Assembly (NCBI GenBank): GCA_045105395.1
Contig: JBGCDM010000007.1
Span: 11,440-75,439 of the forward strand
DNA length: 64,000 bases
Source of the DNA: Devosiaceae bacterium
Lineage (GTDB): Bacteria > Pseudomonadota > Alphaproteobacteria > Rhizobiales > MH13
Direction of reading: 5' to 3'
Shown here: positions 1-64,000 of the stretch, in pieces
Layout of the letters: each line of letters begins with the position of its first letter
Numbering within the stretch: the stretch's first letter is position 1
Translations under genes and position numbers: made by a program
Notes under the pieces: model-generated
What the model was told of the DNA's origin: nothing
What the model saw: the letters and a program-made list of their open reading frames with translations, nothing else
Databases searched by the model: none

Positions 1-2135
1 ACCAGCGGCATGAGATGCCCACGATACTGAACCAGATCGCGATCATTGGCATGCTCAATGGCCTCAGTTTGTATCTCTTCAAGACGTGTAACCAGAGACA
101 GAAGCACCGCTTTGGGTTCCTCGCCGCCAGCGCGGAACACGAGCAACGACACTGGTTTGGCCTCATCAGAAACACCTACCTCGGTGCTTACCTGGCTCTT
201 CTCTGCAACGTCGCCTTCGATGGCCGAGCCAATAGCATTGGCAATGCCATTTGGATCCAGGATCATGATCACCGATCCATCACCCAAAATCGTGTTGCCA
301 GAGAACATTGTTAAATGCCGCAGCATTGAAGACATCGGCTTCACAACAATCTCTTCTGTATGGAAAACCGCATCAACCACCAGCCCGAAGGTCTGATTGC
401 CAACTTGCATGACGACAATAAAGCCTTCCTCGCCAATCGACGCGGCATCACCGGCAGGTTCCACGCCCAATAGGTGTGAAAGAGGTGACAGCGGAAGAAG
501 CTTATTGCGCAGGCGAAGAACCGGCGTGTTTCGGATCGTCTCGATTTTGTGCTCTGAATCTTTCTGCGCACGCACCAGTTCAACCACCGCCAACTGCGGG
601 ATGGCAAAGCGTTCGCCCGAGGATTCAACAATCAGTGTCGATACAATCGCCAGCGTCAGTGGGATCTTGATCATGACCACAGTGCCACGACCTTCCGCAG
701 ACTTCAGATCAATCGTGCCACCAATGGCTTCAATATTTGTGCGCACCACATCCATGCCCACGCCACGGCCAGATACATTGGTTACCTTTGCAGCGGTCGA
801 CAGGCCCGGATGGAAGATGAGTTTATGCACTTGCGCTTCAGGCATGCGCTCGATTTCGGCTTCGGTGTAAAGCTCGTTATCAATCGCCTTCTTCTTCAAA
901 AGCTCGGTGGGCAAGCCTTTGCCATCATCAGCAATTTCAATGATGATGTGACCACCCTCATGATAAGCGGCGAGTTTAATGGTGCCTTTTTCAGGCTTAC
1001 CAGCCATGGCCCGCACATCAGGCATTTCCAAACCATGATCAGCGGAATTGCGAACCATATGGGTCAGTGGATCTTTGATAAGATCAAGCACCTGACGGTC
1101 AAGTTCGGTTTCAGCGCCAACCATTTCTAGGTCGATGTCTTTGCCAAGTTCTCCGGCAAGATCGCGAACGATACGTGGTAGCTTTTGCCACGCATTGCCA
1201 ATCGGCTGCATGCGCGTCTTCATTACACCTTCTTGCAGTTCCGCTGTCACATTGGACAAGCGCTGCAACGGCACCTTGAATTCGGAATCTTCATGGCGAC
1301 GCACAATTTCAAGCAACTGGTTGCGCGTTAGCACCAGTTCAGAAACCATGGTCATTAAGTTCTCAAGCGTATCGACCGAAACGCGGATAGATTGCGAAGC
1401 CAAGGATTTTTCACCCGCAGGCTTATCGGCTGCATCAGCTGCTGGCGCGGGGCGCTTAACCGGAGCTTTGGTTGCTGGTTTTGCAGGCTCTGAAGCTTCA
1501 ACATTTGGCACATCCACTGCCACCGGTTCAACTTGTACATCCGTGGTATCGTCGGTGTTACCGGCACTAGCCTTTACCTCGGCCAACGCCTCTTCCATCT
1601 GCTGTTTTGCAGCAGCTTCAGCGTCATAGTCGCTCTCAGTTTCAGCAAAAATTCTGTCAAGTTCATCCAGTGGCACTTCGCCCAACCGAACTTCGCGCTC
1701 TGGTTCCGGCTCGGGCTCTGGTTCTGGCTCAGGTTCGGCAGCGGGTGCCTCGCCGCTTTCAGCAGCAATGGACATGCGCTCAAGTTCGTTGATCAAGTCT
1801 TGATCATCACCCGATGGCTCGGTTCCATTGGCCTCCAGGTCGGCCAAGATAGCTTTGAGGCGATCAATGGACAGCAAAATAAGGCTAACGCCTTCGGTCG
1901 TGACTGGACACCCATCACGATATTTGCCCATCAGTGTCTCACCAGCATGGGCAAGACTTTCCAGACGCGGCAGACCAAGGAAACCACACGTCCCTTTGAT
2001 CGTGTGAACCAACCTGAAAATATTATCCAGGATTTGAGCGTTATTGGGATCCTGTTCGAATTTTACCAGTTCAACGTCAACAACGTCGAGGCTTTCATTG
2101 GTTTCGGTCAGGAACTCAAGAAGAAGATCGTCCAT
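1..2135 (-). CDS. cheA: Chemotaxis histidine kinase CheA (3' end runs off the left edge of the window)
   Basis: Missing from the ORF track because it has no stop in the window. Manual reverse-strand translation from the ATG (complement of 2133-2135) gives MDDLLLEFLTETNESLDVVDVELVKFEQDPNN...RLVHTIKGTCGFLG (HPt/P1 phospho-His motif). This is followed by an (EP)6 linker, HATPase motifs (NSADHGLE, GRGVGMDVV) and a CheW-like tail ...VQYRGHLMPLV that is still open at position 3. The + strand ORFs at 15..2168 are antisense shadows. Confidence 0.9.
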   Translation of the reverse strand, partial: MDDLLLEFLTETNESLDVVDVELVKFEQDPNNAQILDNIFRLVHTIKGTCGFLGLPRLESLAHAGETLMGKYRDGCPVTTEGVSLILLSIDRLKAILADLEANGTEPSGDDQDLINELERMSIAAESGEAPAAEPEPEPEPEPEPEREVRLGEVPLDELDRIFAETESDYDAEAAAKQQMEEALAEVKASAGNTDDTTDVQVEPVAVDVPNVEASEPAKPATKAPVKRPAPAADAADKPAGEKSLASQSIRVSVDTLENLMTMVSELVLTRNQLLEIVRRHEDSEFKVPLQRLSNVTAELQEGVMKTRMQPIGNAWQKLPRIVRDLAGELGKDIDLEMVGAETELDRQVLDLIKDPLTHMVRNSADHGLEMPDVRAMAGKPEKGTIKLAAYHEGGHIIIEIADDGKGLPTELLKKKAIDNELYTEAEIERMPEAQVHKLIFHPGLSTAAKVTNVSGRGVGMDVVRTNIEAIGGTIDLKSAEGRGTVVMIKIPLTLAIVSTLIVESSGERFAIPQLAVVELVRAQKDSEHKIETIRNTPVLRLRNKLLPLSPLSHLLGVEPAGDAASIGEEGFIVVMQVGNQTFGLVVDAVFHTEEIVVKPMSSMLRHLTMFSGNTILGDGSVIMILDPNGIANAIGSAIEGDVAEKSQVSTEVGVSDEAKPVSLLVFRAGGEEPKAVLLSLVTRLEEIQTEAIEHANDRDLVQYRGHLMPL
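1698..1736 (-). repeat. Low-complexity (Glu-Pro)6 linker coding repeat inside cheA
   Basis: Reverse translation reads A-EPEPEPEPEPEP-ERE. The GAR-CCN dinucleotide-codon repeat is visible in the DNA (ggttccggctcgggctctggttctggctcaggttc). Confidence 0.8.
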
Positions 2136-2378
2136 ACTCACACCTCAAATGGTCGCTTACTAAAATGAAGCGAACAATTGTGAATCCAGGGCGCAGGTCG
2201 ATCGACCAGACTCCCAGCACTTTCACTTATGAATGTGGATTGGAACGGTTAATTTAAGCTGAAACGAGCAAACCAATTCGTTCCAGCTAACATAATACGA
2301 TGGCAGAACGCCTTCAGGTCAATTTCTCAACGTCACTTTTCAGCGAAAATGCCGCTAGGGAAATCGATCATAGTTACA

Positions 2379-3017
2379 TCATTTTGGCGAAGTGCGAAAA
2401 GTAACAGATGTCTCATCCATATCCGGCTCAATGGAGACGCCAACCTCATCCGCCAACCGAACAAGATGAAAAAGATGCACGTTACGAGCATGAATACCAT
2501 CCACCCAGCGGCCAGATAACGCATCTTCAGCGCCTTGGGGAATAATCACCTTTTTGGCTTCTGCGCGCACCGCCAATTGCACCTGCCCGGTAAGATCAGT
2601 GCCGTCAACACTGATATCGCCACCACGTGGCACAGCGTCTTTGGTCAAAGAAACAAGGCCAAGAACCAGCTTGGCCACTTTTTTAGGGACAATGAGCCGC
2701 TCCAAATTCCAGGCAAGCGTTGTGCGATGATCGGTGATGTAGGGAATGGCAGCGTCTTTAGCTTCGCCCAGGTCAACATCACCACCCACATCGCCATAGG
2801 CACCATATGCAATGCGAACAAAGGTCAATTTGTTCACCGCCTGCACGCTGGATTTTTGCATCAATGTTTGGGCAACTTCGCGTGTGGACTCATCCTTGGC
2901 CGTGGACCACATCTCCATCGCGCTGGATGACGCGCCAACGGGCGAGATAATGTCGTGGCATGTCTTACTGACGATAAGCGAGGCAAGCTCCATCGCGGTG
3001 GGTTCGGTGAACGACAT
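2379..3017 (-). CDS. chpT: Histidine phosphotransferase ChpT-like (DUF2328 type)
   Basis: ORF 2379..3062 trimmed to the ATG at 3017, which has an AAGGA RBS 7 nt upstream. MSFTEPTAMELASLIVSKTCHDIISPVGA carries the H-D-x-x-x-P-x-G-A phospho-His helix. The ~212 aa size and the degenerate, kinase-like C-terminal half fit ChpT of the CckA-ChpT-CtrA relay. Confidence 0.7.
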   Translation of the reverse strand: MSFTEPTAMELASLIVSKTCHDIISPVGASSSAMEMWSTAKDESTREVAQTLMQKSSVQAVNKLTFVRIAYGAYGDVGGDVDLGEAKDAAIPYITDHRTTLAWNLERLIVPKKVAKLVLGLVSLTKDAVPRGGDISVDGTDLTGQVQLAVRAEAKKVIIPQGAEDALSGRWVDGIHARNVHLFHLVRLADEVGVSIEPDMDETSVTFRTSPK

Positions 3018-3106
3018 ATCTTTATCCTTATGGAGTGACTTACTGCGGCGCGTTCTGAGCACCGAATCGGGCTGAGTGTATCAAGCTCGACACTAGGGGG
3101 AAGTGG

Positions 3107-3589
3107 TTAAGGGGCCAGTGTTTCACGCAACAGCGCCCAGTTGGCATCGGCATCAACAATCATCCGCTCAGCTTCCAGAAGAAAGGCATAGCGAGAGGCC
3201 ACATTCTTAAAAAAGAAAACGCGCCCCCCTAAGGAAACCCATATTTCCGGATGTCCAGGGGTTGCCGTTCCCCGCGCAACAAACAAAGCGCCATGCCCGC
3301 CAAAGGCCGGCAAAAACAAACTGGGCTCGGCCAGAAATGCCTCCAAATTGCCAGCGCTTGCAAACCGCCAAGCTAAATTTTCGTGAAGCACCTCATACTC
3401 GGCGGTGCCTTCACGCGCCTCGCCATCAGCAAAATAAGCCACCGGATCATAGCCAAACAAAGCCAACTGAAAATCAGGGTTCGAAACGATGCGTTCGCTG
3501 CCCGTTACACCGCTGGGCAGCAAAAGTGCAGCGCTAAAAAACGCAGCAACAGCCGCTCTGGCTAAGTGTTTATAAGCAATCAGAACCAT
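3107..3589 (-). CDS. Secreted YHS-domain-like protein
   Basis: ORF 3107..3643 trimmed to the ATG at 3589 (MVLIAYKHLARAAVAAFFSAALLLPSGVTG, a signal-peptide-like start). The motif GYDPVAYF..G.A..G....Y......W.F.S..N...F is typical of periplasmic YHS-domain proteins. The family call is from memory only. Confidence 0.55.
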   Translation of the reverse strand: MVLIAYKHLARAAVAAFFSAALLLPSGVTGSERIVSNPDFQLALFGYDPVAYFADGEAREGTAEYEVLHENLAWRFASAGNLEAFLAEPSLFLPAFGGHGALFVARGTATPGHPEIWVSLGGRVFFFKNVASRYAFLLEAERMIVDADANWALLRETLAP

Positions 3590-3797
3590 TCGTTCACCAT
3601 ATTGCGCGTAAATTAGGACCAGGACGCCTAAACGCGCTCGCAATGAAACTTGCCGCCAAAATCACCTGTTAACGGCCTTACTATCGCCCAATCCTAACAG
3701 TGATCGTTAAGCGGACCGTTAAGCGCGGCGCACAAATGGCAACAAATTTCAGGCGAAGTCATCCATCGCCCATGTACCTTTTGGAAGGAAACTGATC

Positions 3798-4424
3798 ATG
3801 CCGGCTACAGCCATATCGTTGAGTCAGACTATTTCACCTGCAGCCACAAAGCGCTGGCAAGGAATGGCGTTGGCATGCGTTCTAGCGCTCTTGCTAACGT
3901 TTCTCACACCCTTAATGACGCGCGCGCAGGCGCAAACTGGAAACACATTTTCTTCCCAAGAGATCGTAGATTCAGGTCATGTGTTTTTCGGAACAATGGC
4001 CCAGGGCATGGCGCAGGTCATCGAAAACCTGACATCACAATATGGCCAACCTAACGGGTATATATTGGGTGAAGAGGCAAGCGCAGCATTCTTTGGCGGC
4101 CTTCGTTATGGCGAAGGCACGCTTTACACCCGCAACGCAGGCAACCACCGCGTATTCTGGCAAGGGCCGTCTATCGGTTTTGATGTTGGTGGCGATGGCA
4201 CACGCACAATGGTTCTGGTCTACAATCTTCCATCGGTAGAAAGCATGTATCAACGCTACCCAGGGGTAAGCGGTTCAGCTTTCTTGGTCGGAGGGCTTTC
4301 TGTTTCAGCAGCACAGAGTGGCCAGGTGGTTGTCGCGCCCATTCGCGCAGGCATTGGTGCGCGCTTGGGCATCAATGTTGGCTATCTAAAGTTTACGCCA
4401 GAACCGACCTGGAACCCTTTCTAA
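3798..4424 (+). CDS. Secreted conserved hypothetical protein (DUF1134-like)
   Basis: ATG preceded by GGAAGGAA. The N-terminus is a signal peptide (...LLTFLTPLMTRAQAQ). The Gly-rich C-terminal half (GGLRYGEGTLYTRN...WQGPSIGFDVGGDG...VGYLKFTPEPTWNPF) resembles DUF1134 proteins of alphaproteobacteria. Confidence 0.6.
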   Translation: MPATAISLSQTISPAATKRWQGMALACVLALLLTFLTPLMTRAQAQTGNTFSSQEIVDSGHVFFGTMAQGMAQVIENLTSQYGQPNGYILGEEASAAFFGGLRYGEGTLYTRNAGNHRVFWQGPSIGFDVGGDGTRTMVLVYNLPSVESMYQRYPGVSGSAFLVGGLSVSAAQSGQVVVAPIRAGIGARLGINVGYLKFTPEPTWNPF

Positions 4425-4551
4425 GGATTAACTTCAGTTACCTAGCCTGCACGCCCAACCGGCTAAACACATGAATGTGACCGGCATCACGGCCTGCGCA
4501 AGCGTTTTTGTTAAGGCTGTTGCGCAACCATCCCTTGCGTAAAACAGAGGT

Positions 4552-5886
4552 ATGGTTGACACTGGGTTAAGGTGCATTTTGCGCACCATACCTTACCTCA
4601 TTTTGCTGGATCAAAGCGCCGTGACCGTAGCTAGTACAGTTGTTTTCCTCCTTGGTTTTTTATGCGCCTGCTTGCTAGGCCTCATCGCATGCAGGCTCGT
4701 TTGGGTGCGCGCTGTGCGCCTAACGCGTGCACGGCTGGAACGTGATCGTCCCGAAACTTTGCGGGCCTTTGAAGCACGTATTGCCGGTGCTCAAGCGCGT
4801 GCTGCCATCAGCATTCGCGAGCTGGAACGAGCGCTTGAGCGCGAGCGCCAAATTTCCGCTCAAGCGCGCCTAATGGCTGATCAAATGGGGTCATCTTCTG
4901 CACTCGCACTTGCCGAACGCGACGACACGCAATCCTCGCTGATAAATCTAAGCGATACACTTAATGGTACCCGTGAGCGTTTGCGCGATCACGAAGAAAC
5001 ATTGGTTCAGCGAAACAATGACATTGCTGACTTAAGACGTGACCTTGTGGACGTCCGCCAAGAGTTGGCTATGCGCGATGATGACCTTAATAGGATGACA
5101 GGTGAAGCTGATGCCTTGCGCGCAGAACTTGCTGCACACATGGTCGGCAACAGCGACCCAGCTAGTGTGAAGGAATTGGCACAAAGCGGTGATGCTGCCG
5201 CTATGGCGCGAACACAAATCGAGAGCCTGCGCGAAACCGTGCGATCACTGCGAGCAGAAAAAAATGCTGCTGAAGCCTCTGCTGCTCGTGCTCGTCTCTT
5301 GTTAGACGCCCGCGAGGATAACCAGGTTATCGCCGCTGCAAAAGCTGATTTCGAAGCACAACGTAAAGGTATGGAAGCTCGTATCAGCCAGCTAGAAGCT
5401 GAGTTGCAAAATGCGCCGCGCCGTACCGGACCACAACTTGTTGACCTTGGCGCTTTGGGCAGTGCAGATGCACCAGCTTTAGCCACGCCATCAACAGAAG
5501 TGTCGCAAGCAACAGATCTTGATTCATTGCGTAATTCCATTGATGCGATGACCGCATCACTGACAGCCACCGCTGCTAGCGCAACCGGCGGAAATGATCG
5601 CATCAATGCGTTGCTAGATGAAGCCGAAGAAGAAGGTGCTGATAGCAATCTTGTCACATCGCTTGTTGAAGCGCGCAACCGCTTGCGCAGCAAAAAGGCG
5701 ACGCCAAAATCCCCAAGAAAGTCCGCTGTATCAACGCGTGGCAAAACTGGTGACGGTCAGACAAAAACGGACTCGAAAACAAAATCGGCCAACGCCAAAC
5801 TTGTTGCGGCGACAGCTTCGGGCACGAGCTCTGAAAAAGCCGGCGGCATGCCTAGAGCCAGTGAAAGCGACCTTAAGGTAATTTGA
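4552..5886 (+). CDS. Membrane-anchored coiled-coil protein, function unknown
   Basis: 444-aa ORF. One N-terminal TM helix (VVFLLGFLCACLLGLIACRLVWV) is followed by ~300 aa of Ala/Arg/Glu/Leu-rich heptad-like sequence and a Lys/Ser/Thr-rich basic tail. The 245-aa antisense ORF 5007..5744 is a shadow. Confidence 0.6.
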   Translation: MVDTGLRCILRTIPYLILLDQSAVTVASTVVFLLGFLCACLLGLIACRLVWVRAVRLTRARLERDRPETLRAFEARIAGAQARAAISIRELERALERERQISAQARLMADQMGSSSALALAERDDTQSSLINLSDTLNGTRERLRDHEETLVQRNNDIADLRRDLVDVRQELAMRDDDLNRMTGEADALRAELAAHMVGNSDPASVKELAQSGDAAAMARTQIESLRETVRSLRAEKNAAEASAARARLLLDAREDNQVIAAAKADFEAQRKGMEARISQLEAELQNAPRRTGPQLVDLGALGSADAPALATPSTEVSQATDLDSLRNSIDAMTASLTATAASATGGNDRINALLDEAEEEGADSNLVTSLVEARNRLRSKKATPKSPRKSAVSTRGKTGDGQTKTDSKTKSANAKLVAATASGTSSEKAGGMPRASESDLKVI

Positions 5887-6105
5887 CAGTCGCGCTCGCT
5901 GCGCAGACAGAATGCTATCTGCCGCAAGAGACACGAAGGCTATGACCTCAGCTAATCAGGCTCTAACGATCGCACGCCAAAGCTGGTCATAAAACTCTAA
6001 GCATAGTTGTAGAACTGTTGAAGGTGTCACTGCGTCTTACGAGCCAAGTGGCAGACCTAATCTCTTGCTGCTGATGTCTGGGCCAAACTTATCGACCAGG
6101 GCTAC

Positions 6106-6621
6106 CTAACCGGTTTGTTCCACCGGCAAACCGTTCTCGTCCAGAGCAACACCAATATGGTTCCGTCCTAAAGTATCATTTGAGCTGCGCGGTTCCGGGC
6201 CAAAATATTCATCTGTACTCACGAAGCGGCGCGGATACAAAATGCAATCTGCCATACGATTATAAAGCGCCTTGGCAGAAACGGGCTTTGACAAGAAGTG
6301 GTTCACGCCAAGCTTCGATGAAGCCAAAACGCGGCTACGCTCGGTATGGCCCGACAGCATGATAATCGGCACATAGGCGCAGACAAAGTTTGGTTGACGG
6401 ATCAGCTTAACCAGCTCTGCACCATCAAGAACCGGCATGACCCAGTCGACGATGATGAGGTCTGGTGGCTGCATCTCGATTTTCTCAAGAGCATCTGCAC
6501 CATCTTCAGCTTCATGAATGCGACGTGCGCCAAACCCACGCAACATGGCCGACACGATGCGCCGCATATAGGCGGAGTCATCGATCACCATAATGTCTAG
6601 TGGGGCTACATCAATATACAT
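6106..6621 (-). CDS. Single-domain response regulator (receiver domain plus a ~45-aa tail)
   Basis: DIMVIDDSAYMRR...PDLIIVDWVMPVLDG...IIMLSGH...HFLSKP shows the acidic pocket, the phospho-accepting Asp (IVDW) and the conserved Lys (SKP) of CheY-like receivers. No output domain is visible. Confidence 0.85.
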   Translation of the reverse strand: MYIDVAPLDIMVIDDSAYMRRIVSAMLRGFGARRIHEAEDGADALEKIEMQPPDLIIVDWVMPVLDGAELVKLIRQPNFVCAYVPIIMLSGHTERSRVLASSKLGVNHFLSKPVSAKALYNRMADCILYPRRFVSTDEYFGPEPRSSNDTLGRNHIGVALDENGLPVEQTG

Positions 6622-6970
6622 AAAGATGGTTATAGCCCATGCTCACTAAAACAAATGTAAACGCCGCCAACACTTTCCAACTGTTGGCGAGCCAATTCCA
6701 ACAAACCAGATCACGTACGGCCAAAGCTGCATGGGTTTGATGCACATTCGGTGAAATGCCGACGCCACAAAAGCACCCCGCCCTACTGAATTCAGGCCGT
6801 TTGGATGATCTCATCCGCAGGTGCGCTCAACCAGGCATGATCGCCGCAGACGAGGAGGCGACAATGACATCTCACCCTCTAGTCTAGTGGTGTCAAAACT
6901 TGCACTTGTCGATTATAGGCATCCCGGCGGATGGCCTACTCTTCAAGAGCTTCCAAGGTTTGCTTGTGCC

Positions 6971-8158
6971 CTACCGCTCCAAAATACCTCTGATCTCGCT
7001 CATATTGGTGCGGGCGCGTAGGATGTTCTCGCTCATGATGCTCAAGTGATCAGGCATCAGCACGCCATCTTCGCGGCCATTAGAGATAACCAACGGAGAG
7101 AGCGCTGCCGCCTCGGCGATGTGCTGTTCCATCCGGTCCCAGACGCCGCCCAGATTGCGCGAAGCCACGACGTCAGCGAAATCCTCACGCGCGGCCTGCA
7201 AAAGCCCATGATAGGCAAACATCTGGCCAGAGGCTTCCATGAACAGATTGTCCGCGCGGAAATCAAACCAGCCGCGATCGTTACCGTCCCCCGGCACAAA
7301 TTCATCGAGCTGCGGGTCGTACTGGCGACCGGTGGAACGGCGCGAGAGCTGATCCACGCTTGAGCCAATGTCGCGCGCGATACGGTCCAAAAACTGGATG
7401 AGGTTATCAGCACGCGCGTCAAACAAGGCTTCGCAAGCCTCAAGCCGATCATTGTAGCGCTCATAAAGTGGGATCGCATTGGCAAACAAACGCGAGGACG
7501 GCTGAACCGGTCCAAAAGGACGTTGATCATCCAGTGGATTGAACCACCATGTTTGCTCATCAAACTGCAGGCGGCCACGCGCGGTTTCTAGGTCGCTATC
7601 GGCGCCGGATGTTCCACGTTCACGGCCCAGCACATCCACCAGTTCAACTGCAGTGCGGCGCAGGGCAATCAGCACCCCAGTTTGGAAGGCCGCTTTGTTG
7701 TCGAGAAATGGGGTCGCCTCCCACTCAATGAGCCCCAGAATACCAACTTTATACTGTGGCATGCTTGGCACCCACGCGTTGCGATTCACCATCAAGTCCA
7801 GCAGATAGACCTGCATATCCACGATCTGCGAACGGTCACAGGTGCGCGCATCTGTGGGGGAGCCATCAACGGTTGCGGTCTCTTCGGCGGTGGCCATGGC
7901 GTTCGCACGCAGCACATCCTGCGGATAGGTTAGCGTGTCGCCGCGTGTCCAAAGCACATTCCAGAAGAAGGTGATGTTCCAAATAAGAAACAGAATGAGG
8001 AAGATGAGCAGCCCGCCGCGCCACGCGATGCGACCCGTTGCGCGCATGCCGCGCATCTTTTCCGGGCCGCCCTCTTCAGGCTTGGGCAAACGCAGTTTGA
8101 ACAGCGCAATGAACCCGCGCCACATAGCCCGCAGCCAATCAATAATGGGGTCAAACAT
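6971..8158 (-). CDS. Single-pass membrane protein, DUF2333-like (fifth and last gene of the operon)
   Basis: ORF 6971..8251 trimmed to the ATG at 8158 (AAGGA RBS; 22 nt after the upstream stop at 8181). A basic N-terminus is followed by the TM helix GGLLIFLILFLIWNITFFWNVLW and a ~330-aa soluble domain. The C-terminal motifs ARADNLIQFL and DNLFMEASGQMFAYHGLLQAAREDFADV resemble what I recall of DUF2333 proteins. This has not been checked by search. Confidence 0.6.
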   Translation of the reverse strand: MFDPIIDWLRAMWRGFIALFKLRLPKPEEGGPEKMRGMRATGRIAWRGGLLIFLILFLIWNITFFWNVLWTRGDTLTYPQDVLRANAMATAEETATVDGSPTDARTCDRSQIVDMQVYLLDLMVNRNAWVPSMPQYKVGILGLIEWEATPFLDNKAAFQTGVLIALRRTAVELVDVLGRERGTSGADSDLETARGRLQFDEQTWWFNPLDDQRPFGPVQPSSRLFANAIPLYERYNDRLEACEALFDARADNLIQFLDRIARDIGSSVDQLSRRSTGRQYDPQLDEFVPGDGNDRGWFDFRADNLFMEASGQMFAYHGLLQAAREDFADVVASRNLGGVWDRMEQHIAEAAALSPLVISNGREDGVLMPDHLSIMSENILRARTNMSEIRGILER

Positions 8159-8180
8159 GGGTATGTCCTTATCTGGCAGG

Positions 8181-9488
8181 CTAGTGCAGCCCAAAAAACG
8201 CCTCACGCACCTTCGCGCGCATACGCCAGCGGTCGTGCGTGTTCGGCGCATAATGCGTGGTGAGATAGTCTACCGCAAATGCCTTTTGGCGCTCGGTGTA
8301 GGTCTCGTAGATGTCGTAAAAACGACGCTTGTTCAAAATGAAGGTCGAGAGCAGATCAAAAGGTAGATGCTCGACAATGATACGATTGATATCAGAGGCA
8401 CCAGGCGCATCCGGCACGGCGCGGCGGAAATAAAACCGCTGTTCAGGTGTTAGCCGCCGCTCATAGGCCGCAGCTTCAGCAGGCGTATCCAGCAGGCCCC
8501 GCATCTGGCTGATCACACGAAAGCGCCTGTCAGGGTTTAGCTTAGCCATGTTGTCGGCAATCCAGCGCGAAAGGTAAGCGTCTTCAATCATACCGCTCGC
8601 ATCAAAGTCGTGATCGCCCAACATCAAAAGCTCAGCAACAAGCAGACGAAGGCGATGCTCCAAAAGACCTGATCGCTTGAGCCATTCAGGGTTAAATGGC
8701 TCCAACAAGCGCTCTTCCTCAAGGTAGGAGAACAGCACTGGCGTTTCGTGCATCGCGATTATAGATGCGCCGAAGGGCTTGGGCACCAGCTGATCGGCAT
8801 CTCCGATCATAACCGAGCCATCCTCGCGCGCCAGCACGTAGGCGCCACCGAAATGGCTGGTCCAAAAAACGTTCGGCCATTGGAAGGAGAGCTGCTGGGG
8901 CAAGAAGCCATTGCGGCGCACATCGCCAACACGTGCAGCGCCAGAAACGATATTCTCCATCAGGTTATGATCGGCCCATGCATTCGGCTCTTTCAAAAAC
9001 CGATCCATTTGGACTTTTAGCGTTTGGGCTTCCTCCAGCAATCCGGTGGGGGTGCGCACGATGAACCGCACATCACGAATACCAAGCACATCAGCGGGAC
9101 GTTCCACATCGAAAACCAAGTTCTCGATTTCGCCATATAACGCGTCTTTCAGCGTAACGGCACGGACCATACGATCATTGGCGGAAAAGAACGCACGGAT
9201 TACTTGTCCATCAGCGGAAAAGGATGTGCGGATCAGTGGTAAATCGGCCTGATCAGGCGAGAGGATGATAAAACGCCGGTTGATGCCTTCAGGATCAAGA
9301 TAAGATGCATTTTGCATCTCCAAGGCAACTTCATAGGAATAGCCAGAGGCATCGATATAGAAATCAGCAAGCTGAGTTTGCGGCAACCCAAAGGCTTGCA
9401 AGGCAGCATTATAGCGCGCCACCAGATGCGCGCTATCCACATGCAGCAGCCCGCCAAAGCGTAAGCCTTCTTCAATTAAGCGCTGCAT
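8181..9488 (-). CDS. Hypothetical cytoplasmic protein, 435 aa (fourth gene of the operon)
   Basis: The ATG at 9488 lies 3 nt after the stop of the upstream AAA gene (TAAccaATG). The reading frame is long and uninterrupted, with no TM segment, no signal peptide and no motif I recognise. Confidence 0.75.
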   Translation of the reverse strand: MQRLIEEGLRFGGLLHVDSAHLVARYNAALQAFGLPQTQLADFYIDASGYSYEVALEMQNASYLDPEGINRRFIILSPDQADLPLIRTSFSADGQVIRAFFSANDRMVRAVTLKDALYGEIENLVFDVERPADVLGIRDVRFIVRTPTGLLEEAQTLKVQMDRFLKEPNAWADHNLMENIVSGAARVGDVRRNGFLPQQLSFQWPNVFWTSHFGGAYVLAREDGSVMIGDADQLVPKPFGASIIAMHETPVLFSYLEEERLLEPFNPEWLKRSGLLEHRLRLLVAELLMLGDHDFDASGMIEDAYLSRWIADNMAKLNPDRRFRVISQMRGLLDTPAEAAAYERRLTPEQRFYFRRAVPDAPGASDINRIIVEHLPFDLLSTFILNKRRFYDIYETYTERQKAFAVDYLTTHYAPNTHDRWRMRAKVREAFFGLH

Positions 9489-9491
9489 TGG

Positions 9492-11381
9492 TTAGCTTTG
9501 CTCCAACCTTTTGGACGCCTTTTCGCGCACACGGTGGTCGCGCAGCAGCGCTTCAATGGCGGCCTCATCGGACTTATCCGAATAGCGGAACTCGCTGTCA
9601 GCATATCGATTGATCTCCTGCAAGATGAAATCCATCGAAATTGGCTTTTGCAGCTCTTCGATCATCGCCAGCTTCTCATCATAGCCCTTTTGCAAGAAGG
9701 CCTCTGGCTGCTCAAACCATGCGTCTGGCAACTCCACATCCATCGCGCGGTACTTAATAGCATCGGTAACATTCTTGATGGCGCGACCTGTGAAACGTGG
9801 CTCGGCCTCTTTAATTGCATGAAGATCAAGGCCGACATCACCGATGGTTTTCGGTTGCCCATGCTCCCGTGTGTATCGCTCCCACACCGCCAGAAGGCCG
9901 TCTTCTTTTGGCTGGTTGTGTTGTGCGTAAGATTTGGCCACTGCCTGCTTCAATGCTTGATCTGCAAAGAAGTCATCCTGGCCCAAAGGCACGTCATGCT
10001 TCTTGCCTAAGAGCAGATGGAAAATGTCGATATAATCGTTTTCCGTTTGCGGCCCGTCCACCAGCCACCTGGCACCGGCACGCTGGCGCAGCGCATCGTC
10101 AACCTTCTCTGGATAGTTGGAAAACATGCCAAAACTTGAGTTACCCCGTATCACAGTTTCCGCGCCGGAGAATGCGCCCATCAGAACACCCGTAACCTCT
10201 TGTTGTCCTGAGGAACTTTGCCGATCATCACGCTTGCCTGCCACCTGATCGATGTCATCAATAGTGCCAAAACCAATGGCTTTGGGGTCTAAGACACGGT
10301 CAATGAAAGCCCGGCAGTTTTGGCCCGATTTGCCCTGGTATTCTGATATCTGATCGATACCAAAATTCTCATAAACAAACGGGTATCCAGCGATGTCGCA
10401 ATAGTCCTTCACCAGGCCTGCGGTCATCTGGATGAGGGTGGTCTTTCCGGTACCGGGAAAACCATCACCCACGAAGGTGAAGAGGAACCCGCCAAGCTCA
10501 ACGAAGGGGTTCTTCTGCCGCTCAAAATCATAGGCGACAAGCATTTTGGCAAGCTTGATAGCCTGGGCTTTGGCGATGTGGTTGCCGACCACTTCATGCA
10601 CTTGTTTGAACTGCATGACCAAAGGTTTGCGCCCCTTGGTAGAGGCCGAGCGCTCAAACCCGCGTACATGAAAATCATCCGCCTCAATGGCGTAGGTGCG
10701 CGCGAGATAAGCTTGCAAGCTATCGCCCATAATGCGGTGGGCATCGCCCTCCACGCGGTCAATCACATCGGCCATTGCGCGCGCAATGCGCGGACCTAAG
10801 TCTTCATCATCCACAGCATCCGTGGCCGCCTTAGCCACTTGAGCCACCACAAAACTCAAAGCATCAGTAGCTGTGTCGTAGCTTGGCTCGCCCAGCGCCG
10901 TTGGTTCCCCAGCTGGAGCATCGCCTAAAGCGTGAAGAAAATGGCTGGCCGCAATAAAGCTTGCCACTAACGCCCGCGCGCGAACAAGCGAGCGAAAGGT
11001 ACTCTCATCAGTCGCTGACAAACCGGAGGTGCGCTTTTTCTCGCCAAGATCGAGATAGCCCAGCGGCTCAATAAAGAACTCCGATACCGTCATACCAACA
11101 GCAAGCGCACGACGTAGGCTGACCAATATGCCGTGCTCGCGAGTCGATAGCAGCGGATCATCGCCGCCCGATTTCCGCAGCGCCGCTTCAAGGTTTGCGC
11201 GCACACGGCGGGTCGGCGCAGCACTGCCTGCAATGGGCGAGACAAAGCGTGTGCGTCCCAGTTGTTCTGGCGCGCGCGGCAATGCCTCTTCCACCTCAGC
11301 ATTTTCCATCAAACCAAGGGCCGCAGGATAAGCCTCAACAATGCGTGCTTCAGGAATGCGAACCGAACTGGCGTCGATCAT
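9492..11381 (-). CDS. AAA+ ATPase (classical AAA module) with a ~300-aa unique N-terminal domain (third gene of the operon)
   Basis: Walker A is GDGFPGTGKTT (aa ~305-315, nt ~10437-10469). Walker B is GFGTIDDID (aa ~371-378). An SRH-like segment SNYPEKVDDALRQRAGAR corresponds to TNRPxxLDxALxRxGRF of classical AAA proteins. The start ATG lies 2 nt after the upstream stop (TGAttATG). Confidence 0.85.
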   Translation of the reverse strand: MIDASSVRIPEARIVEAYPAALGLMENAEVEEALPRAPEQLGRTRFVSPIAGSAAPTRRVRANLEAALRKSGGDDPLLSTREHGILVSLRRALAVGMTVSEFFIEPLGYLDLGEKKRTSGLSATDESTFRSLVRARALVASFIAASHFLHALGDAPAGEPTALGEPSYDTATDALSFVVAQVAKAATDAVDDEDLGPRIARAMADVIDRVEGDAHRIMGDSLQAYLARTYAIEADDFHVRGFERSASTKGRKPLVMQFKQVHEVVGNHIAKAQAIKLAKMLVAYDFERQKNPFVELGGFLFTFVGDGFPGTGKTTLIQMTAGLVKDYCDIAGYPFVYENFGIDQISEYQGKSGQNCRAFIDRVLDPKAIGFGTIDDIDQVAGKRDDRQSSSGQQEVTGVLMGAFSGAETVIRGNSSFGMFSNYPEKVDDALRQRAGARWLVDGPQTENDYIDIFHLLLGKKHDVPLGQDDFFADQALKQAVAKSYAQHNQPKEDGLLAVWERYTREHGQPKTIGDVGLDLHAIKEAEPRFTGRAIKNVTDAIKYRAMDVELPDAWFEQPEAFLQKGYDEKLAMIEELQKPISMDFILQEINRYADSEFRYSDKSDEAAIEALLRDHRVREKASKRLEQS

Positions 11382-11383
11382 AA

Positions 11384-12397
11384 TCAGATATCCTCGAACA
11401 GCTTGCCATCAGGCGACAGCGAATGGATGCGCATGCCACGCATCAGCGTATCGATGCCGCCTTTGGTGGCCATTAATTTCTGGTGGGCGCGATGCGGCAG
11501 CAAAGCATGCGCCCGCGAGGCACTGGCGCCACGTTCAGTGGCAAGCCCATCAGTGGTGTCGACAGCGTAGGTTTCGCGATAACGCGTGGGTGCAAGAAAC
11601 CAACTTTTGGTCTCTTCAGTACCAACCGAGATAACCTCATCAACATGCCAAACAAACATCCAGGCATCATCAACGGGAAGATCAGCAAACAATGGTGCAA
11701 AGGCTGGCGGTAGATCCATAAACACGGGCGAGTAAAATGGCCCCAAGGTCCATCGCTTCATCCGTTTGAGCGCAATGTCGTCAAACGCATCATCAAACTC
11801 AATGGCCGATGCCAGCGGGGTAAATCCGCTGCCTGAGAACTTGCGTGCCAGAGCCTGCATTTCTGTGTGGGGGAACGCTCGTGGCTGGCGATATTCAATC
11901 CAGGCCTGCGTAAAGACCGGCTTATTGGTGCTGCCATCCCAATGGTCCCAGGAAAGTTGCTTTAGCCGCCCCTCATCCTGCGGTTGTAGCGAGCGCCCTT
12001 CAGGCCAGAAAATCGGCAGCGCACCGCGCACCGCCTCCTGGTAGATCGCTCGGCCAATCTCCTGCAGTTGAAGCTTCCGTGGCACACGCCGACGTTCCAT
12101 CATCTGGTTCAGCAACCGCTCACGCAGATAGGCAGAGCTTTGCTCTGGCTCAGCGCGCGCTTTCACATCACGCGCGAGGGCAATAATATCGGCCAATATC
12201 GGTAAGCCGCTATCATTGCGGTCAGCGCGCACCGGCAAACCGCCAGCATCACGCTTATCGAGCAAGTCAAAAGAAGCGTCTATGCGCGCAGCAATATCCA
12301 CCAACACAGTGTCAGAAGATTGTAAAAGCCCCGCCGTCACGCGGCGCAGTGCTTCAAAATAGACGCGCCGAACATCCGGCATTACCGAAGCATTCAT
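11384..12397 (-). CDS. Hypothetical cytoplasmic protein, 337 aa (second gene of the operon)
   Basis: The ATG at 12397 lies 18 nt after the stop of the first gene. There is no TM segment and no recognisable motif. The tight coupling to the downstream AAA gene supports it as a real CDS. Confidence 0.7.
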   Translation of the reverse strand: MNASVMPDVRRVYFEALRRVTAGLLQSSDTVLVDIAARIDASFDLLDKRDAGGLPVRADRNDSGLPILADIIALARDVKARAEPEQSSAYLRERLLNQMMERRRVPRKLQLQEIGRAIYQEAVRGALPIFWPEGRSLQPQDEGRLKQLSWDHWDGSTNKPVFTQAWIEYRQPRAFPHTEMQALARKFSGSGFTPLASAIEFDDAFDDIALKRMKRWTLGPFYSPVFMDLPPAFAPLFADLPVDDAWMFVWHVDEVISVGTEETKSWFLAPTRYRETYAVDTTDGLATERGASASRAHALLPHRAHQKLMATKGGIDTLMRGMRIHSLSPDGKLFEDI

Positions 12398-12415
12398 CGG
12401 ATGATACGCTGCCAG

Positions 12416-13501
12416 TTATTCAACATATTTTCCAGATTCAACCTGCTCGACAATCTTGCCAAATCGGCGCGCAAATTCGGCATTGGCAAGGTCTGCCTTC
12501 TGGCGAATATCTTGCGTGCGCTTCATGTAGATCTCATGAGCTTCCATCATAGAAACAATGCGGTTTTCCGATGAAATGCCAATCTGCGTGATCATAGCTT
12601 CGGCTTGCGCATCGGTTTCCCGACCCACATCATCAATACGGTGACCAATGTTTTGCTGGGCGGAAGTACGCAAGGATTCCACCAACGCATCATACATGAT
12701 GGTGCGCTGCTCTGTGTCGATGTTGAGTTTGGAAATCAGCGTTTGCTGTGCAGCTTTTTGTTTGGCCAGACTCTCGACATAATTGGCATAGATGGCGCCA
12801 TAGCGCTCAAAGCTCTGCTGTGTCGCCACCAGTTCTTGCTTCTTGGCCGTCGCTTCATTGTAGGCATTGGCAAGCTGGGCGCGCTCTGCCTGATGCGCTT
12901 TAAGCGCTTCACCGGTTGCATCAGCAATTTGCGCATCAATGGCAGAGATTTGCGGTGCAAGAACATCAAGCTGCGCATCGGTCTCTTCGATAGAGCGTGC
13001 TGTCACTTGCGCGCGCTCAAGCACATCGGCCTGAGCGTTTTTCGATTTATCCAAACGATCATCGATCACCGCCAGTTGCTCTTCAAGCAGGCCGCGAATG
13101 ATTTCTGATTTTTCAATCAGATTATTGAGATTGGAGCGGATGTCGGCATTGCGGATGCGCGATGTTTTCATTTCTTCGGCGCGGCGCTTGGAAAAAATAC
13201 TCCACAGCTTCTCACCAAATGTGCTTTCACTCATCGACTTGAATTCAGAGCCAAAGGATTGGGTGATTTCATCAAGCCCATAAACAAGCGAAGCAATATT
13301 GCCTTGCAGCTTGTCTTCATTTTCGACCACAGACTTAAAGTCCTGATCGTCAATGTTCACATCAATTGTCTGCATCTGGCTTTCGCCAAGCACGGCGCCA
13401 AGACGTTCATCAATTTTAGACTGAGTGGAGTTGATTTCCTGGACCTGGGAGCGGGTCTCAGCAATACCACGCTCCAATTCGTCAAACTTTGCCCGTGCCA
13501 T
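12416..13501 (-). CDS. Long alpha-helical/coiled-coil protein, possibly TelA-like or PspA-like (first gene of the operon)
   Basis: 361-aa ORF starting at the ATG at 13501. It is rich in Glu/Gln/Ala/Leu/Ile with heptad-like periodicity throughout (e.g. DAQLDVLAPQISAIDAQIADATGEALKAHQAERAQLANAYNEATAKKQELVATQQSFERY) and has no TM helix. Size and composition resemble TelA-type proteins, but that is unverified. Confidence 0.7.
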   Translation of the reverse strand: MARAKFDELERGIAETRSQVQEINSTQSKIDERLGAVLGESQMQTIDVNIDDQDFKSVVENEDKLQGNIASLVYGLDEITQSFGSEFKSMSESTFGEKLWSIFSKRRAEEMKTSRIRNADIRSNLNNLIEKSEIIRGLLEEQLAVIDDRLDKSKNAQADVLERAQVTARSIEETDAQLDVLAPQISAIDAQIADATGEALKAHQAERAQLANAYNEATAKKQELVATQQSFERYGAIYANYVESLAKQKAAQQTLISKLNIDTEQRTIMYDALVESLRTSAQQNIGHRIDDVGRETDAQAEAMITQIGISSENRIVSMMEAHEIYMKRTQDIRQKADLANAEFARRFGKIVEQVESGKYVE

Positions 13502-13661
13502 TTTGGTCCATTCCCCTGCTCATGTGTGCGCTTGGCGCTGTGATTAATGATACTTAGTGATGATTTGGCGGTTTTCACCGACGTTCAAGCGACTTAAGAC
13601 GAAAGTTGCTCCGTAAGGAAGTGATCCAACAGTCCAAAAACGTATTTAAGGACCCACTCGC

Positions 13662-15218
13662 ATGCCAAACGCCCCGCAAGAGCGAACGCCACAAGCTGTA
13701 GACCTGTTTGTCATCGGTGGTGGCATCAATGGTGCTGGTGTTGCGCGCGATGCGGTTGGGCGCGGTTATTCTGTTTTACTGGTGGAAATGGGCGATATTG
13801 CCAGCGCAACATCCAGTTGGTCCACCAAGCTCATTCATGGAGGCCTACGCTATCTTGAGCATAACGAGTTTGCTCTGGTACGCGCATCGCTTATCGAACG
13901 CGCGCGTCTGCTATCGGTCGCCTCACACCTTGTCTCTCCACTTCGGTTTGTTTTGCCCCATGGCTCAGGCATGCGCCCGGCGTGGCTCATCAGGCTTGGG
14001 CTGTTTCTCTATGATAACTTGTCCATGAGCCGTAAGGTGCCTGGCTCTAAGGGCATCAACCTTGCCTCTGATGCGGCAGGCAAAGTTTTAAAGCCAGCAA
14101 TGCGCACCCGCGGCTTCACCTATTATGATTGCCGCGTGGATGATGTGCGCCTCACTTTGGCAAACTTGGCTGATGCTGCCAAACGTGGAGCCTCTATCAA
14201 GCCACGCACAAAGCTCATTGGTGCCAGTGTGAGCGATGGTTTATGGAAGCTAACATTGGAACGCCAAGATGATGGGGTGCGCTATGAGGTGCATGCCCGC
14301 CACGTGGTCAACACGGCTGGCCCGTGGGCCGATAAAGTGGCCCACCTTCTTACCGGATCAAACTCCCCCATCGGCCTGCGCCTTGTGCGCGGCTCGCACC
14401 TGGTTGTGCGCAAACCTGCAGGCTTAGATGATGCCTATTTAATGCAGCAGCCTGATGGGCGCGTTGTGTTCATCATACCTTATGAGGGTGACTATGCCCT
14501 GCTTGGCACCACCGATGCTGACCATATCGATCCTGCCGATGTTGAAATCTCGCCTGAAGAAACAGAATATCTTTTGGAAGCAGCCAACCTATACATGGAC
14601 AGGCCGCTGACCCGTGATGACATCGCTTGGACATTTGCTGGCGTACGCCCTCTGCTTGATGATGGATCAGACAATGCGCAAGAGGTGACGCGCGATTACA
14701 AAATTCTGACCAAAAAGCACCTAGCTGCCGGCATGACCAATGTGTTTGGCGGCAAGCTAACAACCTTCCGTACCTTGTCGCAGAAGGTCGTTGACGACAT
14801 TGCCGAAGTTACAGCGCCTACATCCCATGGCATGGAAAGTGGATGGACAGGATACACAGCATTCGATGATGCTTTTGTGGACGATGTATCGCGCAAAGCA
14901 GTATTGGATCAGGTGCGTGAAAGCCTATCGCAGGGCCTAAGTGTGGTGGACGCTGCCGCCCACGCAGACCGTCTGGTGGGTATGTATGGGCGCTCAGCTC
15001 AGTCGCTGGCGGGCATTATTGGTGCCGCCAAAGAAGCACCGCTTGAGGCAGGCTTATTCCCCGCTGAAGTGAGCCACATGGTTGAGCACGAATGGGTGCG
15101 CACGGCAGAAGACGCGCTGTTCCGCCGTTGCAAGCTGGGCATCGGCAAACCGCAATCAGCTTTTGATCAAGTGCAGGCGCTTATCGATAACGCCCTTGCC
15201 AAAAAAGATGCCGCCTAA
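13662..15218 (+). CDS. glpD: FAD-dependent glycerol-3-phosphate dehydrogenase
   Basis: The N-terminus has a dinucleotide fold, DLFVIGGGINGAGVARDAVGRGYSVLLVE, followed by TSSWSTKLIHGGLRYLE. The 518 aa length and the position directly upstream of glpK also fit. Confidence 0.9.
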   Translation: MPNAPQERTPQAVDLFVIGGGINGAGVARDAVGRGYSVLLVEMGDIASATSSWSTKLIHGGLRYLEHNEFALVRASLIERARLLSVASHLVSPLRFVLPHGSGMRPAWLIRLGLFLYDNLSMSRKVPGSKGINLASDAAGKVLKPAMRTRGFTYYDCRVDDVRLTLANLADAAKRGASIKPRTKLIGASVSDGLWKLTLERQDDGVRYEVHARHVVNTAGPWADKVAHLLTGSNSPIGLRLVRGSHLVVRKPAGLDDAYLMQQPDGRVVFIIPYEGDYALLGTTDADHIDPADVEISPEETEYLLEAANLYMDRPLTRDDIAWTFAGVRPLLDDGSDNAQEVTRDYKILTKKHLAAGMTNVFGGKLTTFRTLSQKVVDDIAEVTAPTSHGMESGWTGYTAFDDAFVDDVSRKAVLDQVRESLSQGLSVVDAAAHADRLVGMYGRSAQSLAGIIGAAKEAPLEAGLFPAEVSHMVEHEWVRTAEDALFRRCKLGIGKPQSAFDQVQALIDNALAKKDAA

Positions 15219-15272
15219 GCCGCCGTTTCAAAAGCGCCGCAAGAGCGCAAATCAATACTCGGGAGACCTACC

Positions 15273-16760
15273 ATGAGCTTCATTCTGGCTATCGACCAAG
15301 GCACCACATCAGCCCGTGCTCTGATCTATGATGCGGCGCTTAATGTGGTTGCCAGCGCGCAGGAAGAACTGCCGCAAATTTACCCAGCCGATGGTTGGGT
15401 AGAGCATGATGCCGAAGTCATTTGGAGCTTAGTACAGTCCACTATCAGCACGGCACTGAACAAAGCTGGCAAAGCGCCAAGCGACATGGCGGCCATCGGC
15501 ATCACTAATCAGCGCGAGACGGTCGTCGTGTGGGATAGGTCCACCGGCAAACCAATTGGCAATGCCATTGTTTGGCAAGATCGGCGCACCGCTGAAACAT
15601 GTCGCCGCCTGAAGGCGGATGGCGCAGAGCCTATGGTGCAAGAGCAAACTGGCCTGCTGCTCGATCCCTACTTCTCCGGTTCAAAACTGGCTTGGATGCT
15701 GGACCAGGATCGAAGCCTGCGGACACGCGCATCCAATGGCGAGCTGGCATTTGGTACCATCGACAGCTTCCTGATTTACCGCCTTACCGGCGGCAAACGA
15801 CATGTAACCGATGCAAGCAATGCGTGCCGCACGCTGCTGTTTGATATCGGCACGCAAGGCTGGTCGGATGACCTTTTAAAGCTGTTCAACATTCCTGCCG
15901 CCATGCTGCCTGAGGTTCTTGATTGTGCGGATGATTTCGGCATCACAGACCCATCGGTGTTTGGGGCGTCGGTGCCCATCCTTGGCTGCGCGGGTGATCA
16001 GCATGCTGCAACCATCGGGCAGGCTTGCTTTCAACCAGGCATGGTGAAGGCAACCTATGGCACGGGGCTTTTTGCTGTGCTCAACACCGGTAACGAGCGC
16101 ATCCAGTCAAAGAACCGCTTGCTAACCACCCTCGCCTACAGGCTGGATGGAAAACCCACCTACGCGCTGGAGGGTTCTGTGTTTATTGCTGGCGCCGCCG
16201 TTCAGTGGCTGCGCGATGGCCTCAAAATCATTGAAAACGCGCCGCAGGTGAACGATTTGGCCAACAAAGGCGTTCGCGGGGCAATCACGCTGGTGCCAGC
16301 TTTCGTTGGCCTGGGCGCGCCCTATTGGGATCCAGATGCCCGCGGCGCGATTTACGGCATTACCCGCGACACGGGGCCTGAAGATTTCGCGCACGCAGTG
16401 CTAGAAAGCGTGGCGTTCCAAACCCGTGACCTACTGGATGCGATGGCGCGCGACTGGCCGCAAGGCGAGCGCTCTGTGCTGCGCGTCGACGGCGGCATGA
16501 CCCAATCTGATTTGACGCTACAATTGCTGGCGGACATTCTTGACGCGCCAGTTGAACGACCCAACGATCTAGAAACCACCGTTAAAGGCGCAGCTTATTT
16601 GGCTGGCCTCAAAGCAGGACTTTGCCCCGACATGGAGACGTTTGCCAAAACCTGGCAAAAAGATGCTGAATTCCGCCCAAACCTCGACGAGGAAACGCGC
16701 CAGTTTCATATGGCGAGGTGGCACGACGCAGTTAAGCGCACACTTTCCCAACCCAGCTAA
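15273..16760 (+). CDS. glpK: Glycerol kinase
   Basis: [20 protein letters not shown]...[29 protein letters not shown] is the canonical FGGY/GlpK N-terminus. The protein is 495 aa and has a GGGAGA RBS. Confidence 0.95.
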
Positions 16761-16766
16761 CCTGTA

Positions 16767-17147
16767 TCAATTGGTAAATCGCACCGATGAAACGATCTGC
16801 CAGGTTGCACGGTCAATTTCCAGCACCACAGCACCATCCGTGCTTTGCGCACTCACAAACAAGGAGCGTTCATCCACGCTGGTTCCTACAATCTGCGCGC
16901 CGGGCACACTAGCAACCACAAGCGAACGCACTTCATCGGCACTTAGATTGCTCGGATAGTCAGGCGTCGACGGAATGGCGAGCGCGCGATAGAGGATAAC
17001 GCCCAACACAGCAAAGATGCCCAAAAACATGATACCCGACGATACCAACGACAACCGCTTCATTTTAACCGCGACAGCTTCGAGCCGTGGATCGAGCGGT
17101 TCTTCATCATTTGGATTGTGAGGGGTATTAGGCGTGGAAGATGACAT
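16767..17147 (-). CDS. Small single-pass membrane protein, function unknown
   Basis: 126-aa ORF with an ATG at 17147 (an alternative is the internal MKRLSLV at ~17063). It has one TM helix (VSSGIMFLGIFAVLGVILY). Its stop lies 6 nt from the glpK stop, in convergent orientation. Confidence 0.5.
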   Translation of the reverse strand: MSSSTPNTPHNPNDEEPLDPRLEAVAVKMKRLSLVSSGIMFLGIFAVLGVILYRALAIPSTPDYPSNLSADEVRSLVVASVPGAQIVGTSVDERSLFVSAQSTDGAVVLEIDRATWQIVSSVRFTN

Positions 17148-18174
17148 CAGCGTAGCAGTCCTTGAAGAGAGGAGCGATGGAACATCGCTTCTGCGCCTTC
17201 AAGCATCAGAAAGCGAACGGAGCAAGCGGCTGGATGCCACGCTAGCAGCTCACGCAGAGGGCACAGGCCTTTCGCGCAGCCGCATCACCACGCTCATCAA
17301 AGACCAATATTGCACTGTAAACGGCACGACTTTTACCAATGCTGCGGCCAAAATAAAAGGTGGTGAACAGATAGAACTGCTTATCCCGCAGGCAGAAGAC
17401 CCAACACCGCAGCCTGAAGCGATACCTCTGGATATCTTGTTCGAGGATGATCAGCTAATCGTGCTCAATAAACCCGCCGGACTGGTTGTGCATCCCGGTG
17501 CAGGCAACCCATCAGGTACCCTGGTCAACGCCCTGCTACACCATTGCGGCGATAGCCTTGCTGGCATTGGTGGGGTTAAGCGCCCGGGCCTGGTGCACCG
17601 GCTGGATAAAGACACGTCTGGCGTTATGGTTGTGGCGAAAACCGACCAGGCCCACCAGCATCTCTCAAAACAATTTGCTGACCATGGCCGTACCAATGAT
17701 CTGGAACGGATCTACACAGCCTTTGTTTGGGGCGGGACAAAAACGCAATTCACCGTTGATGCCCCGATCGGGCGCGATCGCGCCAACCGGCTCAAAATGG
17801 CTGTTTCCAAGCGCCCAGATGCGCGCGAAGCCGTAACACATGGCCAGCGTATCGAAAGTTTTGGCGATCCTGAAAGACCTGCTGTCAGCAAAATAACTTG
17901 CCAATTGGAAACAGGCCGCACCCACCAAATTCGCGTCCACATGGCCCATATCGGCCATGGCGTCGTTGGTGATCCAGACTATGGCAGAGGCGGAAGAACC
18001 CGTGCAAACACGTTTGAAGATCCTATAAAAGAGGCGCTCTTGGCCTTCCCACGGCAGGCCTTGCAGGCCAAAACCCTACAATTCACCCATCCAAAGAGCG
18101 ATGAAATCATGCGCTTTGAAGTGGAATTAGACAAACAATTACAAGAACTTGAGACACAGCTCTCGCAAGAGTGA
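17134..18174 (+). CDS. rluD: RluA-family 23S rRNA pseudouridine synthase (RluD-like)
   Basis: An S4-like N-terminus (RLDATLA...SRSRITTLIKDQYCTVNG) is followed by the catalytic motif HRLDKDTSGVMVVAK and the C-terminal motif TGRTHQIRVHMAHIGH. The start is GTG and overlaps the divergent ORF by 14 nt, so the start is uncertain. Confidence 0.85.
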   Translation: MEDDISVAVLEERSDGTSLLRLQASESERSKRLDATLAAHAEGTGLSRSRITTLIKDQYCTVNGTTFTNAAAKIKGGEQIELLIPQAEDPTPQPEAIPLDILFEDDQLIVLNKPAGLVVHPGAGNPSGTLVNALLHHCGDSLAGIGGVKRPGLVHRLDKDTSGVMVVAKTDQAHQHLSKQFADHGRTNDLERIYTAFVWGGTKTQFTVDAPIGRDRANRLKMAVSKRPDAREAVTHGQRIESFGDPERPAVSKITCQLETGRTHQIRVHMAHIGHGVVGDPDYGRGGRTRANTFEDPIKEALLAFPRQALQAKTLQFTHPKSDEIMRFEVELDKQLQELETQLSQE

Positions 18175-18314
18175 ACAACTTGTAATGATGTTAGCCCCTG
18201 TTTTGGCCAATTCCATACCTATATCCAACTCTCAAACTTAGAGCTGCTTAACCATAAGGGCTCATAACCTCTCGCCACTTTTGGGAGAGACGAAAAAAAG
18301 GGAGCGGGCAAAAC

Positions 18315-19205
18315 ATGGCACAATCAGTTTCCAATCTTCCATCCATTGATGGCGGTTTATCTGGCTATCTTACCGAAATTCGTAAGTTTCCGATGCTTGA
18401 GCCGGACCAGGAGTTCATGCTGGCAAAACGCTTTGCCGAACACCAAGATTCTGGCGCAGCCCACCAACTTGTCACCAGCCATTTGCGCTTGGTGGCCAAA
18501 ATAGCCATGGGCTATCGCGGCTACGGCTTACCAATCGGTGAAGTTGTTTCCGAGGGCAATGTTGGCCTCATGCAGGCTGTGAAGCGCTTTGATCCCGATA
18601 GAGGATTTCGCCTGGCGACCTATGCCATGTGGTGGATCAAAGCATCGATCCAGGAGTATATTCTGCGCTCGTGGAGCCTTGTGAAAATGGGCACCACGGC
18701 CAATCAGAAAAGACTGTTCTTCAATCTTCGTAAGGTGAAAGGCAAGATTTCTGCGCTTGAAGATGGTGACCTGAAACCCGATCAAGTGACCGAAATTGCA
18801 ACGCGCTTAAACGTATCTGAAGCCGAAGTGATTTCAATGAACCGTCGTTTGGGCGGTGACACGTCACTTAACGCGACAGTGCGCCAAGATTCTGAAAGCC
18901 TGGAATGGCAGGACTGGCTGGTGGATGACACCGACAGCCAAGAAGTCATGCTGATCGACAGCGAAGAGAAGGACAACCGCCGCTCCATGCTGCGCGAGTC
19001 CCTTGATGTGCTCAATGAGCGCGAGCGCCGTATTTTTGAGATGCGTCGCCTGTCGGAAGATTCCATGACACTTGAGGAGCTATCTCAAGAGTTTGGTGTT
19101 AGCCGAGAGCGTGTGCGCCAAATCGAAGTGCGGGCCTTTGAAAAGGTTCAGGAAGCGGTAGTTGCCGCTTCAACCATGCTGGAAGAGCGTGGTGTGGAGG
19201 CGTAA
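18315..19205 (+). CDS. rpoH: RNA polymerase sigma-32 (heat-shock sigma factor)
   Basis: Sigma-70 regions 2-4 are present, plus the RpoH box (TTANQKRLFFNLRKVK). The protein is 296 aa and is followed by a strong terminator. Confidence 0.9.
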   Translation: MAQSVSNLPSIDGGLSGYLTEIRKFPMLEPDQEFMLAKRFAEHQDSGAAHQLVTSHLRLVAKIAMGYRGYGLPIGEVVSEGNVGLMQAVKRFDPDRGFRLATYAMWWIKASIQEYILRSWSLVKMGTTANQKRLFFNLRKVKGKISALEDGDLKPDQVTEIATRLNVSEAEVISMNRRLGGDTSLNATVRQDSESLEWQDWLVDDTDSQEVMLIDSEEKDNRRSMLRESLDVLNERERRIFEMRRLSEDSMTLEELSQEFGVSRERVRQIEVRAFEKVQEAVVAASTMLEERGVEA

Positions 19206-19246
19206 GCCAAGCACAGCCGAGCGCCCAACACCAATAATTACAAAGC

Positions 19247-19279
19247 CCGGCATCGTGACCCACGATGCCGGACTTTTTT
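19247..19279 (+). terminator. Rho-independent terminator of rpoH
   Basis: An 11-bp perfect stem, ccggcatcgtg (19247-19257) pairing with cacgatgccgg (19261-19271), has a 3-nt loop and is followed by a T6 run (19274-19279). Confidence 0.85.
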
Positions 19280-19332
19280 GATCGATATGCAGACCGACGG
19301 GCCATTGCCAACGGTTGCCAAATTTTCGCTCT

Positions 19333-20388
19333 TTAAAAGGTTATTTCTTGGCAAAACAGGGGTGCGGTCGTCAAATACGCAGCATCCCAAGAAAAACCAG
19401 CCGCCTCACAGCTTGCCTGCGTAGTAAAATCAGACGCCATTGGCGGCATAACCGTGGTGCCCATCAATGGCCCAGGGTCGAATTGCGGCACAACACTCTC
19501 TATAGCCGGCAAATCTGGTAGTGGATCAGATGCTTCTGGGCTGCCCACATTTTGCTGAGTCACAACCTGATCACTGTCTGGCAATTCGGTAAAATCAACG
19601 CCCTCAAGGGTGGTAGTAATGCCGACGCCCGGCAGTTCAATAGCGTTGGTAACAGCCGTGTTGACGGTGATAGGCACAACCGATGGCCCGATCGGCCCAG
19701 CACCGGTGCTTGGAATAAACACACCAAAACCGGGTGAGCGCACCTCAACTGTACCGCCAGCCGTTTGCACCACAACGCGGCCACGCTGGCTGATACCAGC
19801 ATAATTCGTGTCAGGTCCGCGCAGCACAACGAACACCGCCGTTGCTGGATCAACGCTTGCGCCCGGCGGGATCAAACCAGCGGCCTGCGCCAGTGCAACG
19901 GCCTGCGCCCCCACAATCACATCAATGCTCGTGCCCCGCGTGCCAATGGTGGCCGAGGGTGTTTGGATCGTTACGCCATTAGGCGATATGGCGCTGACGC
20001 CACCGGAAACAAACCTCAGCACACCTTGCGTGGTGCGCGCGGCAATTTCACCCACAGAGCGGTCCGGATCATAAATAAAGCGGTCGATCACCAGATCGTT
20101 GCTCTCGCCGACGGTGAACACGCTTTCATCAAGCAACAGTACTTGCATGCCCGACTGAACTTGCGTCTGCACCCGGTCACCCAGGCGCATAGCCTCGCCA
20201 CCACTGGGCCGACGCACACTGGCACCTGAGATAACCGAAACATCACCACGCACCGCGGCTGCAACCCCAATGCGGGCCTGTTGGGCCTGCGCTTCACCGC
20301 CAGCCAAAAAAGGAACCGCCATCGCAGCAGCCCCTACAAACAGCAAGGCAAGTAGGCCAGCGCGGCATTTTTCAATGATTGTTTTCAT
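19333..20388 (-). CDS. Secreted FecR-domain protein
   Basis: A signal peptide (LLALLFVGAAAMAVPFLAGGEAQA) is followed by a FecR-like beta-sandwich segment (GDVSVISG...GEAMRLGDRVQTQVQSGMQVLLLDESVFTVGESNDLVIDRF). The start lies 15 nt after the upstream OMP gene stop. Confidence 0.7.
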   Translation of the reverse strand: MKTIIEKCRAGLLALLFVGAAAMAVPFLAGGEAQAQQARIGVAAAVRGDVSVISGASVRRPSGGEAMRLGDRVQTQVQSGMQVLLLDESVFTVGESNDLVIDRFIYDPDRSVGEIAARTTQGVLRFVSGGVSAISPNGVTIQTPSATIGTRGTSIDVIVGAQAVALAQAAGLIPPGASVDPATAVFVVLRGPDTNYAGISQRGRVVVQTAGGTVEVRSPGFGVFIPSTGAGPIGPSVVPITVNTAVTNAIELPGVGITTTLEGVDFTELPDSDQVVTQQNVGSPEASDPLPDLPAIESVVPQFDPGPLMGTTVMPPMASDFTTQASCEAAGFSWDAAYLTTAPLFCQEITF

Positions 20389-20403
20389 GGCTTGATGCCC
20401 CGC

Positions 20404-21771
20404 TTACATTGAAAACTGGCGGGCGAAGGAAAGCCCAAAACTGAAATTGTCGGCCTCAAACAACGCGCTGTTTGATTGAATAACCGTGTAACGGCCAAAT
20501 GTTTCTACCGCCCAGCCACGCGCCCAGCTTGCATCGGCACCTTCATCAATGCTCTCCACAAGCAGCGCCACAGGCACCGCCAACCCACCGCTGAGGCTAT
20601 AGCGGGTGTCTTCACGCGCTAGCGCAACCGCAGAATTGGGATTGGCTGCATCGTAAGCCAGTTGGCGAACCGATCCACCAACCCGCATGGACACACCAGA
20701 AGCATTGCGGAAGCGCAAACTGGCGCCACCACCAAAGCCATTATAACCGTACCATGCGCTGCCCGCGTCCTTGTGGACATAGCTACCGTGCACGGACAAA
20801 GCCACAGCACCGCTCAAGCGATAGGTGAGCTCCGGGCGAACCGAAACGCGCAGGCCGTCCGCATCGCCCAGATTGGTGGTGGAGAAGAGGTTCACATCGA
20901 GCGCTTCATGCACCGCTTCCACGCGAGCTGTTGCGGTCAAAACATCCGAAACATCGGCGGTGAGCTGAACTGCGCCGCCCACATGGTGCCCGTATAAATG
21001 CCCGTTGGAGAACTGCGTCCCGGCCACGGCCATCACATCCACAAAGGCAAAACCCAAATCAAGCCGCGGCCCCACAGCCAACCGGCCTGAGGCGGTGTCT
21101 GAATTACCATCATCGCGCAGCCGCGCAAATCCGCTTACCTGCGCCCGCAGGCTGTGGCCCAACCCATTGCCGAAGGGAACCTCACCGCGCAATTGCACTT
21201 CACCAAAGCCAAAGGCCTCATCATTGCTTGGCGCATTGAACGGCACACCAGCATCCGTGGTGCCGGCACCCGGCGCAAGCGCTGGGTTGGTATCGTACAT
21301 GGCACCAAGGCGGACCACGCCAGAAACACGCGGCGATACTGGGCTGGCGCGGACCATGCCTGCCAGTCGACTGGCTTCAGCCTGATCTTCAGGGCTAAGT
21401 GGGCGCTCGCTTAAAAAAGCAAGGTCTTCCAGCGCACCGGCATTGTCGCCAAGGCGCAGGAACACTGCCACGCGGATGAGCCGCGCGCGGTCAAAGTTAG
21501 GATTGATGAGCAAAATACGCTGCAAGGTGGCGGAGGCAGCTTGAAAGTCTGCGTCTGCCAGCTGCGCGCGCAGCAAGGCCGAATTGGTTTCCAGCGAATC
21601 TGGATTGGCAAGTACAGCTTGATAGGCGACGTTGGCCTGCGTGCTCTGGGCCAAACTCGGGGAGGCAGACAGAGTGTTTCCAGCGAGTGCTAGTACCGCG
21701 CCCATTAGCAGTGGCGTCAGCCAGCTGCTAACCTTCAACTTACAAAACGCAAATTTACCAAAAAAATGCAT
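20404..21771 (-). CDS. Outer-membrane protein with an N-terminal TPR region and a C-terminal beta-barrel
   Basis: ORF 20404..21822 trimmed to the ATG at 21771, which gives a signal peptide ...LLMGAVLALAGNTLSASPSLAQ. TPR-like helices follow (AYQAVLANPDSLETNSALLRAQLADADFQAASATLQRILLINPNFDRARL...). After those come ~300 aa of alternating amphipathic strands rich in G/Y/R/D. This architecture is reminiscent of DUF560/Slam-type OMPs, but I have not verified that. Confidence 0.65.
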   Translation of the reverse strand: MHFFGKFAFCKLKVSSWLTPLLMGAVLALAGNTLSASPSLAQSTQANVAYQAVLANPDSLETNSALLRAQLADADFQAASATLQRILLINPNFDRARLIRVAVFLRLGDNAGALEDLAFLSERPLSPEDQAEASRLAGMVRASPVSPRVSGVVRLGAMYDTNPALAPGAGTTDAGVPFNAPSNDEAFGFGEVQLRGEVPFGNGLGHSLRAQVSGFARLRDDGNSDTASGRLAVGPRLDLGFAFVDVMAVAGTQFSNGHLYGHHVGGAVQLTADVSDVLTATARVEAVHEALDVNLFSTTNLGDADGLRVSVRPELTYRLSGAVALSVHGSYVHKDAGSAWYGYNGFGGGASLRFRNASGVSMRVGGSVRQLAYDAANPNSAVALAREDTRYSLSGGLAVPVALLVESIDEGADASWARGWAVETFGRYTVIQSNSALFEADNFSFGLSFARQFSM

Positions 21772-21991
21772 CAATATTTCGCCCACAATGCCACCACGGC
21801 TCGCGCGCATCTGAACACCCACAAGCCCATGTTAACGTAGTGTTAGCTTTTCAAGCGCTGTGCAATACAGGGTTGGGGCTATTGCCAAAATGACCACACG
21901 TAAATTTCCGCTGTGTTGCTATTTCATCGCATTGCTGCTGTGCAGGGGGCGTGGACATTCTTCAAACCCATAAAAACAACGCGACCTGCTA

Positions 21992-24007
21992 ATGCGCCGC
22001 TTTTCCCGCACACTGATCCCCCTGGCGATTGGCCTTTCCTGCCTGGCAGGCGGGCTTGTGGTGCGCGCGGTTGATCCTGGGTTGGTCGAAATCATCCGGG
22101 AGCGGGTGTTTGACCTTTACCAACGGGTAGATCCACCTACACTTGGACAGGAAACACCACTTCGCATTATCGATGTCGATGATGCATCCTTGGCAACCCA
22201 CGGGCAGTGGCCCTGGCCACGCCCTCTGTTGGCAGATCTGGTGACGGCGCTACGTGAGGCCGGGGCGGCGGTTGTCGCCTTTGATATGATCTTCCCTGAA
22301 CCTGACCGCGCAAGCCCAACCCTTGCTCTGCAAGAGTTGGAACTTCCAGCGGCCCTATCACGCGATTTGGCAGCAAGCGTCGCTGCACTTCCCAGCCATG
22401 ATGAGCAGTTCGCACAGGCACTGGGCAATGCGCCAAGCGTGCTGGGCATCGCGGTCAGTGACGACAGCAGCGGATTCACCCCGCGTGCTGGCATTGCCAT
22501 GGTGGGCGCCACACCGGCTCGTGCGCTTACGCAAATAAATGGCGTGATCGAAAACTTGCCTCTTTTGCAGAACGCCGCTCACGGATTGGGTGGCATCCAT
22601 GTGTCTGCGCGTGATGATGATGCGATTGTTCGGCGCATTCCAGCACTCACCTATGTCGGCGAGCCGCCAGACCAAGGTGCCATTTTACCGAGCCTGTTTG
22701 TGGAAGCGCTGCGCGTAGCACAAGGCGCACAGAGCCTGGTGGTGCGCACCAACCCCTCACCCAATGCCCCTGAAATTGGGATACCCCAAGACTTGCGGGT
22801 TGGTGCGTTCACGCTTCCGCTTACCCAAGTTGGCGCCTATCGCATACGCTATGGATCCTTGGATGAAGCGCTTATCCTACCAGCAAATGCCGTGCTGGAA
22901 GCAAAGGACAATCCATCCACGTTAGTGCCGCACCTTGCTGGGACGATTGTTCTTATCGGCACATCGGCACCTGGCTTGTTCGACCTACGTGCCACACCGC
23001 TTGGCACCATTGTGCCTGGCGTTACCATGCATGCCCAAGCTATCGCCAACATCATCAATGGCACACATCTTTCGCGTCCAGATTGGACACTGGGTCTAGA
23101 AATGATCTTACTGGCCGCAGGCGGTTTGCTTGTGATCATCGCAGCACTTTTCCTGCGGCCACTGCCAGCAGCCGGTGTTGCAGCAGCAACCGTTTTGGCT
23201 ATTGGCGCAGGCTCATGGACCGCGTTCTCCCACCATTTGCTGCTTGTGGATGCCAGCTACCCCATTGTGTTCACACTGCTTGTCTTTGGTGCTGTCACAG
23301 TCCCAGTGCTCATTGGCACCGATAGACAACAACGCTTTATACGCAGCGCATTCTCGCACTATTTGGCCGAACCGGTTTTGGCGCGCCTAGAGAACAACCC
23401 CAGCGCCCTGAAGCTAGATGGCGAACGACGCACCATCACCATCCTGTTCATGGATGTGCGCGGCTTCACATCACGCTGCGAAAGGATGGAGCCAACGGCA
23501 GCTGTGGAGTTGCTCAACGCCTTGCTTGATCCGTTGTCAGAAGCTGTTTTAGCCGAGGAAGGCACCATCGATAAATTTATGGGCGATGGCATGATGGCGT
23601 TTTGGAATGCCCCACTTGACCAGGAAGATCACGCAGCCAGAGCCATACGCGCGGGCTTCGCGATGAGTGACGCCATGAAGAAACACAACGCCAATTCATC
23701 AGCCGGTAGCGCGCCACTTGCCATTGGGGTTGGCATCCATACTGGCGAGGCGTTCGTCGGCAATATGGGTTCGAAACGGCGATTTGCGTATTCCGCCATA
23801 GGCGACAGCGTTAATCTTGCAGCCCGTGTTGAGGCACTAACAGGTACGCTTAAAACCCAAATCCTCGTGACCGAGGAGGCGCTTAGCGCAGCTTGCGATC
23901 ACGATAGCCAATTGCGCCAAGCCCTTGAGCCGGCAGGCAGTCATACTGTGAAGGGGCGCCAGCAAGCCGTGCGCGTGTATGCGCTGGCCAGCAGGCGCGA
24001 GGCTTAG
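21992..24007 (+). CDS. CHASE2-domain membrane receptor with a class III adenylate cyclase output
   Basis: An N-terminal TM helix is followed by a ~330-aa extracytoplasmic domain (IIDVDDASL...GQWPWPR, as in CHASE2), then three TM helices. The cyclase core is FMDVRGFTS...IDKFMGDGMMAFWNAP...GIHTGEAFVGNMGS..RFAYSAIGDSVNLAAR. The Lys in KFMGDG suggests ATP specificity. Confidence 0.85.
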   Translation: MRRFSRTLIPLAIGLSCLAGGLVVRAVDPGLVEIIRERVFDLYQRVDPPTLGQETPLRIIDVDDASLATHGQWPWPRPLLADLVTALREAGAAVVAFDMIFPEPDRASPTLALQELELPAALSRDLAASVAALPSHDEQFAQALGNAPSVLGIAVSDDSSGFTPRAGIAMVGATPARALTQINGVIENLPLLQNAAHGLGGIHVSARDDDAIVRRIPALTYVGEPPDQGAILPSLFVEALRVAQGAQSLVVRTNPSPNAPEIGIPQDLRVGAFTLPLTQVGAYRIRYGSLDEALILPANAVLEAKDNPSTLVPHLAGTIVLIGTSAPGLFDLRATPLGTIVPGVTMHAQAIANIINGTHLSRPDWTLGLEMILLAAGGLLVIIAALFLRPLPAAGVAAATVLAIGAGSWTAFSHHLLLVDASYPIVFTLLVFGAVTVPVLIGTDRQQRFIRSAFSHYLAEPVLARLENNPSALKLDGERRTITILFMDVRGFTSRCERMEPTAAVELLNALLDPLSEAVLAEEGTIDKFMGDGMMAFWNAPLDQEDHAARAIRAGFAMSDAMKKHNANSSAGSAPLAIGVGIHTGEAFVGNMGSKRRFAYSAIGDSVNLAARVEALTGTLKTQILVTEEALSAACDHDSQLRQALEPAGSHTVKGRQQAVRVYALASRREA

Positions 24008-25383
24008 TTGGACCAAGCGTTCAATGCCTGCTGGAAGACATTGACACCGTCATCGCCTTTTTCAAACGTAATGATAGCGCGGCGATTGTCGGCATACAGC
24101 AGTGGCAGATCAAACCAACGGCCATCGCGCAACAATGGCACGTTGACCACCTGATCAGCTTCGCCAGCGGCAAGCGCCTGCCAGAATACACCTTCACCTA
24201 AATCAACGATAGCGCCACGCAGCGGATCACCACCAGCCTGTTCTTGTGGCTTCACCACCACACCCACAAGCTCGGCAATGCCTTCAGCGGGGAACGGATC
24301 AGAAAGATCAAAGGTAAACTCGATCAGATGTGTGGCCGGTAGTGCACTGTCCTGGTTTTCAGTGATGCGCATACCCAACGAAATGCCACGGGCAGGCACT
24401 TCAATGGTACCAATAATAGCGGTGGATTCACCTGCACCCTCCAGGCGCCAAAGCGCGCGCCCTGGGGCCGTGAACCCATCCGCATCTGGCGTCAAACCCT
24501 CTTCATAGAGAATAGCGGTCTGCGCAACGGGAAGACCTGGATTTGCTGGATCAGCAGTTGCAATTTCAGTGTCTGTTGTATCGGTGGCAGGCGGTGTTTC
24601 TTCAACGGCGCCTTGGTTGTCAGGCAGTAAACGCTCGCTCGAACGTGTTGGGTCGCTGCCAACGGTACGCACCTCGGGTGCTTCTTCCAGTGTCTCGCCA
24701 TTTTCACTGGCAACTTCTGTGTTTGATCCACTGAGGTAGGGATCAAGCAGGCCAAGTTGCCAGGCAACGACACCACCACCAGCGATAACAAGCAAACCTA
24801 ACAGGCCAATAATGAGGCCAGCCGAGCCGCCTCGTTTTTTGGGTGGCGGTGCAGCCGCAGCGGCAGCATCGAACTCAGGTAGGTCAGCGTTTGTTGGCGT
24901 TGCCTCAATTTCGGTAGGCGCATCGAAAGCAGTCGATGGATCAAACGATGGTTCGCGCGGCTGTGGCGCTGCCGGGATCACGGGCGGCGTTGGCGCTGCA
25001 ACCGGCGCAACAGAAGATGGTCTGGGGGCGGCAGGCACAGGTGGTCGTGCTGGTGCCGCTGGGGGGGTACGTGCAGGCGTTACAGGAGGTGCCACCGGGG
25101 TCGCGCGTGAAACCGGCGGCGCTGGCCTTGGTGCAGCGGCGGGCGCAGCTGCACCAGGCAAAACTCCACCATTGGACGCAACATCGGCCTCAACCTTACG
25201 GATCGCAGATTCTAAAGCGAGCCGCTGGCGAGAAATATCCTCGGGCGGCAAAGGTGGTTCAAAACCGGTAAGCTGACGCACCAAAGCCTGCCGCGCGCGC
25301 TCATATATCTTGCGTCGCTCGTCGCCTGGGGCACCTGGCCGGGAGGCCAACGCCTTACGCAGGATTGCATCAAAATCCGCCAT
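24004..25383 (-). CDS. Pro/Ala-rich single-pass membrane protein, function unknown
   Basis: ORF 24004..25389 begins with GTG; the ATG two codons later (25383) gives MADFDAILRKAL. A ~110-aa Pro/Ala-rich spacer is followed by the TM helix GLIIGLLGLLVIAGGGVVAW and a ~230-aa C-terminal domain. The stop overlaps the stop of the convergent cyclase gene. Confidence 0.65.
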   Translation of the reverse strand: MADFDAILRKALASRPGAPGDERRKIYERARQALVRQLTGFEPPLPPEDISRQRLALESAIRKVEADVASNGGVLPGAAAPAAAPRPAPPVSRATPVAPPVTPARTPPAAPARPPVPAAPRPSSVAPVAAPTPPVIPAAPQPREPSFDPSTAFDAPTEIEATPTNADLPEFDAAAAAAPPPKKRGGSAGLIIGLLGLLVIAGGGVVAWQLGLLDPYLSGSNTEVASENGETLEEAPEVRTVGSDPTRSSERLLPDNQGAVEETPPATDTTDTEIATADPANPGLPVAQTAILYEEGLTPDADGFTAPGRALWRLEGAGESTAIIGTIEVPARGISLGMRITENQDSALPATHLIEFTFDLSDPFPAEGIAELVGVVVKPQEQAGGDPLRGAIVDLGEGVFWQALAAGEADQVVNVPLLRDGRWFDLPLLYADNRRAIITFEKGDDGVNVFQQALNAWSN

Positions 25384-25580
25384 ACTCACACCAACTCTAA
25401 ATCTGCCGCCACCGGTACAGGCGTGCGGCCACGCACACTTAATACTTTACTAATGCCCATTTAGCCTAACGCGGGTCAATGGGTCCACCGAGATCAACAG
25501 GCCATTTCAAGACCCTAGCGCCTGTTTGCCAACAACATGGTTAACGTATGCGCCAAATTCGTACCTACCAAGCTACGTAC

Positions 25581-26912
<1,332 letters not shown>

Positions 26913-27083
26913 CTAGCGCCAAACACATGCGCCCCGCATGATGATTGAAAGCTCAACCGATCATCGGGGCATTCAGGTGTCCTTATCACAAATGCAGCCG
27001 ATGCAAGCCTGAACTTGTGCTCGATAGGACCATCAATGCCGCGATGCCTTGCTTAGCGGCAGCAAAAGGTGTTGGTGCAGGCC

Positions 27084-28007
27084 ATGAAACTGTTTGATCG
27101 ACCCTATGTTTTGCTCTCGCTAACCACACTTTTTTGGGCGGGCAATGCCATTGCAGGCAAGCTTGCGGCTGGGGTGATTCCCCCGTTTACGCTGACTTTT
27201 GTGCGTTGGACGCTGGTTGTAGCCATTGTATTTGTTGTGGCCCGCCCGCACTTGGACGCGCACAAAGAAACGATCCGCAAGCACGGCCTCTTTGTGATGT
27301 TTATGGGTGTGCTTGGTTTTTCACTGTTCAACTTCGCACTGTATGGCGCGCTCAATTTCACATCGGCATTGAACGTTTCAATTGAGCAATCGGCCTTCCC
27401 GTCTGTGGTCATGCTGATGATGTTTATCATCTACCGTGAGCGAATTAGCGCACTTCAAGGCCTGGGCGTAGCACTGACGGTGGTTGGCATCGCTGTTACT
27501 GTTAGCCAGGGCAGCTTAGATCGCCTGCTCGCGCTGCAATTTAATGTTGGCGATATTATCATGATGGGTGGCGTGTTAGTTTATTCGCTCTACTCAATCC
27601 TGCTACGCTACAAACCGAAAATACCTTGGCACATTTTTATGCTGCTTATGGCTTTGGGTGCAATGATAACGGCTTTCCCTCCTGCCCTATGGGAAGTATC
27701 ACGCGGCGTGTTCCCTGAAGCGAGCTGGAAGGTGCCAGCACTTCTTGCTTACATTATCATTTTTCCATCTCTGCTTTCCCAAGTGTTCTGGGTGCGAGGC
27801 GTGGAACTTATTGGCCCAAGTCGTGCCAGTGTCTTCATCAATCTGGTACCGGTTTTTGGGTCCGCTCTGGCCGTCTTGGTCTTGGGCGAAACGTTTGCAG
27901 CCTATCACGCAGCCGGTATTGTTTTTGTGATTGGCGGTGTCATGCTTGCTGAATGGGCAGGTAGCCGCCGCGCAGCGCATCTAGCAGCACAAACAGCACC
28001 CAAATAA
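27084..28007 (+). CDS. DMT-superfamily (EamA-like) transporter
   Basis: There are ten predicted TM helices in two EamA-like halves. The ORF track starts at a GTG (27069), and an ATG at 27084 is the alternative. Confidence 0.75.
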   Translation: MKLFDRPYVLLSLTTLFWAGNAIAGKLAAGVIPPFTLTFVRWTLVVAIVFVVARPHLDAHKETIRKHGLFVMFMGVLGFSLFNFALYGALNFTSALNVSIEQSAFPSVVMLMMFIIYRERISALQGLGVALTVVGIAVTVSQGSLDRLLALQFNVGDIIMMGGVLVYSLYSILLRYKPKIPWHIFMLLMALGAMITAFPPALWEVSRGVFPEASWKVPALLAYIIIFPSLLSQVFWVRGVELIGPSRASVFINLVPVFGSALAVLVLGETFAAYHAAGIVFVIGGVMLAEWAGSRRAAHLAAQTAPK

Positions 28008-28023
28008 CAAAGCAAGCAAACCA

Positions 28024-28695
28024 ATGGCTAAGCTTCACTTCCACTACTCAACAATGAATGCTGGTAAGTCGACCATGCTTTTGCAGGCCGCTTACAATTA
28101 TGCCGAACGCGGCATGTCAACGGTTTTGCTTACGGCAAAACTGGACGAGCGCGCTGGCGAAGGCGTGATTGGCTCACGCATCGGCATCAAAGCATCAGCC
28201 ACCACATACGCACGCGACACTGATCTTTATGCCTTTACAATCGAGCATTTGGCGAAACTCTCAAAGACCGGTGAAGATAAACCCGCCTGCATTTTAATCG
28301 ACGAGGCGCAGTTCCTGACCGAGGAACAAGTTTGGCAACTCGCGCGCATCGTTGATGACTTGCAAATACCGGTCATGGCCTATGGCCTTCGTGTGGATTT
28401 TGCCGGTCAACTTTTCCCAGGCTCAAAAGCGCTGCTTGCTCTGGCCGATGAAATGCGTGAAGTGCGTACGATTTGTTGGTGCGGATCAAAGGCTAGCATG
28501 GTTGCCCGAGTTGGCGAGGATGGCAAAGCGGTCACGGGTGGCGCCCAGGTGGAGATTGGCGGCAATGATCGCTACATCTCGCTATGTCGGCAGCATTGGC
28601 GCCATGCCATCAATGAAGCTCAAGGCGGCCCAATCAAACCTATTGATCCGGTGCACGGCACCTATCGGCCGCAAAGCGCAGACACCACAAAATAG
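28024..28695 (+). CDS. tdk: Thymidine kinase
   Basis: MAKLHFHYSTMNAGKSTMLLQAAYNYAERG contains the P-loop, IDEAQFL is the Walker B motif, and there is a C-terminal Cys cluster (CWCG...LCRQHW). Confidence 0.9.
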   Translation: MAKLHFHYSTMNAGKSTMLLQAAYNYAERGMSTVLLTAKLDERAGEGVIGSRIGIKASATTYARDTDLYAFTIEHLAKLSKTGEDKPACILIDEAQFLTEEQVWQLARIVDDLQIPVMAYGLRVDFAGQLFPGSKALLALADEMREVRTICWCGSKASMVARVGEDGKAVTGGAQVEIGGNDRYISLCRQHWRHAINEAQGGPIKPIDPVHGTYRPQSADTTK

Positions 28696-28782
28696 ACGGT
28701 CGCTTTCCGGGTGGTGCAGGCCAGACGAAAGGCCTAAAGCGCACGCTACAGTCCTGCCACTCTTCGCCCAGAAAGCCTATTC

Positions 28783-29721
28783 ATGGCCATCACTTTGCCT
28801 CTGACTGCCCAAAAGACAATGTCGACCAAGGCTTGGGCCATGCTGGTTGTTCTTGCCTTCATGTGGGGCGGCTCGTTTGTATTCGGCAAAATCGCTGTCA
28901 CCGAAATTACCCCGCTTACACTGGTGCTTTTGCGCGTTGGTCTGGCTGCATTGACCCTGCATATCATGTGCTTGGTGGCAGGTGTGCGGCTTCCAACTAA
29001 CCTTAAGGCCTGGGGTGCCTATGCGGTCATGGGCATTTTGAACAACGTGATCGCCTTCTCCCTCATCTTTTGGGGACAACAGGAAATTGGCGCATCGCTG
29101 TCGTCCATTTTGAACGGGGCAACACCCTTCTTCACGGTGCTTATTGCTGGACTGGTCTTGGCCGATGAACGCTTCACATCAGCAAAAATCATCGGCTTGG
29201 CGATTGGTTTTGCAGGTGTTGTTTTGGTTATTGGCCCACGTCATCTCTTGGGGTTGGGCGATAATTTACTGTCAGAATTGGCTGTTATCGGCGCGACGAT
29301 TTCTTACGGATTTGCCGGTGTTTGGGGACGTCGCTTTGCCGGCGAAAACCCAATGGCCACAGCCACAGGTCAGCTCACCATCTCAACACTTATGATGCTA
29401 CCAATAGCGTTCTTATTTGAGGATCCACTGGGCTTGGCGATGCCTTCTACCACGGCCATCGTGTCCGTGATTGGCCTGGCCGTTATATCAACAGCGTTGG
29501 CCTACATGCTGTTCTTTCAAATCTTGAAAATGGCAGGCGCCACAAACGTATCGCTGGTGACCATGCTTATTCCAGCAGTCACAATGCTAATCGCTGTACC
29601 TGTATTGGGCGAGACGATTGACCCTTTAAAGCTGCTGGGCTTGTTCGTCATCGTTGCCGGCTTAGCCGTGCTTGACGGGCGGCCAATAAAAGCCGCCCGC
29701 ACAATGTTTGCTTCACCTTAG
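28783..29721 (+). CDS. DMT-superfamily (EamA-like) transporter
   Basis: There are ten predicted TM helices (...LAFMWGGSFVFGKIAV...). The internal ATG at 28819 is an alternative start. The stop overlaps the convergent serA stop. Confidence 0.75.
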   Translation: MAITLPLTAQKTMSTKAWAMLVVLAFMWGGSFVFGKIAVTEITPLTLVLLRVGLAALTLHIMCLVAGVRLPTNLKAWGAYAVMGILNNVIAFSLIFWGQQEIGASLSSILNGATPFFTVLIAGLVLADERFTSAKIIGLAIGFAGVVLVIGPRHLLGLGDNLLSELAVIGATISYGFAGVWGRRFAGENPMATATGQLTISTLMMLPIAFLFEDPLGLAMPSTTAIVSVIGLAVISTALAYMLFFQILKMAGATNVSLVTMLIPAVTMLIAVPVLGETIDPLKLLGLFVIVAGLAVLDGRPIKAARTMFASP

Positions 29722-31304
29722 AAGGACAGGCGCTTGGCCTGAACCACACCTTCCAAGGCTTCAATTTCCGCTAGCACCGCTTTGCTCACCGGCTCATCAA
29801 CCTGCACAAGAGCGATGGCATCATCGCCTTTTTCAGCGCGGCCCAAATTGAATGTTGCAATGTTGATGTTATGCGATCCCAGCAATGTTCCAAGCCGACC
29901 AATAAAGCCTGGCTTGTCATTGTTGGTGACGTAAAGCATGTGCTCGCTAAACCCACCTTCCATATCAATGCCTTTGATCTGAATAAGACGCGGCTTGCCA
30001 TCAGCAAACACTGTGCCCGCAACAGAGCGGCTCTGACGTTGGGTTTTAACCGTTAAGCGCATATAGGTCTCGTAAGCACCTTCCTGACCACGCTTGGTTT
30101 CCTCAAGCGCGATGCCACGCTCTTTGGCCATGATAGGCGCTGAAACCACATTGACAGAAGACAGCAGCGGCCGCAGCACACCGGCCAAAGCCGCCGACGA
30201 AAGCGCCTTGGTGTTGAGCTCCGCAACATCGCCCGCATATTCAATGGTAATGCCTTCAATGGCTGTTTCGGTTAGCTGCCCGGCAAACGAACCAACAAGT
30301 TCAGCCAGTTCAACAAATGGCTTCAACCGGGGGGCTTCTTCGGCAGAAATGGATGGCGAGTTCAGCGCGTTGGTCACCGCACCTGTGGTCAGGTAGTCGG
30401 CCATTTGCTCGGCCACCTGCAGGGCAACATTCTCCTGCGCTTCGGTGGTTGCCGCACCAAGATGTGGGGTGCAGATGAGGTTTGGCGCACCAAACAATAT
30501 GTTATCCGTGGCAGGCTCTTCAGCAAACACGTCCATCGCTGCACCAGCCACATGGCCATTATCAAGCGCAACGCGCAATGCCGCCTCATCCACCAGGCCG
30601 CCACGTGCGCAATTGATGATTCGCACGCCTGGCTTCATTTTGTTGATGGCATCGGCAGAAAGAATGTTGGCCGTTTTGTCGGTTTTAGGAACATGCAGCG
30701 TGATGAAATCAGCGCGCTTGAGCAGCGTATCAAGGTCAGCCTTTTCAACGCCAAGCTCAATCGCACGCTCCTCGGTGAGGAACGGATCATAGGCAACAAC
30801 CTTCATTTTTAGACCGATCGCACGGTCAGCAACGATGGAGCCAATGTTGCCACAACCGATAAGGCCAAGCGTTTTTGCTGTAACCTCAACGCCCATAAAT
30901 TTGGACTTTTCCCACTTGCCAGCCTGTGTGGAGGCATCGGCGGCTGGGATCTGACGAGCGCAAGCAAGCATCATGGAAATGGCATGCTCGGCAGTGGTGA
31001 TGGAATTGCCAAAGGGCGTGTTCATCACGATGATACCGCGCCCACTGGCCGCGGCGATATCCACATTATCAACACCGATGCCCGCACGGCCTATGACTTT
31101 GAGATTATCAGCAGCAGCGATGAGCTTTTCAGTCGCCTTGGTGGCAGAACGGATGGCCAGGCCATCATAGTCACCGATCATGGACAGGAGTTTTTCCTTG
31201 TCCTTGCCAAGACCTGGTTCGAAGGTGACCTCACACCCGCGAGACTTAAAAATCTCAACGGCGGTGGGTGAAAGACTGTCAGAAATAAGAACGCGTGGGG
31301 CCAT
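29718..31304 (-). CDS. serA: D-3-phosphoglycerate dehydrogenase (long form with an ACT domain)
   Basis: ORF trimmed to the ATG at 31304 (GAAGGAG RBS), giving MAPRVLISDSLSP. The NAD-binding fold is GLIGCGNIGSIVADRA, and the C-terminus has ASB/ACT domains. The trimmed protein is 528 aa. Confidence 0.9.
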   Translation of the reverse strand: MAPRVLISDSLSPTAVEIFKSRGCEVTFEPGLGKDKEKLLSMIGDYDGLAIRSATKATEKLIAAADNLKVIGRAGIGVDNVDIAAASGRGIIVMNTPFGNSITTAEHAISMMLACARQIPAADASTQAGKWEKSKFMGVEVTAKTLGLIGCGNIGSIVADRAIGLKMKVVAYDPFLTEERAIELGVEKADLDTLLKRADFITLHVPKTDKTANILSADAINKMKPGVRIINCARGGLVDEAALRVALDNGHVAGAAMDVFAEEPATDNILFGAPNLICTPHLGAATTEAQENVALQVAEQMADYLTTGAVTNALNSPSISAEEAPRLKPFVELAELVGSFAGQLTETAIEGITIEYAGDVAELNTKALSSAALAGVLRPLLSSVNVVSAPIMAKERGIALEETKRGQEGAYETYMRLTVKTQRQSRSVAGTVFADGKPRLIQIKGIDMEGGFSEHMLYVTNNDKPGFIGRLGTLLGSHNINIATFNLGRAEKGDDAIALVQVDEPVSKAVLAEIEALEGVVQAKRLSF

Positions 31305-31450
31305 TTTAGGCACTCCTTCAGATTGGGATAGAACCGAGCTTGGCCGTTCAGGCGGCAACCACACGGTTGGGACGGCGGATAGCCGGACCAGAGAAAAGAG
31401 GGATGGTTAGGCGGCGCATACGCGCCGACCAGAGACAACAAAAATGAAGC

Positions 31451-32617
31451 TTATGCTGTCTGAAGCTTCGCCTTCTCCTGGGCAAATGCCCAATCGAGCC
31501 ACGGCATCAGCGCATCCATATCGGATGTCTCGATCGTGCCGCCTGCCCAAATGCGAAGGCCAGCTGGTGCATCACGATAGCCAGCAATATCCAAGGCCAC
31601 ACCTTCGCCTTCCAGGCGCTTGGCGATGGCTTTGGCAAAAGCAGCCTGAGCATCATCATCCAGTGCCAAAATGTCTGGATCAACGATCTTCACGCACACC
31701 GATGTGTTGGAACGCGTCTCTGGCACGTCGGCTAAATAGTCGATCCATGGCGTTGCCTGCACGAACGCATCAATGGCAGCAGCATTGGCATCAGCGCGGC
31801 CAATAAGACCCTTAAGCCCGCCAATTGATTGCGCCCAATTGAGCGCATCCAGATAATCTTCCACGCACAACATGGATGGCGTGTTTATGGTCTCACCTTT
31901 GAAGATGCCTTCAATGAGCTTGCCACCTTTTGTAAGGCGGAAAATCTTCGGCAAAGGCCAAGCAGGTGTGTAGTTTTCCAAGCGCTCAACAGCGCGTGGG
32001 CTAAGCACAAGCACACCGTGTGCGGCTTCTCCACCCAGCACTTTCTGCCAAGAGAAAGTGGTAACATCGAGCTTATCAAACGGAAGGTCCATAGCGAACG
32101 CAGCCGAGGTCGCATCGCAAATGGTAAGGCCCGCGCGGGTGGCGGGGATCGCATCGCCGTTTGGCATGCGCACACCCGATGTCGTGCCATTCCATGTGAA
32201 CACCACGTCGGTGTTGTAATCAATCGCAGCCATATCCGGCAGCGCGCCATAGGGTGCCGTTACATTGGTTGCATCAAGTTTCAGTTGCTTCACGCAATCG
32301 GTCACCCAGCCAGCACCAAAGCTTTCCCAGGCGACCATTGTTACCGCACGTTCACCGAGCAGGCTCCACATGGCCATTTCAACAGCGCCAGTATCTGAGG
32401 CGGGCACAATGCCGATTCGATAATCGTCTGGAACGCCCAAAATGGCGCGTGTTTTATCGATAGCTAGCTTCAGCTTCGACTTACCAATTGATGATCTGTG
32501 AGAACGTCCCAGGGCCGCATCAGCTAAGCCATCTAGGGTCCAGCCGGGGCGCTTGGCGCATGGGCCGGATGAAAAACGCGGGTTAGCCGGCCGCGTGCCG
32601 GGCATTGCAATGCTCAT
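31451..32617 (-). CDS. serC: Phosphoserine aminotransferase
   Basis: ORF trimmed to the ATG at 32617 ([26 protein letters not shown], a typical alphaproteobacterial SerC N-terminus). It lies upstream of and on the same strand as serA. Confidence 0.85.
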
Positions 32618-32742
32618 AGTGCTATCCTTCCAGATAGATAGCCCCTCGTTGGGGAGGGGTGTCCCACTGCGGGCACTAAGCGATGTGGAAGGTGCCGTCA
32701 ATTACCAAGTTAAGCCAATGAAGCTTTCAATGGTGCAAACGC

Positions 32743-32772
32743 AAAAAAAGCCGCTGGCGGCAACCAGCGGCT
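32743..32772 (-). terminator. Rho-independent terminator of the porin gene
   Basis: A 9-bp perfect stem, agccgctgg (32749-32757) pairing with ccagcggct (32764-32772), has a 6-nt loop. It is followed on the minus strand by a T7 run (complement of 32743-32749). Confidence 0.85.
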
Positions 32773-32796
32773 TTGAGGTGTGTATGGAAATTAAAA

Positions 32797-33621
32797 CTAG
32801 TATCCAGAATGACCGCCGCCGAAACCGCCAAGCGCATAGCGGAAGCCCAACGTTACATCGTGAGATGTAATGCCGTTAAATTCGACCGGATTAAGGAAGT
32901 TGTTCGCACCACCAGACGCAATGAGGTCACCAGAAGCAGCATCACCCAGGCTCAAATATCTGTAACCAAGGTCCAGCGTGACACGATCATTCACTTCATA
33001 GCCCACACCTGCGTGTAGAGCCCATGCGAATGCCCATTCGGCATTATCAGCACCGTAAGCGACACTGCTTTGCGGTGTGTTGATGTCAGTCATGTTGTCG
33101 ATCATCGTGTATGAGACACCAGCGCCAGCACCCACATAAGGGGTTATGCCGTGATAGGTTCCCATGTCCAAAAACGCATTGGCCATAACCAGATACTCTG
33201 ATTTGTCAGCCAAATACTGGTTGGTGCCATCACCAGCGTCAGCGAAACTGCCGTTTCGGTCAGCATCATAACGATCTAAGCCATCGTAAGCTGTACGCAT
33301 GCGGTATTCGGCGCTGATATCAGCGCGAAACCATTGGTTGAAGCGATAGCCAAGGGCAACACCAGCAAGGCCGCCTGCTTCAAACTCAGAGTTCAGGAAT
33401 TCCACATTAGACGTTGCAAATAGTGCGTTGTTGAGGTGGTCGACTTCCTGGTTGGTAAAACCAACATACCCACGCAAATAAAGATTTCCGCCGAACTCGA
33501 CTTCATATTCAGGCTCAAAATCCACAATTGGGGGTGGAATGTAATCGGCAGCAAAAGACACGCCTGAGACCAGGGTCGAGGCGAGCGCACCGATGAACAG
33601 AGATTTGGATGATTTACCCAT
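32797..33621 (-). CDS. Outer-membrane beta-barrel protein (Omp25/Omp31/RopB-like porin family)
   Basis: ORF trimmed to the ATG at 33621 (GAAGGAA RBS). The signal peptide is ...LASTLVSGVSFAADY. Alternating beta-strands follow, ending ...ITSHDVTLGFRY, which is typical of the 8-stranded OMP family of Rhizobiales. Confidence 0.75.
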   Translation of the reverse strand: MGKSSKSLFIGALASTLVSGVSFAADYIPPPIVDFEPEYEVEFGGNLYLRGYVGFTNQEVDHLNNALFATSNVEFLNSEFEAGGLAGVALGYRFNQWFRADISAEYRMRTAYDGLDRYDADRNGSFADAGDGTNQYLADKSEYLVMANAFLDMGTYHGITPYVGAGAGVSYTMIDNMTDINTPQSSVAYGADNAEWAFAWALHAGVGYEVNDRVTLDLGYRYLSLGDAASGDLIASGGANNFLNPVEFNGITSHDVTLGFRYALGGFGGGHSGY

Positions 33622-33706
33622 CACATCATTTCCTTCTTCGCTGTTGAACGTGCTCACGCCAAAGTGGCGATGGGCCGTCTGCGTAGTGGAATATGACGAA
33701 CAGAAG

Positions 33707-33722
33707 TTAAAACAGGTTTAAC
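33707..33722. promoter_or_regulatory. Perfect CtrA-box consensus TTAA-N7-TTAAC upstream of the porin gene
   Basis: TTAA (33707-33710), N7 aacaggt, then TTAAC (33718-33722). The site sits ~90 nt upstream of the porin start, at the edge of a strongly AT-rich stretch (~33700-33810). Confidence 0.4.
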
Positions 33723-33885
33723 CTTGATTTTTAACCTTAAAAATTAAAGTAAATAGATCATTAAATCTGATTAACATTATATGAATACTTAAATATTGAA
33801 TTGCGCAAAAATGGGACAGCACATTCCAGAGCGTGAAACGATGCTGACTTCAACGAACCTGTTTAGAAGATTTGAAAGGTCGAGC

Positions 33886-35229
33886 CTAAGCAGCCTTGCG
33901 CAAGGTGTCGCAAAGTTCATCCACGAGTGTTTCAACTAGCAGAGGGTCATCGCCTTCCGCCATGACGCGGATCAACGGTTCAGTGCCTGATGGGCGAATA
34001 ACAAGGCGCCCTTGATTGCCAAGACGTTCGGTTGCAGCCTTGATGGCCGATTGCACGCCATCCCGCACAAGCGGACTATCACCCTCAAACTGCACATTTT
34101 TTAAAATTTGCGGAACCGGCTCAAAGCGGCTGCAAACATCCGACACACTCTCTTCACGCCGGGCAACAACAGATAGAATTTGCAGCGCCGAAACCAAACC
34201 ATCGCCGGTCGTAACATAGTCAGACAGGATGATGTGGCCGGACTGCTCACCACCAACATTGTAGCCATTGGCACGCATGTGCTCGACAACATAGCGGTCG
34301 CCCACTTTTGTCCGAATAAGGTTTAAGCCCAAGCCATCAAGATAACGTTCCAAGCCAAGATTAGACATGACGGTTGCAACGACGCCAGGCTGAGTAAGCC
34401 TGCCCTGTCCCTGCCAGCTATCGGCAACAACAGCCATCAGCTGATCGCCTTGAACGATATCTCCACGCTCATCCACCATGACAACGCGGTCAGCATCCCC
34501 ATCCAAAGCAATGCCGACATCAGCGCGCCGCTCGCGAACTTTGTCGCAAAGGGCCTGTGGGTGGGTTGAGCCACAACCTGCATTAATATTGGTACCATCG
34601 GGCTTGTCGCCGATGGTGATAACGTCAGCACCCAACTCCCAAAGAACAGCCGGAGCGACCTTATAGGCAGCGCCATTGGCGCAATCGAGAACGATGCGCA
34701 TGCCAGCTAAGCTCATTGAGCGCGGCAATGTGCGTTTGGCAAATTCAATATAGCGCGCCTGTTCGCCTTCAAGGCGCTTGGCGCGTCCAAGGTCACGCGA
34801 CTTGGCCAGAAGATGCTCCACCGGCGCATCCATAAGCGCTTCAATTTCCAACTCTTTATCATCAGATAGCTTGTAACCATCTGGGCCAAAAAGCTTGATC
34901 CCATTGTCATGAAAAGCATTGTGAGACGCAGAAATCATAACGCCCAGATCACAGCGCAACGAACGTGTAAGCATCGCAATGGCTGGTGTTGGCATAGGTC
35001 CGACCAAAAACACATCCATGCCGACAGAGGTAAAGCCAGCCACCAGCGCGTTCTCAATCATGTAGCCAGAAAGCCGTGTGTCCTTGCCAATGATCACGCG
35101 GTGGCGGTGCCCGCCATTTTTGAACATTTTGCCCGCTGCCATACCCACACGCATGGCCACATCGGCGGTCATGTTGCCTGCATTGGCCCGACCACGAATA
35201 CCATCTGTTCCAAAATACTGACGAACCAC
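33886..35229 (-). CDS. glmM: Phosphoglucosamine mutase
   Basis: The ORF track start is over-extended. A GTG at 35229 gives (M)[15 protein letters not shown], the canonical GlmM N-terminus. The active-site motif is [14 protein letters not shown]. The trimmed protein is 448 aa. Confidence 0.9.
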
Positions 35230-35340
35230 AGGAAACCCCCAACTCAAAATACTGTCTACGCACCTATACGCAAACACGCCCAATATCGCGTTACCGCAAC
35301 AGCAAGCCTCATCACAGATCGTGACCAAGCTTTACAAAAC

Positions 35341-35385
35341 ACAAACAAAAACCCCGGCTCTCAGCATCAAAACTGAAAGCCGGGG
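35341..35385 (-). terminator. Rho-independent terminator of ftsH
   Basis: An 8-bp GC-rich stem, ccccggct (35352-35359) pairing with agccgggg (35378-35385), has an 18-nt loop. On the minus strand it is followed by tttttgtttgt. Confidence 0.7.
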
Positions 35386-35412
35386 TCAACTTGCAACCAA
35401 ATATCTCGGTCT

Positions 35413-37344
35413 TTAGCTTGGCTGTGGCTCCATATCACCAACGTCAGCATCGCCACCCTTGTCCTTGGGTTTAGCGCCTGCACTTGGCACAGCTGAGCCT
35501 CGCGAGCGTGTCGGCGTGTCATCACCGTCTTCGCGCACAGGCGACTTGCCATCCAACAGTCCCTGGATCTCATCACCAGACAAAGTTTCATATTCCAACA
35601 AACCATTAGCAATGGTGTGCAGCTGATCAATATTGTCTAGCGTGATTTTCTTAGCTGTCTCATAGCCCTGCTCAACAAAGGCTTTCACCTCTTCATCAAC
35701 CAATTGCTGCGTCGCTTCCGATACACTTTGGTTTTGTGCAACGGAGTGTCCTAGGAACACTTCCTGCTGATTTTCACCATAGAGCAGCGGGCCAAGTTTA
35801 TCGGACATGCCGAACTGTGTGGCCATTGCTTTGGCAAGCTTGGTCGCCATCTGGATATCGCCTGAGGCGCCAGATGTAACCTTCTCGTAGCCAAAGATCT
35901 CCTCTTCAGCAACGCGTCCACCCATAGCCACCGCAAGGTCAGCGTAACATTTGGCACGCGTGAGTGAGACCTGATCTTTCTCAGGCAAGCGCATAACCAT
36001 GCCCAACGCGCGACCACGCGGAATGATCGTTGCTTTGTGGATAGGATCTGAGGCCGGCATATGCAGTGCCACCAAAGCATGACCGGCTTCATGATAAGCC
36101 GTAAGCTTTTTCTCTTCCTCAGACATAACAAGTGTGCGGCGCTCAGCACCCATCATCACCTTGTCTTTGGCGTCTTCAAACTCGCTCATCGTGACCAAGC
36201 GCTTGGAACGCCGAGCCGCCAACAGCGCGGCCTCATTAACAAGGTTCATCAGATCCGCACCAGAAAAGCCAGGCGTACCACGCGCCAAAACCTTAAGATC
36301 CACATCCGGAGCAAGTGGCACATTGCGAACATGCACTTTGAGGATTTTTTCGCGGCCCACAATATCGGGGTTTGGAACCACGATTTGGCGATCAAAACGA
36401 CCTGGACGAAGCAATGCAGGATCAAGAACATCAGGACGGTTGGTGGCCGCAATGATAATCACGCCCTCATTGGCCTCAAAGCCATCCATCTCAACCAGCA
36501 ACTGGTTAAGTGTCTGCTCGCGCTCATCATTACCACCACCCAGGCCGGCGCCACGGTGACGGCCAACAGCATCGATTTCATCGATAAAGATGATGCAAGG
36601 TGAATTTTTCTTCGCCTGCTCGAACATATCACGCACACGACTGGCGCCAACACCAACAAACATCTCAACAAAATCAGAACCAGAGATGGTGAAGAACGGC
36701 ACATTGGCTTCGCCAGCCACCGCGCGGGCGGTCAGCGTTTTACCGGTACCGGGAGGGCCAACGAGCAGCACACCGCGCGGAATACGACCGCCAAGACGCT
36801 GGAATTTCTGCGGATCGCGCAAAAATTCAACAATTTCTTCAAGATCTTCCTTGGCTTCATCAATGCCCGCAACGTCATCAAACGTAACCTTGCCATGCGC
36901 TTCGGTGAGCAGCTTAGCCTTCGACTTACCAAAGCCCATTGCCTTTCCGCCAGCGCCGCCTTGCATTTGCCGCATGAAATAAATCCACACAGCGATGAGC
37001 AGCAGCATTGGGCCAAACGAAATGAGGATAGAGAAGATAGAAAAACCGTCATCCTGCGGGCGGGCGGAAATGCGCACGCCAGCATTGGTCAATTCCTCAA
37101 CCATATTGGGATCGTTGGGCGCAAAGGTCTGGAACTGGCCACCATCGGTGTAAGCGCCACTGATCTGCTGACCCATGATCGTTACATCGCGAATGCGACC
37201 ATCCTCAACATCGCCTAGAAATTGCGAATAGGCGATATCTGTGCCCGCGCTTTGCTGCGTTGGCCCTGAGAACATGTTGAACAACGCGACCAGTAACAGG
37301 CCGATAACGACCCAGAGCGCGAAATTGCGGAAATTGGAATTCAT
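35413..37344 (-). CDS. ftsH: ATP-dependent zinc metalloprotease FtsH
   Basis: ORF trimmed to the ATG at 37344 ([15 protein letters not shown]). The AAA module has GPPGTGKTL and IIFIDEIDA, and the zinc site is HEAGHAL. Confidence 0.95.
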
Positions 37345-37534
37345 CAAAAAGGTCCAATCCTCGGCTGGAAAAATCTGGGAGCCGCCCACGGCGTGTGGTC
37401 AGAAAAGCTCCGTTGATCATAAGATAGGTTCCTAAAGGCCGGTTGCCAACCAACCCAAGGCGAAACATCGCCAGTTTTGCGTGGTTTCTGCCCATTGAGG
37501 TTAAGCAAAAAGCCGCAGCTGGCCATATTTACCG

Positions 37535-38812
37535 TCAAAGGCGGCACAAAAGCGCAATGTCTGCCGCTTCACTATGCCAACCTGGGCCGCCAAGCACCCT
37601 ACCCTTTGTGTCGAGAACCACTGGCAATGTCGAAAGCACCCGTTTTGGCAAGCCAAGGTCTCGGCTTGTGGCAAATTTTGATGTCCATCCCTGCACACGC
37701 AACTGCTCGCTTGATCGGTTGGCGATTGAAAAACGCCCATCCCAGAGCCCGCAGTCACCAGGCATCACATCGATGGCGGAAAAGCCAGTTCGCCCGGCCT
37801 CAGCATAAACAAAAAGCGAAACGATATCGCTGGCTACAGACCATTCAATCCTTGCGCCTGCAAAGGCAGTTGAGCCTTTATCCTCACGCTCAATGCGTTT
37901 GGCCAACGCAACCATGCGCCCCATATCAAGCTTGGCGCGGGCATCAGGGTGCCTGGCAACATGTAACAGTGTTCGGCGCAGCAATCGTGCCTGCACAGCA
38001 AGCGGAAGTTCAGCAAGTGCCAACTGGCCACTTAGATAACCATGTTTGGCACCATCAAGCTTATCAAACGCCTGATCGGCGTAGCTATTGAGCGCCTCGT
38101 TTTCCATCTGCGCAATGGCAGCAGTTTCCACCATGCCTTCGGCAAGCGTGCGCGCGCTATCAGGCATTGGTGCATTGGCCAGCCACTTCCGGTAGCGCAC
38201 ACGGGTATAAGAGGCATCTTCATTGGTTGGATCGTGAACCGGCGAAAAAGGTGTGTGCAAAAGCACCTGGTACAAGCGCTCTTTGGGCCACCCCAAGAAC
38301 GGGCGCAAAACGCGGCAATCGCTGATCTTCGTCTCTGCACGAATGCCGGCCAACCCCTCGCTGCCGGCACCGCGTGCAGCACGCATCAACACTGTTTCAG
38401 CTTGATCATCAGCTGTGTGCGCCGTCAGCATGGCAAAGCTACGGCCCGAAAACTGGCTATGGGCAACTTTAGCCAAGGCATCATAGCGCAACTGGCGCGC
38501 CCAGCCCTGCACATTGCCTGCGGGCTTACCATCCAAGGCAATTGTTTGATGCGCCACACCGAGATCAGCGCAAATATCGGCCACATGTGATGCTTCAGCA
38601 GCGCCTTCTGCTCGCAAACCGTGATCAATGGTGACGGCAACAATTTGTGGCAAAGGCACGCTCTGGTTGCGCAAGGCAATTAAGCCAACCAACATCGCAA
38701 GCGAGTCCGGTCCACCAGATACGGCAAGCACGATGCCATCAAAGCCAACCAGACCATTGGCGACCTGAAGCCAAGCATCAGTGGCCGCCGTATCTGATGG
38801 CCGATCTAGCAA
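37535..38812 (-). CDS. tilS: tRNA(Ile)-lysidine synthetase
   Basis: The PP-loop motif is VLAVSGGPDSLAM. The protein is 425 aa and sits between cpoB and ftsH, as in other alphaproteobacteria. The start is TTG and overlaps the cpoB stop by 7 nt. Confidence 0.85.
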   Translation of the reverse strand: MLDRPSDTAATDAWLQVANGLVGFDGIVLAVSGGPDSLAMLVGLIALRNQSVPLPQIVAVTIDHGLRAEGAAEASHVADICADLGVAHQTIALDGKPAGNVQGWARQLRYDALAKVAHSQFSGRSFAMLTAHTADDQAETVLMRAARGAGSEGLAGIRAETKISDCRVLRPFLGWPKERLYQVLLHTPFSPVHDPTNEDASYTRVRYRKWLANAPMPDSARTLAEGMVETAAIAQMENEALNSYADQAFDKLDGAKHGYLSGQLALAELPLAVQARLLRRTLLHVARHPDARAKLDMGRMVALAKRIEREDKGSTAFAGARIEWSVASDIVSLFVYAEAGRTGFSAIDVMPGDCGLWDGRFSIANRSSEQLRVQGWTSKFATSRDLGLPKRVLSTLPVVLDTKGRVLGGPGWHSEAADIALLCRL

Positions 38813-39789
38813 CCAGCAAGACCCTGTTCGGTTCGCGCTGTATCCAGCACAATTTGCGGCGCTCGCGGATAATCAGTCAAAAGCTTGTTAAAGGTGGCAC
38901 ATGCTTGGCTATCGGCGCCCAAACGCTCCAAGCTCATAGCAAGCTTCAACAAAGCATCGGGCACTTTGACGTCTTCAGGGTAATTGTTGAACACGGCCAA
39001 AAACTGCTCAGCAGCAGGTGTGTAAGAGCCCATCGCAAAATGGGATTCACCCAGCCAAAAATGCGCATTAGGGCGCAAGCGATCATCGGGAAACTGCTCA
39101 ACGAAATCAGAAAACGTAGCCACAGCCTGGCGGTAATCACCGCGCAGCACATGATCATATCCAAGCTCATAAACATCGGAGGCGTTAAGGCTGGTCAGCG
39201 GATCAACGCTTGCGATCACCCCACTAAGCGGCTCAGCAGGACGCACCTCGGGTGCAGCATTGAGGGTCAAGGATGACAGATCCAGCGGACCATTCGGGTC
39301 GCCAATCGTTGCACCAATCGGTTGCCCAGCCTGGTCAACACTCAACGTGCCAAGGTCACGGGGTGGATTTCCGCGTTCGCGCGCCAGCAATGCCTCTCGC
39401 AACTGCTCATCCGTCGCGGCGCCATCAACAGCGCTGCGTTCCATGGGCATGCCTGATCCATTGCCTTCAAGTTCTAGCAAACGGAACTCAGTGTCTTCGC
39501 GCGCGCGGCGCAACTCTTCTTGCAATTGGCGCATCTGAAACATCAGCTGCTCCATTTGTCCGGTCAACCCGCGCAGTTCACCTTCCAGCCGATCAATACG
39601 AATATTGGTTTGCGCATCTGCCGCCGGATTGGACTGCACAAAAACTGCAGAAGGTCCGCTAGGCCCAGCGTTGCCCACACTTGCCGGAGGCAAGGGTATC
39701 GGCTGGCCCGGCAGAGCCTGGGCAAAGGCTGAGGAGGCATAAAGCGCGCTTGCAACGCAAACACCAAAAAAACGAAGGGGCAAAGACAT
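38806..39789 (-). CDS. cpoB: Tol-Pal system protein CpoB/YbgF
   Basis: A signal peptide (FGVCVASALYASSAFAQ) is followed by a coiled-coil N-domain and C-terminal TPR repeats (YDHVLRGDYRQAVATFSDFVEQFPDDRLRPNAHFWLGES...). The ATG is at 39789. Confidence 0.85.
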   Translation of the reverse strand: MSLPLRFFGVCVASALYASSAFAQALPGQPIPLPPASVGNAGPSGPSAVFVQSNPAADAQTNIRIDRLEGELRGLTGQMEQLMFQMRQLQEELRRAREDTEFRLLELEGNGSGMPMERSAVDGAATDEQLREALLARERGNPPRDLGTLSVDQAGQPIGATIGDPNGPLDLSSLTLNAAPEVRPAEPLSGVIASVDPLTSLNASDVYELGYDHVLRGDYRQAVATFSDFVEQFPDDRLRPNAHFWLGESHFAMGSYTPAAEQFLAVFNNYPEDVKVPDALLKLAMSLERLGADSQACATFNKLLTDYPRAPQIVLDTARTEQGLAGC

Positions 39790-39914
39790 CAAAAACCCAT
39801 ATCAAACTGTGCGACCCCATGGGCCCAATTCCAAGCAGTTTTCATGCAAAGGCGGCAAATATGAGGAGCATCATGTTGCACGCACGGCCAGACAATTAAA
39901 AAAGCCAGGCCAAA

Positions 39915-39940
39915 TAAAAAAGCCGGGCTATGAGCCCGGC
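39915..39940 (-). terminator. Rho-independent terminator of pal
   Basis: An 8-bp stem, gccgggct (39922-39929) pairing with agcccggc (39933-39940), has a 3-nt loop. On the minus strand it is followed by ttttttatt (complement of 39915-39921). There is also a short T-run on the + side. Confidence 0.85.
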
Positions 39941-39964
39941 CTTTTACAAATTCACTAGCCCAAT

Positions 39965-40480
39965 TTAGCCGCCTTGAAGGGCAGATACAGCGCGCCGGTT
40001 CTGCGACCAGCACGTGATGTCGTTACACGTGGCAACCGGGCGTTCTTTACCATAGGACACAGTGGAAAGACGCGCTGGCGAAACACCGCGTGAGGTAAGG
40101 TAATCGCGCGTTGCAGCGGCACGTCGCGCACCAAGGGCAAGGTTGTATTCGCGTGTGCCACGCTCATCAGCATGGCCCTCAATTTGAATGGCGTACTGCG
40201 CATACTGATTTAACCAGGCTGCCTGGCGATCAAGCGTTGTGCGCCCCTCGGCCGTCAGCGTCGTGGAATCGGTTTCAAAGAACACGCGGTCACCCACATT
40301 CACCGTAAAGTCTTGCGCACTGCCTGGAGGTGCGGCCTGCTGCGATAGCGGCAACTGATCAGGTGTGGTGGACGCACACGCCGCCATAAACAGCGCCAAG
40401 AAAGACGCCATAAGAAGGCGGGAATAGAGACCAAACTGAGCCCGAACCATAGGAATGTTCTTTCGTAAAACCTGCGGCAT
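39965..40480 (-). CDS. pal: Peptidoglycan-associated lipoprotein Pal
   Basis: A lipobox is present (LALFMAAC). The OmpA-like C-domain reads IEGHADERGTREYNLALGARRAAATRDYL. The start is ambiguous among 40483 (GTG), 40480 (ATG) and 40450 (ATG). Confidence 0.9.
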   Translation of the reverse strand: MPQVLRKNIPMVRAQFGLYSRLLMASFLALFMAACASTTPDQLPLSQQAAPPGSAQDFTVNVGDRVFFETDSTTLTAEGRTTLDRQAAWLNQYAQYAIQIEGHADERGTREYNLALGARRAAATRDYLTSRGVSPARLSTVSYGKERPVATCNDITCWSQNRRAVSALQGG

Positions 40481-40648
40481 CACCGCCGCTGAAAAACTGT
40501 TTGCGCCGCATTTGACGCGATTTGGTTATGAATTGGCAAGGTTAAGTGCCCGTTTTCGTTCATGGTAAACGCGGGCTTTTTTGTGGCAGGTGCCTTATTT
40601 GCCCAACCTTGATGAACCTATGCTGAACGAAAAGTAAACATCTCTGGC

Positions 40649-41164
40649 TCAGCGCGCATCATTTGACACATCAAATCGGCCAAGCCGCGTGTTTTTATGA
40701 AGGCTTGCAGCTTCATACACGCACCCATTCATCACGCCATAGACGCCAGCAGGCAATGTCTGCGCGGCAATAACGGCGCCGCCCATGTTGAACGATGCAT
40801 CAGAGCGTCCAAACGAGTGCGGCCGCATCGCACCGGTTAGAACCACCGTTTTGCCAGGAACCTGCCCGGCCAAAAAACGAGCCGTAATTTCCATGGTGCC
40901 CGTGCCCTGGCTGACAACAAGTGCGCTTTGCTCAGCAGCAAGCACAGCATCCAAAATCAGCTGCCGATCAGCATCGGTAAAATCTAAACTGTCTTTCATC
41001 ATCAGCTCATTGAGCGATGCGTGGTAGCAGCGGGCATTGTGCAACAGATCAGCGATCTGTGCCTTACCACCCAGCTCAAAGCCCAAACCTTCGGTTTGCC
41101 AATCATGCACCTTTTCAATGGTGCCACCGGTGGTGAGGATCAAAACGTCACGCATCATGATCAA
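40649..41164 (-). CDS. Short asparaginase-family protein (N-terminal catalytic domain only)
   Basis: 171 aa. VLILTTGGTIEK matches the TGGTI nucleophile motif, SQGTGTME stands in place of HGTDTM, LTGAMRP matches GAMRP, and ...SLHKNTRLGRFD matches the K-T-x-T region. The C-terminal domain of type I/II asparaginases is absent. The start lies 10 nt after the tolB stop. Confidence 0.6.
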   Translation of the reverse strand: MIMMRDVLILTTGGTIEKVHDWQTEGLGFELGGKAQIADLLHNARCYHASLNELMMKDSLDFTDADRQLILDAVLAAEQSALVVSQGTGTMEITARFLAGQVPGKTVVLTGAMRPHSFGRSDASFNMGGAVIAAQTLPAGVYGVMNGCVYEAASLHKNTRLGRFDVSNDAR

Positions 41165-41174
41165 AGGATCAGAG

Positions 41175-42542
41175 CTAATTCAACAGTGGCGACCAGGCCG
41201 GGTCAGAACCAAAGCTCGGCGTGGCAACACGCAGCTCGTTGCGGCCCGTTAGATCGATGGTCCACAGTTGCGGCCCGCCATTGGCACCAGGTGTATCGCG
41301 GAAGAACATCAATACCCGGCCATTGGGTGCCCAGGTTGGCCCTTCATTATGGAAACCTTCGGTAAGAATGCGCTCGCCAGTGCCATCAGGGTTCATCACG
41401 CCGATCAAGAACCGCCCACCCTGTTGCTTGGTGAAAGCGATTAGGTCACCACGCGGTGACCAAACGGGCGTTGAATAGGTGCCAGAACCAAAGGAAACGC
41501 GCTGCTGCGCCGAGCCATCAGCGTTCATCACATAAATCTGGCCAGAGCCTGAACGATCCGAGGCAAAAGTTACCTGTCGCCCGTCCGGTGAAAAGCTAGG
41601 CGAGGTGTCAATGGACGCTGAGCTGGTCATCCGCGTGGTTGTCTGACTTTGCAGATCAAAGCGATAGACATCAGAATAGCCATCATTTTGCAGCAAACTG
41701 AACACGAGATTGCGGCCATCAGGCGCAAAGCGCGGGGCAAAGGTCATGCCCGGGAAATTGCCAACAACGCGCCGCTGTCCGGTCTCAATGTTGAGCAAAT
41801 AGACCTGCGGCTGTCCGCCATCATAGGACATATAGGTGATTTCTTGCCGTCCTGGTGAAAAGCGCGGTGTCAAAACCAAGTCCGTGCCCGAAGTTAGGTA
41901 GCGAATGTTAGCCCCATCCTGGTCCATAATGGCCAGCCGCTTAACGCGCGCTTCCTTTGGGCCGGTCTCATCAACAAACACGACGCGAGTATCGAAATAA
42001 CCGCTCTCGCCGGTGAGGCGCTGATAGATCGCATCAGAGATGATGTGCGCCACACGGCGCCAATTGTCCGGCGTTGTGAAATATTGCTGACCGATCATCG
42101 ATTCCGCGCCAAAAACATCCCAAAGACGGAAGTCCACCCGCAGGCGCCCATCACCCTGCCGCTCAACCTGGCCAACCACCAGCGCCTGGGCATTGATAAC
42201 CCGCCACTCAGCAAAATTGGGGCCAGCGTCAACCGTTAGTCCCTGCTGAATGAACGAGCTTGGGTCGAGCGTGCGAAACAAGCCAGAGCGATTGAGATTG
42301 TTGGAAATCACCTGGCTCATTTGCGAGGCTATGTCAGTATCACCCGTGCCCGAGGTAAAAGCTGGAATAGCAATCGGCAACGGCTCAACATTGCCTTGTG
42401 TGATGTCAATCTCAAGCACCGCATGGGCTGGCCTCACCAGCATCAGGGCACCAAGCAACAAAACCATTGCGCTCATCATTATGAGCTGCACGGGGTTTGA
42501 AAATTTCTTGGGGCTTGGTTCCATCATTAGCTTCGTCATCAC
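41175..42542 (-). CDS. tolB: Tol-Pal system beta-propeller protein TolB
   Basis: A signal peptide (..LMLVRPAHA) is followed by the TolB N-domain and repeated propeller blades (P.FSPDG..., [14 protein letters not shown]). Several in-frame Met codons near the N-terminus make the start uncertain. Confidence 0.9.
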
Positions 42543-42572
42543 ACTTCACTCCTACAGCCGCGCAGCATTTGC

Positions 42573-43541
42573 TTAGCGTACCATGTCACGCGGGTCGAAA
42601 TTCACTATCACATCCTGCCATGCAGAATACTTCTCAAAGGGAAGAGAATAAGGCGCGCAGCGGCGCACAGCGCGCACGGCGCTATCGGCAGCGGCTTGAA
42701 ATGCTGGATTGCCAGATGAATTGATCACCCGTGCTGCACCGTTAAGCGCGCCAGTCTCGGCTAAATTCAGCTGCACACGCACCACCAAGTCACTGGCGCC
42801 AACCGCACCAACTGGTGGGTTCCAACAGCGCGCAATCTGGCGGCGCAGCGCGTCCATCTCACTTTCAGATAAGCGTTGGTCGCGCCCTTCAGGGGCACCG
42901 CGCGTCGCGGGTGCCGTATCATTGGCACCGCCGCCGCCTTGGTTTTCATCGCGGTTGATCAGCGCTGCAATTTCATCAGCGTTAAACTGCTCATCTTGCG
43001 GCTGCTGTACCGGTTCAGGCCGTTGCACCGGCTGGGGCGCAATATCTGGGCGCGCAATGGGTGCAGGCGCTGCAACCCGTGCTGTCTGTGTCGGCTCTGG
43101 TTCGGGCGTAGGCTCTTCAGCTGGCGCAGGTTCGGCAACCTCTGGCTCAGGCGGCGCTGGGGCAGGTTCCGGCTCTGGTTCCACAGGCTCGGGCTCAGGT
43201 TCGGGTTCTGGCGGCGGTGGTGGAGGTGGCGGCGCAGCGCTATCAGGGGTCGCCAACGCATTGTCTGCTGCGGTGGCCGCATCTTGCCGGCCCTCGCCGC
43301 CTGTATCAGTGCCACGGTCAACATCTGATGGGCCAGCCGACGGTGGCGCTTCTGGTGTGGGCAAGGGTTCAGCTGTGCGCGATCCACGTGTAATTTGGCT
43401 AAATTCTTCAGGCGACAAGATATCAACAGGCACAGCTTGCGCGGTCACCACATCAAAGGGATCGGGCTCGGAAATGTTGATGACCATGCCCCCAAATAGG
43501 GCGGCATGTAGCAACAAGGATGTGGGGACGCCTAACCGCAT
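42573..43541 (-). CDS. tolA: Cell envelope integrity protein TolA
   Basis: An N-terminal TM helix (LLLHAALFGGMVI) is followed by a long Pro/Glu/Ala linker and a TonB/TolA-like C-domain (RQIARCWNPP...VRVQLN..G......). It sits between tolR and tolB. Confidence 0.85.
   Translation of the reverse strand: MRLGVPTSLLLHAALFGGMVINISEPDPFDVVTAQAVPVDILSPEEFSQITRGSRTAEPLPTPEAPPSAGPSDVDRGTDTGGEGRQDAATAADNALATPDSAAPPPPPPPPEPEPEPEPVEPEPEPAPAPPEPEVAEPAPAEEPTPEPEPTQTARVAAPAPIARPDIAPQPVQRPEPVQQPQDEQFNADEIAALINRDENQGGGGANDTAPATRGAPEGRDQRLSESEMDALRRQIARCWNPPVGAVGASDLVVRVQLNLAETGALNGAARVINSSGNPAFQAAADSAVRAVRRCAPYSLPFEKYSAWQDVIVNFDPRDMVR
43092..43235 (-). repeat. Low-complexity poly-Pro/(Glu-Pro)n coding repeat in tolA
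   Basis: The translation is PPPPPPPPEPEPEPEPVEPEPEPAPAPPEPEVAEPAPAEEPTPEPEP. It generates the spurious Gly/Ser-rich antisense ORF 42709..43650. Confidence 0.8.
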
Positions 43542-43570
43542 AATTGATCTACCGACGCAAAATCCGCCGC

Positions 43571-44020
43571 CTAAGACCCTTCTTCTTCAGCTGTCACAAG
43601 ACCCAAACGCTGGTATCCAGCGCCTGAAATGCGCGCCATCACCTGCATAATGGTGCCGTAATCGGTGCCACGGTCTCCGCGCACAAAGATGCGTGTATCC
43701 ACACCTTCAGAGGCAATGGCTTCCAGGGTGGAAAGCAATTGTTCCAGCGTGGTTTCGGTTTCTTGCAAGAACACGCGGCCATCGGCGGTTACCGATACTG
43801 TGATGGGCTCTTCTTCGCTTTCTAGCGCGTTGGCGGAGGTTTCGGGCAAATCAATCGGCACGCCAACAACCAACAAAGGCGCGGCGACCATAAAGATAAT
43901 CAGCAGCACAAGCATCACGTCCACAAAGGGCGTAACGTTGATTTCGCTCATCGCGCGCGGTCGATTGCGACGCCTGCGACGCGAACCACCCGATCCACCT
44001 GAGGCAACACCCATGCCCAT
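43571..44020 (-). CDS. tolR: Tol-Pal system protein TolR (ExbD/TolR family)
   Basis: SEINVTPFVDVMLVLLIIFMVAAP is the canonical ExbD/TolR TM segment. The protein is 149 aa and lies directly downstream of tolQ. Confidence 0.9.
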   Translation of the reverse strand: MGMGVASGGSGGSRRRRRNRPRAMSEINVTPFVDVMLVLLIIFMVAAPLLVVGVPIDLPETSANALESEEEPITVSVTADGRVFLQETETTLEQLLSTLEAIASEGVDTRIFVRGDRGTDYGTIMQVMARISGAGYQRLGLVTAEEEGS

Positions 44021-44041
44021 AGCGTTTATCCTTTGTTGGGC

Positions 44042-44779
44042 CTATTCAGCCGCTGCCGCACCTGCACCAGCGCGCTCGTCGATTTGGCGCGAAAGAATGG
44101 CGGAAAACTCATCAGCAAAGCCTTCCATGCGGGTTGTTTGACGGCCGACATCTGACACGAATTTGTTGTAGAAAATTGTCGCCGGAATGGCCGCAACGAG
44201 GCCAAGCGCTGTCGCAAACAAGGCTTCAGCAATACCCGGAGCAACAACAGCAAGGTTGGCATTTTCGGTTGCAGCGATGGCCTGGAAGGCGGTCATGATG
44301 CCCCAAACCGTGCCAAACAGCCCGATAAAGGGACCTGCCGAACCAACCGAAGCCAAAACCAGCAATCCGCTTTCCATTTTTTCAGATTCCCGCGCCAACT
44401 GCACATCCAGCACTTTCTCAATGCGGGTCTGCAAGCCAACAATAGAGCGCGCATTGCGTTCATGGCTGCGCTTCCACTCGCGCATGGCAGATACAAAAAG
44501 CGCGGCCATCGTCGTGTTCGTGCGCTGCGCCGTCACTTGATAAAGCTCTTCCAGCGACTGACCGGACCAAAACACACGCTCAAAACGGTCCATGGCCTTC
44601 TTGTTGCGCGAGAACATAAGGTACTTGTCGATCACAATGCCCCAGCACCAGACCGAAGCAACGACCAAGCCAACCATCACGATTTTTACGACGATATGCG
44701 ACTGGAGAAACAAGCCGTAGAGCGATAGGTCATGCGATTGCGCATTGAGCGCGGTGGTAAGGACGTCGGTGCCTTCCAT
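44042..44779 (-). CDS. tolQ: Tol-Pal system protein TolQ (MotA/TolQ/ExbB family)
   Basis: ORF trimmed from a TTG (44791) to the ATG at 44779, which has a GAGGA RBS. It has three TM helices and the conserved segment ASVGSAGPFIGLFGTVWGIM. Confidence 0.9.
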   Translation of the reverse strand: MEGTDVLTTALNAQSHDLSLYGLFLQSHIVVKIVMVGLVVASVWCWGIVIDKYLMFSRNKKAMDRFERVFWSGQSLEELYQVTAQRTNTTMAALFVSAMREWKRSHERNARSIVGLQTRIEKVLDVQLARESEKMESGLLVLASVGSAGPFIGLFGTVWGIMTAFQAIAATENANLAVVAPGIAEALFATALGLVAAIPATIFYNKFVSDVGRQTTRMEGFADEFSAILSRQIDERAGAGAAAAE

Positions 44780-44993
44780 GGGAATCCTCAAGGCTTGGGT
44801 TGGTAAAACTTTAAAGCTGGCGGGCGCTGGTGCGCCGCGAATGTGTCATCAAAAGGACACCATGCTGCAGCGCGAAATATCCTCGTGCGCAGCCGTGTCT
44901 TAAACGCTGGTTTAAGGCACCAACCCTAAAACATGGTTAATCAAGCGTTAGCGAAAACTGCAGATGAGATAACGGCACATGACGTGGCAGCGT

Positions 44994-45407
44994 TTAAGCT
45001 TGCCCAAACAGATCGCGTGCAGCTTGTGGCATGCGAACAGGGCGCCCTTTGCCGGTCATACAGGCAACCGTTACGCGTGCGGTGCACAGCTCTTTGCCAT
45101 CAAGCAGCACCCGCTGATCGATATAGCCGCGCACGCCGCTGGTGGAGACAGGAATAGCTTCCACGGTCAGCAGATCATCAATACGCGCGGGCGCTTTAAA
45201 GGCGATGTCCATAGCCGTTACCGAAAGGAACACATCATCCTTGGCTAGCTGCGTTTGGTCGATGCCAGCGCTGCGAAGGGTTTCGGTGCGCGCCCGCTCC
45301 ATGAACTTCAGATAATTGGCATGGTACACAATACCCGCCAGATCGGTGTCCTCATAATAGACACGAACGGCGATGGTGTAATCAGGGGATGGTTCAACAA
45401 GAGACAT
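44994..45407 (-). CDS. ybgC: Tol-Pal-associated acyl-CoA thioesterase YbgC (4HBT hot-dog fold)
   Basis: VRVYYEDTDLAGIVYHANYLKFMERARTE is the YbgC/4HBT signature. The protein is 137 aa and lies upstream of tolQ. Confidence 0.85.
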   Translation of the reverse strand: MSLVEPSPDYTIAVRVYYEDTDLAGIVYHANYLKFMERARTETLRSAGIDQTQLAKDDVFLSVTAMDIAFKAPARIDDLLTVEAIPVSTSGVRGYIDQRVLLDGKELCTARVTVACMTGKGRPVRMPQAARDLFGQA

Positions 45408-45521
45408 ACCTAGCTCTTACAACCCCGCTTTGGCCGCCTCAAGGGCGCGGGTCTCGACTTCAAAGCGTAGGTGTGAAATGCACCGGCTAGACCGTGTTCT
45501 AGACGCTAGGCAAGTTAGATT

Positions 45522-46730
45522 TTGACCACACAAAAAGCCCCCCTCATCCAGCCAGGTCGCGCAGAATTTGTGGCACTGGCAGCCATTCTTATGTCCATCA
45601 TCGCGCTGTCGGTGGATATTATGCTGCCTGCATTTGGCGCGATGAGCGACCATTTTGCACTCACCAATGACAATGACCGACAGGCCATCATCACGATCAT
45701 ATTTGTTGGCCTTATGGTTGGCCAGCTCGTGTTCGGCCCACTGTCCGATTATATCGGGCGCAAACCCGCCATTCTTATCGGCATTGGCTTTCACATAGCC
45801 GGGTCATTGCTGTGCATTTTTGCTTCCGATTTTACGATGCTGCTTATCGGCAGGTTCCTGCAAGGTTTTGGTGGCGCTGGCCCCCGCATAGCCATTGTCG
45901 CGCTCATTCGTGATCGCTTCGAAGGGCCTAAGATGGCGCAGGTTATGTCGATCACGCTGACCATCTTCATCTTGGTGCCAACTTTTGCCCCTGCAATCGG
46001 CCAGGTGATTTTGCTGGTTGCACCCTGGCAAGCCCTCTTTGCAGCTCTGCTTGCAATGGCGGTGATTGGTGGCACCTGGCTGACGCTTCGGCAGCCAGAA
46101 ACACATACGCAGCGCGCGCCCTTTCATGCAGAACAGCTCATTGCATCAGCGCGCATGGTGCTCACAACGCCTGTGACTGTGCTCTATGCGATGGCGGCTG
46201 GATGCGCATTTGGCACACTTTTGGGCTACATCGTTTCCTCGCAACAAATCCTGCAAGACCTTTATGGAACAGGCGATTTGTTTGCGTTCTATTTTGGCTT
46301 AACGGCAGCTTTTGTGGCGCTCTCCAACACGGTCAATGCCTGGTTGGTCAGCCGCTATAGCATGGAGAAAATAACCGCATCGGCCATCGCTGCACAGGTG
46401 CTGTGGTCGCTCGGCTTTTATGCCTGGCTCCTGGCTTCCGGCCAAACGCCATCGCTCATGGTGTGGATCGTGTTTATCTCGGTCACGCTGTTTCTGGTTG
46501 GCATGACCTTTGGCAATTACAATGCCATCGCGCTCCGCCCCTTAGGCAAAGTCGCAGGCATTGCATCCTCTATCACCGCATCCATTCAAAGCCTGATCAG
46601 CGTTGTGGTCGCGGCAAGCGTGGGCGCTGCGTTTGCGATGAATGTCACACCGGTTGTCATCGGCTCGTTACTCATGGGCCTGGTTGCCTCCATGCTGATG
46701 ATCGTAGCAAGACGGCTTGAGCAAGGCTAA
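45522..46730 (+). CDS. MFS transporter, Bcr/CflA-type drug-resistance subfamily
   Basis: There are twelve predicted TM helices. The N-terminal motifs LSVDIMLPAFGAM and GPLSDYIGRKP are typical of Bcr/CflA. The start is TTG. Confidence 0.8.
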   Translation: MTTQKAPLIQPGRAEFVALAAILMSIIALSVDIMLPAFGAMSDHFALTNDNDRQAIITIIFVGLMVGQLVFGPLSDYIGRKPAILIGIGFHIAGSLLCIFASDFTMLLIGRFLQGFGGAGPRIAIVALIRDRFEGPKMAQVMSITLTIFILVPTFAPAIGQVILLVAPWQALFAALLAMAVIGGTWLTLRQPETHTQRAPFHAEQLIASARMVLTTPVTVLYAMAAGCAFGTLLGYIVSSQQILQDLYGTGDLFAFYFGLTAAFVALSNTVNAWLVSRYSMEKITASAIAAQVLWSLGFYAWLLASGQTPSLMVWIVFISVTLFLVGMTFGNYNAIALRPLGKVAGIASSITASIQSLISVVVAASVGAAFAMNVTPVVIGSLLMGLVASMLMIVARRLEQG

Positions 46731-47602
46731 GGCTGCCCATCTTCAGCGATAAAGGCAAACCCTTGGCCATCACGCTGGATACGTCCGACTGCCGGAAATG
46801 GCATATGATAGCCCGCCATAAGCCATCCCTCATCGGCAATTTGTCCAAGCAACCGCTGCCGCGTTTTTGCAGCCTGCTCACGATCAACATCAAGTCTCAT
46901 ATGCCAAGCGGGCTGAGCGATTGACCAAACGGGATGATTGGCAAGGTCGCTGGCAATAAAAAATGTTTTGGTTTTGCTGTCCAATTTCACACACATATGC
47001 CCCGGCGTATGCCCAGGGCTGGCAACCAATTGCAAACCGGGCAAAAGGTGCACTCCTGGACGCACACCCCTTACCAGATCACCCAAAACACCAAGAATAT
47101 TGCAGGCCATACGACCCATGTCGCTGTTGGCTGCTGCGCCTGTCCAATACGCTATTTCTGCAGAATTGATGCTATAGTGGGCATTGATAAAGGCTGGCTC
47201 GCCAGCAGCGTTTAACAAGCCGCCAATATGGTCGCCGTGCAGATGCGTAATAATCACCTGCGTTATCGTTTCCGGTGCAATACCTGCTTGCTCCAGCGAA
47301 GCCAAAAGATTGCCCGCCTCTGGCTGCATAGACCAGCCATGCCCAGCATCGACCAATATGCGGTGCATGCCCGCTTCGATCAAAGTAACCGTGACGGGGA
47401 AGACAAAACTGTCTGTTTTGATGTTGCGCGACGCAGAGAAGGTAGAAAAGTCTTGCTCCGTTGCATTGAGCCCAAAAAACTGATGCGGCTGCGTGTGCTC
47501 AACAAAACCATCACGCAATTGCGTGACGGTGAAACCGCCAAGGGCAAAACTATGATGAAGTTTCGGCGAGGCTTGAAGCACCGGTTGACCCAGAAAAAAC
47601 AA
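46727..47602 (-). CDS. MBL-fold metallo-hydrolase
   Basis: THLHGDHIGG matches the HxHxDH zinc motif, and SPGHTPGH is also present. The start is TTG (47602) or GTG (47581). Confidence 0.8.
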   Translation of the reverse strand: MFFLGQPVLQASPKLHHSFALGGFTVTQLRDGFVEHTQPHQFFGLNATEQDFSTFSASRNIKTDSFVFPVTVTLIEAGMHRILVDAGHGWSMQPEAGNLLASLEQAGIAPETITQVIITHLHGDHIGGLLNAAGEPAFINAHYSINSAEIAYWTGAAANSDMGRMACNILGVLGDLVRGVRPGVHLLPGLQLVASPGHTPGHMCVKLDSKTKTFFIASDLANHPVWSIAQPAWHMRLDVDREQAAKTRQRLLGQIADEGWLMAGYHMPFPAVGRIQRDGQGFAFIAEDGQP

Positions 47603-47684
47603 TACTAAAGGTGAGGTAATATACGCATGGCTTCTGCCATGCGAAAGGTCTGCTCACTAAGACATTGGGTGGGCTTGTGGCGGG

Positions 47685-48731
47685 CTAGTTTTCGTCTTCT
47701 TCGCCTAAGGAAAGCGCCATTTGTGCAGCATTAAGATCACGCGGAGCAGCAAGACCCAGATGGGTGAAGGCAGCAGGCGTCATCAAACGGCCACGCGGTG
47801 TGCGCTGGATAAACCCTTGCTGAAGCAGGAACGGCTCAACAATTTCTTCCAACGCATCGCGCGGCTCAGACAAAGCCGCAGCCAGCGTCTCAATGCCCAC
47901 CGGGCCACCGCCAAATTTGGTAGCGATGAGGTCCAGATAGCGCCGGTCCAGCATGTCCAAACCAATGCTATCAACATCCAAGCGGGTAAGTGCGGCATCA
48001 GCATTTTGTTTGGTGATGTCACCGCCACCTTCAACCAATGCAAAGTCGCGCACACGGCGCAGCAAACGACCGGCAATACGCGGTGTACCCCTTGAACGTC
48101 GAGCAATTTCACGCGCACCATCATCAGATATCGGCACGCCAAACAACCGGGCGCCACGGCGCACGATTTTTTCCAGCTCCTGGGTTGTGTAAAACTGCAA
48201 GCGGATGGGAATGCCGAACCGATCACGCAAGGGCGTTGTTAGAAGTCCAAGACGCGTGGTGGCGGCCACCAATGTGAACCGCGCGAGATCAATCTTGACC
48301 GAGCGTGCCGCAGGCCCCTCGCCAATGATCAGATCAAGCTGGAAATCTTCCATCGCCGGATAGAGCACTTCTTCCACTGCAGGGGTCAAGCGATGAATCT
48401 CATCGATGAACAACACATCACGATCTTCAAGGTTGGTAAGGATCGCCGCAAGGTCACCAGCTTTAGCAATCACCGGGCCGGATGTAGCGCGGAAATTGAC
48501 ACCAAGCTCGCGTGCAACAATTTGTGCCAATGTTGTTTTGCCAAGGCCCGGTGGACCGACAAAAAGCACGTGGTCGAGTGCCTCTTTGCGTGTGGCGGCT
48601 GCCTCAATAAAAACCTTCAAGTTAGCGCGCGCATCCGCTTGTCCGGTAAAATCATCCAGCGCACTGGGGCGCAGTGAAACCTCATCTGGCGCGCGCGTTT
48701 CAGCGTCCAAAAGGTCAGAGCGCTCGCTCAT
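47685..48731 (-). CDS. ruvB: Holliday junction branch migration ATPase RuvB
   Basis: [12 protein letters not shown]...[15 protein letters not shown]...LFIDEIHRL are canonical RuvB motifs. The start overlaps the upstream ORF stop (ATGA). Confidence 0.95.
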
Positions 48732-49174
48732 GTCGTTGGACCCAATCCATCACCGTTGCGGGTAAAACGCTTAAGGCTAAACCACAGCAAAGATGCGCCA
48801 AGCAACGTAGTGACGGTAAGCGTAAGGCTGGTTATGCCGCCAACAAGCAGCGACATGACGGCAAAACCCAATACCCCTCCACCAAGAATAGCAAAAGCAA
48901 TCCAGCCAAAGTTAAGCTGGCGACCTGATAGTATGACCCAGGCCAAACCAAGCGATGTCAGCAAAGCGGGAACCAGGCCATAAAGATAGCCCACCAAACT
49001 GCCCGAAAGCAGAAGCGCGAAAACCGCGCGGGGATAATCAGCCAGCGAAAGCCGCGCCAAATCATAAGAGGGATCACCTAAGACCTGCAACGCAAGCATA
49101 ATGATGCCCGCTAAGGGTGGAAGGAAAACCACTGAAATGCAGACGACAATCAAAACCAGATGAAGCCGTTTCAT
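48728..49174 (-). CDS. Small polytopic membrane protein (paralogue of the upstream ORF), function unknown
   Basis: 148 aa with ~4 TM helices. ATGA overlaps link it to both the upstream ORF (49171-49174) and ruvB (48728-48731). It shares the motif [14 protein letters not shown]...LAW with the neighbouring ORF. Confidence 0.65.
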
Positions 49175-49731
49175 GTGTTCACCGGCCCCGCGATAAGTGC
49201 GGCGGGATCATCCCGCCCCCAAAAACGGGTAACGCGGGAGAGAAGATAGGCTGGGACAACACAAATGATGACATTGAACATCGCCCCAAAGTCGGCGTTT
49301 TTAAGCCCTGCGAACTCGCTGACCATATAATAAAGCGCGCCGATCGCCATGCCCAAAAGCACCGCACTAAAGCCAGTGACAGGGCCGCGCCATCCCTCGT
49401 GCCAGGCTATAACAGCACCAATGATAATTGCCGGAATCAAACCCAAACTGTACGCCAGAAAAGCCCCAGAAAAACTTAACACGAACGCCCTCGGCAAGAA
49501 CTGAACCAAGGCTTCAGCCGCACTTGTATCACTACCAACCATGGCCGCCAGCGCCAGCGAAATGCCAGCAACGAGGCCAGCAATGGGCGGGCCTGCAATC
49601 AAAAACAGCGCACTGATAACCAAGGCTCGCGGCCAAGGTTTTTCTGGCAGCGTGATTTTAGATCGAGAAAGGGCAGCATCAAGGGACAAAGGCAACAACC
49701 AGCAGATAAATGGCAAAAGCGACGCCAGCAA
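49171..49731 (-). CDS. Small polytopic membrane protein (paralogue of the downstream ORF), function unknown
   Basis: Up to 186 aa with ~5 TM helices. The motif SGAFLAYSLGLIPAIIIGAVIAW aligns with that of the 148-aa neighbour. The track start is a TTG at 49731 and several in-frame TTG codons follow, so the start is uncertain. Confidence 0.6.
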   Translation of the reverse strand: MLASLLPFICWLLPLSLDAALSRSKITLPEKPWPRALVISALFLIAGPPIAGLVAGISLALAAMVGSDTSAAEALVQFLPRAFVLSFSGAFLAYSLGLIPAIIIGAVIAWHEGWRGPVTGFSAVLLGMAIGALYYMVSEFAGLKNADFGAMFNVIICVVPAYLLSRVTRFWGRDDPAALIAGPVNT

Positions 49732-49930
49732 AAATCACAAATCGGCGCTGAAGTTTTTCATACGCACGTTTGACATAATCATCCTGCGTCACAAGCACCC
49801 ATGGCTTATCCCACACATAGATACGGCCATAGACATCGTTTTCAAACCGTCGCTTGAAGCCCAGTCCACCGATGATGAGGACTGGGATAAATGCAAAGAT
49901 ACCGACAAGCAGGATGATCAAAATCTTCAT
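49679..49930 (-). CDS. Small two-TM membrane protein, function unknown
   Basis: 83 aa. There is one TM helix at each end (ILIILLVGIFAFIPVLIIGGL and FVIFAGVAFAIYLLVVAFV) around a charged loop. It lies 122 nt downstream of ruvA on the same strand. Confidence 0.5.
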   Translation of the reverse strand: MKILIILLVGIFAFIPVLIIGGLGFKRRFENDVYGRIYVWDKPWVLVTQDDYVKRAYEKLQRRFVIFAGVAFAIYLLVVAFVP

Positions 49931-50052
49931 GCGGAAAACAGCTTTTCATGTGCGGTGTTGAGCGCAAACAGATGCGCTTGAGGCGTTGTAATCCAGCGAT
50001 CCAGCAAGCACCAGAGCGCGATTTCATTTCTCAAATGAAGTTGAACGTAGCG

Positions 50053-50670
50053 TTAGTTAGACAGCGCCTTAAGGCCCAAGCGGATAAGCGTTGAGGCGGG
50101 CGCATCGTCCCCCGCCTCGTTTACAGCGCTCGCCACCGCGCCAGAGGCTTGCTGCGAGGAATAACCAAGATTGGTGAGCGCGGAGACAGCATCCATCACC
50201 GCCGATGCTGCAACGCCTTGCCCAAGCTCCTGCTGCAAACCGATTGTGCCCGTTGCATCACCCGACATGGCAGGCGCTTTATCCTTCAGTTCAGCCACAA
50301 TGCGCTGGGCAACTTTGGGGCCGACGCCGGGTGCGCGCGATACGGTCGCCTTGTCCTGCAAGGCAATGGCGGAGGCCAAATCACCGATTGAAAGCGTGCC
50401 TAAAATGGCCAGCGCTACCTTTGCGCCCACGCCCTGCACCGATTGCAGCAAACGGAACCATTGGCGCTCTTGCTGGGTTTCAAAGCCGTTGAGGCGGATG
50501 AGGTCCTCGCGCACCAGCGTATCGATCCAAAGGCTCACGCCATCCTCGCCGCCGATGTAGCGGGCAAGCAATTTGGAGGAGCCAAAAACCTCATAGCCAA
50601 CGCCCTGCACATCTAGGATGAGGCTTTCTTCCAGCACGGTATCAACACGGCCTGTGAGCTTCCCAATCAT
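50053..50670 (-). CDS. ruvA: Holliday junction DNA helicase subunit RuvA
   Basis: [10 protein letters not shown]....[12 protein letters not shown] and the helix-hairpin-helix segments [16 protein letters not shown] and [16 protein letters not shown] are present. The start overlaps the ruvC stop (ATGA). Confidence 0.95.
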
Positions 50671-51176
50671 TGCGCAGCAACCCTTAGCTTAGCGGTCGGC
50701 CTCTGGTGTGCATGGCAAATAGCAATTGCCAAAGCATCAGCCTCATCGGGTGAAGAAAAAGTGGCACGTGGCAGTAGCACCTTCACCATCGCCTGCACCT
50801 GTTTTTTGTCGGCATGGCCAACGCCAACCACAGTCTTCTTAACCTGATTGGCCGCGTATTCACCCACAGGAATACCAAGGCGCGCGGGCGCTAGCATCGC
50901 CATGCCGCGCGCTTGGCCAAGCTTGAGCGTGGAAAGAGGGTCTTTATTCACGAACGTTTCCTCAACAGAGGCCTCATCAGGGCTAAACTCTTTCAAGCGA
51001 GCATCCAGCGCCTCATAAAGCGCAGCCAACCGCACCGCCAGCGCATCCTTGGCGGGCGGCGAGATAACGCCACTGGCCACATAAGACAGGCGCGTGCCAG
51101 CAAGCTCCACCACGCCCCAGCCCATGTGGCGCAGGCCTGGATCAATCCCAAAAATACGAATCGCTTGGCTTTCCAT
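50667..51176 (-). CDS. ruvC: Crossover junction endodeoxyribonuclease RuvC
   Basis: ORF trimmed to the ATG at 51176, giving [23 protein letters not shown] with the catalytic Asp. The C-terminus has [13 protein letters not shown]. Confidence 0.9.
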
Positions 51177-51236
51177 ACCAATTGGCGTACCGCACTGCGC
51201 TTGCCTGCCATAGGGCACCGTTAGAAAGTGGGCTGC

Positions 51237-52013
51237 ATGCAAGCCGTGATCACCGCCTTTTTGAGCTTTTTAGAAAGCCCGGCGCTTATTCCAGCGTTGC
51301 TGGCTGTAGCTGCGGCAGGCATGGTGCGCGGATTTGCAGGTTTTGGCGGCGCTATGCTGTTCATGCCGTTTGCCAGCTTCCTGTTTGACCCGCGCCTTGC
51401 CGTGGTCGCGTTTTTCATCATCGACACCACGATCACCATGCCATTGGTCGTCAATGCGCTGCGCCACTGGGATTGGCGCACCGTCATCCCTTGTGCGCTG
51501 GGTTCCTGGATGGGTGTGTGGTTTGGCGCCTACCTTTTGGCAACCACCGATTCCTTGGTCTTGCGCTGGACGATATGCCTGATCATCATTGCATTGGTTG
51601 GCTTCATGCTAACCGGCTGGCGCTATGCCGCGCGTCCAAAAACGCCCATTTCATTAGGTGTTGGAAGTGTGGCCGGGGTGCTTGGCGGTATTTCCCAAGT
51701 GTCCGCGCCGCCACTGGTGGCCTATTGGGCCGCTGGACCATTCCCGGCCCAGGTTATACGCGCCAATCTGATTTGCTTTTTCTTTTTCGCAACCGTGGGC
51801 AGCCTGGCGGCCTTCAGTGCCAATGGCGTTTTCACCAGCCACACTGTGGGATTGGCGCTCTGGTTGATGCCTGCCTACGGGCTGGCGATCTTCATCGGCG
51901 CTCACCTTTTCAAGGGCACGAACGACACCCTGTTTCGCCGCGTGGCCTTTGGCTTGATCCTAATTGCAGCGGTGACATCGCTGCCATTGCTGGACCCGAT
52001 TTTACGCAGCTAA
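51237..52013 (+). CDS. TSUP (TauE/SafE) family anion-exporter-like membrane protein
   Basis: The protein has about eight TM helices, including the [13 protein letters not shown] motif. The ATG at 51237 is preferred over the GTG at 51228. The stop overlaps the convergent yebC stop. Confidence 0.75.
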
Positions 52014-52759
52014 GCCTCCGCAAGGGCGGCCATCACCTCGTCTGACATCTCGAAATTGGCGTAGACGTTTTGAACATCATCATCGTCTTCCAACGTATCA
52101 ATGAGGCGCATAACCGAGGCCGCCTTTTCAACGTCCAGATCAATGGAGTTTTGCGGCTTCCAAATTGGATTCACCGATTCGGCTGCGCCCAAGGCCTTCT
52201 CCAGTGCGCCTGATACATCGTTGATGTCTTCAAACGCGCAATAAATCGTGTGGCCATTATCATCAGACACCACATCTTCTGCGCCCGCTTCAATAGCGGC
52301 ATCCATAACAGCATCAGCGTCACCAGCATCAGCTTGATACGTCACCTGCCCCACCCGGTCGAACATGAACGATACCGAGCCGGTTTCGCCCAGCGAGCCT
52401 CCACTTTTGGTGAAATAAGAGCGCACAGCGCTAGCGGTGCGGTTACGATTATCGGTCAGCGCTTCAACAACAACCGCGATGCCGCCTGGGCCATAGCCCT
52501 CATAGCGAATTTCCTCATAATCATCACCCTCACCGGCCTGCGATTTTTTAATCGCCCGCTCGATATTATCCTTTGGCATGGATTGAGAACGCGCATTTTG
52601 CACAGCAAGGCGCAGACGCGGATTCATGTCTGGGTCCGGCATTCCCATTTTTGCCGCCACGGTAATTTCCTTGGCGAGCTTGGAGAACAGCTTCGAGCGC
52701 GCCTTATCCTGGCGGCCCTTGCGGTGCATGATGTTCTTAAATTGACTGTGTCCGGCCAT
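52010..52759 (-). CDS. yebC: YebC/PmpR-family DNA-binding transcriptional regulator
   Basis: [37 protein letters not shown] is the canonical N-terminus of this family. The protein is 249 aa. Confidence 0.9.
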
Positions 52760-52843
52760 AGGCCCCTCGGATCTTTAGTGAAGGCGTGATTTTTCTCGCA
52801 CATAGTCTGCCTAGCGCGGAAAATCCAGTTTTGCGTGCGGCTG

Positions 52844-53668
52844 CTACCAGAAACTGGGCAGAACCGGCTGTAAATGCGCACCCAAGCGCACCGGCTCGCA
52901 CGCCAGTGCCAGACCAGTTTTTCGGTCCGCCTGCACCGCCACACCCGATAGAGTGGGCTCACCTTCGCCAGGTGAAAAGCGCCCCTGCGGCACCTTGTTG
53001 ACGAACCTTTGCAGGGGTTCGGTCTTATCCATGCCAATGATGGTGTCATAGTCGCCGCACATGCCAGCATCGGTTTGGAAGGCTGTGCCGCCTGGCATCA
53101 CCCGGTGATCAGCGGTTGGCACATGGGTGTGCGTGCCCACCACCAGCGTAGCCCGCCCATCCACGTGCGCGCCGATGGCCTGCTTCTCCGATGTCGCCTC
53201 ACCATGGAAATCAATCATCGCAAAATCCGCCGCCACCCCCAGCGGGGCTTTGTCCAGCTCGCGGTCGATGGTGGCAAACGGATCTTCCATCGCATCCATA
53301 AACAACCGCCCCATGGCATTAATCACCAACACCGTTTCACCCGTTTTGGCCTGAAACAGGCCTGAACCACGCCCTGGTGTACCTTCTGGATAGGTTGCAG
53401 GGCGCAGCAGGTTGGGCACGCGCTCAATATACACCAAGGTATCGCGCTGATCGAACGCATGATTGCCCAGCGTGATAACGTCCACACCCCAGTCAAACAG
53501 TTGCTCGCAAATGCCTTCGGAAATACCAAATCCGTGCGCTGCGTTCTCGCCATTGCACACCACAAAGTGAATGTCATAGCGCGACAGCAAATCAGGCAAA
53601 TGGGTTTCCACCGCCTCGCGACCTGCCCGGCCAACGACATCGCCAAGAAAAAGAAGATTAAAGCTCAT
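52844..53668 (-). CDS. YmdB-like metallophosphoesterase (TIGR00282 family)
   Basis: LLFLGDVVGRAGREAV...VVCNGENAAHGFGI...DFHGEATSEK...GTHTHVPTAD are calcineurin-like metal-binding motifs arranged as in YmdB. Confidence 0.85.
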   Translation of the reverse strand: MSFNLLFLGDVVGRAGREAVETHLPDLLSRYDIHFVVCNGENAAHGFGISEGICEQLFDWGVDVITLGNHAFDQRDTLVYIERVPNLLRPATYPEGTPGRGSGLFQAKTGETVLVINAMGRLFMDAMEDPFATIDRELDKAPLGVAADFAMIDFHGEATSEKQAIGAHVDGRATLVVGTHTHVPTADHRVMPGGTAFQTDAGMCGDYDTIIGMDKTEPLQRFVNKVPQGRFSPGEGEPTLSGVAVQADRKTGLALACEPVRLGAHLQPVLPSFW

Positions 53669-54261
53669 GGCTGCTCGCTAGCACGCAAAAAAGGGTCAAG
53701 GCGAGCGTGACCATGCTCAAAAATGCGCAAACCCGATGGGGTCAGCACGCCATCAAGTGAAATGTCATGCAACTCAGCCTCAAAGGGTGGCACTTCTTGT
53801 TCGTCAAAAGCCAGGCCCAGATAGGCGGGGTGATGGCCGAGGCCATGCATCTTGGCCAGGCACCGATCATAGTGCCCTTTGCCGTAGCCAATGCGCTGGC
53901 CAGTAGCTGAGAAGGCCGCTAACGGCGCAAAAATGAGGTCAGGCAATACCTCTGGCTGGTCTGCGTCCGGGCCCAGCGTGCCAAAACCAACTGGCACGAG
54001 GGGCCTGGATTGATCCCACGCCCGAAATACCATGGTTTGCCGGTCCAGCAGAACCGGGAGCGCAAGCTGCGCACCATGTTTTGCCAAAGCGTCCATCAAG
54101 GGTGCCGGATCAATCTCTGAGCCAATGGCATGATAGGCTGAAACAATCCGTTCTGAAGCTATCAAAACAGTCGTTGGCAGAGGCTTCCGCATCACAACTG
54201 CTTCACGTTCCGCCAGAGCCTTCACACGTAAACTTAATTTACCCGATTCATCAGTCTTCAT
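53665..54261 (-). CDS. 5-formyltetrahydrofolate cyclo-ligase
   Basis: The GQRIGYGKGHYDR motif is present. The protein is 198 aa, overlaps the ymdB-like start by 4 nt, and sits downstream of the zapA/6S locus as ygfA does in E. coli. Confidence 0.85.
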   Translation of the reverse strand: MKTDESGKLSLRVKALAEREAVVMRKPLPTTVLIASERIVSAYHAIGSEIDPAPLMDALAKHGAQLALPVLLDRQTMVFRAWDQSRPLVPVGFGTLGPDADQPEVLPDLIFAPLAAFSATGQRIGYGKGHYDRCLAKMHGLGHHPAYLGLAFDEQEVPPFEAELHDISLDGVLTPSGLRIFEHGHARLDPFLRASEQP

Positions 54262-54270
54262 AATTCCGAG

Positions 54271-54311
54271 CTAAAAACAGAAAACGCGGTGCCGTAAAGC
54301 GCACCGCGTTT
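54271..54311 (-). terminator. Rho-independent terminator after the Ser-rich ORF
   Basis: An 11-bp perfect stem, aaacgcggtgc (54282-54292) pairing with gcaccgcgttt (54301-54311), is followed on the minus strand by tctgttttt (complement of 54271-54281). Confidence 0.75.
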
Positions 54312-54345
54312 GGAACGTAAAAGGCAATACTAAGTACCCCAGAAA

Positions 54346-54900
54346 TCAGGCACTATACTGATTGGCAGCCAAGAAGTCGGACTTTTCATCTTTGGCCTCA
54401 CCGTCCGCATACCATTGTATTTCCCATCCATACACAACTGCGAAAAGGATCAGTTCGCCGAGAGTGGGGTTTGGGCCTAGGTGGAAATCCTTAAGCGAAT
54501 CGGCATGTCTCCTCTGCGCGCTTTCAAAGGCTTCCTGGTAGACAACTTCGGCCCTCTGGGCGACTGCTTCGGTAACAAGATAGCCATCAACCCTTACAGT
54601 TTGTGGCGCATCTGAAGATTGATTGGGCGCCGTATCTACATTCTGCGACTCCAAAAACGCGCCCATGGCACTGGTGTCTTGACCAGTGTATTGGTCGATG
54701 CTGCTCTGACTGGAATGGTCTGAACTGTCTGATGATTCTGAGCTGCTCGTGGTCGAGGTCGAACTGCTGCTTGAGGACGTTGAGCTGGATGATGAGCTTG
54801 GCCCGGGACCAGAACTACAAGCCGAAATGCAAGCTTGCGCTGGTGCAAGCGCAGCGATGGAAACTGATGCTGCCAGCGCAGCTGATAGAAGAAGACGCAT
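54346..54900 (-). CDS. Secreted protein with a poly-Ser tract, function unknown
   Basis: The ATG at 54900 has a GGGGAG RBS. The signal peptide is MRLLLSAALAASVSIAALAPAQA. A ~45-residue Ser/Thr-rich tract (SSSSSSTSSSSSSTSTTSSSESSDSSDHSSQSS) is followed by a ~110-aa non-repetitive C-terminal domain, and the gene has its own terminator. Confidence 0.65.
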   Translation of the reverse strand: MRLLLSAALAASVSIAALAPAQACISACSSGPGPSSSSSSTSSSSSSTSTTSSSESSDSSDHSSQSSIDQYTGQDTSAMGAFLESQNVDTAPNQSSDAPQTVRVDGYLVTEAVAQRAEVVYQEAFESAQRRHADSLKDFHLGPNPTLGELILFAVVYGWEIQWYADGEAKDEKSDFLAANQYSA

Positions 54901-55039
54901 GATAAACTCCCCATTTTTGTGCGTTGGGAAGTGATTACAAAATTGCGTTTGAAGAATTATGAATCGCCATAAATATCAGCGTGTTAACGCGTGCTAACCT
55001 GAATGATTTGCTGATAATCTGGGTAAAAGAAAAGTGAAG

Positions 55040-55195
55040 CCACAACAACCGTGTCGAACTCGATCCTGGGAACCTACAAAGTAGGTGGGCGCCGTGTAAT
55101 CCGGTCCACGGACCGGTCCAGGGACAGCTCCCTTAGGGATCGGTAAGGCCCCAGGAATATTTGCCGATGCACGAGGAGCGCAGCTTCATCACAAG
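55040..55195 (-). ncRNA. ssrS: Candidate 6S RNA (boundaries approximate)
   Basis: It lies between zapA and the 5-FCL gene on the same strand, matching the conserved zapA-ssrS-ygfA synteny. On the minus strand, the closing stem pairs UUCCUGGG (~55151-55158) with CCCAGGA (~55064-55070). An apical hairpin pairs CCGGUC with GACCGG around a CGUG loop (~55101-55116). Small bubble hairpins UCCCUAAGGGA and CCUACUUUGUAGG are also present. No ORF is present. Confidence 0.6.
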
Positions 55196-55238
55196 AGATA
55201 GGCGCAAGGCACGGCAACTTCAATCGAAATCGTTTCTG

Positions 55239-55598
55239 TTAGTTGGCAGGCGCTTGCGCCGTTAGCTGCTCCAACCGCGCGGCAAGCTCTTCCACGCGCT
55301 GGCGCACTTGATCACTGGCGCCAACATTGGTGCTCTGCACAAGGCCCAGCGAGGCTTGTAACTCGGCCACTTGCGCCCGCAAACTGTCGATTTGCCCCTG
55401 CGCATCGCCCAGCTTATCGGTCATCACCAGCCCTGCCATCACGGCCAACCGGGTATCGCCCACCTCGCCGAAGGAGCCACGCAATTCATCCACCGTTGCA
55501 TCAAAGGTTTGAGCAAGGGCGGTAAGGCGCGCCTCATCGCCATCCTCGCAGGCCAGACGAAAAGATCGCCCTGCAATGGTTACCACTACTTGTCCCAC
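55239..55598 (-). CDS. zapA: Cell division protein ZapA
   Basis: MGQVVVTIAGRSFRLACEDGDEARL... followed by a C-terminal coiled coil. The protein is 119 aa. Confidence 0.85.
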   Translation of the reverse strand: MGQVVVTIAGRSFRLACEDGDEARLTALAQTFDATVDELRGSFGEVGDTRLAVMAGLVMTDKLGDAQGQIDSLRAQVAELQASLGLVQSTNVGASDQVRQRVEELAARLEQLTAQAPAN

Positions 55599-55613
55599 GC
55601 ACGCTCCATTGAT

Positions 55614-55904
55614 CTAGCTCGATGCCGCAGGCGCATCTGAGGCGAGCACTGTGCGAATGTTGTCCATCACATCCAACAAGCGCTGCGAAACAACCTGATT
55701 GGCGGTTTCCATGGCCCGGGTTTCGGCACGTGCGGTATCCAGCAATTGGGCAAGTTGCGCACGGTCGGTGGAAAGTCGGGCCACTTCAGCATACAGGCGC
55801 TCTCGCTCATCCAGCAGCGCACGGCGATGCCCACCTTCGGCCTCCACCGCTGTAATCGCGCGGTCTAACCGGTCAAACGCTGATTGAAGATCACTGCCTG
55901 CCAT
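55614..55904 (-). CDS. Small coiled-coil protein (DUF4164-like) upstream of zapA
   Basis: The 96-aa protein is all helical (LDRAITAVEAE...ERERLYAEVARLSTDRAQLAQLLD...). The position immediately 5' of zapA is typical of Rhizobiales. Confidence 0.65.
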   Translation of the reverse strand: MAGSDLQSAFDRLDRAITAVEAEGGHRRALLDERERLYAEVARLSTDRAQLAQLLDTARAETRAMETANQVVSQRLLDVMDNIRTVLASDAPAASS

Positions 55905-56190
55905 CGTTACTGCTATATAGTCCCTAGTGACGGCCCTATCAAAGCGCTAAACCAACTGGAATCAGATGATCCAAGCAGGCCCTGCCTTTCTATTTGACAC
56001 AATGTAGGGAGCCACCCCAACCCCCGTCAACGCGTTGTGTGGTCTTTCCCACATCCAGGTTGGAACAGGGGTTCAAGCACCGGGCATCTTTTCAATCAGA
56101 GTATCCTCCGTTAAGACGCCCGCATATCCAATCATCACGCCCTGATCGCAGCTCTCCAGCCTGCGCACGAACAAACGGTTTATCACCATC

Positions 56191-58182
56191 ATGACCGATA
56201 CTGATCGCCACACGGATATGGCAAACGCCATCCGTTTTCTTTCCATGGACGCCGTACAAAAGGCGAATTCTGGCCACCCGGGCCTGCCAATGGGCGCAGC
56301 CGACATTGCCACCGTGCTGTTCTCCAAGTTCATGAAGTTCGACCCGACCGACCCCAAATGGCCAGATCGTGATCGCTTTGTGCTGTCTGCCGGTCACGGC
56401 TCCATGCTGCTCTACTCCATCCTCTACCTTCTGGGTGTGGAAGATATGACGCTGGATGACTTGAAAGATTTCCGTCAGTTGGGCTCCAAAACCGCAGGCC
56501 ACCCTGAATATGGCTATGCAGGCGGCATCGAAACGACCACAGGGCCCCTGGGCCAGGGCCTTGGTAATTCCGTTGGCATGGCGCTGGCTGAACGCATGCT
56601 TGCCGCTGATTTTGGCGGCGATCTGGTGGATCACTACACCTATGTGCTGGCCTCTGATGGCGACCTGATGGAAGGCATCAGCCATGAGTCGATTTCACTT
56701 GCTGGCCACCTGAAGCTGAACAAGCTAATCGTGCTGTGGGATGACAATGATATCTCCATTGATGGCCGTGTGTCTTTGTCAGAAAGCGGCGACATGCTGG
56801 AACGGTTTGAAGCGGCCAATTGGGATACGGTCCGCATTGATGGCCACAACCCAGTCGACATTGAGGCCGCCATTGAGCGCGCCCGCCAATCTGACAAACC
56901 AAGCCTGATCGCCTGTAAAACCAAGATCGGCTTTGGTGCTCCCAACAAGGAAGACTCATCCAAGGCGCATGGCTCACCGCTGGGCGATGATGAAATTGCG
57001 GCGACCCGTGAAGCCCTCGGCTGGAACCATGCACCCTTTGAGGTGCCGGTTGATGTGCTGGATGCCTGGCGCATTGTTGGCGTGAAAGGCGTTCATGAGC
57101 GCACCGAATGGGTCAAACGTCACGACGCATCGGACGTTCAGGTGCGTGCAGAGTTTGATCGTCGCATGCGTGGCGATCTGCCAGCCAATCTTGAAAACGC
57201 GGTTGAAGCTTTCATCGCACAGATGATTGAAGAGGCACCCAAGGTTGCCTCCCGCAAAGCGTCAGAAATGACGCTGGAAGCGATGATCCCACACCTGCCC
57301 GAGGCAGCCTCTGGGTCGGCCGATTTGACCGGCTCCAACAACACCCGCACCACCACCATGACCCCTGTTGCACCGGGCGATTATGCCGGCAACTTTATCC
57401 ATTGGGGTATCCGCGAGCACGGCATGGCTTCCGCTATGAACGGTATGGCGCTGCATGGCGGCATCATTCCCATGTCCGGCACGTTCCTGGTGTTTTCTGA
57501 TTATTCGCGCCCAGCCATCCGCCTGGCGGCTCTCATGCACCAGCGCGTTATCCACGTGCTAACCCATGATTCCATTGGCCTTGGCGAAGATGGACCAACC
57601 CACCAACCGGTGGAACACATGGCTGCGCTACGCGCGATCCCAAACCTTAAGGTCTTCCGCCCTGCCGATGTGGTAGAAACAGCAGAATGCTGGCACTTGT
57701 CGCTGCTCAGCGAAGATGGGCCCAGCGTGCATGCCCTCACCCGCCAGGGCTTGCCCACGCTGCGCACCGAAAACGATGGCAAAAACCATTCAGCTAAAGG
57801 TGCCTATGAGTTGGCATCGGCTGGTGGTGATGCCCAGGTTAGTCTGTTTGCCTCAGGATCTGAGGTCGAAATTGCCATGGAAGCGCGCGCCCTTCTGCGC
57901 GAAGCGGGCGTTAATGCCCGCGTCGTCTCTGTGCCCTGCATGGAGCTGTTTAACGCCCAAGACGCCGACTATCGCGCAGCCACACTTGGCGATGCACCCG
58001 TTAAAATCGCCATTGAGGCTGCCATCCGCATGGGATGGGATCAGTTCATCGGCGCTGATGGCATCTTTATCGGCATGGACAGCTTTGGCGCCTCTGGACC
58101 TTACAAGGAAGTTTATGCGCACTTTGGCATTACTGCCCAAGCCGCAGCAGAAGCAGCCCAAGCCAAACTTGCCGAGGCTTAA
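56191..58182 (+). CDS. tkt: Transketolase
   Basis: [30 protein letters not shown] is followed by a ThDP motif ([12 protein letters not shown]-like: [12 protein letters not shown]). The protein is 663 aa. Confidence 0.95.
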
Positions 58183-58335
58183 AAACATGATGCGTGCGTG
58201 GTGCATGGCTGCCACGCACGATCAGCCCTTTATTGTCACGCAAGAGCATCCTAATGTGCGTGAAAAAGCATCTAGTATTTTACGCGCGTAAAGTTTACGA
58301 AAGCGCTTCAGTTTTTCACCGGGAGAGAGCACATC

Positions 58336-59346
58336 ATGAAAACCAAAATCGCCATTAATGGATTTGGCCGCATCGGCCGTAACGTTGTTCGCGCCATTTT
58401 TGAATCTGGCCGCGATGATATCGACATCGTTGCGATCAACGATCTGGGACCGGTTGAAACCAATGCCCACCTGATGCGCTATGACTCTGTCCATGGTCGT
58501 TTTCCTCATGATGTTACTGTTTCTGGCGACCGCATTCATGTGGGTCGCGAAAGCTTCAAAGTGCTCGCCGAACGCAACCCGGCGGATCTGCCATGGGGCG
58601 AAATGGACATCGACATCGTGATGGAATGCACTGGCATTTTCACTGCCAAAGACAAGGCTTCGCTTCACCTACAGGCTGGCGCCAAGCGCGTGCTTGTGTC
58701 CGCACCAGCAGCTGGCGCTGACAAAACCATCGTTTATGGCGTCAATGATGATGTGCTGACCGCTGATGACGTTGTTGTGTCCAACGCCTCGTGCACCACC
58801 AACTGCCTGTCGCCTGTGGCCAAAGTGCTCAACGATACCGTGGGCATCGAAAAAGGCATGATGACCACCATCCACTCCTACACAGGCGACCAGCCAACGC
58901 TGGATACGATGCACAAGGATCTTTATCGTGGTCGCGCAGCTGCCGTATCCATGATCCCAACATCCACTGGCGCCGCCAAAGCCGTCGGCCTGGTGCTGCC
59001 AGAACTGAACGGCAAACTGGATGGTTTCGCAATCCGCGTGCCAACGCCCAATGTTTCAGTGGTCGATTTAAAATTCATCGCCAAGCGCGCCACAACAGTG
59101 GAAGAAATCAACGGTGCCATCCAGGCTGCTTCCAAGGCTGGTCCACTAAAAGGCATTCTGGGTTACACCGAAGAACAATTGGTCTCAATTGATTTCAACC
59201 ATGACCCACACTCCTCCATCTTCCATGCCGACCAGACCAAGGTCATGGACGGCACGATGGTCTCGGTGCTGTCATGGTACGACAATGAGTGGGGCTTCTC
59301 CTGCCGGATGGCGGACACAGCCGTGGCGATGGCCAAACTCATCTAG
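58336..59346 (+). CDS. gap: Type I glyceraldehyde-3-phosphate dehydrogenase
   Basis: [14 protein letters not shown] is the N-terminal motif and the active site is [10 protein letters not shown]. The protein is 336 aa. Confidence 0.95.
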
Positions 59347-59360
59347 GCTTACGACAATCG

Positions 59361-59386
59361 GGCGCAGCGAAAGCTGCGCCTTTTTT
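59361..59386 (+). terminator. Rho-independent terminator between gap and pgk
   Basis: An 8-bp GC stem, ggcgcagc (59361-59368) pairing with gctgcgcc (59373-59380), has a GAAA tetraloop and a T6 run (59381-59386). Confidence 0.9.
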
Positions 59387-59595
59387 GTTTTAGGGTGCGA
59401 CGCAACCAAAAGCATGCGTTGGAGACTGGGCAGATGCTGCAAAATATTTTGATCATTGGCGGGATCATCGCGTTCCTCGTGTACGTCTTTTACATGGGTA
59501 AGCTGCTCTCACATTCCTTCGGGAAACTTGATCGCCTGAACGACAATTTGGATGAGCGTAAGGCCGAAAAACTGCGCCTAGAAAAAAGAGGCAAC

Positions 59596-60783
59596 ATGCC
59601 CTTCAACACCCTCGACGACATGGACCTAGACGGCAAAATCGTTCTCACCCGCGTGGATATCAACGTGCCGGTGGAAGATGGCAAGGTGAGCGATGCAACG
59701 CGCATTGCGCGCATTGTGCCCACCATCAAAGACATCCAGAAGGCAGGCGGCAAGCCGGTTCTGCTCGCCCATTTTGGTCGCCCGAAAGGCGAGCCCAATC
59801 CTGAGTTTTCGTTGGCGGTCACCGTGCCTGTTCTGGAAGAGGCGCTCGGCCAATCAATCACCTTCATCGAACGGCCCGACCGTGCGGCACTCGAGGCTGC
59901 GCCAGACGATAGCGTGATCCTGATGGAGAACACCCGCTTCTCCTCGATGGAAGAAAAGAACGACCCGAAGATGGCGCAGTTTCTGGCCACACTTGGCGAT
60001 GTGTTCTGCAATGATGCTTTCTCTGCGGCTCATCGCGCGCATGCTTCAACCGAGGGCGTCGCCAAGCTGTTGCCAGCCTGTGCTGGCCGCCTGATGGAAG
60101 CTGAACTGACGGCCCTGGGCAAGGCGCTGGGCAAGCCGGACCATCCTTTGGTGGCCGTGGTTGGCGGGGCAAAGGTCTCTACCAAGCTGGACCTGCTCTC
60201 CAACCTTTTGGCCAAGGTTGATCACTTGGTGATCGGCGGCGGCATGGCCAACACGTTCCTGGCAGCCAAAGGCGTAGAAGTTGGTAAGTCGCTGTGCGAG
60301 CACGACCTGGCCGATACCGCCCGCGCCATCATGGACAAAGCAAAGTCGGAAAATTGCACCATCCACCTTCCCATCGATATTGTGGTGGCGCAGGAGTTTA
60401 AAGCCAACGCATGGTCAAAGACCGTGCCGGTGGATGAATGCCCCGCAGATGCGATGATTTTGGATGCTGGGCCAGAAACTGTGAAGAATGTTGTGGCAAC
60501 CATAAAAGCGTCGAAAACGCTAGTTTGGAATGGCCCGCTGGGCGCCTTTGAAATCACGCCTTTTGATGCTGCCACAGTTGCAGCCGCACGCGGCGCAGCC
60601 GATGCCACAAAGGCTGGTACCCTGCTTTCAGTAGCAGGCGGCGGCGACACAGTTGCTGCCCTCAATCATGCAGGCGTGTCAGACGATTTCACCTACATTT
60701 CCACCGCCGGTGGCGCCTTCTTGGAATGGCTGGAAGGCAAGACCCTTCCAGGTGTGAAGGCATTGGAAGACGCAGCTCAATAA
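59596..60783 (+). CDS. pgk: Phosphoglycerate kinase (canonical start; see the finding on the in-frame upstream extension)
   Basis: The ATG at 59596 has an AGAGG RBS and gives [25 protein letters not shown], the standard Pgk N-terminus (395 aa). The track ORF 59395..60783 adds 67 in-frame codons upstream. Confidence 0.9.
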
Positions 60784-60843
60784 TTTAGAAACATCTCATC
60801 AAGGGCGCAGCTAAGGTGCCCGATCAACACAAGGGGAAACACC

Positions 60844-61932
60844 ATGGCCCGTATTACACTTCGCCAACTTCTCGATCACGCTGCTGAGCACAATTACGGC
60901 GTGCCTGCGTTCAACATCAACAATATGGAACAGGCGCTTGCCATTATGGAAGCGGCTGATGAAACCGATAGCCCGGTCATCATGGCCGCCTCACGTGGTG
61001 CGCGCGGCTATGCCACCGATGTTATGCTGGAAAAAATGATCGATGCCTGCGTTGAGCTTTATCCGCACATCCCACTGTGTATGCACCAGGACCATGGCAA
61101 CTCGCCAGGCACTTGCATGACCGCCATCCAAGCCGGTTTTACCTCCGTCATGATGGACGGTTCGCTGGAAGCGGACGGCAAGACCCCCGCTGACTATGCC
61201 TACAATGCGAACGTCACCAAGCAGACCACCTTCCTTGCCCACCTTGCCGGCGCATCGGTGGAAGGTGAGCTAGGCGTGCTTGGCTCGCTGGAAACAGGCA
61301 CAGGCGAGGCTGAAGATGGCCACGGCGCAGAAGGCGAACTATCGCACGACCAGTTGCTCACTGACCCAGATGAGGCGGTGCGTTTTGTGGCTGAAACCAA
61401 GGTGGATGCCCTTGCGATCGCCATGGGCACATCGCACGGCGCCTACAAATTTACCCGCCAGCCAGATGGCGACATCCTGGCCATGAACGTGATCGAAGAG
61501 ATCAATCAGAAACTGCCAAACACCCATTTGGTGATGCACGGCTCATCCTCTGTTCCGCAAGATTTGCAGGACATGATCAATGAGTTTGGCGGTGAGATGA
61601 AGCAGACCTGGGGTGTTCCAGTTGAGGAGATTCAGCGCGGCATCAAGCATGGCGTACGCAAGATCAACGTGGACACCGACAACCGCATGGCCATCACCGC
61701 CGCCATTCGCAAAGTGTTTGCTGAAAACCCATCAGAGTTTGATCCGCGCAAATATCTGGCCCCTGCCCGCGCCGCCATGAAGAACCTGTGCGCCCAGCGC
61801 AATCAGCAGTTTGGCACAGCGGGCAATGCATCCAAGTTCGGCAAAATTTATACGCTTGCTGAAATGGCCAAGCGCTATGAAACCGGCGATCTGGATCCTG
61901 CAGTATCGAGCACAGCAATGGCCGCAGAATAA
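60844..61932 (+). CDS. fba: Class II fructose-bisphosphate aldolase
   Basis: [30 protein letters not shown]... is followed by metal and active-site motifs ([28 protein letters not shown]). The protein is 362 aa. Confidence 0.9.
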
Positions 61933-61955
61933 GCGCCATCGACCATTATCTTGAA

Positions 61956-62000
61956 GGCGGAAGCGGATATGGTCAGCTTGGCCCCGCTTTCGCCTTTTTT
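61956..62000 (+). terminator. Probable rho-independent terminator after fba
   Basis: An 11-bp stem with one G:U pair, ggcggaagcgg (61956-61966) pairing with ccgctttcgcc (61984-61994), has a 17-nt loop and is followed by ttttttctttt. The long loop lowers confidence. Confidence 0.55.
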
Positions 62001-62018
62001 CTTTTGCTGTGAGAACCC

Positions 62019-62678
62019 ATGGCCTTTTCTGATTTTCGCACCCGTCTGTTTTTGATCACCCCGCGCACCCCGCCCGAAGACTTTATGGAGCGGTTTGCCA
62101 GCGCCTTAGCTGGTGGCGATATTGGCTGCCTGCTGATCGATGGTGACCAGACCGATGATCGCGCGTTTCAAGATTTCGCATCCCCCTTCGTGCAGACCGC
62201 GCAAAGCGCCAATGTTGCAGTTTTGGTCATCGACGACACGCGCTTGTCCGAGCGACTCGGCACCGATGGTGTGCATATGTCCGAGCCAAAAGTGCTCGAT
62301 AGTACGGAACAAACCAAACTTCAGGACCGCGGCGTGATCGTCGGCAGCGGTGCGATCAACACCAAACATCTGGCCATGCAAACGGGCGAGCGTGAATTGG
62401 ACTATCTGTTCTTTGGGCGTCTGGACCGCGAGCCAACCGAAGAAACCCATCCCAAAACGGTAACGCTTACCACTTGGTGGGCGCAGATGATGGCGATCCC
62501 GTGCGTCGCGCTTTCGGGCACCAGCGATGAAGCCTTTTGCGCACTGGCAGAAGCGGGCGCGGAATTCATCGCTGTGCGTGAACATATCTGGCAATCCGAT
62601 GATCCCGGCGCAGAAATCGCCAGGTTGAACTCGATGCTCGACACCATTGCCAAAAAACGCATGGAGGCCGCCGCCTAA
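62019..62678 (+). CDS. Thiamine-phosphate synthase-like (ThiE/TenI family) protein
   Basis: 219 aa. A TIM-barrel-like pattern is present, with GTDGVHM and GFGR/FF..L motifs. The position after fba matches Rhizobiales genomes. The family call is moderate. Confidence 0.6.
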   Translation: MAFSDFRTRLFLITPRTPPEDFMERFASALAGGDIGCLLIDGDQTDDRAFQDFASPFVQTAQSANVAVLVIDDTRLSERLGTDGVHMSEPKVLDSTEQTKLQDRGVIVGSGAINTKHLAMQTGERELDYLFFGRLDREPTEETHPKTVTLTTWWAQMMAIPCVALSGTSDEAFCALAEAGAEFIAVREHIWQSDDPGAEIARLNSMLDTIAKKRMEAAA

Positions 62679-63667
62679 TGCTATGGCGCGCACTTCTGGC
62701 TTTGGTGCTCCTTGCCGCACCAGCGTATGCCCAGACGGCAGAACCGCAAGCTTCAGCGGAGCCATCCGCGCAAGAGGCACCCGAGCAAGACCCCTTCACC
62801 CTCGACCCTGCTGTTGCCTTTGAGGCGTTCTTCGCTGGCAATTATGCCCGTGCCTTTGATCTGGCGGTCACCTTTGCCGGGCGTGGTGATGGCCCCTCCA
62901 TGCGCCTGCTCGGGCAGATGTACAGCGCCGGACTTGGCGTCGAGCAGAGCCAAGAAGAAGCGCTGGAATGGTACCGCCTTGCAACAGAGACCAATGATAT
63001 TGAGGCGAAGGTTCTGCTGGCCACCGCTATCATGGACGGACCAATCCCAGAGCGAGACGAAGAGCATGTTGCCCAATTGCTGCGCGAGGCTTCCGATGCT
63101 GGCAACAGCATGGGCACGCAAATGCTGGGCATGCTGCACCTGGAAGGGCGGGGCGTAGAACGCGACATCGACCTTGGCGCGCAGCTTATGCGCCAAGCCG
63201 CTGATGCAGGCGATGTGACGGCACAATACACGCTCGGCATCCTGTACCAGGAAGGTGCAGGCGTGCGCCAAGACACAGCACAAGCCTATGCATGGTTTGA
63301 GCAGGCGGCGCGACGCGGCAACACCGAAGCGCAGATTGAGTTTGCATTGGGCCTGCTCAACGGATCAGCGGGCGAGAATGACCTTAGCCAAGAGCGCCGC
63401 GTTGAGGATGCCATCTTCTGGCTTCGCCGGGCCGCAGAAGGCGGAAACCCAATTGCTGAAAATCGTTTGGCCCACGCCTATAGCCAAGGGTTCGGTGTGC
63501 AGCTAGATCCGGTGCAAGCTGCCTATTACCACGCCCGTGCTGTTGCAGGCGGCCTAGCTGATGCCCGCCTGGATGCCTTTGTTGGCAGCCTACCAGAGGA
63601 CCAACGCCGGGAAGCGCAAGAACGTATTGCCCAGGATAGAGCTCCGGCGAACCCGTTCAACCAATAG
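62678..63667 (+). CDS. Secreted Sel1-repeat (TPR-like) protein
   Basis: A signal peptide ([14 protein letters not shown]) is followed by about seven repeats of the Sel1 pattern (G.MY..G.GV..D...A..W...AA..G...AQ). The start overlaps the upstream stop (TAATG). Confidence 0.85.
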
Positions 63668-63779
63668 CAAGAAGCCCCCTACGCTTGCCTTAACGCACCA
63701 GGTATGGTCCACAGCCCACAAGGCTCTGGTCAGCCAGCGCATTTGGCGTCTTCCTTTCCACACAACGAGATCACAACGC

Positions 63780-64000
63780 ATGAAAATCAACGGCAACGAA
63801 ATCCGCCCAGGCATGGTCATCGAATATGATGGCGGCCTTTGGGTCGCGGTAAAGGCCGGCGCGGTGAAACCGGGCAAAGGCCCAGCCTATAATCAGGTTG
63901 AGCTAAAAAACGTCATTGATGGACGCAAGCTCAACAATCGCTTTGGCTCGGATGAAAAAGTTGAACGCGCCCGCATTGAAACCAAGGATTTCCAGTACCT
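63780..64000 (+). CDS. efp: Elongation factor P (5' part; runs off the right edge of the window)
   Basis: Missing from the ORF track. Manual translation from the ATG at 63780 gives [55 protein letters not shown]..., the canonical EF-P N-domain. Confidence 0.9.

Follow-up and report, generated by a model that had tools for sequence, protein, structure and literature searches.

A 64,000-nucleotide stretch of a Devosiaceae bacterium genome (contig JBGCDM010000007.1), referred to here as the window, contains a single, strongly conserved five-gene operon marked by tight junctions and a conserved gene order. It encodes a predicted AAA+ ATPase with four partner proteins, here g1 to g5. Profile searches and the literature support the proposal of a preliminary description of this DNA that no characterised system has this composition, and the searches place the five proteins in no characterised pathway.

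Organization and conservation of the operon

The five ORFs lie on the minus strand, divergent from glpD:

12416-13501, minus strand: g1, 361-aa acidic, all-helical coiled-coil protein (ORF; no Pfam family)
11384-12397, minus strand: g2, 337-aa soluble protein (ORF; no Pfam family)
9492-11381, minus strand: g3, 629-aa classical-clade AAA+ ATPase (PF00004), with an N-domain at residues 1-~280 and a C-terminal extension
8181-9488, minus strand: g4, 435-aa soluble DUF6638 protein (PF20343, E 3e-69)
6971-8158, minus strand: g5, 395-aa inner-membrane DUF2333 protein (PF10095, E 5e-24, residues 151-395)
13502..13661, minus strand: g1-glpD intergenic region, presumed promoter and 5' leader, 160 nt between the ATG of g1 (13501) and that of glpD (13662)

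Direct reading of the junctions gives TAA, 18 nt and ATG for g1/g2; TGAttATG (2 nt) for g2/g3; TAAccaATG (3 nt) for g3/g4; and TAG, 22 nt including AAGGA, and ATG for g4/g5. With the ORF list, these readings agree with the ORF sizes, spacings, coordinates and divergence from glpD given earlier. A hydrophobic segment occurs only in g5 (Kyte-Doolittle 19-residue maximum of at most 1.3 in each of g1-g4), as expected if g1-g4 are soluble and g5 sits in the membrane.

Relatives of g4 occur in 332 species genomes. Among loci inspected in the best 80 of these, all Hyphomicrobiales, 72 were sufficiently long for gene order to be judged, and 68 of the 72 keep the five-gene order, as do 48 of 48 metagenome loci; the order is kept even at a g2 identity of just 19-25%. 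Recurrence at this rate is far beyond chance, and the homologues are co-located as one operon unit, as had been proposed. Conservation of the 337-aa and 435-aa ORFs had been singled out as a point of vulnerability; both are conserved, with relatives of the former falling into 119 clusters at 50% identity (E <= 1e-3). Conserved in hundreds of genomes of Alphaproteobacteria, the operon is found in marine and soil Hyphomicrobiales, and g5 accompanies every complete alphaproteobacterial copy. Insertions of toxin-antitoxin genes, a DUF559 endonuclease gene and IS elements are seen within the operon of several genera.

On the other side of the intergenic region lie glpD (DAO and DAO_C domains, 13662-15218) and then glpK. 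No integrase or transposase lies among the neighbouring genes, no tRNA lies within positions 1-25000 of the window, and composition is flank-like (GC 0.52-0.57), all in agreement with the earlier description; assignment to the core chromosome rather than an island is strengthened by synteny: in Sinorhizobium, Mesorhizobium and relatives the operon sits between tdk and fhs. The promoter in this window would lie within 13502..13661. A rhizobial sigma-70-type element (CTT(T)CAA-N16-18-CTATAT) occurs in other genera, 35-100 nt upstream of g1 at 20 of 71 loci compared with 0.1 in shuffles, and has no match upstream of g1 within the window's own clade. The promoter type looks housekeeping rather than stress-related, which counts against the envelope-homeostasis model proposed below.

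The AAA+ ATPase and its soluble partners

The classical AAA domain recognised earlier in the 629-aa product matches PF00004 above cut-off (E 3.6e-10, 40.8 bits; cut-off 21.2), and the family is also matched by 22 of 22 g3 orthologues. Conservation in 72 orthologues, with motifs placed by alignment to Yme1, delimits the core:

10002..10535, minus strand: g3 AAA core, residues ~283-460

Its motifs comprise Walker A (G305-T314), pore loop-1 (Y348-Q349-G350), Walker B (I374-D375-D376), sensor-1 (N422) and arginines R432/R434/R438; Walker A, the Tyr-Gln-Gly pore loop, the sensor-1 Asn and the arginines (arginine fingers) are invariant in the 72 orthologues. Among PDB sequences, the g3 profile weakly matches VAT, Rpt4/Rpt2, Cdc48, Yme1 and Afg2 (E 4e-6 to 1e-3, ~22-29 bits); its 41 matches do not include Vps4, katanin or spastin. 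A profile of the N-domain finds nothing in the PDB at E <= 10, 22 of 22 g3 orthologues lack MIT and Vps4_C domains, and the similarity to NCBIfam EccA is weak (E 3e-3, 16 bits; cut-off 467). By its sequence, g3 is a deep branch of the classical AAA+ clade whose pore loop is intact, and the invariant motifs, with substrate-threading unfoldases as nearest solved relatives, suggest that it is competent as a motor. Its Walker B motif reads DD where DE is usual, which could make hydrolysis slow and the ATPase a switch instead of a threading motor.

Walker A, an aromatic-x-Gly pore loop-1, the sensor-1 Asn and the second-region-of-homology arginines are shared with VAT/Cdc48, proteasomal Rpt/PAN, FtsH/Yme1 and Afg2. 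Unlike these classical-clade unfoldases, g3 has a single AAA module with the DD Walker B, a 280-residue N-domain and C-terminal extension that match nothing, and no protease, MIT, CDC48_N or OB domain, and its operon supplies four dedicated partners seen with none of those ATPases.

AlphaFold2 (AF2) predictions were made for the g1 and g2 monomers. The g2 model is very confident (pLDDT 94.8, pTM 0.91), with an N-terminal five-helix domain and an alpha/beta domain containing a beta-beta-alpha-alpha-beta-beta unit. Foldseek searches gave at best a QueF-like T-fold over ~85-100 columns in the PDB (E 0.16), and BFVD yielded no credible match (best E 7e-3, TM 0.09). The claim that genes 2 and 4 match nothing recognisable holds for g2, whose profile has no match in PDB sequences or Pfam, and fails for g4, where DUF6638 is matched by 15 of 15 orthologues as well; the g4 profile retrieves no PDB entry at E <= 10.

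An all-helix prediction for g1 fits its description as almost entirely helical; the model is of only moderate confidence overall (pLDDT 66.8) and includes a confident hairpin, H121-194/H197-279 (pLDDT 85-95). Orthologues share 37-93% identity and 42 invariant residues, and g1 has no match in Pfam, NCBIfam or PDB. Its 19-residue hydropathy maximum is 0.72, with no hydrophobic head, beta-tongue or signal peptide. Snf7, PspA_IM30 and TelA profiles match none of 28 g1 orthologues, even at E <= 1, and ESCRT-III, PspA and Vipp1 are absent from the top 50 Foldseek matches listed for the model. Those at the top include Smc5/6, Smc and MukB arms (E >= 0.02, TM <= 0.44, not significant); Smc-type matches are generic for long helical hairpins. 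ClyA-family pore formers of similar length (PaxB, XaxB, AhlB, YaxA, SmhB and NheA) also appear, with 'prob' <=0.97, E 0.03-0.3 and TM-scores <= 0.48.

The membrane protein and natural variants

The earlier suggestion of DUF2333 for g5 was right. Although the longest ORF starts at 8251 (426 aa), the start at 8158 is supported since 16 of 16 aligned orthologues begin at an M[LF]D[PG]I motif. The protein has no PDB match. Two N-terminal features are distinguished:

8018..8158, minus strand: g5 N-terminal extension, residues 1-47, predicted cytoplasmic (invariant M[LF]D[PG]I start; alignments)
7946..8017, minus strand: g5 transmembrane helix, residues 48-71 (Kyte-Doolittle 19-residue maximum 2.26 at residue 51)

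Charge bias (K+R 10 and D+E 5 before the helix, 1 and 5 after it) indicates an N-in, C-out topology, and the large domain (~325 residues) is predicted to face the periplasm. Hydropathy and charge thus uphold, as a prediction, the basic N-terminus, single helix and periplasmic domain described before. Alignments show the extension in every operon-linked g5 and in a g1'+g5 pair of Rhizobium leguminosarum, and its absence from stand-alone DUF2333 proteins of Skermanella, a Rhodobacteraceae plasmid and Vibrio. Operon-linked g5 is a DUF2333 subtype distinguished by this additional, predicted cytoplasmic segment, which may act as a docking site; because the segment is present only where g1 is adjacent, it supports g1-g5 coupling. 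Stand-alone DUF2333 genes adjoin ECF sigma/anti-sigma pairs in two lineages. The proteins near these pairs are of the type without the extension, which weakens the envelope link. To our knowledge, DUF2333 and DUF6638 are families without known function; literature searches found no description of the five-gene system, one paper that mentions DUF2333, as an unstudied neighbour gene, and none that mentions DUF6638 or the accessions PF10095 and PF20343.

Reduced versions of the operon indicate that the system is modular. On 0.9-Mb plasmids of Vibrio and on R. leguminosarum pRlX5, g1-g4 occur with no g5 beside them: in the former directly upstream of mfd, near an RNase H gene, and in the latter directly upstream of the gene for a full-length RpoD-like sigma factor, near a UvrD helicase gene. 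Each of four Vibrio plasmids also has a DUF2333 gene, distant from g1-g4 and without the extension. In the R. leguminosarum species complex, g1' and g5 are neighbours at the ancestral tdk-fhs site and g2-g4 are lost; both remaining genes are intact (336 g1' sequences in a 90% cluster, 85 g5 sequences). The two modules are g1+g5 and g1+g2+g3+g4, and because g1 is present in both, as in the full operon, it is the shared hub. The megaplasmid versions mean that the motor module can do without g5 and may work entirely in the cytoplasm.

Aligned g1 orthologues differ in one block:

12617..12682, minus strand: g1 residues 274-295, conserved block VESLRTSAQQNIGHRIDDVGRE (g1 orthologue alignment)

This block, which includes invariant Q282, Q283, H287 and G293, is retained in g1 of the window, Mesorhizobium, Roseibium, Sinorhizobium, Vibrio and pRlX5; the g1' of the R. 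leguminosarum complex, which has no AAA partner, shows a clean deletion of it. A C-terminal Tyr likewise occurs only where the AAA module is present. Coupling between g1 and the motor is supported because both features follow the module, and the block may be a contact site for g2, g3 or g4.

A proposed mechanism and its alternatives

We favour, tentatively and at a probability of about 40%, a model in which the g3 motor remodels g1 docked on the g5 tail in the service of envelope homeostasis. The cytoplasmic tail of g5 would hold g1, the hub and likely client of g3, at the inner membrane, where a g3 hexamer, powered by ATP, would grip g1 assemblies and unfold them or take them apart, the likely handles being block 274-295 and/or the conserved C-terminal Tyr end. 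Co-inheritance suggests that g2 and g4 may be dedicated cofactors or adaptors of g3, and the state of the g1-g5 complex might be set in response to, or control, whatever the periplasmic DUF2333 domain senses. The envelope link is supported by the g5 topology and by the stand-alone DUF2333 genes beside ECF pairs; the earlier label "envelope-associated" is plausible on the strength of g5, although g1-g4 also occur without it.

This logic would resemble PspA/LiaH with an anchor, ESCRT-III with Vps4 and SNAREs with NSF, the non-ATPase parts being unrelated. Homology to ESCRT-III, PspA, TelA and Vps4 found no profile, fold or MIT/Vps4_C support, and the comparison drawn in the preliminary description survives only as functional analogy. 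The formal likeness to ESCRT-III/Vps4 and to PspA (IM30/Vipp1, LiaH) with its anchors PspBC and LiaI is that of a helical-hairpin cytoplasmic protein with a membrane partner; ESCRT-III, like this operon, has a classical AAA motor, while PspA systems pair helical protein and anchor without one, like g1'+g5. By contrast, the g1 hairpin (~160 residues) is central, the anchor, g5, has a predicted periplasmic DUF2333 domain, and g2 and g4 are extra conserved proteins without counterpart. Closest to the proposed logic, purely as analogy, is NSF/alpha-SNAP/SNARE, in which an AAA motor and adaptors disassemble a membrane-tethered coiled-coil complex; NSF differs by its two AAA rings and by an N-domain whose fold is known; similarity to SNAP or SNARE proteins was not detected, and the setting here is the bacterial inner membrane.

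The megaplasmid copies beside mfd and the RNase H gene, the pRlX5 copy beside sigma factor and helicase genes, the Smc-type matches of g1 and the housekeeping-like promoter would suit a cytoplasmic g1-g4 system for nucleoid, transcription or replicon-associated remodelling or protein quality control, with g5 a Hyphomicrobiales add-on. This is unlikely overall: the Smc-type matches are non-significant and generic, no DNA-binding domain was detected in g1-g5, g5 is constant in complete alphaproteobacterial operons and bears the g1-linked extension, g1'+g5 persists without the motor throughout one species complex, and the four Vibrio plasmids do hold a DUF2333 gene, if a distant one lacking the extension. 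We regard as very improbable a highly diverged but true ESCRT-III/PspA-Vps4 membrane remodeller or TelA-type stress module, with g1 a cryptic polymer and g3 its Vps4. The long confident hairpin, its pairing with a classical-clade AAA protein and a membrane partner, and the PspA-like retention of g1'+g5 in Rhizobium speak for it, but the profile searches of g1 and g3 described above, including that of the g3 N-domain, and the Foldseek search of g1 yield none of the expected relatives, and the g1 hairpin (121-279, 74+83 residues) follows ~120 helical residues where that of ESCRT-III is N-terminal.

Anti-phage defence, or another conflict system on mobile DNA, is more doubtful still, even though an AAA+ ATPase lies at the core of many defence systems, the system occurs on megaplasmids, and conflict-type and IS insertions interrupt the operon in several genera. 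PADLOC gave no meaningful match for the five proteins (best partial, 11-17 bits), PHROGs no match of note, and 2.9 million viral contigs no relative; effector domains such as nuclease, NTase, TIR or SIR2 are absent from g1-g5, and the position is stable and syntenic with vertical-looking conservation, flank-like composition and neither integrase nor tRNA nearby. Least probable of all is that g1 is a ClyA-family-like helical toxin or surface protein, exported or assembled by g3 as an EccA-like chaperone through g5 as membrane conduit: the pore-former and EccA matches that prompt the idea fall short of significance and cut-off, respectively, g1 lacks a head, tongue and signal peptide, and the single g5 helix gives no channel unless g5 forms a higher-order oligomer.

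Since it matches no described system, this AAA+ operon is a good place to look for a new bacterial machine.

Layout and inheritance of the operon

An ORF check of the window recovered all five minus-strand reading frames proposed in the preliminary description, here called g1 to g5, and the genes are separated by very short junctions: TAA-18 nt-ATG between g1 and g2, TGAttATG between g2 and g3, TAAccaATG between g3 and g4, and TAG-22 nt-ATG between g4 and g5, with AAGGA inside the 22 nt. The longest possible g5 ORF starts at 8251, but the start was set at 8158 because the motif M[LF]D[PG]I opens 16/16 aligned orthologues.

Operon genes and neighboring features in the window (coordinates, strand, description).
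12416-13501, minus: g1, 361-aa ORF
11384-12397, minus: g2, 337-aa ORF
9492-11381, minus: g3, 629-aa ORF
8181-9488, minus: g4, 435-aa ORF
6971-8158, minus: g5, 395-aa ORF
13530-13600, minus: ~70-nt block upstream of g1
6106-6621, minus: stand-alone CheY-like receiver, 171 aa, 350 nt downstream of g5 and on its strand
4552-5886, plus: 444-aa protein that combines a hydrophobic N-terminal segment with a long coiled coil, between the EipA gene and the operon
3798-4424, plus: envelope integrity protein A (EipA; PF06577, E 9e-72), 2.5 kb from g5

The surroundings are also as first described: glpD (DAO and DAO_C domains), together with glpK, lies divergently upstream, no tRNA was found within 25 kb, no integrase or transposase occurs among the six neighbor ORFs scanned (3798-6621 and 13662-17147), and the GC content of the operon agrees with that of its flanks. 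In 12 loci of at least three lineages, an EipA homolog lies 3.5–8 kb to one side or the other of the operon; this spacing is too loose for EipA to be counted as part of the system, and its proximity may reflect regional synteny only. The 444-aa coiled-coil protein has a weak DUF7900 match, and its gene and the receiver gene adjoin the operon almost exclusively within the clade of the window, with the receiver also present at locus L079.

Upstream of g1, a rhizobial sigma-70-type element, CTT(T)CAA-N16-18-CTATAT, was found at 35–100 nt in 20 of 71 loci (0.1 in shuffles), and none of the 71 carries an EcfG, RpoH, or RpoN promoter pattern there, so the operon promoter looks constitutive. The ~70-nt block at 13530-13600 reads GTCTTAAGTCGC...ACGTCGGTGAAAACCG.CAAA...CAC.AAGTAT.ATT on the minus strand; it is nearly identical in the window and in two other loci (L003 and L009) while the intergenic sequence around it differs, and may be a promoter or leader element specific to the clade.

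The operon is one conserved unit. Its source, the window, derives from a marine hyphomicrobial bacterium, and a g2 copy with 100% identity over 99% of the query is annotated as belonging to a Devosiaceae metagenome-assembled genome. Relatives of the g4 family, DUF6638, were recovered from 332 species (one genome per species), the best 80 of which all belong to the Hyphomicrobiales, and the nearest operons, with g4 89–91% identical, are those of Ahrensia marina ac1 and related metagenome-assembled genomes (Hyphomicrobiales, Cohaesibacteraceae, Cohaesibacter sp.). The preliminary description had called for a check of the gene neighborhood, and the five-gene order proved to be kept: among 72 loci with enough sequence, drawn from these best 80 species relatives plus two loci found earlier, g1-g2-g3-g4-g5 occur in this order on one strand in 68. 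The exceptions are two loci with rearrangements (L024 and L049) and two assemblies with frameshifts. With g1 as seed, a metagenome scan returned 282 relatives; 80 were retained, and in the 48 of these whose sequence extends 6.5 kb or more downstream, the full order is present every time. The least conserved member is g2 (119 clusters at 50% identity, E ≤ 1e-3), and operons whose g2 is only 19–25% identical to that of the window have unchanged neighbors. In Sinorhizobium, Mesorhizobium, and relatives, the chromosomal position of the operon is fixed, with tdk and fhs on its two sides. No relative was found in IMG/VR viral contigs, and a viral origin was ruled out. Some PLSDB "plasmid" records are of chromosomal size (CP090106.1, 'pSymB', 3.72 Mb; NZ_CP069303.1, 4.6 Mb; NZ_CP104127/131/135, 3.52 Mb); the one inspected, CP090106.1, has chromosomal synteny (choX, tdk, fhs, a shmR-like receptor, trpE), and these large records look like mislabelled chromosomes, from which no plasmid location should therefore be read.

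In Mesorhizobium, Aminobacter, Sinorhizobium, and relatives, selfish inserts sit in the g3/g4 gap and sometimes in the g2/g3 gap. Each is a ~140-aa DUF559-type endonuclease ORF, a VapBC-like PIN toxin pair, or ISRm16, and these ORFs were rejected as parts of the system. The genes are therefore not as tightly coupled in every genome as in the window, and insertions favor the g3/g4 junction as a hot spot.

Loci with selfish inserts inside the operon.
DUF559-type: L018, L027, L031, L034, L036, L038, L057, L064, L076, L079
PIN toxin pair: L040, L054, L059, L063, L067, L072, L075, L077
Further insert: L088:6060-7805

The five proteins and their relatives

Scans of all five proteins against Pfam, NCBIfam, PADLOC, and PHROGs yielded only three matches of substance (AAA, DUF6638, and DUF2333), and relaxed-E Pfam scans of individual g1, g2, g3, and g4 orthologs added no further family.

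By its sequence, g3 is assigned to the classical AAA family (PF00004; 40.8 bits against a cut-off of 21.2, E 3.6e-10), and the match recurs in 22/22 orthologs. Across 72 orthologs, Walker A (G305-DGFPGTGKT-314) and Walker B (GTI-D375-D376) are invariant, and pore loop-1 (Y348-Q349-G350), sensor-1 N422, and R432/R434/R438 vary hardly or not at all, the pore-loop, sensor-1, and arginine-finger motifs having been placed via alignment to Yme1. These motifs give the appearance of a competent threading motor, in which the middle residue of the pore loop is Gln rather than a hydrophobic residue; Walker B has DD in place of DE, so the motor may be slow. A g3 profile reached its PDB relatives (VAT, Rpt4/Rpt2, Cdc48, Yme1, and Afg2) at E 4e-6 to 1e-3 only, and g3 therefore branches deeply within the classical, substrate-threading clade. 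Vps4, katanin, and spastin are absent from the 41 PDB matches of this profile, and a single-sequence search placed fidgetin-like 1 (E 7e-3) behind Yme1. Neither MIT (PF04212) nor Vps4_C (PF09336) was detected in 22 orthologs at E ≤ 0.1, no other accessory domain accompanies AAA in these 22, and a profile of the ~270-residue N-domain has no PDB match.

The long helical protein, g1, is a coiled-coil hub. Its predicted structure is all-helical, as the first reading of the sequence had suggested: ~120 helical residues precede a central hairpin (H121-194/H197-279) with pLDDT 85–95, the ends being less certain and the mean pLDDT 66.8. No Pfam family was matched, single-sequence and profile searches of the PDB found nothing, and no Foldseek match of the model to the PDB fell below E 0.02. 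The Foldseek list consists of generic long hairpins, including Smc arms, chemoreceptors, and ClyA-family toxins, and SMC, chemoreceptor, and ClyA-toxin readings of g1 were rejected since these matches are non-significant and of generic coiled-coil type.

Of the five proteins, g5 alone contains a hydrophobic segment (residues 48-71). It is flanked by ten basic residues on its N-terminal side and by an acidic stretch on the other, a charge pattern that puts the N-terminus in the cytoplasm and the DUF2333 domain in the periplasm. The suggested resemblance of gene 5 to DUF2333 was borne out by a match to PF10095 (85.2 bits against a cut-off of 22, E 5e-24), in which residues 151-395 span profile positions 87-329 of 330.

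The preliminary description had recognized neither g2 nor g4. For g2 this holds, with no Pfam family matched even in relaxed-E scans of each member, but a family had been overlooked in g4, which belongs to DUF6638 (PF20343; 234.4 bits against a cut-off of 27, E 3e-69), as do 15/15 orthologs. Both DUF6638 (g4) and DUF2333 (g5) are families without assigned function. Sequence profiles of g2, g4, and g5 retrieved nothing from the PDB even at E ≤ 10. Predicted from an alignment of 42 diverse homologs, the g2 model (pLDDT 94.8, pTM 0.91) comprises a five-helix N-domain and an alpha/beta C-domain with a beta-beta-alpha-alpha-beta-beta unit; Foldseek found no match for it in PDB or BFVD, the best PDB hit being a partial QueF-like T-fold at E 0.16, and a T-fold identity is unsupported at this value. 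A helix followed by (I/V)D-x(0-3)-(S/T)G(F/L/Y) occurs in both g2 (residues ~33-66; window 12200-12300, minus) and g4 (residues ~20-51; 9336-9430, minus), is conserved, and lies at a similar distance from the N-terminus. This shared motif may be due to chance, and paralogy of g2 and g4 was rejected, with an hhalign probability of 1–6% over the 30-residue motif only. A 1458-aa protein (L085, P0203) matching g2 residues 58-107 ten times was discarded as a spurious repeat-driven match; its contig looks eukaryotic, with a BLTP1/Csf1 protein as neighbor.

Natural variants and elements that track partners

Three kinds of locus carry only part of the gene set. The motor has two more obligate companions, g2 and g4.

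Natural variants of the operon.
g1-g4 without adjacent g5: four Vibrio vulnificus/parahaemolyticus plasmids (~0.9 Mb), followed by mfd
g1-g4 without g5: R. leguminosarum TP16 plasmid pRlX5 (L093, 1.3 Mb), followed by a full-length RpoD-like sigma factor gene
g1' and g5 only: R. leguminosarum BIHB 1148, at the ancestral choXWV-tdk...fhs site

The Vibrio plasmid g1-g4 proteins are 32, 23, 42, and 27% identical to those of the window. Each of the four plasmids also encodes a DUF2333 protein far from g1-g4 (~380 kb away in V. vulnificus FORC_036), and these proteins have no N-terminal extension. The FORC_036 plasmid (L087) carries mfd and an RNase H family gene near g1-g4, and on pRlX5 a UvrD helicase gene lies further downstream on the opposite strand; such housekeeping-type information-processing gene copies beside g1-g4 are unusual content for a megaplasmid. 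The third variant pairs g5 with g1', the form of g1 found without the AAA module in the R. leguminosarum complex. In BIHB 1148, g1' has 357 aa (26% identical, E 1e-19) and g5 shares 62% identity with its M. loti counterpart, and a metagenomic contig with flanks of the BIHB 1148 type still has all five genes. The g1'-g5 pair is intact and widespread: clusters at 90% identity hold 336 g1' and 85 g5 sequences with neighboring accession numbers, from R. leguminosarum, R. laguerreae, R. ruizarguesonis, R. brockwellii, and others. Because g1 is present both with g2-g4 and with g5, it belongs to both sub-modules.

Two sequence elements follow these partnerships. The cytoplasmic extension of g5 (45–70 residues, beginning M[LF]D[PG]I) was found wherever g1 is adjacent and is missing from the stand-alone DUF2333 proteins compared; g5 is a membrane partner whose cytoplasmic tail goes with g1. 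Within g1, a 22-residue block (window residues 274-295, with invariant Q282, Q283, H287, and G293) and the near-C-terminal Tyr359 were found wherever the AAA module is present, and AAA-less g1' has neither.

Proposed mechanism, alternatives, and significance

In the mechanism we propose, the g5 tail would be the site where g1 docks at the inner membrane. A g3 hexamer, assisted by g2 and g4 in the role of cofactors or adaptors, would engage g1, gripping block 274-295 and/or the C-terminal end. Unfolding or disassembly of g1 by g3 would then reset the g1-g5 complex, whose periplasmic DUF2333 domain would sense or act on the envelope. Taken as a whole, we hold this sequence of steps tentatively, at somewhat worse than even odds. 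By analogy, the operon may function in the manner of anchored PspA or LiaH, of ESCRT-III with Vps4, or of SNAREs with NSF and SNAP.

Such analogy does not extend to kinship. The preliminary description had related the operon to ESCRT-III/PspA with Vps4 and to TelA, and the profile and domain features looked for were not found: at E ≤ 1, 28 g1 orthologs match neither Snf7 (PF03357) nor PspA_IM30 (PF04012) nor TelA (toxic anion resistance, PF05816), and the top 50 Foldseek matches listed for the g1 model (pLDDT 66.8) include no ESCRT-III, PspA, or Vipp1 entry. An ESCRT-III fold has an N-terminal alpha1-alpha2 hairpin with alpha3-alpha5 packing; in the g1 model, of only moderate confidence, the hairpin is central. 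Judged by the absence of Snf7 from g1 and of MIT and Vps4_C from g3, the operon is not a member of the ESCRT-III/Vps4 systems, and by profile match it belongs to neither the PspA/Vipp1 nor the TelA group. It also stands apart from the ClyA toxins, since g1 shows no ClyA-type hydrophobic head or beta-tongue (maximum 19-residue hydropathy 0.72) and no significant fold match to that family (Foldseek E 0.03-0.3, TM ≤ 0.48). The defense systems of PADLOC-DB 2.0 gave only partial matches of 11–17 bits, to LmuB, PycC, TRIP13, and IetA, and the operon is not one of them. What stands of the first reading, an undescribed membrane-associated system, is therefore a conserved, membrane-linked AAA+ system, without the homologies proposed for it.

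Whether this system serves the envelope is a matter of hints. One is the topology of g5. Another comes from relatives of g5: stand-alone DUF2333 genes adjoin ECF sigma/anti-sigma pairs in Skermanella and on a Rhodobacteraceae plasmid (L090:4922-8777 and L091:6256-8747), which suggests that the family is under envelope-stress regulation outside the operon. The last is a ChvI-binding gel-shift fragment, F9, reported to lie inside SMc02733 of S. meliloti Rm1021 (PMC3687685). Going only by gene-number count between shmR (SMc02726) and choX (SMc02737), SMc02733 would probably be the S. meliloti g2 or g1. Against these hints, the motor module g1-g4, versions of which adjoin mfd, rpoD, and uvrD, may have a purely cytoplasmic role. 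The furthest-reaching reading is that of an undescribed, independently evolved machine in which a dedicated AAA+ unfoldase and two cofactors lacking structural relatives would cyclically remodel a coiled-coil scaffold on the cytoplasmic tail of an inner-membrane DUF2333 protein, coupling cytoplasmic ATP to a periplasm-facing function; in this full form we give it a probability of about 0.3.

The composition of the operon is far from every described system, and its novelty lies in that distance rather than in a demonstrated mechanism. Within the literature library searched, there was one incidental mention of DUF2333, as an unstudied neighbor of the Pseudomonas hcp3 locus, and none of DUF6638 or of either Pfam accession; searches by COG and InterPro accessions and by S. 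meliloti locus tags gave nothing beyond this mention and the ChvI fragment. Four of the five proteins have no characterized relative, one of them (g2) with a confidently predicted fold unmatched in PDB and BFVD, and hundreds of species inherit the gene set as one block, among them tractable rhizobia such as Sinorhizobium meliloti strains and Mesorhizobium loti. With its naturally occurring deletion series (all five genes, g1-g4, g1 and g5) and two candidate interface elements, this is a directly testable system. Energy-coupled links between cytoplasm and periplasm are few and important, among them Tol-Pal, TonB, Lpt, and the Psp response. If the proposal is true, a new AAA+-driven link of this kind would be a significant addition; it would provide the first function for DUF2333, DUF6638, and two families without a Pfam entry, and a functional counterpart of ESCRT-III/Vps4 or NSF/SNARE whose non-motor parts are of separate ancestry.
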